A DNA stretch of 32,000 bases from Candidatus Iainarchaeum sp. (GCA_028710695.1 JAQTTP010000001.1:120001-152000); one strand, 5' to 3'; shown: positions 1 to 32,000, counted from the first letter of the stretch. The notes: generated by a model not told the origin, from the sequence alone. Program-made: numbers and translations.

Positions 1-501
1 CAACAGCAAATTCTGAATGAAAATGGGGTTCCTCTGAAGAAAATATCTAATAATATTGCTTCTGAAGCCATTTTGACTAATGATAAAAACTTAATGTACT
101 TCTCTTACTTGCCCTATATTTTGTATAAAATATTGACTCAGCCACATTTATTGCATTCTCCAAGGTGGAGATCAAATAAAAAGATAATACTTGACTATGT
201 TGACTCTTTGGAAACAAAAGAGCTTACTGACTATGTTGACAGAGTGATGTATTTTATTGGAATGTTTAAAACTATTGACCGTGATCTGTATTATTACATA
301 AAGAACATTTTCGAAAAAGCAAAAGTAAAGAAAGCATCCTATTGTTATGAGCACGGACAAAGCATAAATCAAACACTGAGTTTAACTGATGCGAACAGAA
401 TAGAATTAATGCATTATCTAAATAACAGCAAAATAAATTTTGAAGTTGGAAAAGATATAATTTCTGAAAAAGTTGCAATTATTGAGGATTTTTTTAAGTA
501 A
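1..501 (+). CDS. hypothetical protein, 5'-partial (reading frame open from window edge)
   Basis: Frame 1 has no stop from nt 1 to the TAA at 499-501, so the tracked ORF 73..501 (TTG start) is probably the tail of a longer gene. Only 17 nt separate it from the next gene. I recognise no motif. Confidence 0.55.
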   Translation, partial: QQQILNENGVPLKKISNNIASEAILTNDKNLMYFSYLPYILYKILTQPHLLHSPRWRSNKKIILDYVDSLETKELTDYVDRVMYFIGMFKTIDRDLYYYIKNIFEKAKVKKASYCYEHGQSINQTLSLTDANRIELMHYLNNSKINFEVGKDIISEKVAIIEDFFK

Positions 502-518
502 TATTTGGGGCAGATGAT

Positions 519-1196
519 ATGAAATATATATTTTTTGATTCAAGTAGTATAATTTCTTTGACTCAAACGAATATGCTTTTTTTATTAGAGAAATTAAAAT
601 CAAAAGAAATAAAATTCTGTATCTCAAAAGCAGTATATGATGAAATAATACTTCCTGGCCAAGAGAATTATCAGTTTGGCTGGAGTTCAGAGCAAATAGC
701 TGCTTGTATAGAGTCTGGGCTTATCGAAGTTCTTGAACTTGAAGAAAAAGAACAGAAAGATTATGATCTAGTGGATGAACAGGTTAATTCGATTTTCTCT
801 ACAAAGTTTGGTCCAATTCAGATTCTTCAAAAAGGAGAACTAGAAACAATAATTTTGCTTAAAAGATTCAAAGAGAAAAAACTTTTTAGTATAGATGAAC
901 TAATTACCAGAGAAATAATAGATGACCCGAGGAAACTCAAAGATATTGTAGAAAGAAGATATAAAACGCAGTTGTTTTTGGATGAAAAAAAGCTTAAACA
1001 ATTTGTAGACTATGTTTCCGATATAAAGGTTGTAAGGTCTGTAGACCTGGTGGCGTATTCTTTTGGAAAAAATCTTTTTGCAAAATACAGCAAAAAGAGT
1101 GAGCACCTTCTAAAATCTCTGCTTTATGCTTTAAAAGATAGTGGTTGTGCTGTTCTGCATGAGGAAATAGATAAATATGCTGCAGAACCTCATTAA
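519..1196 (+). CDS. PIN-like domain protein with C-terminal extension (putative nuclease)
   Basis: The N-terminus MKYIFFDSSSII has the strand plus acidic residue typical of PIN domains. Further acidic positions (YDEI, GELETI, SIDE) occur at PIN-like spacing. GGGG at 508-511 (inside GGGGCAG, 508-514), 7 nt before the ATG, is a possible weak SD. The assignment is by eye. Confidence 0.5.
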   Translation: MKYIFFDSSSIISLTQTNMLFLLEKLKSKEIKFCISKAVYDEIILPGQENYQFGWSSEQIAACIESGLIEVLELEEKEQKDYDLVDEQVNSIFSTKFGPIQILQKGELETIILLKRFKEKKLFSIDELITREIIDDPRKLKDIVERRYKTQLFLDEKKLKQFVDYVSDIKVVRSVDLVAYSFGKNLFAKYSKKSEHLLKSLLYALKDSGCAVLHEEIDKYAAEPH

Positions 1197-1226
1197 TTTG
1201 TAATATAACTTCTATAAGTGATATTT

Positions 1227-1913
1227 ATGCCAAGACCAACAAGGAAAAAACCCACTTTAAGAAAAATAGCAGAAAGGGGATTTGCTTTTTCTGGAACTAC
1301 AAGGGAACATGGTCAAATTTTTGAGCGTCCACAACATAATATATTTATAGCATATAGACATGGATTTGTAGTAACAAAAGATATTTTAAAAGCCCTTATA
1401 TCTACTTTTGGAAAAAAGCACACAACAAAAGAAGGGCGAGATTCATTTAGGACCTCATTGAACTTTTCTTCTAGTTATTCAAAAAGAAATATTGATATAA
1501 AAAATGGTGAATTAATCTACACTTTTGAAAAAACGCCAGTAATACTGTATACTTATGATTATCATAATATGTTTGGGGGTACTGGGCTAGCGGAAGCTAT
1601 AAGAAAAAAACATCGTAGTCAGATGCCTTATGACGAGCCCATACATTCAAGAGCCCCTTTTCGATATTTTGAAATAACTCCTGATCTAGTGAGATCCGGT
1701 TTTGAAGTTTGGAAAAAAAGATATAACCCTACAGAAGATAGAATACATCTGGAGATTGAATGGCGTAAACGTAATAAGTGGCCATCAGATTTAGAAAGCA
1801 TTCAGACGTCAGATTTTATTCTCTTCTTAGACGATTATTTATACAAAAAATTTATAGTACATATAATCCGTGAGTATAAACAAGAGATTTCAAAAAGAAG
1901 AGTGCAAAAATAA
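1227..1913 (+). CDS. hypothetical protein (basic N-terminus MPRPTRKKPTLRK)
   Basis: 228-aa ORF, 30 nt after the previous gene on the same strand. I prefer the ATG at 1227 over the GTG at 1218. No recognisable motif. Confidence 0.6.
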   Translation: MPRPTRKKPTLRKIAERGFAFSGTTREHGQIFERPQHNIFIAYRHGFVVTKDILKALISTFGKKHTTKEGRDSFRTSLNFSSSYSKRNIDIKNGELIYTFEKTPVILYTYDYHNMFGGTGLAEAIRKKHRSQMPYDEPIHSRAPFRYFEITPDLVRSGFEVWKKRYNPTEDRIHLEIEWRKRNKWPSDLESIQTSDFILFLDDYLYKKFIVHIIREYKQEISKRRVQK

Positions 1914-1941
1914 AACTAGAAAATACACACCCAACAAATAG

Positions 1942-1949
1942 TTTATAAA
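1942..1949 (+). promoter_or_regulatory. TATA-box-like element upstream of the thioredoxin operon
   Basis: TTTATAAA lies about 50 nt upstream of the trx ATG. A GAGGTG SD at 1986-1991 sits in the predicted leader. Confidence 0.35.
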
Positions 1950-1997
1950 TCCTATGTGCAAATAAAATACACATACAAACAAAAAGAGGTGGATGAA

Positions 1998-2324
1998 ATG
2001 GCACATATAGAAGTAAATGATTCTAATTTTGATAAAGAAGTTATTGAAAAATCAAAAGACAAATACATTCTTGTTGATTTTTGGGCTCCTTGGTGTATGC
2101 CTTGTTTAATGTTAGCGCCAAATCTTGAAAAAGTTGCTGGTGAATTCAAAGGGCTTGAATTTGTGAAAGTAAATGCTGATGAGAATTCAAAGCTTGGCAC
2201 CAAGTATAAAATAATGTCAATTCCTGCAGTAAAATTATTCAAAGATGGAAAAGTTATTGACGAGTTTGTAGGATCTTTTCCGGAACAAGGAATAAGGGAC
2301 TTTTTAAAGAAAAATATAAAGTGA
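1998..2324 (+). CDS. trxA: thioredoxin
   Basis: Motif VDFWAPWCMPC (a CxxC active site; CMPC here rather than the canonical CGPC) and a thioredoxin-fold C-terminal region (IPAVKLFKDGK). The ATG at 1998 is preceded by GAGGTG; the tracked GTG at 1956 looks like an over-extension. Confidence 0.9.
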   Translation: MAHIEVNDSNFDKEVIEKSKDKYILVDFWAPWCMPCLMLAPNLEKVAGEFKGLEFVKVNADENSKLGTKYKIMSIPAVKLFKDGKVIDEFVGSFPEQGIRDFLKKNIK

Positions 2325-2326
2325 TA

Positions 2327-3223
2327 ATGATGTATGATGTAGCAATAATAGGGCTTGGCCCAGCAGGAGCAACAGCAGCAATTTATTCTGCAAGATATAA
2401 TTTAAAAACAATTGTTGTTGGCCAAGTTCCGGGCGGAACCGCAGCAGAAGCACACAAGATATGTAATTATCCTCCATTTGCAGAGATTAAAGGTTTTGAA
2501 CTTGCACAAAGGCTTTTACAACATGTACAAGCAATGAATGTAGAAGTTGTTTTTGGAAAAGTTGAAAATATAGAAAAGAAAAAAGATTTTTTTGAACTTA
2601 ATACTGGTGACAAAAAAATACAAGCAAAGAAAATAGTTATTGCTACTGGAACTAAGAGAAAACAATTAGGAATCTCTCGTGAAAACGAGTTTAGAGGGAA
2701 AGGAATAAGCTATTGTGCAACCTGTGATGGAATGTTTTATAAAAATAAAGTTGCGGGCGTTGTGGGTGGAGGAAATGCAGCACTAACTGCAGCATTACTA
2801 TTGTCAGAGTTTGCTGAAAAAGTTTACATTTTTTATAGAAAGGACAAATTCTACAAAGCAGAACCCGCATGGACTGAACAAGTTTTGAAAAATAAAAAAA
2901 TAAGTCCAATTTTTGATGTTGAAATCAAAGAACTTATTGGAAAAACAGAACTTGAAGCAGTTAAATTAAGCAACAAAAAAGAAATAAAATTAGATGGGTT
3001 ATTTGTTGAAATTGGGTCCGATCCAAACATAGCCGCAGTTGAAAGTTTGGGCGTAAAAAAAGACGAACGGGGTTACATAATAATAGACGAAAATTGTAAA
3101 ACAAACATCAAAGGTGTTTATGCCGCAGGTGATATTACTAACCACAAATTAAAACAGATTGTTGTTGCAGAAGCAGACGGCGCTGTTGCAGCCACAAATA
3201 TTTACCATGAGTTAATGCAATGA
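2327..3223 (+). CDS. trxB: thioredoxin-disulfide reductase (low-Mr TrxR type)
   Basis: FAD motif YDVAIIGLGPAGATAA, redox-active CATCDG, second dinucleotide motif VVGGGNAA and C-terminal GVYAAGD. Start is ambiguous (GTG 2321, ATG 2327 or 2330) and overlaps the trx stop. Confidence 0.9.
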   Translation: MMYDVAIIGLGPAGATAAIYSARYNLKTIVVGQVPGGTAAEAHKICNYPPFAEIKGFELAQRLLQHVQAMNVEVVFGKVENIEKKKDFFELNTGDKKIQAKKIVIATGTKRKQLGISRENEFRGKGISYCATCDGMFYKNKVAGVVGGGNAALTAALLLSEFAEKVYIFYRKDKFYKAEPAWTEQVLKNKKISPIFDVEIKELIGKTELEAVKLSNKKEIKLDGLFVEIGSDPNIAAVESLGVKKDERGYIIIDENCKTNIKGVYAAGDITNHKLKQIVVAEADGAVAATNIYHELMQ

Positions 3224-3238
3224 TCCGGAGGTGGATTT

Positions 3239-3589
3239 ATGGCGATTTCTTTTGCTTGTAAAAAGATAGATATAAATGACCTCATAAAATGCAGCTTTGG
3301 CTTTTCCAAAACGGAATTTAAAGTTTTCAACTTTCTGTTAGGAAAAGACAAACAAGCATATACTGTAGTTGACTTGGCAGATAAGGTGAAATTAGATAGA
3401 ACATCTGTACAGAGAGCCCTAAAAAAGTTAGTAGATAAAAAAATAGTTGAAAGAAGGGCAAAGAACCTTGGAAATGGCGGATTTCTTTATATCTACAAAA
3501 TACTTCACAAAGAAGACATTAAAGACAAACTGAGGACAAATATCCAAACTTGGTACAAGACTGCTGAAAATTACATAAGTGAGTGGTAG
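3239..3589 (+). CDS. winged-helix transcriptional regulator (TrmB/MarR-like)
   Basis: YTVVDLADKVKLDRTSVQRALKKLVDKKIVERR is a typical wHTH recognition helix plus wing. A GGAGGTG SD precedes the ATG, 15 nt after the trxB stop. Confidence 0.65.
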   Translation: MAISFACKKIDINDLIKCSFGFSKTEFKVFNFLLGKDKQAYTVVDLADKVKLDRTSVQRALKKLVDKKIVERRAKNLGNGGFLYIYKILHKEDIKDKLRTNIQTWYKTAENYISEW

Positions 3590-3621
3590 AAATATAAAAT
3601 AAACTATCCAAATCTATTTTT

Positions 3622-4215
3622 ATGGCAGTGATTTGTGTTTTTGGAGATAGTTTTGCTGTTGGTGCATCAGATCATAAAAAAGGTGGCTGGGCAGATCAAC
3701 TTAAAATCCACTTTTTAAAAACAAATGATGAAGTAGTAGTTTATAATTTAGGAATCCATGGCAATATAACAAATGACCTTGTTGCAAGATTTGGAGAAAT
3801 AAAAACAAGAAACCCAGATATTATAATTTTTCAAATAGGTATAAATGATTCTTCTTGTAGAAATAATGGAAAAAATCCAAGAACTACTTTGGAACAATTT
3901 GAGAAAAACATAATAAAACTTATTTCTCTTTCTAAAAAAGCAAAGACAAAACAAATCATTTTCTTGGGAATAAGCAGAGTAATTGATTCTATGGTTCAAC
4001 CTTATTTGTATAGTCCAAATAAAACGCATTTTTCTAATTTAAGGATTGAAACATATGATTCCTTATTGCAAAAGCTTTGTAAAAAGAATAAAGTGCAGTA
4101 TTTAGAAACAGCAAGTTTATTGAGCCAAAGTGAATTAAAGTATGATGGTTTACATCCCGGCCCCAAATATCATAAACGAGTTTATGAAAAAGTGAAACAC
4201 CTGTTAAGTCTATAA
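3622..4215 (+). CDS. SGNH/GDSL-family hydrolase
   Basis: Block I VFGDSFAVG, block III GINDS and block V DGLHPGP (DxxH) appear in the correct order. Confidence 0.8.
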   Translation: MAVICVFGDSFAVGASDHKKGGWADQLKIHFLKTNDEVVVYNLGIHGNITNDLVARFGEIKTRNPDIIIFQIGINDSSCRNNGKNPRTTLEQFEKNIIKLISLSKKAKTKQIIFLGISRVIDSMVQPYLYSPNKTHFSNLRIETYDSLLQKLCKKNKVQYLETASLLSQSELKYDGLHPGPKYHKRVYEKVKHLLSL

Positions 4216-4236
4216 TTAATTTATGCTGTTGTTTGT

Positions 4237-5187
4237 CTATTCAAATACACACTCCGGTGGGCTTATTGGAACGTATTCTTTCTGAAATAAGTCAATTTGA
4301 ACTATTTTAAGATCTTTAAATAGTCCAATTATTTCTTGAATTTTTTTTCTTAGATCATATGGGCTATCAACAAAAAGACCAAATTCTAAAAATGGGTCTC
4401 CAATATATTCGCCAACATAAGAAACGTCCTTCCTAAACTCTAAATGGTTGATGAGCTTCTCTTTAGTTAATTTATCATCATTAGTAATAAAAATTTCATA
4501 TTGGTAAAAATTTAATTTAAATACATCAACAAAGAGATAATATTTAATGATATAATTGCTATTTTCTAATTTTTTAATTCTTTTGCTAACTGCTTGTGGC
4601 GTTATTGGCGTTTTCTTGGATAAACTGACTAAATCTATCCTGGAATTTTTTGCTAATTCTTTTAATATTGTTTTATCAATATCATCAATATCAATGCTTT
4701 CTTCTTTTTTTATTTTGTTAATTTTTATATTTGTATTTGTATCAAAGTATTTTTCATAAAAATATCTTGTTCTTTTGTGTAATGTAAATCTATGATTTGT
4801 TATCTGGTCTTTGAATCGCAGATATAATGTTTGGAATTTATTATCTATGTCTTCTGGATCTTTTCCAATAATAGAAAATCCAAAATTCCAGGTTCCTGAT
4901 AGTTCCACAGCCCAAGAGATATAATTTGAATTGGACAAAAATTCAATAAATTCATCTTGTTTTTCCTCTTCTATATTAAGATATATGGATGCGGCAATAT
5001 ACCCTAATTTTTTATAATTTATTTCTGTTGTAAAATTAATTATTACTCCTTCTCTGATTAGCCGGCTTATCCTATAATTAACAACTTCTCTTGAGACTTT
5101 AATTTGTTTAGCAAGTGTTTTATAAGGTATTCTCGAATTCATCATCAACTTTGCTAAAATAAGTTTATCTATTCGGTCCATACACAT
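4237..5187 (-). CDS. Lrp/AsnC-family regulator with two tandem HTH+effector modules
   Basis: Two HTH_AsnC-like segments (DRIDKLILAKLMMNSRIPYKTLAKQIKVSREVVNYRISRLIREGVI and DDIDKTILKELAKNSRIDLVSLSKKTPITPQAVSKRIKKLENSNYI). Each is followed by about 100 aa resembling a RAM domain. Confidence 0.8.
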   Translation of the reverse strand: MCMDRIDKLILAKLMMNSRIPYKTLAKQIKVSREVVNYRISRLIREGVIINFTTEINYKKLGYIAASIYLNIEEEKQDEFIEFLSNSNYISWAVELSGTWNFGFSIIGKDPEDIDNKFQTLYLRFKDQITNHRFTLHKRTRYFYEKYFDTNTNIKINKIKKEESIDIDDIDKTILKELAKNSRIDLVSLSKKTPITPQAVSKRIKKLENSNYIIKYYLFVDVFKLNFYQYEIFITNDDKLTKEKLINHLEFRKDVSYVGEYIGDPFLEFGLFVDSPYDLRKKIQEIIGLFKDLKIVQIDLFQKEYVPISPPECVFE

Positions 5188-5291
5188 ATAGTAACCATAC
5201 AGGTATTTAAAGTTTTCTTTTGTAAAAAAGAAAGAAGTTTATTTTATATTTGACAAAAAACAAGTATATTTTTATTAGGTAGGGTGGTTTT

Positions 5292-6053
5292 ATGAAAAAT
5301 ATGCTTGTGGTGGCTGGTGCAAGAAGTGGTATAGGGAAGGCCTATATTGATTATTTCCAAGAAGAGTCAAAAATTATTGGAATTACTAGGACTGAGCAAA
5401 AGTATGATAACAAAAATATAACAAATTTGATTTGTGACTTAACTAATAAAGATGAATCAGATAAATTATTTGACAAAACTGATTTTTCAAGAACAGAGCG
5501 GGTAATTTTGGTACATACTGTGGGGATAGATATTTTTGAATGTAAGACATACCCAAAAATAAATAATATTAACACAATAAACCCTTTAATTTATAGTACA
5601 AATGTAAACACTTTAAAAAATGTGTGTGATAGATTAATTGAAAAATTAAGCCAATATAGAAACAATGGCAAAAATATTGCATTAACAATAGTTATGTTTG
5701 GTGCAATATCTGATAAATATAATATACCATTTTTTATGTCTTTTAGAGAGTCCAAAAAGATTTCAAAATTATACATAGAAAATTTAACTAGAAAATATAA
5801 CTGGGTGAAAGGGTTCGTTGTAAATGTAAGTACTGTGAAAACTAACCTTACTACTTCTATTCGTCCATATGCAGATACAAAATATTGGTTGCTTCCAAGA
5901 GAGGTTGTAGATAAATCAGTAGATAAAATTCTAAATCAAAAAGAACATTTTGAAGAGATACAAATCTTTAAGTTTGATCCAAACTTTGAATCAGATTATT
6001 ATTTTAATAATGATAAAATTTATAAAAAATGGATAAAAGAAATGTATGGGTAA
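5292..6053 (+). CDS. short-chain dehydrogenase/reductase-like protein (atypical)
   Basis: N-terminal Rossmann motif VVAGARSGIGKAY. An FRESK motif sits where SDRs carry the catalytic YxxxK. AGGGTGG SD before the ATG. Confidence 0.65.
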   Translation: MKNMLVVAGARSGIGKAYIDYFQEESKIIGITRTEQKYDNKNITNLICDLTNKDESDKLFDKTDFSRTERVILVHTVGIDIFECKTYPKINNINTINPLIYSTNVNTLKNVCDRLIEKLSQYRNNGKNIALTIVMFGAISDKYNIPFFMSFRESKKISKLYIENLTRKYNWVKGFVVNVSTVKTNLTTSIRPYADTKYWLLPREVVDKSVDKILNQKEHFEEIQIFKFDPNFESDYYFNNDKIYKKWIKEMYG

Positions 6054-6060
6054 AAAAGAG

Positions 6061-6133
6061 TGGGCCCAGCAGGAATTGAACCTGCGACTCCCGCCTTGTA
6101 AGGGCGATGTCATAACCGCTAGACCATGAGCCC
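6061..6133 (-). tRNA. tRNA-Val (anticodon UAC)
   Basis: 73-nt cloverleaf folded by hand: acceptor GGGCTCA/TGGGCCC, anticodon stem TCGCC/GGCGG, loop CTTACAA, T-arm GCAGG-TTCAATT-CCTGC, discriminator A. No encoded CCA. Confidence 0.95.
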
Positions 6134-6134
6134 A

Positions 6135-6148
6135 ACTTCTTAAGAAGT
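6135..6148. repeat. perfect 14-nt palindrome ACTTCTTAAGAAGT abutting the 5' end of tRNA-Val
   Basis: The sequence is identical to its reverse complement and lies 1 nt upstream of the mature tRNA 5' end. Function unknown. Confidence 0.5.
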
Positions 6149-6254
6149 AAATATACTCTTATTTGTGAGAAAAGTATAAAAAGGTATTCCTTTGGCCCCT
6201 AAATGAATATATTCTAGTTTGTGCTCTTTGTAATATGCCTTTTTGGTGAGCTTT

Positions 6255-8027
6255 ATGACTAGAAAGATGTATTTTGTGTTTATCCTGCTATTTTTCATTT
6301 TATTTGCTACTTTTGCCTTTGCTAAAAGTTATACTCTGCCAAAGGCAGAGATTTACATGAAAATAAACCCTGATGCAAGTATAGATGTTACTGAAAAAAT
6401 CCAGTTTAACTTTTCCGGATCATATACTTATGCATATAGAGACATCCCTAAAGGAGATTGGGAGTTAAGTAATATTTCTGTAAAAGAGAATGGCAAAGAG
6501 CTTGATTTTGATATTATTGATGGTTCTAGTAATACACAAATAAAGTGGTATTATTCTGCAGAAAATGAATCTAAAACTTTTGAAATAAATTATACTTTAA
6601 AGAATGCCTTAACTGTATATGATGATGTTGCAGAATTATATTGGAAGGTTTGGGGGAATAATTGGGCAGCCCCTCTTGGAGAACTTTATGGATACATAGA
6701 ACTTCCAAAAGATGTGCAAGATATTAATGATGTTTATGTATGGGGGCACCCAGAATTAAATGGAAAGATTGGATTATCTGAAAATAATAAGGTTTTGTTT
6801 CAAGTTTTCGGGATACATAGCAAACAGTTTGCAGAAATAAGAACCGCATTCCCAAAATCATATTTAGAAAAAACAGATTTTGCAATAATGAAATCAGGAT
6901 TGGGATTACAAAAGATTATAGATGAAGAAAATAGTTATACTTCTTTTACAAAACTACAAGCTACTCTGCTTATAATATTCATAATTATTCCAATTATTTT
7001 GTTTTTTGTTTTATGGTTCTTTTTTGGACGAGAACATAAAGTAGAACAAACCTCTATTTATGAAAGAGAAGTCCCCTATAATTATAGCCCAGCAATAGTG
7101 AAAGTGATATTACATCAAAATGCCGGGAGATTATCTCCTAATGATTTGGTTGGGGAATTATTTGATTTATGTTTAAAAGGAAACCTTAAACTAGAAAGAA
7201 TAAAAAAAGAAAAAGTTCTGGGAATTTTTGGAAAAGATGATTTTAAAATTCTCCTTCTTAATAGAGATAATAGCAAACTTTGTGAAAGTGAGAAATATTT
7301 GCTTTCCCTTTTAGAAGATGCTGCAGAGAATAAATATGAGGGTTTAGTTTTTAAGAAAAAAGTTAAAAACGGAACTCCAAATGAAGTTACATTAAAAGAA
7401 TTAGAAAAATTCCTGCAAGCTAATCCACATGAGGCCAGCAAATTCTTTTCTGAATGGAGAAAAAGAGTTAAAGAAGAAGTGGATAGTATGGGCTTACTTT
7501 CAAAGAGCCATAAAGCAGAATGGCTATATCTTGGATTGGTAGTTCTGAACATTATTATTGCATTTGCAGTGCTTGGTTCTTTTGCGATGACCACCATATT
7601 TGCTTCTTTAGTTGTGGCAGTAATTTTGTGGCTGGTATTCCCTGGTGCACTTCCTAATAGAACTCCAGAAGGTGCAAAGCACTATGATAAATGGATTAAA
7701 CTTAAGAAATTTTTGAAAGATTTTAGTAGCTTAAAAACCGTGCCTCCTGAATCTCTTGTGTTGTGGGAGAAATATTTAGTTTATGCAATTCCTTTAGGAG
7801 TTTCAAAAGAAGTTTCTAAAGCAATGGATTTTGCGTTTAAGGATTATTCTGGAAAACAGAAATCATCGCTGTTTGTTGGCTCATATGTTGGCTTAAGTAG
7901 TATTGGTGCGGGTACATTTGCAAATTCATTTAGTAGTGCATTCTCCACAGGCTTTAGCTCTGGTTCAGGGGGATTTGGCTCTGGGGGCGGAGGAGGAGGC
8001 GGCGGTGGTGGCGGTGGCGCCGGTTAA
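6255..8027 (+). CDS. DUF2207-family membrane protein with poly-glycine C-terminus
   Basis: Signal/anchor MTRKMYFVFILLFFILFATFAFA. The N-terminal domain SIDVTEKIQFNFSGSYTYAYRDIP resembles the DUF2207 signature. Several TM helices are present, and the tail ends in 12 consecutive Gly (7983-8018). The ATG at 6255 is preferred over the TTG at 6243. Confidence 0.8.
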   Translation: MTRKMYFVFILLFFILFATFAFAKSYTLPKAEIYMKINPDASIDVTEKIQFNFSGSYTYAYRDIPKGDWELSNISVKENGKELDFDIIDGSSNTQIKWYYSAENESKTFEINYTLKNALTVYDDVAELYWKVWGNNWAAPLGELYGYIELPKDVQDINDVYVWGHPELNGKIGLSENNKVLFQVFGIHSKQFAEIRTAFPKSYLEKTDFAIMKSGLGLQKIIDEENSYTSFTKLQATLLIIFIIIPIILFFVLWFFFGREHKVEQTSIYEREVPYNYSPAIVKVILHQNAGRLSPNDLVGELFDLCLKGNLKLERIKKEKVLGIFGKDDFKILLLNRDNSKLCESEKYLLSLLEDAAENKYEGLVFKKKVKNGTPNEVTLKELEKFLQANPHEASKFFSEWRKRVKEEVDSMGLLSKSHKAEWLYLGLVVLNIIIAFAVLGSFAMTTIFASLVVAVILWLVFPGALPNRTPEGAKHYDKWIKLKKFLKDFSSLKTVPPESLVLWEKYLVYAIPLGVSKEVSKAMDFAFKDYSGKQKSSLFVGSYVGLSSIGAGTFANSFSSAFSTGFSSGSGGFGSGGGGGGGGGGGGAG

Positions 8028-8045
8028 TAAAAACGAGATGAGAAT

Positions 8046-8807
8046 ATGCCAATAAGAAAAACTCATTTGGAAAGATTAAAAAAAGAGGGATATAACCCCC
8101 GTGAAATTCGAGCAATAGAGTTAGGAACATCTCAAAATACAGTAGCACAAGTAAAGCAGATACGTGATAGAATTAGGGAAGACCCAAAGCTTCTAAAAAG
8201 GTTTAGGGATTTGTCCGTAAAAAATCGAGAAGTATCCGAAGATCAATGGAGAAAAGACAGGTGCTTTTTAGATTATAATAATTTATTTAAACTAGTTCTT
8301 GATGAGCCGTTGTATGGTTTTTTAGTACGAATGGCCCAAGGAAAAAAGAAATTAAAAGTTTTAGACGAGGGCGCAGGATTTGGGCTGTTCTTATTAGACC
8401 TAAAAGAAATGCTTGAAAAAGAAGGAATAGACACAGATACAACTGCAGTAGTTCTTAAAAAACACAGTTTACTTGACACTTATCACAAAGATGGAAAAGT
8501 TGACCATGTTTATGTTGGACGTTCGGAATTCTTTTTACCAGATAGAAATTATGATGTAATATTTTCTCTATATGGCGGGATACATTATACTTTATCAGAA
8601 TTTAAAAAACAAATTCTGGTTAAATATGCTTCAGCACTGAATCGTGGCGGTGTTGCACTTATTGGTGCAGACTTGATAGGTATTAGAACACCGTTATTTG
8701 AACAAATGAAAATTGCATTTAGAAAAAGAGGATTTGAAATAAAACTATTTACTGGGGCAATACGCGGTGGACTCCCTACCGACATTTTGATGATCCGTAG
8801 ACTTTAA
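8046..8807 (+). CDS. class I SAM-dependent methyltransferase-like protein with N-terminal HTH-like segment
   Basis: Motif I-like VLDEGAGFGLF. The N-terminal REIRAIELGTSQNTVAQVKQIRDRI looks like an HTH. 18 nt downstream of the DUF2207 gene. Confidence 0.6.
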   Translation: MPIRKTHLERLKKEGYNPREIRAIELGTSQNTVAQVKQIRDRIREDPKLLKRFRDLSVKNREVSEDQWRKDRCFLDYNNLFKLVLDEPLYGFLVRMAQGKKKLKVLDEGAGFGLFLLDLKEMLEKEGIDTDTTAVVLKKHSLLDTYHKDGKVDHVYVGRSEFFLPDRNYDVIFSLYGGIHYTLSEFKKQILVKYASALNRGGVALIGADLIGIRTPLFEQMKIAFRKRGFEIKLFTGAIRGGLPTDILMIRRL

Positions 8808-10471
8808 ATTAGCGGATTATATGGTGGGAAATTTGTGTTTAAACTAGATTTTAGCTTCGCAATTTCATTATCGCACCAAACAAGCATTTTTTTATAATAT
8901 CCTTCAGTACTTGTATCTGTGTTTTGTGGGTTTGTTAATATTTCTAGTTGTAATTGAATTGTATCTACTAATACAGTATTATTTGCTTTTTTGGCCTGTT
9001 CTAAGCTTTCTAAAAGCTCTTTCTTCATTAGTTCTTTATTTTTTTTCATTGCGTCGGTTTCTTTTGGGGGCTCTATTTCATCAAGTTGCATTTGTGTTGC
9101 TGCAGCCATGTCAGCATCCCCCACCTGCTTGTAGTACTTTTGTTGTTCTAACAGCTCCGTCTTTCTGCTCTCCTTATCTTTTTTTGAAGCCTCACTCTCA
9201 ACTACTTTTTGTTTTGATTTTTTTTCTACAAGTTCTTTTAGTTTTTGTTCATATTCTTTTTTTGAATTTAAAATAGACTGATATTGATTAGCTGCTTGCT
9301 GGTTCTTTATTATTGCTCTTGCCCTTGGATCTATGCTATTTGCAGGATCTGAATAAATGCTATCCCCCTTGATAGTAATTTTGCTAGTTATAATAAAATC
9401 GGTAGGGGCATGACCTGGCATATTTGGATACCCAATTTTTCCACTATTATTATTTTTAATGGGGTTTGGTGTTCCAAAAATAGCTACAGAATTATCTCTA
9501 CAAAGTTCTAAATATGCGGAAATTTCATCACAAGCTTTTGATGACCTTTGGCCAACTTTGGCAATATACTTTGCAGCAATAGCAGCAGGCATTTTTGCAA
9601 TTAAGTTGTCTTGAATATTTTCCATCATTTTTGAAGATGGTAAAAACTCGAAATTAGGATATCCTGCAGGGAACTTTAAAAGGTTGTTTACATTTTTATT
9701 TCTGTCTAAAACTTTAATTTGGAATATTCCTTTGATTAATGAAACTGCAACAAAGTTATATTTAATAACTGTTGATGAACTATTTCTTTTAATAACATCT
9801 GGAACTTGAGATGGATCCATAAATGCTGGTTCTGGATGCTCTTCTTTTTTTGTTAAAATTAAACTAACTTCCGAATTTGGAAAAATAAAAATTTCTCTAT
9901 TATAATCGTCATTTGAAATAAAATCATTAATTGTGACGTAAGAATCGTTTCCAGTTTCTATTATATCTCCATTTTCTAAAACAAAAACAGAGTCGTTTGG
10001 GTTCATAAGCCTACTACCCATACCCATGCTTTCGCAAGGAGGAATAGAACTTTCTGGAAGAACTATTCTCTGTCCGCCACGTCTAACATACGCTTTGCCC
10101 ATGGCTTTAAAAGTAGGTGAAGATATGTGTGTATTTTTTGCTACTGTCAAAAATGAAAAATTATGTTTTTTCAGTAGTTCTATTTTTGTTTTGAATTTAT
10201 CATCATACTTGTATTCTACAGATATTCCATTAATAGACTTTGAAAATACTATCGGCGGATTGACTTTAAATTCGTCAGCAATCTTTTGGCATTCTTCTAT
10301 TTCTTCTAAATCTTTTCCTATTTGTCTGCCTTTTGCTTTAAATTCCTCTGTTTCTTTAGAATACGAGGTATCTGCTTTTATTTTTTTTATTGCATCTTCC
10401 TTCATTTTATTAATACGTGCAAAGAATTCTGCATCACTTTCCATTTTTGTACTTTTTTTATTGGTTACCAT
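8804..10471 (-). CDS. hypothetical protein (555 aa): beta-rich core paralogous to upstream gene, plus long C-terminal coiled coil
   Basis: Long ORF, 7 nt after the preceding gene. No TM segment or signal peptide. Residues ~388-515 are heptad-like and K/E/Q-rich. The core shares ordered motifs with the 402-aa neighbour. Confidence 0.8.
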   Translation of the reverse strand: MVTNKKSTKMESDAEFFARINKMKEDAIKKIKADTSYSKETEEFKAKGRQIGKDLEEIEECQKIADEFKVNPPIVFSKSINGISVEYKYDDKFKTKIELLKKHNFSFLTVAKNTHISSPTFKAMGKAYVRRGGQRIVLPESSIPPCESMGMGSRLMNPNDSVFVLENGDIIETGNDSYVTINDFISNDDYNREIFIFPNSEVSLILTKKEEHPEPAFMDPSQVPDVIKRNSSSTVIKYNFVAVSLIKGIFQIKVLDRNKNVNNLLKFPAGYPNFEFLPSSKMMENIQDNLIAKMPAAIAAKYIAKVGQRSSKACDEISAYLELCRDNSVAIFGTPNPIKNNNSGKIGYPNMPGHAPTDFIITSKITIKGDSIYSDPANSIDPRARAIIKNQQAANQYQSILNSKKEYEQKLKELVEKKSKQKVVESEASKKDKESRKTELLEQQKYYKQVGDADMAAATQMQLDEIEPPKETDAMKKNKELMKKELLESLEQAKKANNTVLVDTIQLQLEILTNPQNTDTSTEGYYKKMLVWCDNEIAKLKSSLNTNFPPYNPLI

Positions 10472-10478
10472 ATTTACA

Positions 10479-11687
10479 CTACCCTACTTTCACAGCACCA
10501 AATTTTTCTGTTAATGGTTTGTAAGTTCTCGGATTTTCTAAAATGTCATCATAGCTTTTTCCGTCAGAAGTTTTTGTAAGTTCTTTTGTCTTTGTTTTTA
10601 CTCCTGCCATACTGCCGGCAAAAGTTTTTGCAAATCTGTCAATGTTTTCATTACCCATGCCCTCTGTAAACCCCTTCATCATATTTAGACCTTTTTTCAT
10701 TTCTGCCATAAGACCTTTATCTTCCATCATTTTTAACATGTTTGGCAATTCTTTCATTTGTGCCATTATTTCAGGAGTAACTTCCGCCCCGCCTTGTTTC
10801 ATTAATCTAGTTAAATCATCTGGAGACATATTTTTCATCATTTCCATTGATCCTACTCCTTGTTCTAAATTGTTACCCAAATTTTTTATTTGATTAGCAT
10901 AATCAGTTGGATCAATAGTTGGTATTGAATTAGTTAGCATTTGATGAAATGTTGAAAGTAATGCCATTTGATTTTGGAATATATCATCCATGTTTGTCAA
11001 ACCCTTTCTATAAATTCCGTCTCTAGTTACAATTATTTCTTCAAAAGTGCTGGATTTTGCAGTGAATGTTTTTTTTGTCAGTTTATTCGTGTATTCTACT
11101 CCGCCCGCACCAATAGATGTTGATGCCGTTGGGGCACTATATACTGCGTTTTCAGATACATCAAAAAATCCATTGCCATCAAAATTAAATTTTATTAATG
11201 CAACAGGGGTTGTTAAAATATCTTCAGTATGGGAATAGCCTATTTGAAAAAAACCTTTTTTTAGTTCTACATTTTTTATTAGTTCTCCATGGTGCCTTTC
11301 TTTTGTTTTTGCATCTGTTTTGTCCCAACTTTCAAATCCAGATACTTGTAATTCACTATTTGGGCCCATAAAAATGCCTTTTGATGCTCTTGATTTGTAA
11401 TCATCAATTGGCTTGTCTTTACCTTTATTATAGCTAATGTCTATGTGAATTTTTGTTTTTGCACCAGAAATGATTGTATCCCCTTCCATAAGTTTTGGAT
11501 AATCTTTTCTAAACTTTTCAATTTTTTTATTATCTTTTGTTTTTTGGAATTCACTAATTAGATCAGTTTCCGTTTCTACAGGCGGAATATTAACTTTTTT
11601 TCCATCCTTTCTTTTTATAAATGCATTTGGGCCTGCAGCGCTCAAATCAATATGCCCTGTTTCAATATCAAAAAGCATTGCCATCAA
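10479..11687 (-). CDS. hypothetical protein (402 aa): beta-rich core plus Met-rich C-terminal module
   Basis: Long ORF, 13 nt after the zinc-ribbon gene. No TM segment or signal peptide. 15 Met occur in residues 281-344. The core is paralogous to the 555-aa protein. Confidence 0.8.
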   Translation of the reverse strand: MMAMLFDIETGHIDLSAAGPNAFIKRKDGKKVNIPPVETETDLISEFQKTKDNKKIEKFRKDYPKLMEGDTIISGAKTKIHIDISYNKGKDKPIDDYKSRASKGIFMGPNSELQVSGFESWDKTDAKTKERHHGELIKNVELKKGFFQIGYSHTEDILTTPVALIKFNFDGNGFFDVSENAVYSAPTASTSIGAGGVEYTNKLTKKTFTAKSSTFEEIIVTRDGIYRKGLTNMDDIFQNQMALLSTFHQMLTNSIPTIDPTDYANQIKNLGNNLEQGVGSMEMMKNMSPDDLTRLMKQGGAEVTPEIMAQMKELPNMLKMMEDKGLMAEMKKGLNMMKGFTEGMGNENIDRFAKTFAGSMAGVKTKTKELTKTSDGKSYDDILENPRTYKPLTEKFGAVKVG

Positions 11688-11700
11688 ATCACCAAAATAC

Positions 11701-12009
11701 TTACTTTAATTGACCACCACATTGTTTACAAAACTTTGTACCAACTGGATATTCAACATTACACTTTGCACAAACAACAATTAATCTATAACCGCAACCA
11801 GGACAAAACTTTGCGTCTGGTTCTAGCTTTATTTTACATTTCGGACATTTTTCTAATATTTTTGTTGCACTTTTGTCTCCCTTTATTTTGCTAATTCCCT
11901 TTTCTACACCACCAGTAATAGTATTTGTTGCTGCATCTGTTGCTCTATAAGTTAAATTATCTGCAGTTCTATTGAAAATTTTGTCTACAACACCATCAAA
12001 TAAACCCAT
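11701..12009 (-). CDS. double zinc-ribbon (DZR-like) small protein
   Basis: C-terminal CPKC-x13-CPGC followed by CAKC-x12-CKQC, giving two CxxC pairs per ribbon. N-terminus MGLFDGVVDKIF. SD AGGGTGA lies 6 nt upstream of the ATG. Confidence 0.8.
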   Translation of the reverse strand: MGLFDGVVDKIFNRTADNLTYRATDAATNTITGGVEKGISKIKGDKSATKILEKCPKCKIKLEPDAKFCPGCGYRLIVVCAKCNVEYPVGTKFCKQCGGQLK

Positions 12010-12015
12010 AAATAA

Positions 12016-12050
12016 TCACCCTAAGTTATATAAAATAAATAAGTATAAAA
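12016..12050 (-). promoter_or_regulatory. SD (AGGGTGA) and AT-rich TATA-like region for the three-gene operon
   Basis: The minus strand reads TTTTATACTTATTTATTTTATATAACTTAGGGTGA immediately upstream of the ATG at 12009. Confidence 0.35.
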
Positions 12051-12081
12051 GAGTTGCCCCCGTTGGGATTACTTCTGTGAG

Positions 12082-12933
12082 TTAAATATTTCCTAAATAC
12101 ACGTACTTTAAATACTTTTTTCCAATTTTTTCTGCCTCTTTTAAACTTTGTAGTTCGGTAGGGCTTTTGTTAAGCATTTTGTACATTGGGAAAAATCTAG
12201 AAATATGCCAAGGAATGTTTTTGTCAACGCTCGCAATGAATTTTGCAATATTTTCCAATTCTTTCTTGGAATCATTTTCGCCAGGAATTAATAATGTAGT
12301 TAATTCAATGTGAATTCCTTTTTTGTGTACTCTTTTTATTGAATCCAAAACAGGCTTTAGTTTTGTTCCGGAATGTTTTAAATAAAAATCATTTGAAAAA
12401 GATTTCAAATCAATATTCATTGCATCTATGTAAGGAGCAATAAAATCTAAAGACTTTTTTGTAAAATATCCATTTGTAACCAGGATATTTTTTAGACCAT
12501 TTTTATGCGCAAGTTCTGCAACATCTTTTACAAATTCAATGAAGATTGTTGGCTCATTGTAAGTATATGAAATACTTTTGCATCCAGACTCTAAAGCAAG
12601 TTCAACAATCTTTTTAACAGTATATTTCTGCCCCATAATTGTTTTTTCTTGAGAGATATCTGCGTTTTGGCAAAATTTGCATTTAAAATTGCAGCCAACA
12701 GTTCCAAAAGAAAAAGTTTTTGTGTTTGGAAGAAAATGATACAATGGTTTCTTTTCAATTGGGTCTACATGCACAGCAACTGGCTTGCCATAAACAAGCA
12801 GGTAAAGTTTATTTTTTAGATTTTTCCTTACTCCACACAAACCAGTTTTTCCATCAGAAATTACACATTTGTTTGCACAAGCAAGACATTGTACTTTGCC
12901 TTTGTAAGGCTTGTAAAGAATACATTCTTTCAT
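12082..12933 (-). CDS. AmmeMemoRadiSam system radical SAM enzyme
   Basis: Radical-SAM cluster motif GCNFKCKFCQN. An N-terminal Cys-rich segment (VQCLACANKCVISDGKTGLCGVRKN) is typical of this subfamily. It is divergently paired with a Memo-like gene. Confidence 0.85.
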   Translation of the reverse strand: MKECILYKPYKGKVQCLACANKCVISDGKTGLCGVRKNLKNKLYLLVYGKPVAVHVDPIEKKPLYHFLPNTKTFSFGTVGCNFKCKFCQNADISQEKTIMGQKYTVKKIVELALESGCKSISYTYNEPTIFIEFVKDVAELAHKNGLKNILVTNGYFTKKSLDFIAPYIDAMNIDLKSFSNDFYLKHSGTKLKPVLDSIKRVHKKGIHIELTTLLIPGENDSKKELENIAKFIASVDKNIPWHISRFFPMYKMLNKSPTELQSLKEAEKIGKKYLKYVYLGNI

Positions 12934-12966
12934 AACTATTATTAAGTTTAAGTTCTTATATTTCTT

Positions 12967-13671
12967 ATGGTTGTAGAATGGTATCCAGCAAGTAGGGCAG
13001 AACTAAACTTTATGTTAGAAGAATATCTAAATAACAAAGTGAAAGCAACAAAAAATATTCACGGACTTATTGTTCCGCACGCAGGTTATGAATTTTCTGG
13101 TGCTATTGCGGGGAAAGCATATTCTTTGTTAAAAGGAAAGAAATACGATAAAGTAATTATTCTTGGGCCCTCTCATTACAAGGGCTTTAAAGGAATCAAA
13201 GCCTTAAAAGAAATTATAACACCATTTGGAAAAGCGAAAATTACAAAAAATGATTATGAAAAATTAGATTATGAACATTCAATTCAAAACCAATTTCCCT
13301 TTATTCAAAAAATCTTGCCAAAAGCAGAAATACTACCATTAGTTGTAGGCCAAATAACCTTGAAAGAAGCAGAAGAATATGCAAAGAAGCTAATAACCCC
13401 AAACACATTATTTATCATATCTACTGACCTGAGCCATTTTTTGCCCTATGCGATTGCAGAAACAGCAGATAAGAAGACGATAAACATAATAGCAACACTA
13501 GACTTCGACAGCTTACAAGACTTAGATGCCTGCGGGATATTTCCTTTGCTTATTGGCATGAAAATATGTGAATTGAGGGGCTATAAGCCAAAGCTTGCGG
13601 AATACAAGAATTCAGGGGATGTTACTGGGGATAAGAATTCTGTTGTTGGATATGCTTCTTTCTGGTTCTAA
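12967..13671 (+). CDS. AmmeMemoRadiSam system protein B (Memo-like)
   Basis: Memo signature GLIVPHAGYEFSGAIAGKAY, plus GPSH and DLSHF metal-site-like motifs. Confidence 0.85.
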   Translation: MVVEWYPASRAELNFMLEEYLNNKVKATKNIHGLIVPHAGYEFSGAIAGKAYSLLKGKKYDKVIILGPSHYKGFKGIKALKEIITPFGKAKITKNDYEKLDYEHSIQNQFPFIQKILPKAEILPLVVGQITLKEAEEYAKKLITPNTLFIISTDLSHFLPYAIAETADKKTINIIATLDFDSLQDLDACGIFPLLIGMKICELRGYKPKLAEYKNSGDVTGDKNSVVGYASFWF

Positions 13672-13850
13672 AGGGATTACTTTTTATTAATTTGCCCCCA
13701 AATCTATCTTAAGAAAGCTTATAGGTGTCAAAGTTTAACCTGTGCCTTTAGGTATTGGTATTTTTTGACTTATTATTTGCTTATTTTTTGCCAGTTAAGG
13801 GCTATCGAGAAGCAGTTGCTTCGAAGATGGGCCCACTTTTGGCAGACTGT

Positions 13851-13867
13851 GCCTTTTTGTAAAAGGC
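13851..13867. repeat. palindrome GCCTTTT-TGT-AAAAGGC 3 nt upstream of tRNA-Ser
   Basis: 7-bp perfect inverted repeat with a 3-nt spacer. Function unknown. Confidence 0.5.
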
Positions 13868-13870
13868 TAG

Positions 13871-13953
13871 GCAGGGGTAGCGAAGTGGCTAACGCGTCAG
13901 ACTGCTAATCTGATCTCCGCAAGGAGGCGAGGGTCCGAATCCCTCTCCCTGCG
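13871..13953 (+). tRNA. tRNA-Ser (anticodon GCU), class II with long variable arm
   Basis: 83-nt cloverleaf folded by hand: acceptor GCAGGGG/TCCCTGC, anticodon stem TCAGA/TCTGA, loop CTGCTAA, variable arm CTCC-GCAA-GGAG, T-arm GAGGG-TCCGAAT-CCCTC. No encoded CCA. Confidence 0.9.
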
Positions 13954-13959
13954 TCTGTC

Positions 13960-13988
13960 TTTTCTTTCTTTTCCAAAAAGAAAGAAAA
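13960..13988 (+). terminator. 13-bp perfect hairpin (TTTTCTTTCTTTT-CCA-AAAAGAAAGAAAA) 7 nt after tRNA-Ser
   Basis: Perfect inverted repeat, and the 5' arm is itself a T-rich tract. An archaeal terminator or processing role is inferred only. Confidence 0.4.
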
Positions 13989-14104
13989 CCTAAGTTTGCT
14001 AAAGAAAGAAAAGGAAAGTATTGGTTTTCTAAAAAGGCTGGATTTTAAACTTTTTCTTTATCTTATATATATTATAATATTTTGACTTGTTTTGTGTGAT
14101 TTGA

Positions 14105-16771
14105 ATGGCTGAAGAACTAAATATGCAAAAGATAGAAGCAAAATGGCAAAAGAAATGGGAAAAAGAGAAGATCTTTGAAGCAAACCCTAATAATAAAAAG
14201 AAATTTTTCATAAACTTTCCATATCCTTATCTTAATGGCTATTTGCACTTAGGGCACGCATTTTCTTCAGTAAGAGTAGATGTAATGGCAAGGTACAAAA
14301 GAATGCAAGGATTTAATGTTTTATTTCCACAAGGCTGGCATTATACTGGTACCCCCGTTTGGGCCGCAGCACAAAGGATTAAAGAAAAAGAACCAAAGCA
14401 AATTAAGATGATGAAAGCAATGGGCTTTTTAGATAAAGATATTGGAAAATTTTCTGATATACAGCACTGGGCAGATGTTTTTGTGCCTGCTGCAAAAGAT
14501 GATTTTTCAAAGTTGGGAAACAGCATTGATTGGAGACGAAGTTTTATTACCACAAGTATGAATCCGCCTTATGACAAATTTGTTTGTTGGCAATTCAGAA
14601 AATTAAAGGAAAAAGGACTAGTAGTCACGGGTGAACATCCAGTTGTTTGGTGTCCTAAAGACAATATGCCAATTGGAGACCACGACAGAGGAGAAGGAGA
14701 AGGCGAAACTACCCAAGATTTTATTTGGATTAAATTTAGAATGAAGAATTCGGATCTAATATTAATGGCAGGAACAACAAGGCCTGATGCTCTATATGGT
14801 CAAACTAACTTATGGGTTGACCCTAAAGGAGATTATGTTGTTGTAAAAGTAAAAGATGAAAAATGGGTTGTTGGAAAAGAAGTTGTTGATAAAATAAAAA
14901 ATCAATATTGTCCTGAGGTAAAGATAGTGGAAAAAATAGATCCCAAACAATTAATTGGGCAGTGGGTTAAAGGCCCATTAGTAAATAATGAAATACACAT
15001 TTTGCCAGCCCATTTTATTAAATCTAATATTGGTTCTGGAATAGTTTATTCCGCATTGGAAGACCCAGTAGATTTATATGAATTGAAAAAAATACAATCT
15101 GATAAAACATATATAAAAAATTTTAACCTTGATGAGAAAGAAGTAAAAAGATTGAAACCAATTTTTATAATTAAAGTTTCGGGAATGGAAGAAAATTTGG
15201 GCGAATCAATTGGAAAAGAATTTGGAGTAAAATCAGACAAAGATGTGAATCAATTGGAAGTTGCAAAAGGAGAATTAAATAAAAGAGTCTTTAGAAAAGG
15301 AGTAATGAATTCTAACTGTGGAATTTGTGCAGGAAAATCAGTGCCAGAAGCACAAATTATATTAAAGAAAAAGTTAGTAGATGAAAAAGATGCAATAATG
15401 TTTTATGAACTATCTGGAAAAGTTGTATGTAGATGCTTGACTCCGGCAATTGTTAAAGTTGTGTCTGACCAATGGTATTTGAAATATGGCGACAAGAACT
15501 GGAAAAAGTCAACACATAAAGAATTAGATAAAATGAAATTATACCCTGAAGCAGTAAGACCACAATTTAATTATGTTCTAGACTGGCTGAATGATTGGGC
15601 TTGTACTCATCACCACGGCGCAGGAACTAAATTGCCCTGGGATAATAAGTGGGTAATAGAATCTTTGTCAGATTCAACAATTTACATGGCGTATTACACA
15701 ATTTCACACTTAATTAAAGATATTCCAGAAGATAAAATTACTGATGAATTATTTGATTATGTTTTCTTAGGAAAAGGTTCTGGAAAAAAAGAATGGAAAA
15801 AACTAAAAGAAGAGTTTGAATATTGGTATCCAATTGATATTAGAAGTTCAGGAAAAGATCTTGTTCAAAACCACCTATCTTTTTGTTTATTTAATCACTC
15901 CGCAATATTTCCTGAAAAACAATGGCCCGGCGGATTTAGTGTTAATGGCTGGTTATTAGTGAACGGAGAGAAAATGTCAAAAAGCAAAGGAAACTTTTTT
16001 ACAATAAGAGAGATGTTAGAAAAGTATCCTGCGGATGTTATTAGGGCAAATTTGATGTTTGGCGGAGAGGGTATAGATGACCCTAATTTTGATTTTAGTA
16101 ATGTTGATTTGCTAATACAGAAGCTTAAAAACTGGGCAGACTTTGCAACAACAAATTATAAAACAGCCAAAGGATCAAAAGAAGAAACAAATTCAGATCT
16201 TATATTCCAACACCATTTAAATGGCTGCTTAAAATTGGGTAGTGAAGCAATGGAAAACATGATGTTTAGAACTGCGTTTGATAAATTGTTTAATCAAATG
16301 CAAAGAGCATTGAAAGATTATATTAATAGAGGGCATACTAATCAAAAAGTTATAAATGATTTTATAGAAATTCAAACAAAAGTAATTGCTCCATTCTGCC
16401 CACATATAACTGAAGAGATTTGGGAAAAACTTGGAAATAAAGGATTCATAAGTTTAGCAAAATGGCCTGCGGCTGATGAATCAAAAATAAATCCAAAGTT
16501 TGATCAAGAAGAGCAGATAATAGAAAAAGTTGCAAGTGACATAAATAATATTTTGAAAATTGTGCTAGAAAAACAAGGTGTGAAAAAAACTAAAGCCTAT
16601 ATTTATGTTTTGCCAAATGAACTGAATTTGTATAATGAATCAATTGACTTGATTAAGAAAAAAACAAATTTGGAAATCACTGTGTTTGCAGTTAATGACA
16701 AAAGCAAATATGACCCAGAAAGTAAATCTGGAAAAACAAAACCTGGAAAACCAGCAATACATTTGGAATAA
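14105..16771 (+). CDS. leuS: leucine--tRNA ligase (archaeal type)
   Basis: HIGH-type motif (NGYLHLGHAF), KMSKS motif (GEKMSKSKGNF), a large inserted editing domain and typical archaeal LeuRS N-terminal sequence. Confidence 0.95.
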   Translation: MAEELNMQKIEAKWQKKWEKEKIFEANPNNKKKFFINFPYPYLNGYLHLGHAFSSVRVDVMARYKRMQGFNVLFPQGWHYTGTPVWAAAQRIKEKEPKQIKMMKAMGFLDKDIGKFSDIQHWADVFVPAAKDDFSKLGNSIDWRRSFITTSMNPPYDKFVCWQFRKLKEKGLVVTGEHPVVWCPKDNMPIGDHDRGEGEGETTQDFIWIKFRMKNSDLILMAGTTRPDALYGQTNLWVDPKGDYVVVKVKDEKWVVGKEVVDKIKNQYCPEVKIVEKIDPKQLIGQWVKGPLVNNEIHILPAHFIKSNIGSGIVYSALEDPVDLYELKKIQSDKTYIKNFNLDEKEVKRLKPIFIIKVSGMEENLGESIGKEFGVKSDKDVNQLEVAKGELNKRVFRKGVMNSNCGICAGKSVPEAQIILKKKLVDEKDAIMFYELSGKVVCRCLTPAIVKVVSDQWYLKYGDKNWKKSTHKELDKMKLYPEAVRPQFNYVLDWLNDWACTHHHGAGTKLPWDNKWVIESLSDSTIYMAYYTISHLIKDIPEDKITDELFDYVFLGKGSGKKEWKKLKEEFEYWYPIDIRSSGKDLVQNHLSFCLFNHSAIFPEKQWPGGFSVNGWLLVNGEKMSKSKGNFFTIREMLEKYPADVIRANLMFGGEGIDDPNFDFSNVDLLIQKLKNWADFATTNYKTAKGSKEETNSDLIFQHHLNGCLKLGSEAMENMMFRTAFDKLFNQMQRALKDYINRGHTNQKVINDFIEIQTKVIAPFCPHITEEIWEKLGNKGFISLAKWPAADESKINPKFDQEEQIIEKVASDINNILKIVLEKQGVKKTKAYIYVLPNELNLYNESIDLIKKKTNLEITVFAVNDKSKYDPESKSGKTKPGKPAIHLE

Positions 16772-16783
16772 TTTCTACAGAAG

Positions 16784-17797
16784 ATGATAAAAATGCTTAC
16801 AAAATTTGAAAATAATGATTTTTCTGTAGACGAATTCTATTCTGAAATTTCTAAAAAACTAAAAGGCTATGAATTTTCATCTTTTGCTTTGGGCGTGGGG
16901 TATCCAAAAGAAATTAAAGAAGAAACAAAAAAGAAATTAAGAGTAGACTTTCAAAAAGGACTTGTTTACAAAATATCAAAAGAATTAAACAAAAAAGTAG
17001 ATTACAAAAACAAAGATATTTTGATAATTATTGATCTTATTGGAAAAAAAATAGAATATGTTTTCAAGCCGATTTATGTGCAAGGCAGATATAATAAATA
17101 TTCAAGAGAGTTACCACAAACATATCGCTATTGCTTTAAGTGCAGAGGAAAAGGATGCAAGCTGTGTGACGGAAAAGGGAAACTTTCTGAAACATCTGTT
17201 GAGGAAATATTAAGAGAGTATTTTTTAGAACTTTTTGCTGCAGAGGAACTTAAGTTTCATGGGGCTGGAAGAGAAGATGTGGATGTTTTGATGCTTGGAA
17301 ATGGAAGGCCATTTGTTTTAGAGCTTGCTGAGCCAAGAAAAAGAAGTATTTCAAAAAAAGAGTTGAAAGATTTAGAGAAAAAAATAAATCTTAATGAAAA
17401 AGAGATACAAATACATAAACTGAAGTTTTGTAAAGAAGAAAAAGTAGAAAAAATAAAACAAGCAGACCACAAAAAATTATACCTTGCTTTAGTTGAATGT
17501 GATGAAAAAATTTCACAGAAGGAAATAAAGGCGTTAAAAGGAAAACATTATGTAAAACAGAGGACTCCTGAGAGGGTTTCTGCAAGAAGAAGCGATTTAA
17601 TTAGAGAAAGAGTTGGAAAAATAAAGAAAGTAGAATATGTTTCTGAAAATGAATTCAAGGTCTGGATAAAAGCAGATGCAGGCTTATACATAAAAGAGTT
17701 TATTTCCGGGGATGCCGGCAGATCAATACCATCTGTATCTGAGTTATTAGGAAAAAAGTGTAAATGTAAACAGCTAGATGTTTTGAAGATACTTTAA
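16784..17797 (+). CDS. pus10: tRNA pseudouridine(54/55) synthase Pus10
   Basis: GRYNKYSRELPQTYRYCFKCRGKGCKLCDGKGK followed by HGAGREDVDVLMLGNGRPFVLEL matches the Pus10 zinc-linker and catalytic Asp motif. Confidence 0.85.
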   Translation: MIKMLTKFENNDFSVDEFYSEISKKLKGYEFSSFALGVGYPKEIKEETKKKLRVDFQKGLVYKISKELNKKVDYKNKDILIIIDLIGKKIEYVFKPIYVQGRYNKYSRELPQTYRYCFKCRGKGCKLCDGKGKLSETSVEEILREYFLELFAAEELKFHGAGREDVDVLMLGNGRPFVLELAEPRKRSISKKELKDLEKKINLNEKEIQIHKLKFCKEEKVEKIKQADHKKLYLALVECDEKISQKEIKALKGKHYVKQRTPERVSARRSDLIRERVGKIKKVEYVSENEFKVWIKADAGLYIKEFISGDAGRSIPSVSELLGKKCKCKQLDVLKIL

Positions 17798-17810
17798 TAT
17801 TTTTTACTCC

Positions 17811-18950
17811 CTAAAATTTTATTTTTTCTATTTTCTTAATTGCTTCTTTTACTAATTCTGGATTAATTTCTTTTTCAAAATTTTCTAAATCTTCCAATTT
17901 AGATTTTGTTTCTGGATGTTGTGAAACCAAAAGAGAGCAACAATCTTCGTAAGGAAGTATTGAGATTTCATATGTGCCTATTTTCTTTGCAATATCAATT
18001 GTTTCTAATTTATCAAAACCAATAAGTGGATGTAGGATTGGAATTGATGCTGCTGAATAAGTTGTTTTTATGTTATCTAAAGTTTGAGATGCTACTTGCC
18101 CCAAATTATCTCCTGTAACTAATGCTTTGTAATTCTCTTTTCTTGCAAGCATGCTGGCAATTTTGAACATATATCTTTTGTATACCAACATTCTGTACTT
18201 TGATGGAACTTTTAGAATAATTTCTTTTTGTAAATCTTTGAATGGAACAATAAATAGTTTTGAATCAAGCTGGTATTCTGTTAATTTTGAAACTAATTTT
18301 TTTATCTTGTCTAAGGCTGCGCGAGAATTGATTGTGTCATTAAAGAAATGGATATAATGAACTATTGTGCCTCTTTTTGAAATCATAAAAGATGCTACCG
18401 GGCTGTCTATTCCGCCTGAGAGAAGAGATAGAACTTTTCCATCAGTAGTAATTGGCAAGCCCCCTAAGCCAGTGATCTTGTCAAAGAAGATGTAGATTTT
18501 ATTACTGCAAATTTCAATGAAGATCTCTTTTGTGAACTTTTTAATATCTGCATTGAAGCCTTTTGAAATTAGGTAATCTGCAAGCTTTTTGTTTATTTCT
18601 GGAGATGTAAGTTCAAACTTTTTGTTTTGCCTTTTTGTAGAAATTCTGTAAACTTCTTTTTTTGTAACTACTTTGTCAAGGATCTTTTCTATTTTTTTCA
18701 AATCAAGATCAACTGAAAATCCAATACCTATGTTTTGGATTCCGGGAATTTTTTTAAGAATCTCAATGATTTTTTCATTACTTGTATCCAGAATAATTTT
18801 TCCATAATTTCTTTTTGCCTTTTTTGTAGTTATGCCAGTAAGTTTTTTGTTTATGTGATCTACAAGGGCCTTTTCAAAATGGATTCTATTTTCTCCTTTT
18901 GTGGCAATTTCATTATAATGTATTACAATAACTGAATTTGTAGTATTCAT
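17811..18950 (-). CDS. thiI: tRNA 4-thiouridine synthase ThiI (no rhodanese domain)
   Basis: N-terminal IHYNEIATKGENR (ferredoxin-like/THUMP region) and PP-loop LLSGGIDSPVA. The ATG at 18950 is preferred over the GTG at 18968. Confidence 0.9.
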   Translation of the reverse strand: MNTTNSVIVIHYNEIATKGENRIHFEKALVDHINKKLTGITTKKAKRNYGKIILDTSNEKIIEILKKIPGIQNIGIGFSVDLDLKKIEKILDKVVTKKEVYRISTKRQNKKFELTSPEINKKLADYLISKGFNADIKKFTKEIFIEICSNKIYIFFDKITGLGGLPITTDGKVLSLLSGGIDSPVASFMISKRGTIVHYIHFFNDTINSRAALDKIKKLVSKLTEYQLDSKLFIVPFKDLQKEIILKVPSKYRMLVYKRYMFKIASMLARKENYKALVTGDNLGQVASQTLDNIKTTYSAASIPILHPLIGFDKLETIDIAKKIGTYEISILPYEDCCSLLVSQHPETKSKLEDLENFEKEINPELVKEAIKKIEKIKF

Positions 18951-19068
18951 AATAATCACACTAATCACAATCTAGAATAACCTATTAGTATATATATGCA
19001 TTGCAACAAATTATATATAAAAGAATTAGGTTTTTTAGGTTACAATTATACTAAAAAGGTATTTTTTA

Positions 19069-19284
19069 ATGGATAAAAAGGTATATGAAATTAAGGTAAT
19101 ACCGAGTTCGAAAACCGAAGAGGTTTTTGAGGAAAATGGAATATTAAAAGCAAAATTAAAAGCAAAGGCAGAAAAAGGAGAGGCTAATAAGGCTTTGATA
19201 GTTCTGCTTGAAAAGCATTTTAAAGGCAAAGTAACTTTGCTTCGGGGGCATACTTCTCGTAAGAAGATTGTCCTTGTTGAGTGA
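19069..19284 (+). CDS. DUF167 (YggU-like) small protein
   Basis: IKVIPSSKTEEV...KAKAEKGEANKALIVLLEKHF...VTLLRGHTSRKKIV matches the DUF167 pattern. Confidence 0.75.
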   Translation: MDKKVYEIKVIPSSKTEEVFEENGILKAKLKAKAEKGEANKALIVLLEKHFKGKVTLLRGHTSRKKIVLVE

Positions 19285-19317
19285 CCTAATTCTTTTTTTT
19301 ACATTGGAGGAATAATT

Positions 19318-20787
19318 ATGGCGAAAACATACATGAGTCATACTAAATACATTATTTATCAAAAATTTAAGGTAAAAGGTGTAGTTGAAAAGCATGATAT
19401 AATAGGTGCAATCTTTGGGCAAAGTGAAGGCCTAACTGGCGAGGACTTGTCCTTAAAAGAGTTGCAGAGTAATGGAAAGATTGGAAGAATTGAACTATCT
19501 GTAGAATCTAGTAATGGTGCTTCAGTTGGAACAATAGAAATTCCATCAAGTGCAGATATGGTTGAGACCGCAATTTTGGCAGCAACAATAGAAGCTGTAG
19601 ATAAGGTTGGTCCTTGTGATGCAGAATTTGTTACTGAGAAGATTGAAGATACCAGAACTGTGAAGAGAAAGAATATAATCTTAAGAGCAAAGTCTTTGTT
19701 ATCAACTTTAATAAAAGATCAGATCCCTGATAGCCAGGAGATTACAAGAGAAGTTGAAGAAGAAGTAAGATCTTCAGAGATTACTAGTTATGGATATGAT
19801 AAGATCCCTTGTGGACCAACAATAAACGAGTCTGAAGAAATAATTCTAGTAGAGGGAAGAGCAGATGTAATAAATTTGTTGAAATACAACATAAAGAACG
19901 TTGTTGCATTTGGTGGATCAAATATAACTAGAACTGTTGTTGATCTATGTAATAAAAAGACTTGTTTGGTATTCATTGACGGAGATAGGGGCGGAGAACT
20001 AAACTTAAAGAAGCTAATGCAGATGACGAGCGTAGATTTCATTGCAAGAGCTCCACACGGAAAGGAAGTTGAAGAATTAACTAAAAAAGAAATCCTGATG
20101 TGCCTAAAGAAGAAAATGCCAATAATACAAACAAAGAAAGAAACTTCTGCAGGATCAATGGACCTTGAATTATCTGATTTAGATAGTTCGCCTATTGCGG
20201 AAGATAAATCAAATGGAAAGCCAGACATTGCTTGGGTTGACAAAAAGGCAGCTGAATTAGTTTCTTCAAAGGTACCTCTTGTGGTAGAACCTAAGAGAGA
20301 AGAGCCAAAGAAAGAAGAAGTAAGAAAAGAAGAGCCAAAAGTAGAACCAAGACGAACAGATTTTAAACAATTTGAACCACGGCAAGATTACAGGAAGCCA
20401 GAGTTTAGGGAAGAACATAGAGAAGATAAAAGAGAAGAAAGGAAATTCTTTAGTAAGCCTTTGTTCAAGCCAAGAGAACAGTCACAAAGACCAGCACAAG
20501 ACAGAAAACTTGTTGAGGGCGTAGATGTTCTTGATGAAATGAACAAGATTAAAGGTAAGCTTAAGGCAAACTTCTATACTCAAGGAAAGTTCATAGAATC
20601 TATTGCTGTAAAAGATCTAATGAAAGGCCTAAAAGAGAAGAAAGGAATCTCAATGATAATCTTTGACGGCATAGTTACAAAGAGATTAGCAGAAATGGCT
20701 AAGTCTAAGGGCGTAGCTGAAATAGTTGGCCTTAAAGTAGGAAAGATGAGCAAGATCAAGGGAATAAATATAACTTCCCTTGAATAG
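19318..20787 (+). CDS. dnaG: archaeal DnaG primase / exosome-associated Toprim protein
   Basis: N-terminus KYIIYQKFKVKGVVEKHDIIGAIFGQSEGL is typical of archaeal DnaG. Toprim motifs ILVEGRADV and IDGDRGGE are present. GGAGG SD lies upstream. Confidence 0.9.
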   Translation: MAKTYMSHTKYIIYQKFKVKGVVEKHDIIGAIFGQSEGLTGEDLSLKELQSNGKIGRIELSVESSNGASVGTIEIPSSADMVETAILAATIEAVDKVGPCDAEFVTEKIEDTRTVKRKNIILRAKSLLSTLIKDQIPDSQEITREVEEEVRSSEITSYGYDKIPCGPTINESEEIILVEGRADVINLLKYNIKNVVAFGGSNITRTVVDLCNKKTCLVFIDGDRGGELNLKKLMQMTSVDFIARAPHGKEVEELTKKEILMCLKKKMPIIQTKKETSAGSMDLELSDLDSSPIAEDKSNGKPDIAWVDKKAAELVSSKVPLVVEPKREEPKKEEVRKEEPKVEPRRTDFKQFEPRQDYRKPEFREEHREDKREERKFFSKPLFKPREQSQRPAQDRKLVEGVDVLDEMNKIKGKLKANFYTQGKFIESIAVKDLMKGLKEKKGISMIIFDGIVTKRLAEMAKSKGVAEIVGLKVGKMSKIKGINITSLE

Positions 20788-20821
20788 TTCTTTTTTCCCT
20801 TTTTTTATTCTTTTTCTTTTT
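20788..20821 (+). terminator. oligo-T tracts after dnaG
   Basis: TTCTTTTTTCCCTTTTTTTATTCTTTTTCTTTTT starts immediately after the TAG. Archaeal termination is commonly signalled by T-runs. Confidence 0.35.
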
Positions 20822-20853
20822 ATATTATAAACTTTTACGTCTTATATTTTTGC

Positions 20854-21558
20854 ATGTATTCACAAGATCGTTCTTTAGAAGGTATTCCTGAATCTGAATG
20901 GAAAGAACTTTCTAAAAGAATTTCAGAAGCTGGCGGACGAGTTTTACTGCTTGTTCATCCTTTTTATAACTCTGTAACTGACAAGAGATATTATGATACT
21001 CTTTATGCGCTGTTGAGAAAATCAAAAATACCAATAATTACACTAGAAGAAGAACGTAGAATCCATGAAACAAATGGTAGATTTAAAGCATTTGGGGCAA
21101 AACAAGTTTTTTTTATTTCTACAGCCCCCGGGTCTTCAGAAGTAATTGTTGGAAAAAAACAAGCTGTTGATTTAAGAGGTAATACTTATGGTTATGACCA
21201 TTATGATTACGGACTTACAGTTTTTCATGATAAATTAAAATCCCTTGGTGTTAGACATTTGTTTATTGGCGGTCAAAAAACACATTATGTTGAGCATGAA
21301 CGATGGCACCCTTTACTTGGACACAAAATACCCGTAGAAAAAAAGCATTTAAAAGAAACAATTGAATTAGAATCTAAACGATATCCACACCTGAGAACAC
21401 CCCCTGGGAAAACAATTTTACTTGGTTGTGCAGGAGATCATTATAGTCGTGCATTAAAACGCTTAGAAAAAGTTACTTTAATACCAAATTTGGTATCACC
21501 TGATAAGCCAATTAGAAAAAAAAGATCTCCTTGGCTTAGAAAGTTACGCCCCAAATAA
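20854..21558 (+). CDS. hypothetical protein with basic C-terminal tail
   Basis: 234-aa ORF with no family recognised. The tail is PIRKKRSPWLRKLRPK. Confidence 0.6.
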   Translation: MYSQDRSLEGIPESEWKELSKRISEAGGRVLLLVHPFYNSVTDKRYYDTLYALLRKSKIPIITLEEERRIHETNGRFKAFGAKQVFFISTAPGSSEVIVGKKQAVDLRGNTYGYDHYDYGLTVFHDKLKSLGVRHLFIGGQKTHYVEHERWHPLLGHKIPVEKKHLKETIELESKRYPHLRTPPGKTILLGCAGDHYSRALKRLEKVTLIPNLVSPDKPIRKKRSPWLRKLRPK

Positions 21559-22248
21559 TTATTTTATTATTTCTTTAACAATTTTGTAGACTTCTTTTTG
21601 TATTTCTTCAATTGACTTTGGCTTGTTTTTTTCAAAGCAAACAATTCTTTTCCAATTCTCTGATTTATCATTTTCTAAACAAAACAAATAAGCACTTTCT
21701 GCATTTTTTAAATGATTTGCATCTGCTTCATGGAGATCTCTTTTTTTGCCTTTTGTATATTCTCTTGCATCCTTTTTATCAACTAACTGTTGTCCTATTA
21801 AAGGATCCATGTGTAATAATAAGGTTAAATCTGGCTTTGGAATTCCTAAAATATTATATTCTAAATCATTAACCCAAGTTAGGAATGCATCTCTCTCTTT
21901 ATCAGATGCTATTTTGCCAAGTTGGTGGCCTTTATTTGAAGATGTGTATCTATTTGAAATAACTGTAACTCCATTATTTAGCCATTCTCTTATCTGGAAG
22001 CTAGCTGCAAATCTATCTAAAGCATAAAACAAGGATGCTTTCTTAGCGCTTACTTGTTCAAGAGTTCCAAATTCCCCGCGAAGATACCTTGCAACAAATT
22101 CAGCAGACCAGTTTCCATATTGCGGGAAATCTGCAGTTTTTACCTCTTTGCCTTCAGAGATTAATTTATTAACCAGGAGGTCCATTTGGGTTTTCTTGCC
22201 AGATCCATCAGTTCCATCTATAACAATAAACTTTCCTTTCTGCACCAT
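21559..22248 (-). CDS. tmk: dTMP (thymidylate) kinase
   Basis: P-loop FIVIDGTDGSGKKTQ, a DRF motif (ALDRFA) and length typical of Tmk. Confidence 0.9.
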   Translation of the reverse strand: MVQKGKFIVIDGTDGSGKKTQMDLLVNKLISEGKEVKTADFPQYGNWSAEFVARYLRGEFGTLEQVSAKKASLFYALDRFAASFQIREWLNNGVTVISNRYTSSNKGHQLGKIASDKERDAFLTWVNDLEYNILGIPKPDLTLLLHMDPLIGQQLVDKKDAREYTKGKKRDLHEADANHLKNAESAYLFCLENDKSENWKRIVCFEKNKPKSIEEIQKEVYKIVKEIIK

Positions 22249-22297
22249 AATAAAATTAGGCTTTTTGTTTTATAAAGATTTTGCTTTTTATCTTATT

Positions 22298-23575
22298 ATG
22301 GATGTTATTCTTGCACTGATTATTATTGCCACCATTTTACTGCTTGGTGTTTTTGGAGAATTCTTCTTTAGGAAGACGGGGATACCAGATGCTCTTTGGC
22401 TAATTCTATTTGGATTTGCAATAACTACTTTATTCAATATTATAAGCCCACAAGCTTTTTCAGCAATAATACCTATCTTTGTAGTTGTTACTTTGGTAGT
22501 TATTCTGTTTGAAGGCGGATTACATCTAAAACTTACTGGTGTTGTTAAAGCCTCTTTGGCAGGCATGGGGCTAGCCATATTATTTTTTATATTTTCAGTT
22601 ATCATTGTAACTGGAATTACCTATTTGATGAGCGTTCTTGGATTTTATCCTGGCTGGAATTTATGGACTGGGGTGTTGCTAGGGGCAATACTCGGTGGAA
22701 CATCTTCTGTAGGTGTTATTGCTTTAGTTCAATTTGCGAATCTTGGTGAAGAAGCATCAGATATATTGGTGGTTGAATCAGCATTTAATGATGCTTTATG
22801 TATTGTTGTAGTAAGCACATTAGTGGTTTATCTATTAGGGGCAACTAGCTCAGTAGGAATAAAATCAGTTCTTCAAGGTATTTCTTCTGGGTTTGCAATA
22901 GGCATTGTTATTGGCATAGCATTTGGATTTATTTGGCTTTATTTGCTGTATAAACTTGAAAGCAACAAAGATATGAAAAATTATTTTTATTTTTTTACTT
23001 TGGCGGCGCTATTTTTTATTTACATTCTTACTGATTATGTTGGCGGTTCAGCAGTAATCGCTTGTTTTATTTTTGGTCTAATTATGGGAAATACCCTTTT
23101 GATAAAACAATTATTTAAAATCGAAAGAATGTATGAAGTTGATAAAGAGTTACTGTTAATAAATTCACAGTTGGCATTTTTAATAAAAAGCTTTTTCTTT
23201 GTGTTAATTGGAATGCTTTTAGTTCTAGACTACAAACTGTGGATTTATGGATTAATAATAACAGTCTTTTTACTAATCCCTCGAATACTTGCAATTCTTA
23301 TTGTCCCATCTACTCGAAAGATTGAAAAGACAAAAAGAACTTTGCTTTATTTTATTTATCCTAAAGGTTTAGCAGCAGGAATATTAGCCATAAGTTTAGC
23401 AAACGCACCGGGATTAGATAAAGCAATACCAACAATTTCGTGGTTTGTGCCGATAATATTTTCTACAATATTTTTGTCGATATTGATGTCAACAATAAGT
23501 TTGGGAATTTATAGGTGGAAAATGAAAAAAACACAAGTACAAGGAGATAATACAAATGTTGATACCAATAGTTAA
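22298..23575 (+). CDS. cation:proton antiporter (Na+/H+ exchanger, CPA1/NhaP-like)
   Basis: Roughly 12 hydrophobic helices. VVESAFNDALCIVV resembles the conserved NhaP ESxxND motif. The ATG at 22298 is chosen because the tracked start at 22148 would overlap tmk by 100 nt. Confidence 0.8.
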   Translation: MDVILALIIIATILLLGVFGEFFFRKTGIPDALWLILFGFAITTLFNIISPQAFSAIIPIFVVVTLVVILFEGGLHLKLTGVVKASLAGMGLAILFFIFSVIIVTGITYLMSVLGFYPGWNLWTGVLLGAILGGTSSVGVIALVQFANLGEEASDILVVESAFNDALCIVVVSTLVVYLLGATSSVGIKSVLQGISSGFAIGIVIGIAFGFIWLYLLYKLESNKDMKNYFYFFTLAALFFIYILTDYVGGSAVIACFIFGLIMGNTLLIKQLFKIERMYEVDKELLLINSQLAFLIKSFFFVLIGMLLVLDYKLWIYGLIITVFLLIPRILAILIVPSTRKIEKTKRTLLYFIYPKGLAAGILAISLANAPGLDKAIPTISWFVPIIFSTIFLSILMSTISLGIYRWKMKKTQVQGDNTNVDTNS

Positions 23576-24038
23576 TGAAAAAGACAAAATAATATGCTAT
23601 AAAGACAGAGATAGTATCGGACAAAAAGACATTTATCGTGTTTCTGCTTTGTGGATAATTAATTCTAAAAGTGAGTTTCTTCTTGCAAAAAGGGTAAAAA
23701 CAAAAAAGAATAATCCAGGAAAGTGGGGGCCAGCAGTTGCTGGAACAGTTGAAAAAGGAGAAACATACAAACAGAATATTTTAAAAGAAACAAAAGAAGA
23801 GCTAGGATTAGATCCTAAAGGCCTTAGACAAGGGCCAAAGATAAAAAACACAGGCGAACATAACTTTTTTTGTCAGTGGTATTTTTTAAAGCAAGATAAA
23901 GATGAAAAAGAATTTGATTTTGATAAAAAAGAAGTTGATGAAGTAAAGTGGTTTTCAAAGAAAGAATTTGAAAAAGAATATCTTAAGAACCCAGAACTGT
24001 TTTTGAAAAACGCACCATTTTGGGTTAACACCTTCTAA
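23556..24038 (+). CDS. Nudix hydrolase
   Basis: Nudix box GTVEKGETYKQNILKETKEELGL (GX5EX7[RK]EXXEEXG). It overlaps the antiporter stop by 20 nt. Confidence 0.85.
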   Translation: MLIPIVNEKDKIICYKDRDSIGQKDIYRVSALWIINSKSEFLLAKRVKTKKNNPGKWGPAVAGTVEKGETYKQNILKETKEELGLDPKGLRQGPKIKNTGEHNFFCQWYFLKQDKDEKEFDFDKKEVDEVKWFSKKEFEKEYLKNPELFLKNAPFWVNTF

Positions 24039-24499
24039 GGGCAAAATAGTCTTGTTAAAAGTTTTTTTGCATCATCTTTTGTTTTTTCCTTTGCTGCGAT
24101 TAATATTATTTCATTTTCTATTTCTGCATATTCTGGTTGTTTTAAAACCAGCAATGTTTTTTCAGGAGGTTTAAGAGTAGTGGCTTTATTCTCCGCCGCA
24201 TAGGCAAGATTGTAACTTATTTCTGATAAAATCAATGCAGATCTTTTATTTCCATCCGAAAATGGGTGTCTGGTAGATATAAAGATAAGACAATTAGCTG
24301 CAACATCAATCGGTTTTAATCTTTTTATTACTGTATCTTGTACTAAGTTATAAATTATAAAGTCAAGGGTGGACTCTGATCGGATTCCAAGTTCCCCCCC
24401 AGTTTTTTCTATTATTAAATTATGTATTTCAATAAATCTTGATTTTATTTGTTGTTCTAATTTAATTATTCTTTCTCCAATATGTTTGTCAATTTCCAA
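24035..24499 (-). CDS. doc: Fic/Doc-family protein (death-on-curing toxin-like)
   Basis: Motif HPFSDGNKRSAL (Doc-type HxFxDGNKR). TTG is the only start candidate after the upstream in-frame stop. Confidence 0.85.
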   Translation of the reverse strand: MEIDKHIGERIIKLEQQIKSRFIEIHNLIIEKTGGELGIRSESTLDFIIYNLVQDTVIKRLKPIDVAANCLIFISTRHPFSDGNKRSALILSEISYNLAYAAENKATTLKPPEKTLLVLKQPEYAEIENEIILIAAKEKTKDDAKKLLTRLFCP

Positions 24500-24503
24500 A
24501 TAA

Positions 24504-24638
24504 TCACTTTGTTGATAGACTCTTGAATAATGGGGCGTGCTTTGTTAGTATTTTTGAAACTCTTTTTTTAATATTGCTTTTGTTTTTTAGTTTCTTTTCC
24601 ATTTGCCCTATTCTTTTGTTTATATCCTTCGAAGTCAT
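24504..24638 (-). CDS. small basic ORF (44 aa) in antitoxin position upstream of doc
   Basis: Not in the ORF track because it is below the length threshold. ATG at 24638 is preceded by a GGTGA SD. It translates to MTSKDINKRIGQMEKKLKNKSNIKKRVSKILTKHAPLFKSLSTK. Its TGA stop lies 4 nt before the doc TTG start. Confidence 0.45.
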   Translation of the reverse strand: MTSKDINKRIGQMEKKLKNKSNIKKRVSKILTKHAPLFKSLSTK

Positions 24639-24668
24639 AAATAATATTCACCTTTTATTAATATAAAT

Positions 24669-26117
24669 CTATTTCCCTTTCTTCTCAGAATATAATTTAT
24701 TTATCAGTTCTTCTGGGTCTTCGTAGTACTTCTGAATGTATTGGGTAATCTCTTTGTATTCTTCTATTCCTTTGTTTAACAAGAATTCTAAAATCTTTTC
24801 TCTTAACTCAATTTCATCATAAATCTTTACTTTCTCTACGCCCATTGCCTTTGCAACATTTTCTAGAGTTCTTGATGGCACAGAACTTCTATTGGCCTTA
24901 TCATCGTCTTTGTCATATTCAAATACATTGCTTAGAAGAACTTTGTTGTCCATTCTTTCTATCTCCGCTATTTCTGAAACAAATCTTGTAATTCCTTTTT
25001 TGGTGTCAAATTGCTTTTTTATTGTTACTATTAAATTAAGCAAAGGGAGATTTGATTCTGGGATTGACATGGGCTCGCTTTTCAATCTGATAATTGCTTC
25101 TTTAGAATTGTTTGCGTGTAATGTGCCTAAAAGGCCATTGTGGCCTGTGTCCATAGCCGTAAACATGGTTCTTGCTTCTTCTCCTCTTACCTCTCCAACA
25201 ATTATTCTATCTGGTCGCATTCTCAAGGAGTTTTTTAGTAGCATATCCATAGTAACTTCTTCAACTGTACTTGTTTTTGGTCTTGCTTCAAGGGATATCC
25301 AATTCTCCCTATCTGATAAATTTAGCTCTGGGGTGTCTTCAATAGAAACTATCCTTTCATTATATCTTATGAAAGATGTTAAGGCAAAAAGCAGGGTTGT
25401 TTTTCCTGATCCTGAACCGCCAATAACTAGGGTGCTTTGTGGGCACAATCTGAATCCATCTATGCAAACCCACAAAAATGCTGCGGCCTCTTTTGAGATT
25501 GTATTATTTTTTATTAAAGATACAATGGATAGTGGCTTTTCAGTAAATTTTCTAATTGTAATTGTTGGGCTAAAAGGGGTTACATAATTTGAGGTAATAT
25601 TTATTCTTGAGCCATCAGGTAATCGGCCATCTAAAACTGGGTTGTGTTCATCTAATTTCTTTGAAGTTAGGTTTTGTAATTTATTTAAAAATGTAAGATA
25701 CTCTTCTTTTGTGAAATTAATATTTGTTTTACAAAGCCCTTCTTTTTTGTGGAATATGAATATTGGGGAATCTGTTTTATTTACCATAATTTCTTCGATT
25801 TCATCATTATCGAAAAAGAAGCTTAAGCCACCGTATCCAGATAAATATAAACTTATTGCTTCTGGCTGTTTTATAGATCCCATTCCAGATTTTGAAAGCA
25901 ATTCTTTTACAGTGGTGTTTAGGTCATCTTGTTCTATTTTATTTGGAAAAGTGCTGTTTGACATAACAAAATCTAGCTTTGAAAGTGCTTCTTTTAGAAA
26001 GGAGTCTCCTTTTTTTGAAAGATCTTTAATTTTTTTGATAAAAGAGTAGATTTCTTCTTTGTTCGAAACCTTGTAAATTTTAAAAGGATAATCTTGTTCT
26101 ATGGTATGCTCGCTCAT
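24669..26117 (-). CDS. type II/IV secretion-family ATPase (archaeal FlaI/ArlI/PilB-like)
   Basis: Walker A GGSGSGKTT, Walker B region RPDRIIVGEVRGEEA and His box TGHNGLLGTLHAN. The ATG at 26117 is preceded by GGTGG; GTG at 26126 is the alternative. Confidence 0.9.
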   Translation of the reverse strand: MSEHTIEQDYPFKIYKVSNKEEIYSFIKKIKDLSKKGDSFLKEALSKLDFVMSNSTFPNKIEQDDLNTTVKELLSKSGMGSIKQPEAISLYLSGYGGLSFFFDNDEIEEIMVNKTDSPIFIFHKKEGLCKTNINFTKEEYLTFLNKLQNLTSKKLDEHNPVLDGRLPDGSRINITSNYVTPFSPTITIRKFTEKPLSIVSLIKNNTISKEAAAFLWVCIDGFRLCPQSTLVIGGSGSGKTTLLFALTSFIRYNERIVSIEDTPELNLSDRENWISLEARPKTSTVEEVTMDMLLKNSLRMRPDRIIVGEVRGEEARTMFTAMDTGHNGLLGTLHANNSKEAIIRLKSEPMSIPESNLPLLNLIVTIKKQFDTKKGITRFVSEIAEIERMDNKVLLSNVFEYDKDDDKANRSSVPSRTLENVAKAMGVEKVKIYDEIELREKILEFLLNKGIEEYKEITQYIQKYYEDPEELINKLYSEKKGK

Positions 26118-26183
26118 AAAAACCACCGGTCGATAGTATATATTTCATAAAATAATATAAACCTCTGTGTTATATATCAAGAT

Positions 26184-27440
26184 ATGGAAGAAATTTTTGC
26201 AATAAAGAAGCAGATCTTGGAACTAATTAAGCCAACCCTGAAAGATAGAGAGAAATATAAGAAAAAGCTTTCAAAAATAATTCAGAAGATAATGAAATAT
26301 TCAAAAAAGAAAAATATTCCTCTGAACAAAGTGGTTGTGGCTGGCTCTTTTGCAAGAAATACTTCTCTAAAGGATAACACAGATTTTGATTTGTTTTTGC
26401 TTTTTGATAAAACAATTGAACTAGACAAAATTGTTGAATATAATAAAAAAATAATTTATTCTTGCTTTTGGAATAGAAGATTAGTAGAAAGTTATTCTGA
26501 ACACCCTTATGTGCAATACCAAAGAAAGAAATACAAAATAGATTTTGTGCCTGCTTATGAAATAGCAGATTATAAGGAAAGAAAAACAGCAGTAGATAGG
26601 ACTCCATTGCATTTAAAATATTTGCAAGAAAACCTGTCTGACAAGCAAAGAAATGATGTTCTTATTTTGAAGCAATTCTTGAAAAATAATTTGTTATACG
26701 GGTCTGATCAAAATATTTCTGGATTTTCAGGATATCTTGTGGAAGTTTTGATCTTGTATTACAAAGATTTTGAGAACTTTTTAATCCACTTTCCAAAGCT
26801 TAAAGAAAAATCTAGAATTGTATTAGAGAAGGATGGAAAGAAAGAATATTCTGATCCATTAGTTGTAATTGATCCTGTTGATCCAAATAGAAATGTGGCT
26901 GCGGCTCTGTCTCTAAAACAATTTGAGAGAACAAAAAAATTATGTAAGTTATTTTCGGAAAAGCCAAGTAAAGAATTTTTCTTTTCGGATCCCGAACCAA
27001 ATTTAGGAAATGTTTTGGTTTATAAAATAAAAAAGCCGGAAAAAAATACAGATATATTGTACGGAATGGTAAATAGAACTTTAAAAAGAATAACTCAATC
27101 TGTGTCCGAAGTTGAGGGAATAAATTCATATATAGATTCTGATTTATATTTAGTCTTTTGTTTATCGAAATTAGAACAAGAAAAAGTTTTTGAGGTAAAA
27201 GGGCCGTCTGCGAAAGACGTAGAAAATGGAAAAAAGTTCAAGGAGAAGCACCCAATTGTTTATGAAAGAAATGGAATCTTGTTTGCAAAAGAAGAGAATA
27301 AAGAAACAAATGTGGAAAAAATAATTGATTCACAAGTAATTCAATACTTTGGAAAGTTTAAGAAGATTATAAAAATAGATTCAAGTAAAACAATTTTAAA
27401 GAAAAAGATCTTGGAAGCAAAAGGATTTGTGAGATTATAA
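26184..27440 (+). CDS. cca: CCA-adding tRNA nucleotidyltransferase (archaeal class I)
   Basis: VVVAGSFARNTSLKDNTDFDLFLLF is the class-I G[SG]...DxD motif, followed by RTPLH. Both tRNA genes in the window lack an encoded CCA. Confidence 0.9.
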   Translation: MEEIFAIKKQILELIKPTLKDREKYKKKLSKIIQKIMKYSKKKNIPLNKVVVAGSFARNTSLKDNTDFDLFLLFDKTIELDKIVEYNKKIIYSCFWNRRLVESYSEHPYVQYQRKKYKIDFVPAYEIADYKERKTAVDRTPLHLKYLQENLSDKQRNDVLILKQFLKNNLLYGSDQNISGFSGYLVEVLILYYKDFENFLIHFPKLKEKSRIVLEKDGKKEYSDPLVVIDPVDPNRNVAAALSLKQFERTKKLCKLFSEKPSKEFFFSDPEPNLGNVLVYKIKKPEKNTDILYGMVNRTLKRITQSVSEVEGINSYIDSDLYLVFCLSKLEQEKVFEVKGPSAKDVENGKKFKEKHPIVYERNGILFAKEENKETNVEKIIDSQVIQYFGKFKKIIKIDSSKTILKKKILEAKGFVRL

Positions 27441-27443
27441 TAG

Positions 27444-27854
27444 TCATTTCAAAGCAGCAGATAGTATTTGCATCTCTTTGTCTAATGTTTTTTGTTTTCC
27501 TAATAACTCTCTTACATGTTCATCAAAACTTTTTAAGTTTTTATATCTGGCGGCAAGATCTTCATATCTTTTTCTTTCCTGTTCAACGCCTCTGCTTTTT
27601 ATTGCATTTAGTTCACTTACTATTTGGCCTAGTTCTTCTTTTACGTCTGTGAGCCTACGTCTAATAACCTCTCTTGCATGCCCACGTAATTCCGTAGAAA
27701 CAAGAGACCCCCTTATATCCCCCGCCCTAATTTCCTCATGTTCTGCTACTAAACCTTTTGCCTTTTTTCTTTGTGCTAACGCCGCTAATACAGATTGTTC
27801 TTTCATAAGGTGCCTTACTACTATTGGATGATGGTGTGGAACAGGGGTATGCAT
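27444..27854 (-). CDS. hypothetical coiled-coil protein with His-rich N-terminus
   Basis: The ATG at 27854 gives MHTPVPHHHPIVV followed by 120 aa that look helical. The tracked 205-aa ORF adds an implausible I/N/F-rich leader. The protein is Arg-rich, unlike its K-rich neighbours. Confidence 0.6.
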   Translation of the reverse strand: MHTPVPHHHPIVVRHLMKEQSVLAALAQRKKAKGLVAEHEEIRAGDIRGSLVSTELRGHAREVIRRRLTDVKEELGQIVSELNAIKSRGVEQERKRYEDLAARYKNLKSFDEHVRELLGKQKTLDKEMQILSAALK

Positions 27855-27918
27855 AAATATCACTTTATTATTATACTGACTTGATAAATTTATATCTTTT
27901 GTGGCTCTAATATTAATT

Positions 27919-28317
27919 ATGATTATATATATTTCATACAAATTCTCGGAAATGGACAAATTTCTCCTTAAAGAAAAACTGAAAATGCTTTCTAAGGCTC
28001 TTGAAAACCAAGGAAATAAAACAAAAGTGTTTTTTAGAGATGTGCAAAACTGGGGCGACACCCAAGTTAAGCAAGAAGAAATTTTGCCAAAAGCTTATGA
28101 AATGATAAAAGAATCTGATGCCATTTTTGCTTTTGTGGATGTTGGAGAAAAAAGTGAAGGCCAACTTCTTGAGATTGGATTTGCAAAAGCAAAAGGAAAG
28201 AAAATTGTTCTTGCAATTAAAGACGGCCTTGGATACAAGTTCTTACGAATGATTGCAGATGAGGTTATTGAATTTGAAAACCTCGATGACCTGATAAATC
28301 AAATTAATGCTTTGTAA
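27919..28317 (+). CDS. nucleoside 2-deoxyribosyltransferase-like superfamily protein
   Basis: SEGQLLEIGFAKAKGKKIVL resembles the conserved xGxxxExGxAxAxGK motif. The ATG at 27919 gives MIIYISYKFS, a plausible first beta-strand. Alternative starts are 27901 (GTG) and 27952 (ATG). Confidence 0.55.
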   Translation: MIIYISYKFSEMDKFLLKEKLKMLSKALENQGNKTKVFFRDVQNWGDTQVKQEEILPKAYEMIKESDAIFAFVDVGEKSEGQLLEIGFAKAKGKKIVLAIKDGLGYKFLRMIADEVIEFENLDDLINQINAL

Positions 28318-28334
28318 GTGATGTTGGTGATTTT

Positions 28335-29072
28335 ATGGACTTGAATAAAGATGCATATGGTTGGGAAGTATGGGATTATCAAAATAAAAAAGAAGGATTT
28401 GAAATAATTCATAGAGGGGATAATACTTATTGGATTTCATCCGGCCCTAAATCATATTTTTCTAAATATAAGGATTGGCCAGAAAATCTAAAGAAAGCCT
28501 TAAAACTTGCAAAGGGAAGTATATTAGATGTTGGTTGTGGTGCAGGCAGAACTTGTTTGTACTTGCAGAAAAAAGGCCACAAAGTTGTGGGTATAGATAA
28601 TTCTCCTTTAGCTGTAAAAACTTGTAAGGCAAGGGGAGTAAAAAATGTAAAAATAATGGGTATAGAGGATATTGAAAAATTAAAAGAAAAGTTTGATACT
28701 ATTCTAATGCTTGGAAACAATTTTGGATTATTTGGAAGTTATAAAAAAGCAAAAGATCTTTTGAAGAAAATGCACACAATCACTTCGAAAGAAGCAGTAA
28801 TAATTGCTGAAAGTATTGATCCTTATAAAACAAAAGACCCACTTAATTTGGAATACCAAAAGAGCAATGTAAAACAAGGAAGAATGGCTGGCCAATTAAA
28901 GTTACAAGTAGTATATAAAAAATATATTGGGAATTGGTTTGATTATTTGATTGTGTCTAAGAAAGAGATGAAAGATATATTGAAAGGAACTGGTTGGAAA
29001 ATTCGGGCATTTATAAACCCTACAAAATGGAACAAATGCTATATTGCAATAATTGAAAAAGAAAAAAAATAA
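28335..29072 (+). CDS. class I SAM-dependent methyltransferase
   Basis: Motif I ILDVGCGAGRTCLYL, motif II VVGIDNSP and post-I acidic residues. Confidence 0.85.
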   Translation: MDLNKDAYGWEVWDYQNKKEGFEIIHRGDNTYWISSGPKSYFSKYKDWPENLKKALKLAKGSILDVGCGAGRTCLYLQKKGHKVVGIDNSPLAVKTCKARGVKNVKIMGIEDIEKLKEKFDTILMLGNNFGLFGSYKKAKDLLKKMHTITSKEAVIIAESIDPYKTKDPLNLEYQKSNVKQGRMAGQLKLQVVYKKYIGNWFDYLIVSKKEMKDILKGTGWKIRAFINPTKWNKCYIAIIEKEKK

Positions 29073-29085
29073 TTGTGTGATTTTA

Positions 29086-29931
29086 ATGCAAACAACAAAA
29101 CAAATAGAGCAAGAAATAAAAAACACAATAGAAGGCTATAAGCTTTGCAACAAAAAAGAAAAAGTTCTTGTTGCTCTTTCTGGCGGAAAAGATTCTGCTA
29201 CAACTCTTTATGTTTTGAAAAAGTTAGGCTACAATGTTGAGGCATTTTATTTGGATCTTCTTATTGGAGATTGGAGCAAGAAAAATCTTGATGCCACAAT
29301 AAAATTATGTGAAAAATTAAAAGTGAAATTGCATTTAGTAAACATACGTGATGAATTAGGATATTCCATGTGCTCTATTCGTGGTGGAATAAAATCTAAA
29401 GAGAAATTAAGTAATTGTATGATTTGTGGAGTAATAAAAAGATATTTGCTAAATAGAAAAGCAAGAGAATTAGGTGCAAAGAAAATTGCAACGGGCCACA
29501 ATCTAGATGACGAAATAGAAGTTTACTTTATGAATTTGTTAAAAGCAAATACTGATTTATTGTGGGGTGTAGGCCCGCAAAATGGTGTGACTTTAGATAA
29601 AAAGTTTGTGCCAAGAATTAAGCCTTTGTATTTCATTACAAATGCAGAAACAAGAAAATTTACAAAAGCTTTGAAGCTTCCAGTTGTTTATGAAAAATGT
29701 CCTTGTTCTACAAAAGCAGGAATCAGAAATGATGTGCGAGCAATGGTATTAGAATTTGAAAAGAAAAACAAAAAGATCAAGAAAGAATTAATAAAAAATA
29801 TGTTAGAACTAATAAAACAGAATCGCCCAAGAAAAATCGGGGCCATAGCTTATTGTGAAAAATGTGGAGAACCATCAAGGAACGCCGTTTGTAAGAGTTG
29901 CTTGCTTTTCGAGAAAATGTTTAAGAAATAG
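29086..29931 (+). CDS. PP-loop tRNA 2-thiolase (TtcA/TtuA/NcsA family)
   Basis: PP-loop VALSGGKDSATTL, Fe-S cysteines CMIC and CPC, and a C-terminal zinc ribbon CEKC...CKSC. The ATG at 29086 is preferred over the tracked poly-K start at 29053, which overlaps the previous gene. Confidence 0.85.
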   Translation: MQTTKQIEQEIKNTIEGYKLCNKKEKVLVALSGGKDSATTLYVLKKLGYNVEAFYLDLLIGDWSKKNLDATIKLCEKLKVKLHLVNIRDELGYSMCSIRGGIKSKEKLSNCMICGVIKRYLLNRKARELGAKKIATGHNLDDEIEVYFMNLLKANTDLLWGVGPQNGVTLDKKFVPRIKPLYFITNAETRKFTKALKLPVVYEKCPCSTKAGIRNDVRAMVLEFEKKNKKIKKELIKNMLELIKQNRPRKIGAIAYCEKCGEPSRNAVCKSCLLFEKMFKK

Positions 29932-30024
29932 CTCTAAAGCCTTGACTTTAAATTTATAATCTTTTCTGTTAATACATATATATGCCTAATGTAAGGCTGA
30001 AAAACAATATAGGAGTTGAATAAA

Positions 30025-30270
30025 ATGAATGGAACAGTAAAATTCTACAATGTAAAGAAGAGATTTGGATTCATAACTGGGGAAGACAGCAAAGATTACT
30101 TTGTTCACTTGTCTGGTGTTGAAAAGGGAAATTTTTTAACAGAGAATTCAAAAGTTGAGTTTGAAGTTGAAAACGACGAAAAAGGTCCTAAGGCAGTTAA
30201 TGTTAAATTAACAGAACCAAACCCACCAAGAGAAAGAAAGCCAAGAAAGACTGAAGACGAAGAAGAATAA
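30025..30270 (+). CDS. csp: cold-shock domain protein with charged C-terminal tail
   Basis: MNGTVKFYNVKKRFGFI contains an RNP1-like motif and DYFVHLSGV an RNP2-like motif. AGGAG SD lies 9 nt upstream of the ATG at 30025. Confidence 0.9.
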   Translation: MNGTVKFYNVKKRFGFITGEDSKDYFVHLSGVEKGNFLTENSKVEFEVENDEKGPKAVNVKLTEPNPPRERKPRKTEDEEE

Positions 30271-30288
30271 AATCTAATTTTTTAGATT
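30271..30288. terminator. hairpin AATCTAA-TTTT-TTAGATT between convergent csp and membrane-protein genes
   Basis: 7-bp perfect inverted repeat containing a T-run, located in a 23-nt convergent intergenic gap. Confidence 0.4.
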
Positions 30289-30293
30289 ATGCT

Positions 30294-30848
30294 TTAGAGG
30301 GCATTATGCCCTTTATCTTTTTTCATTCTATCCGCAACATTGTATCTCTCGTCATTAGGATAGAATGTGGCGTAATATTTCTGGAATAATCTTGATTTTG
30401 TAAACTTTCTTAAATTTGTGGAGATTGCTTTTATCATTTTTGGTATTGCATCGAATTTTGACAAGAACTTTACCATTTTGTCGCCTTTTATTGCTTCGTG
30501 TACAATTGCCTGGCCAACAAGGATCTTTTCTGTTTCTGCAAATATCAAGTAAGTTCTATTTATTGCTCCAAAAATAAGCCCAAATGGAAATACAGCAAGG
30601 ATATCTAACCAGTGATGTGTGAAGAAGAACCTTACATTTTTTGACCTTTTGTAAATTATGATTAAATCAGTTCCAAATACTACAATAACTAATATGTCAA
30701 TAATTTCAAATACAAGTTGCATACCGGGGAGTTTTGTATTACCAAAGATACTATAAAATATTACAAAAATAAGTAGAACAAGAACAAGTGGCATGATTCT
30801 GCTGTTTATTCTGTCAACTTTTTTTAAGAAGGGGCTAAGTTCTCCCAT
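30294..30848 (-). CDS. ion-transport-family voltage-sensor-like membrane protein lacking a pore domain
   Basis: S1-like IMPLVLVLLIFVIFYSIFG, S2-like FEIIDILVIVVFGTDLIIIY and S3-like HHWLDILAVFPFGLIFG. The following segment is K/R-periodic. No TxGYG-type pore motif is present. Confidence 0.6.
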   Translation of the reverse strand: MGELSPFLKKVDRINSRIMPLVLVLLIFVIFYSIFGNTKLPGMQLVFEIIDILVIVVFGTDLIIIYKRSKNVRFFFTHHWLDILAVFPFGLIFGAINRTYLIFAETEKILVGQAIVHEAIKGDKMVKFLSKFDAIPKMIKAISTNLRKFTKSRLFQKYYATFYPNDERYNVADRMKKDKGHNAL

Positions 30849-30974
30849 ATTTATAATAAAACAAACCTATTTAAGTGATTTTCTATTTATAAACGAGATC
30901 CGGCTAGTTTTTTAAGATAATAGCCCCTTATTTTTATAGAATAAATGGTATAAAGGGTGGAGGAGGGGTAAAAG

Positions 30975-31133
30975 ATGCCAGTAAATTATTCTATTGCAAG
31001 CGGGCCGGGTGCCTGCACATGTGGTGGTTGTGTTCATTATAAGCCATTTCCAGATAATCCAAAGAAAGGAAAATGCTTTAGTAGCGAAGTAGAATGCTCT
31101 GGGCATTGTAAGTTCTTTAGATATAAAAGGTAG
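30975..31133 (+). CDS. small Cys-rich protein (52 aa), HiPIP-like cysteine spacing
   Basis: Not in the ORF track because it is below the length threshold. A strong SD (GGAGGAGGGG) ends 6 nt before the ATG. It translates to MPVNYSIASGPGACTCGGCVHYKPFPDNPKKGKCFSSEVECSGHCKFFRYKR. Confidence 0.5.
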   Translation: MPVNYSIASGPGACTCGGCVHYKPFPDNPKKGKCFSSEVECSGHCKFFRYKR

Positions 31134-31147
31134 ATTCCCGCCTTTTT

Positions 31148-31951
31148 TTATTTTTTTGCTAAATAAATCGGAAAAATAAAATCAAGTAGGTAACCTGTTT
31201 TTGTTATCTTAATGTTTTTTGGTTGTACTTTTGATTTTAAAATTATCTTTTGTATTTTTTCTATTTCTATCTTTGTGAAATCATATCTTTCTATGTGTTC
31301 TTTTTCTGTTAGTTTCATATTATTTGACTTGCCAATAAGTTTTAATTCTTTAAAGCCAGCTTTTGAATATAATTCTGAAATACTTTCTTTGGATTGAAAA
31401 TGCCTTTTGCCTATTAGCTTGTTTGAAGCATAAATTTTATCTGCTAAATCTCTGTCTTTATTTGTTGGCATTGCTGCACAACAATTTATGAACAGACCAG
31501 ATTCTGTTAAATGTTTTTTAATGTTTTTTAGCGCCTTGACCTGTAATTTTTCTTTGTAAATATAATCCAAAGAGGAACGCATAATAATTAAATCAAACTT
31601 TGTGCATAGATCACAAGTTAGAATGTCTGCAAGAACTTTTTTTGTTTTTGGATTTTTATTTTCATCTAATTGTTTTTGTGAAATGTCTAATAAGGTAAGT
31701 TCTGACTTTATGTTATGTTTTTTGAGAGAAAGAATTAGTTTTTCTCCTAGGAGACCATTACCGCCTGCAACATAAAGGATTTCAATTTTCTTTTTGTTTA
31801 ATTTTTTTATGTGTGGTAGGCAAGCTTTAATAAAAAGATTAATATTTGTTGTATCTGAAAAATAAGAATTATAAGTTTTATTCCAATTCTTTCCAAGAAC
31901 ATTTTTGTCAGTTTCTAAATTATTCTTGGAAATCTTTGTTATTTTTTGCAT
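31148..31951 (-). CDS. putative SAM-dependent methyltransferase
   Basis: Motif I-like ILYVAGGNGLLGEKL, an acidic LLDIS motif 20 aa later, and DLIIMRSSL resembling motif IV. Confidence 0.55.
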   Translation of the reverse strand: MQKITKISKNNLETDKNVLGKNWNKTYNSYFSDTTNINLFIKACLPHIKKLNKKKIEILYVAGGNGLLGEKLILSLKKHNIKSELTLLDISQKQLDENKNPKTKKVLADILTCDLCTKFDLIIMRSSLDYIYKEKLQVKALKNIKKHLTESGLFINCCAAMPTNKDRDLADKIYASNKLIGKRHFQSKESISELYSKAGFKELKLIGKSNNMKLTEKEHIERYDFTKIEIEKIQKIILKSKVQPKNIKITKTGYLLDFIFPIYLAKK

Positions 31952-32000
31952 TAAAATCTTCCTTTAGTCCAAAATTCTTTTGGTAATTTTAATAATATTT

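Follow-up and report, generated by a model that had tools for sequence, protein, structure and literature searches.

Three genes, here called A, B and C, lie on the minus strand of the window, the whole 32,000-nucleotide stretch of DNA that was analysed, at the positions given by the initial annotation. The host genome is that of a Ca. Ainarchaeum (Micrarchaeota), in which A, B and C are real genes and not chance ORFs, as each of them has dozens of homologues (E<1e-60). Gene A (11701..12009, minus strand) starts with ATG and encodes 102 amino acids, gene B (10479..11687, minus strand) encodes 402 amino acids if read from TTG 11687 and 401 from ATG 11684, and gene C (8804..10471, minus strand) starts with ATG and encodes 555 amino acids. 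The gap between B and C is 7 nt, as previously described, while the 13 nt given for the gap between A and B proved less firm. Translation of gene B probably does not begin at TTG 11687; the NCBI call is a 401-residue protein starting at ATG 11684, the N-termini of the family read M-x-FDIETG, and ATG 11678 is a possible alternative. Depending on the start codon, the gap between A and B therefore ranges from 13 to 22 nt. The operon-like arrangement of the trio seen in the initial annotation is supported.

Upstream of gene A we recognized in the sequence the two features that had been pointed out before, a Shine-Dalgarno-like motif AGGGTGA (12016..12022, minus strand) placed 6 nt before the ATG and an AT-rich region (12026..12050, minus strand) containing the TATA-like strings TTTTATATAA at 12035-12026 and TTTTATAC at 12050-12043, which may represent a putative archaeal promoter of gene A. 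A scan of the locus for sigma-70 promoters and terminators gave counts equal to those of shuffled sequences, such a scan being uninformative for an archaeon. On the other side of the module, a mad2-like methyltransferase gene, detected by a weak PADLOC match, is convergent with gene C in the window. We also looked for membrane or export signals in the three proteins. Since their maximal Kyte-Doolittle means over 19 residues are 0.97, 0.82 and 1.25, none of them has a transmembrane segment, and no signal peptide was found in their sequences, in agreement with the earlier prediction.

Protein A is composed of a conserved N-terminal segment (residues 1-50) followed by a double zinc ribbon (residues 54-100). 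This ribbon, already proposed, was confirmed by a match to PF12773 (DZR) above threshold (42.6 bits for a cut-off of 27.3, E 6.8e-11) and by four conserved Cys pairs in the pattern KCPKC..KFCPxCG..CxKC..GTKFCxQCG, whose eight Cys show no substitution among 22 aligned orthologues. Searches in Pfam, NCBIfam, PHROGs and PADLOC returned for A generic zinc-ribbon matches only, with TniQ (E 0.1) alone in PADLOC. An amphipathic helix at the N-terminus was considered and rejected, as the hydrophobic moment (0.16-0.43) was no better than that of shuffles.

Proteins B and C both combine a beta head with a helical tail. B has 58 homologues, all with E<1e-79, and its AlphaFold2 model (pLDDT 89.9, pTM 0.82) shows a head at residues 1-232 (10992..11687, minus strand), with strands across residues 6-228, and a tail at residues 233-402 (10482..10991, minus strand), with helices across residues 235-384. 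In this model, a C-terminal strand (residues 398-400, pLDDT>90) docks on the head. About 11% of the tail residues are Met (10.8%, versus 2.2% in the core), and the range of 7.6-14.1% observed in the tails of homologues indicates that the Met-rich tail noticed in the initial annotation is a family-wide trait. A profile of this tail picks up an unrelated tail-anchored protein with a Met-rich repeat (P0118). B contains no Cys and few His, while many polar residues of its head are invariant (R26, D70, S111, E112, E119, W121, D122, R131, K211 and E217). C has 30 homologues, found on the same contigs as B, and its AlphaFold2 model (pLDDT 83.8) starts with a helical hairpin (residues 13-70), which is followed by a beta head (74-374) and by long K/E/Q-rich helices (382-544). 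The latter had been described as a coiled coil, which was not demonstrated, the tail being made of several helices of variable length. Both proteins end with a conserved peptide of P-x-Y-x-P type, in the form PRxYKPLT..(A/G)VKV(A/G) in B and (F/L)PxYNxP in C.

Profile-profile comparison showed that B and C are indeed paralogues sharing a beta-sandwich head, with divergent helical tails as formerly suggested. The hhalign comparison of B with C gave E-values of 6.5e-11 to 7.7e-11 and a probability of 97% over a beta segment of about 100-130 residues, versus E 0.075 for the reversed control. The homologous segments correspond to residues 21-151 of B (11235..11627, minus strand) and 126-254 of C (9710..10096, minus strand), and both proteins possess the motifs L-x-(D/N)GD-x-I, PNSE and (V/I)-x-L-x-KG-x-F. 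BLASTP does not detect this paralogy (E 0.078). A collinear alignment of the two tails was not significant (E 0.007, probability 5%), and few of the invariant polar positions of B, namely the Asp of GD and the Ser of PNSE, are also invariant in C.

We then asked whether B and C belong to any known family. Neither of them had a match in Pfam or NCBIfam at E<=1, nor in PHROGs, nor to any anti-phage defence-system HMM of PADLOC-DB, and no catalytic or nucleotide-binding family was found for them in four HMM libraries or in the PDB. Pfam scans of single members (35 of the B family and 29 of the C family) produced scattered noise (DotZ, DUF3106, FapA, spectrin). Sequence-profile searches of the PDB, including those with the B tail alone, gave nothing significant (best TlpA, E 0.005, and the FAT domain of FAK, E 0.058), and the Foldseek matches of B and C in the PDB (colicin, Rad50/SMC, kelch, the substrate-binding domain of DnaK, CdvA) were noise with TM<0.2. 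Literature searches on the family or on expression in cultivated Micrarchaeota yielded nothing linkable to these proteins. The earlier statement that B and C match no family thus stands for sequence and for the PDB, but needs softening for the beta core, as Foldseek aligned the head of B with two predicted phage models labelled "FecR protein" (E 4.4e-6, probability 1.0, 219-235 columns, TM about 0.3).

Based on these predicted models, the head of B and C may have a FecR-like fold. The motifs L-x-DGD-x-I, PNSE-L-x-V and V-x-L-x-KG-x-F seem, by eye, to resemble the FecR consensus, which gives a lead. Membership in FecR (PF04773), the beta-sandwich domain of anti-sigma factors of FecR/PupR type, was rejected, as none of 64 members of the B and C families matched this HMM at E<=10, while E. 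coli FecR, used as positive control, scored 63.4 bits. Comparison by hhalign of the B and C alignments with an alignment of 13 FecR sequences gave a probability of 0.2-0.3%; this FecR profile is shallow (at least 67% identity), because the homologue search retrieved only close enterobacterial FecR. A sequence test with E. coli FecR alone was negative as well, and neither FecR nor PupR structures were among the PDB Foldseek matches of B.

About 45 loci, partly redundant, were retrieved, and all the intact ones among those examined show strict synteny of the trio. In each of them C directly follows B on the same strand and the zinc-ribbon gene lies within the cluster, so that the co-occurrence proposed as a test in the initial annotation was found in all non-decayed loci; two copies of the module are decayed. 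Micrarchaeota have the gene order Zn-B-C and the other loci NifU-like-B-C-Zn, and even the most divergent subfamily, whose B is detected by the profile only at E 5e-6, keeps the trio. The accessory NifU-like gene is missing from the window. Its assignment to PF01106 was rejected considering its score of 14-15 bits for a cut-off of 27 and its single conserved Cys, without CxxC. No neighbour outside the module is conserved, the other recurrent "families" being antisense shadow ORFs, and the flanks carry housekeeping genes and not defence islands. Fic genes occur near the module in two loci, and in one locus it lies amid CDF, ArsR, NikR and ZnuABC genes.

The module is rare, as it was found in 16 of 185,579 species genomes, with 33 representatives of B in 1.84 billion proteins. 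It is present in DPANN archaea and in verified CPR bacteria, where bacterial marker genes adjoin it, and it was not found in phage, plasmid and viral collections or in PHROGs. B retains 47-49% identity between the DPANN and CPR copies, with 47-60% across domains among its homologues, and in a neighbour-joining tree the CPR copies form one clade nested inside the archaeal ones, which suggests a single transfer from archaea to CPR. The module is not a feature of the DPANN lineage, being rare, patchy, relocating and also carried by CPR bacteria. For the same reasons, although its composition is host-like, as had been noted (GC 0.32-0.33 at the trio, 0.27-0.37 across the window), this does not make the module part of the core genome. 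In our best reading, it is accessory rather than housekeeping and has been exchanged between domains.

Considering these sequences and their strict synteny, which supports a physical association, we tentatively propose, with somewhat less than even confidence, that A, B and C assemble into a single cytoplasmic complex, probably without enzymatic activity, that represents a family not described before; a hetero-oligomer acting as scaffold or adaptor, in line with the scaffold suggested by the initial annotation, would be its best reading. As adjacent paralogues usually pair with each other, B and C would associate through their homologous heads, while their helical tails would form a stalk or bundle. 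The Met-rich helices of B could offer a pliable hydrophobic surface able to bind hydrophobic clients or a partner segment, possibly one of the conserved C-terminal peptides or the conserved N-terminal segment of A. The zinc ribbon of A might serve as adaptor to a further partner, and small lineage-specific subunits (NifU-like or EF-Tu-domain-2-like) may plug into the complex.

Given its movement between DPANN archaea and CPR bacteria, the module probably has a role that ultrasmall, host-dependent cells have in common. A more doubtful elaboration, to which we give about one chance in three at best, is that A-B-C is an unrecognised cytoplasmic head-and-stalk heteromer of ultrasmall host-dependent prokaryotes, made of a new family of beta-sandwich/helical paralogues and a zinc-ribbon adaptor, and that its passage from DPANN to CPR took place because it meets a need of their common lifestyle. 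Such needs could include the organisation of the cell pole or of the site of host contact, or the handling of imported hydrophobic cargo.

Other explanations can account for part of these observations. Rarity and patchiness suit an accessory conflict system no less than a scaffold, and an anti-virus defence or toxin-like module with new folds as sensor and effector would also be consistent with a self-contained unit that relocates among unrelated neighbours, crosses domains and leaves decayed copies, as well as with the Fic genes near two loci and with the weak mad2-like methyltransferase convergent with gene C. We consider this unlikely, as A, B and C have no PADLOC match, no recognisable effector (nuclease, NADase, protease or pore former) and no transmembrane segment, the flanks are housekeeping, phage, plasmid and viral collections lack the module, and the conservation of B across domains is unusually high for a defence sensor. 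It is likewise improbable that B and/or C are enzymes or small-ligand binders with a new active site in the beta head, even if ligand binding is frequent among jelly-roll and cupin-type sandwiches, both paralogues conserve the GD and PNSE motifs, and the roughly ten invariant charged or polar residues of the B head, judging from the alignments, could form a ligand or catalytic site instead of an interface. Neither sequence nor fold matches an enzyme family, few of these positions (the Asp of GD and the Ser of PNSE) are invariant in C too, and long helical tails with C-terminal peptides are atypical of metabolic enzymes.

The composition of the B tail, conserved family-wide, and the retrieval of the unrelated tail-anchored P0118 would also agree with a holdase or targeting factor whose Met-rich helices shield hydrophobic segments of clients, like the M domain of SRP54 or the grooves of Get3 and Sgt2, and the head, helical lid and conserved C-terminal peptide of B may recall Hsp70 substrate-binding domains. 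This remains quite unlikely in view of the lack of Pfam matches to SRP_SPB, STI1 or Hsp70, of DnaK substrate-binding-domain Foldseek matches that are noise, and of a module without an ATPase partner. It is very unlikely that the module handles metals through a combination of Met-rich Cu(I)/Ag(I)-type sites, the eight invariant Cys of A and a NifU-like subunit: the surrounding metal-related genes are limited to one locus, the NifU-like protein lacks CxxC and stays below the Pfam cut-off, B is devoid of Cys and poor in His, and Met-only sites are typically extracytoplasmic whereas the three proteins have no export signal. Finally, FecR domains are normally extracytoplasmic and the head of B aligns with FecR-labelled models, which would suit B and C as surface-associated FecR-like proteins exported by an unrecognised route. 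We give this very little credence, as signal peptides and transmembrane segments are absent, secretion genes are not conserved nearby, zinc ribbons are cytoplasmic modules, and the sequence tests for FecR were negative.

Much of microbial diversity belongs to DPANN archaea and CPR bacteria, whose conserved genes are for the most part without known function. B and C provide high-confidence models of a fold without solved relative, and a trio intact across two domains, with about 50% identity, yet present in a small minority of genomes points to a discrete, transferable function tied to ultrasmall host-dependent life. Being made of three small soluble proteins, the module is a compact target for work on structure and interactions. 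Should it turn out to be a scaffold, chaperone or conflict system of a new kind, both a new protein family and a clear example of gene transfer from archaea to bacteria would be gained.

Compared with known systems, B and C differ from the FecR/PupR anti-sigma factors by their predicted cytoplasmic location and by their long helical tails. A FecR-type anti-sigma system was rejected, as we found neither DUF4880 or another anti-sigma N-domain nor a transmembrane segment, nor, among the neighbouring genes, an ECF sigma factor or a TonB-dependent transducer. CdvA, in which a beta barrel precedes a helical region and a C-terminal peptide that binds a partner, presumably offers an architectural analogy, with the same order of beta head, helices and short conserved C-terminal peptide, but a relationship was rejected (Foldseek E 0.3, probability 0.1, TM 0.07-0.15, no Pfam match), no ESCRT-III/Vps4 partner accompanies the module here, and CPR bacteria carry it too. 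The Hsp70 substrate-binding domain was discarded on similar grounds (DnaK Foldseek E 0.35-0.9, TM<0.17, no Pfam match). With the SRP54 M domain, Get3 and Sgt2/STI1, B has in common clustered Met on helices of conserved composition, a functional analogy without match in sequence or fold and, in contrast to those systems, without a GTPase or ATPase partner. Protein A resembles the DZR proteins, above threshold and with four conserved Cys knuckles; however, the DZR module is generic and has no function assigned to it, and A differs by a family-specific conserved segment of 50 N-terminal residues and by its obligate linkage to B and C in the genome.

The three same-strand ORFs that the initial annotation had placed at window 8804-12009 (minus strand) are present as described, namely gene A (12009..11701, 102 aa), gene B (11687..10479, 402 aa counted from TTG) and gene C (10471..8804, 555 aa), with the claimed gap of 7 nt between B and C. 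The start of B is ambiguous (11676-11687, minus strand), the candidates being TTG at 11687, ATG at 11684 (the NCBI call, 401 aa) and ATG at 11678; one of the ATGs is favoured considering the GGTGA motif at 11693-11689 before the gene and the family consensus N-terminus, M-x-FDIETG. The promoter-like features proposed for A could also be read, with AGGGTGA 6 nt and AT-rich TATA-like strings 17-41 nt 5' of its ATG. A sigma-70 and terminator scan, irrelevant for an archaeon, gave site counts no higher than shuffles. As had been proposed, no TM-like segment was found in any of the three products, and the composition of the trio agrees with the remainder of the window. The host is a DPANN archaeon of low GC (~0.32), and a Candidatus Ainarchaeum sp. 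MAG encodes hypothetical proteins identical to B (PHH82_00695) and C (PHH82_00690).

We also looked at the surroundings of the trio. Directly upstream of A, 72 nt away on the same strand, lies a gene for an AmmeMemoRadiSam radical SAM enzyme (12082-12933, minus strand; TIGR04337, E 7.8e-88), from which its Memo-like partner, AmmeMemoRadiSam protein B/Memo, is divergent (12967-13671, plus strand; TIGR04336, E 8.9e-59). Downstream, a methyltransferase-like ORF of 253 aa (8046-8807, plus strand; weak PADLOC mad2, 2.4e-5, and weak Methyltransf_25, 1.2e-3) is convergent with C, with a 4-nt overlap with its stop codon. Comparison of neighbour ORFs did not find this pair or this ORF accompanying the trio in other loci. 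Further along the window are a DUF2207 membrane protein (6243-8027, plus strand, 594 aa, TTG start) with a Gly/Ser-rich C-terminal tail including ~14 consecutive Gly, and a 316-aa protein (4237-5187, minus strand) with two tandem AsnC/HTH_24-type winged-helix domains, possibly a siroheme-decarboxylase-like NirD/L architecture.

The product of A is, as first described, a double zinc ribbon that scores above the PF12773 cut-off, with eight Cys invariant in 22/22 orthologues and a conserved, family-specific stretch of 50 N-terminal residues; it is an ordinary DZR module. The by-eye idea that it starts with an amphipathic helix did not survive comparison with shuffled sequences. B and C had been reported as unplaceable, and this held in every sequence search: no match at E<=1 in Pfam and NCBIfam, no meaningful match in PHROGs and PADLOC, only scattered noise when 35 B-family and 29 C-family members were scanned one by one against Pfam, and negative profile searches of PDB sequences. 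Their proposed paralogy was also recovered. BLASTP was marginal (E 0.078), while profile-profile comparison gave 97% probability and E 7.7e-11 (B 10-154 with C 116-257), and a local repeat gave E 6.5e-11, where a reversed-sequence control reached 0.075. B and C are paralogues with L-x-(D/N)GD-x-I, PNSE and (V/I)-x-L-x-KG-x-F as shared motifs, and no significant collinear match was obtained between their tails.

AlphaFold2 run with family alignments gave confident models of both proteins, each predicted as a beta head followed by a helical tail and without solved relatives. The model of B (pLDDT 89.9, pTM 0.82) is all-beta over 6-228, with helices over 235-384, one of them 45 residues long, and a terminal strand at 398-400 with pLDDT above 90, so that the conserved C-terminal peptide docks back onto the head. 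That of C (pLDDT 83.8, pTM 0.69) opens at the N-terminus with a helical hairpin (13-70), followed by a beta region (74-374) and then six helices (382-544). The tails had been described as divergent, one Met-rich and the other a coiled coil. The Met richness of B is indeed family-wide (mean 10.8% over the last 170 residues, range 7.6-14.1%, versus 2.2% in the head), and C differs, its tail being K/E/L/Q-rich with 3.7% Met and large indels, and modelled as those six helices. The C-termini, (E/S)PRxYKPLT...(A/G)VKV(A/G) in B, LPxYPPL...K(I/V)(A/G) in its divergent members and (F/L)PxYNxPxxxDx(V/I) in C, show that the two paralogues have related terminal peptides of the P-x-Y-x-P(L) type.

The B-profile HMMER search, exhaustive over 1.84 billion representative proteins, retrieved only 33 at E<=1e-3, and a one-genome-per-species scan found 16 loci in 185,579 species, a lower bound as the scan was seeded by two peptide patterns. 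Two proteins of the profile search have other architectures: P0117 (528 aa) joins a B-like head to an unrelated, unannotated C-terminal half, and P0118 (231 aa), tail-anchored with Met-rich NMSPEDIxxM repeats, matches the B tail only.

We mapped HMMs of B, C, the zinc ribbon and a NifU-like protein on all fetched loci (~45, partly redundant). Results showed that C directly follows B on the same strand wherever the DNA extends far enough, and that the zinc-ribbon gene lies within the cluster in every intact locus, bearing out the conserved co-occurrence that had been put forward as a check. The order zinc ribbon-B-C is found in the window and the remaining loci of Micrarchaeota type, among them that of the complete Ca. 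Fermentimicrarchaeum limneticum genome, and NifU-like-B-C-zinc ribbon in CPR bacteria and other archaea; variants are B-C-zinc ribbon and a zinc-ribbon gene in divergent orientation, and in the most divergent subfamily C and the zinc ribbon are separated by a small EF-Tu-domain-2-like gene. All-versus-all clustering of neighbour ORFs gave no further recurrent gene. The trio is a real module of three tightly linked genes, to which a lineage-specific fourth is added.

Among these loci, the NifU-like fourth component of CPR and some archaea (78-95 aa; L004 7761-7997, L005 5699-5986, L006 5743-5991, L001 4766-5005 and others) has one conserved Cys, lacks CxxC, lies below the Pfam cut-off (E ~0.03), and is absent from the window and other zinc ribbon-B-C loci. 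In locus L026, which represents the most divergent subfamily, a 95-aa EF-Tu-domain-2/4-like beta-barrel gene (8763-9050) replaces it. In two CPR loci (L001 3356-3769, L004 81-1148) genes encoding Fic domains are a few kb away from the module, in L005 the adjoining gene (1-4325) codes for a protein of 3110 aa that combines Peptidase_C1, NosD and beta-helix domains, and in L003 (3024-11702), a Micrarchaeia genome, it sits amid CDF efflux, ArsR-type HTH, glutaredoxin, NikR_C and ZnuABC.

The CPR loci are truly bacterial; on contigs of up to 583 kb they adjoin genes for peptide deformylase, Fmt, a Mur ligase, a PBP transpeptidase and type IV pili. Their proteins share 47-49% (B), 43-44% (A) and 33-36% (C) identity with those of the window, and in a midpoint-rooted NJ tree, which is no proof, they form one clade nested among archaeal copies, suggesting a single archaea-to-CPR transfer. 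Two copies are decayed: in L044 (4053-5153) C is truncated or rearranged, its match being confined to profile positions 1-215, and the zinc-ribbon gene is absent, and in L048 (2683-3093) no more than a 136-aa N-terminal B fragment remains, suggesting that the module is dispensable. Its distribution is patchy and cross-domain. The initial interpretation is supported in part: it stands as to novelty, paralogy and co-occurrence, while the scaffold role is a hypothesis. The module is an accessory element and not a core feature of the lineage.

No enzymatic, membrane or mobile-element signature is recognisable in the module. Adjacent paralogue pairs usually form hetero-oligomers and, considering also the strict synteny despite permuted gene order, we tentatively favour a non-enzymatic hetero-oligomer of A, B and C, in which the Met-rich helices of B and the terminal peptides would bind a partner or client and A would act as adaptor. 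It is unlikely that the head is an enzyme or holds a ligand-binding site that went unrecognised, and a new conflict or defence system is just as doubtful; phage and plasmid collections and the viral sequences of IMG/VR yielded no copy of the module. A role as holdase or targeting factor seems slightly less likely still, and metal handling is improbable, the metal-homeostasis context of L003 not being seen in other loci. The module is clean, tractable and unexplained, but DPANN and CPR genomes commonly carry orphan operons of this kind.

No paper in the literature could be linked to this family. By analogy only, the order of beta barrel, helices and terminal peptide resembles CdvA and the Met-rich tail resembles Met-rich client-binding domains; neither gained support from Foldseek against PDB, Pfam or a PDB tail profile. 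Foldseek against PDB gave nothing for B and C (best E 0.013 and 0.24, TM below 0.2). Against BFVD, the head of B matched two predicted phage structures labelled 'FecR protein' (E 4.4e-6, probability 1.0, 219-235 columns, TM 0.29-0.35), the sole fold lead. FecR membership is contradicted by every sequence and context test, with no PF04773 match in 64 B/C family members (63 bits for the E. coli FecR positive control) and an hhalign probability below 1%, and that these are exported FecR-like proteins is very improbable. We rate the system as outside known kinds, which reflects the lack of any fit and not a demonstrated new mechanism, its nearest named entity being, by predicted fold only, the FecR domain.
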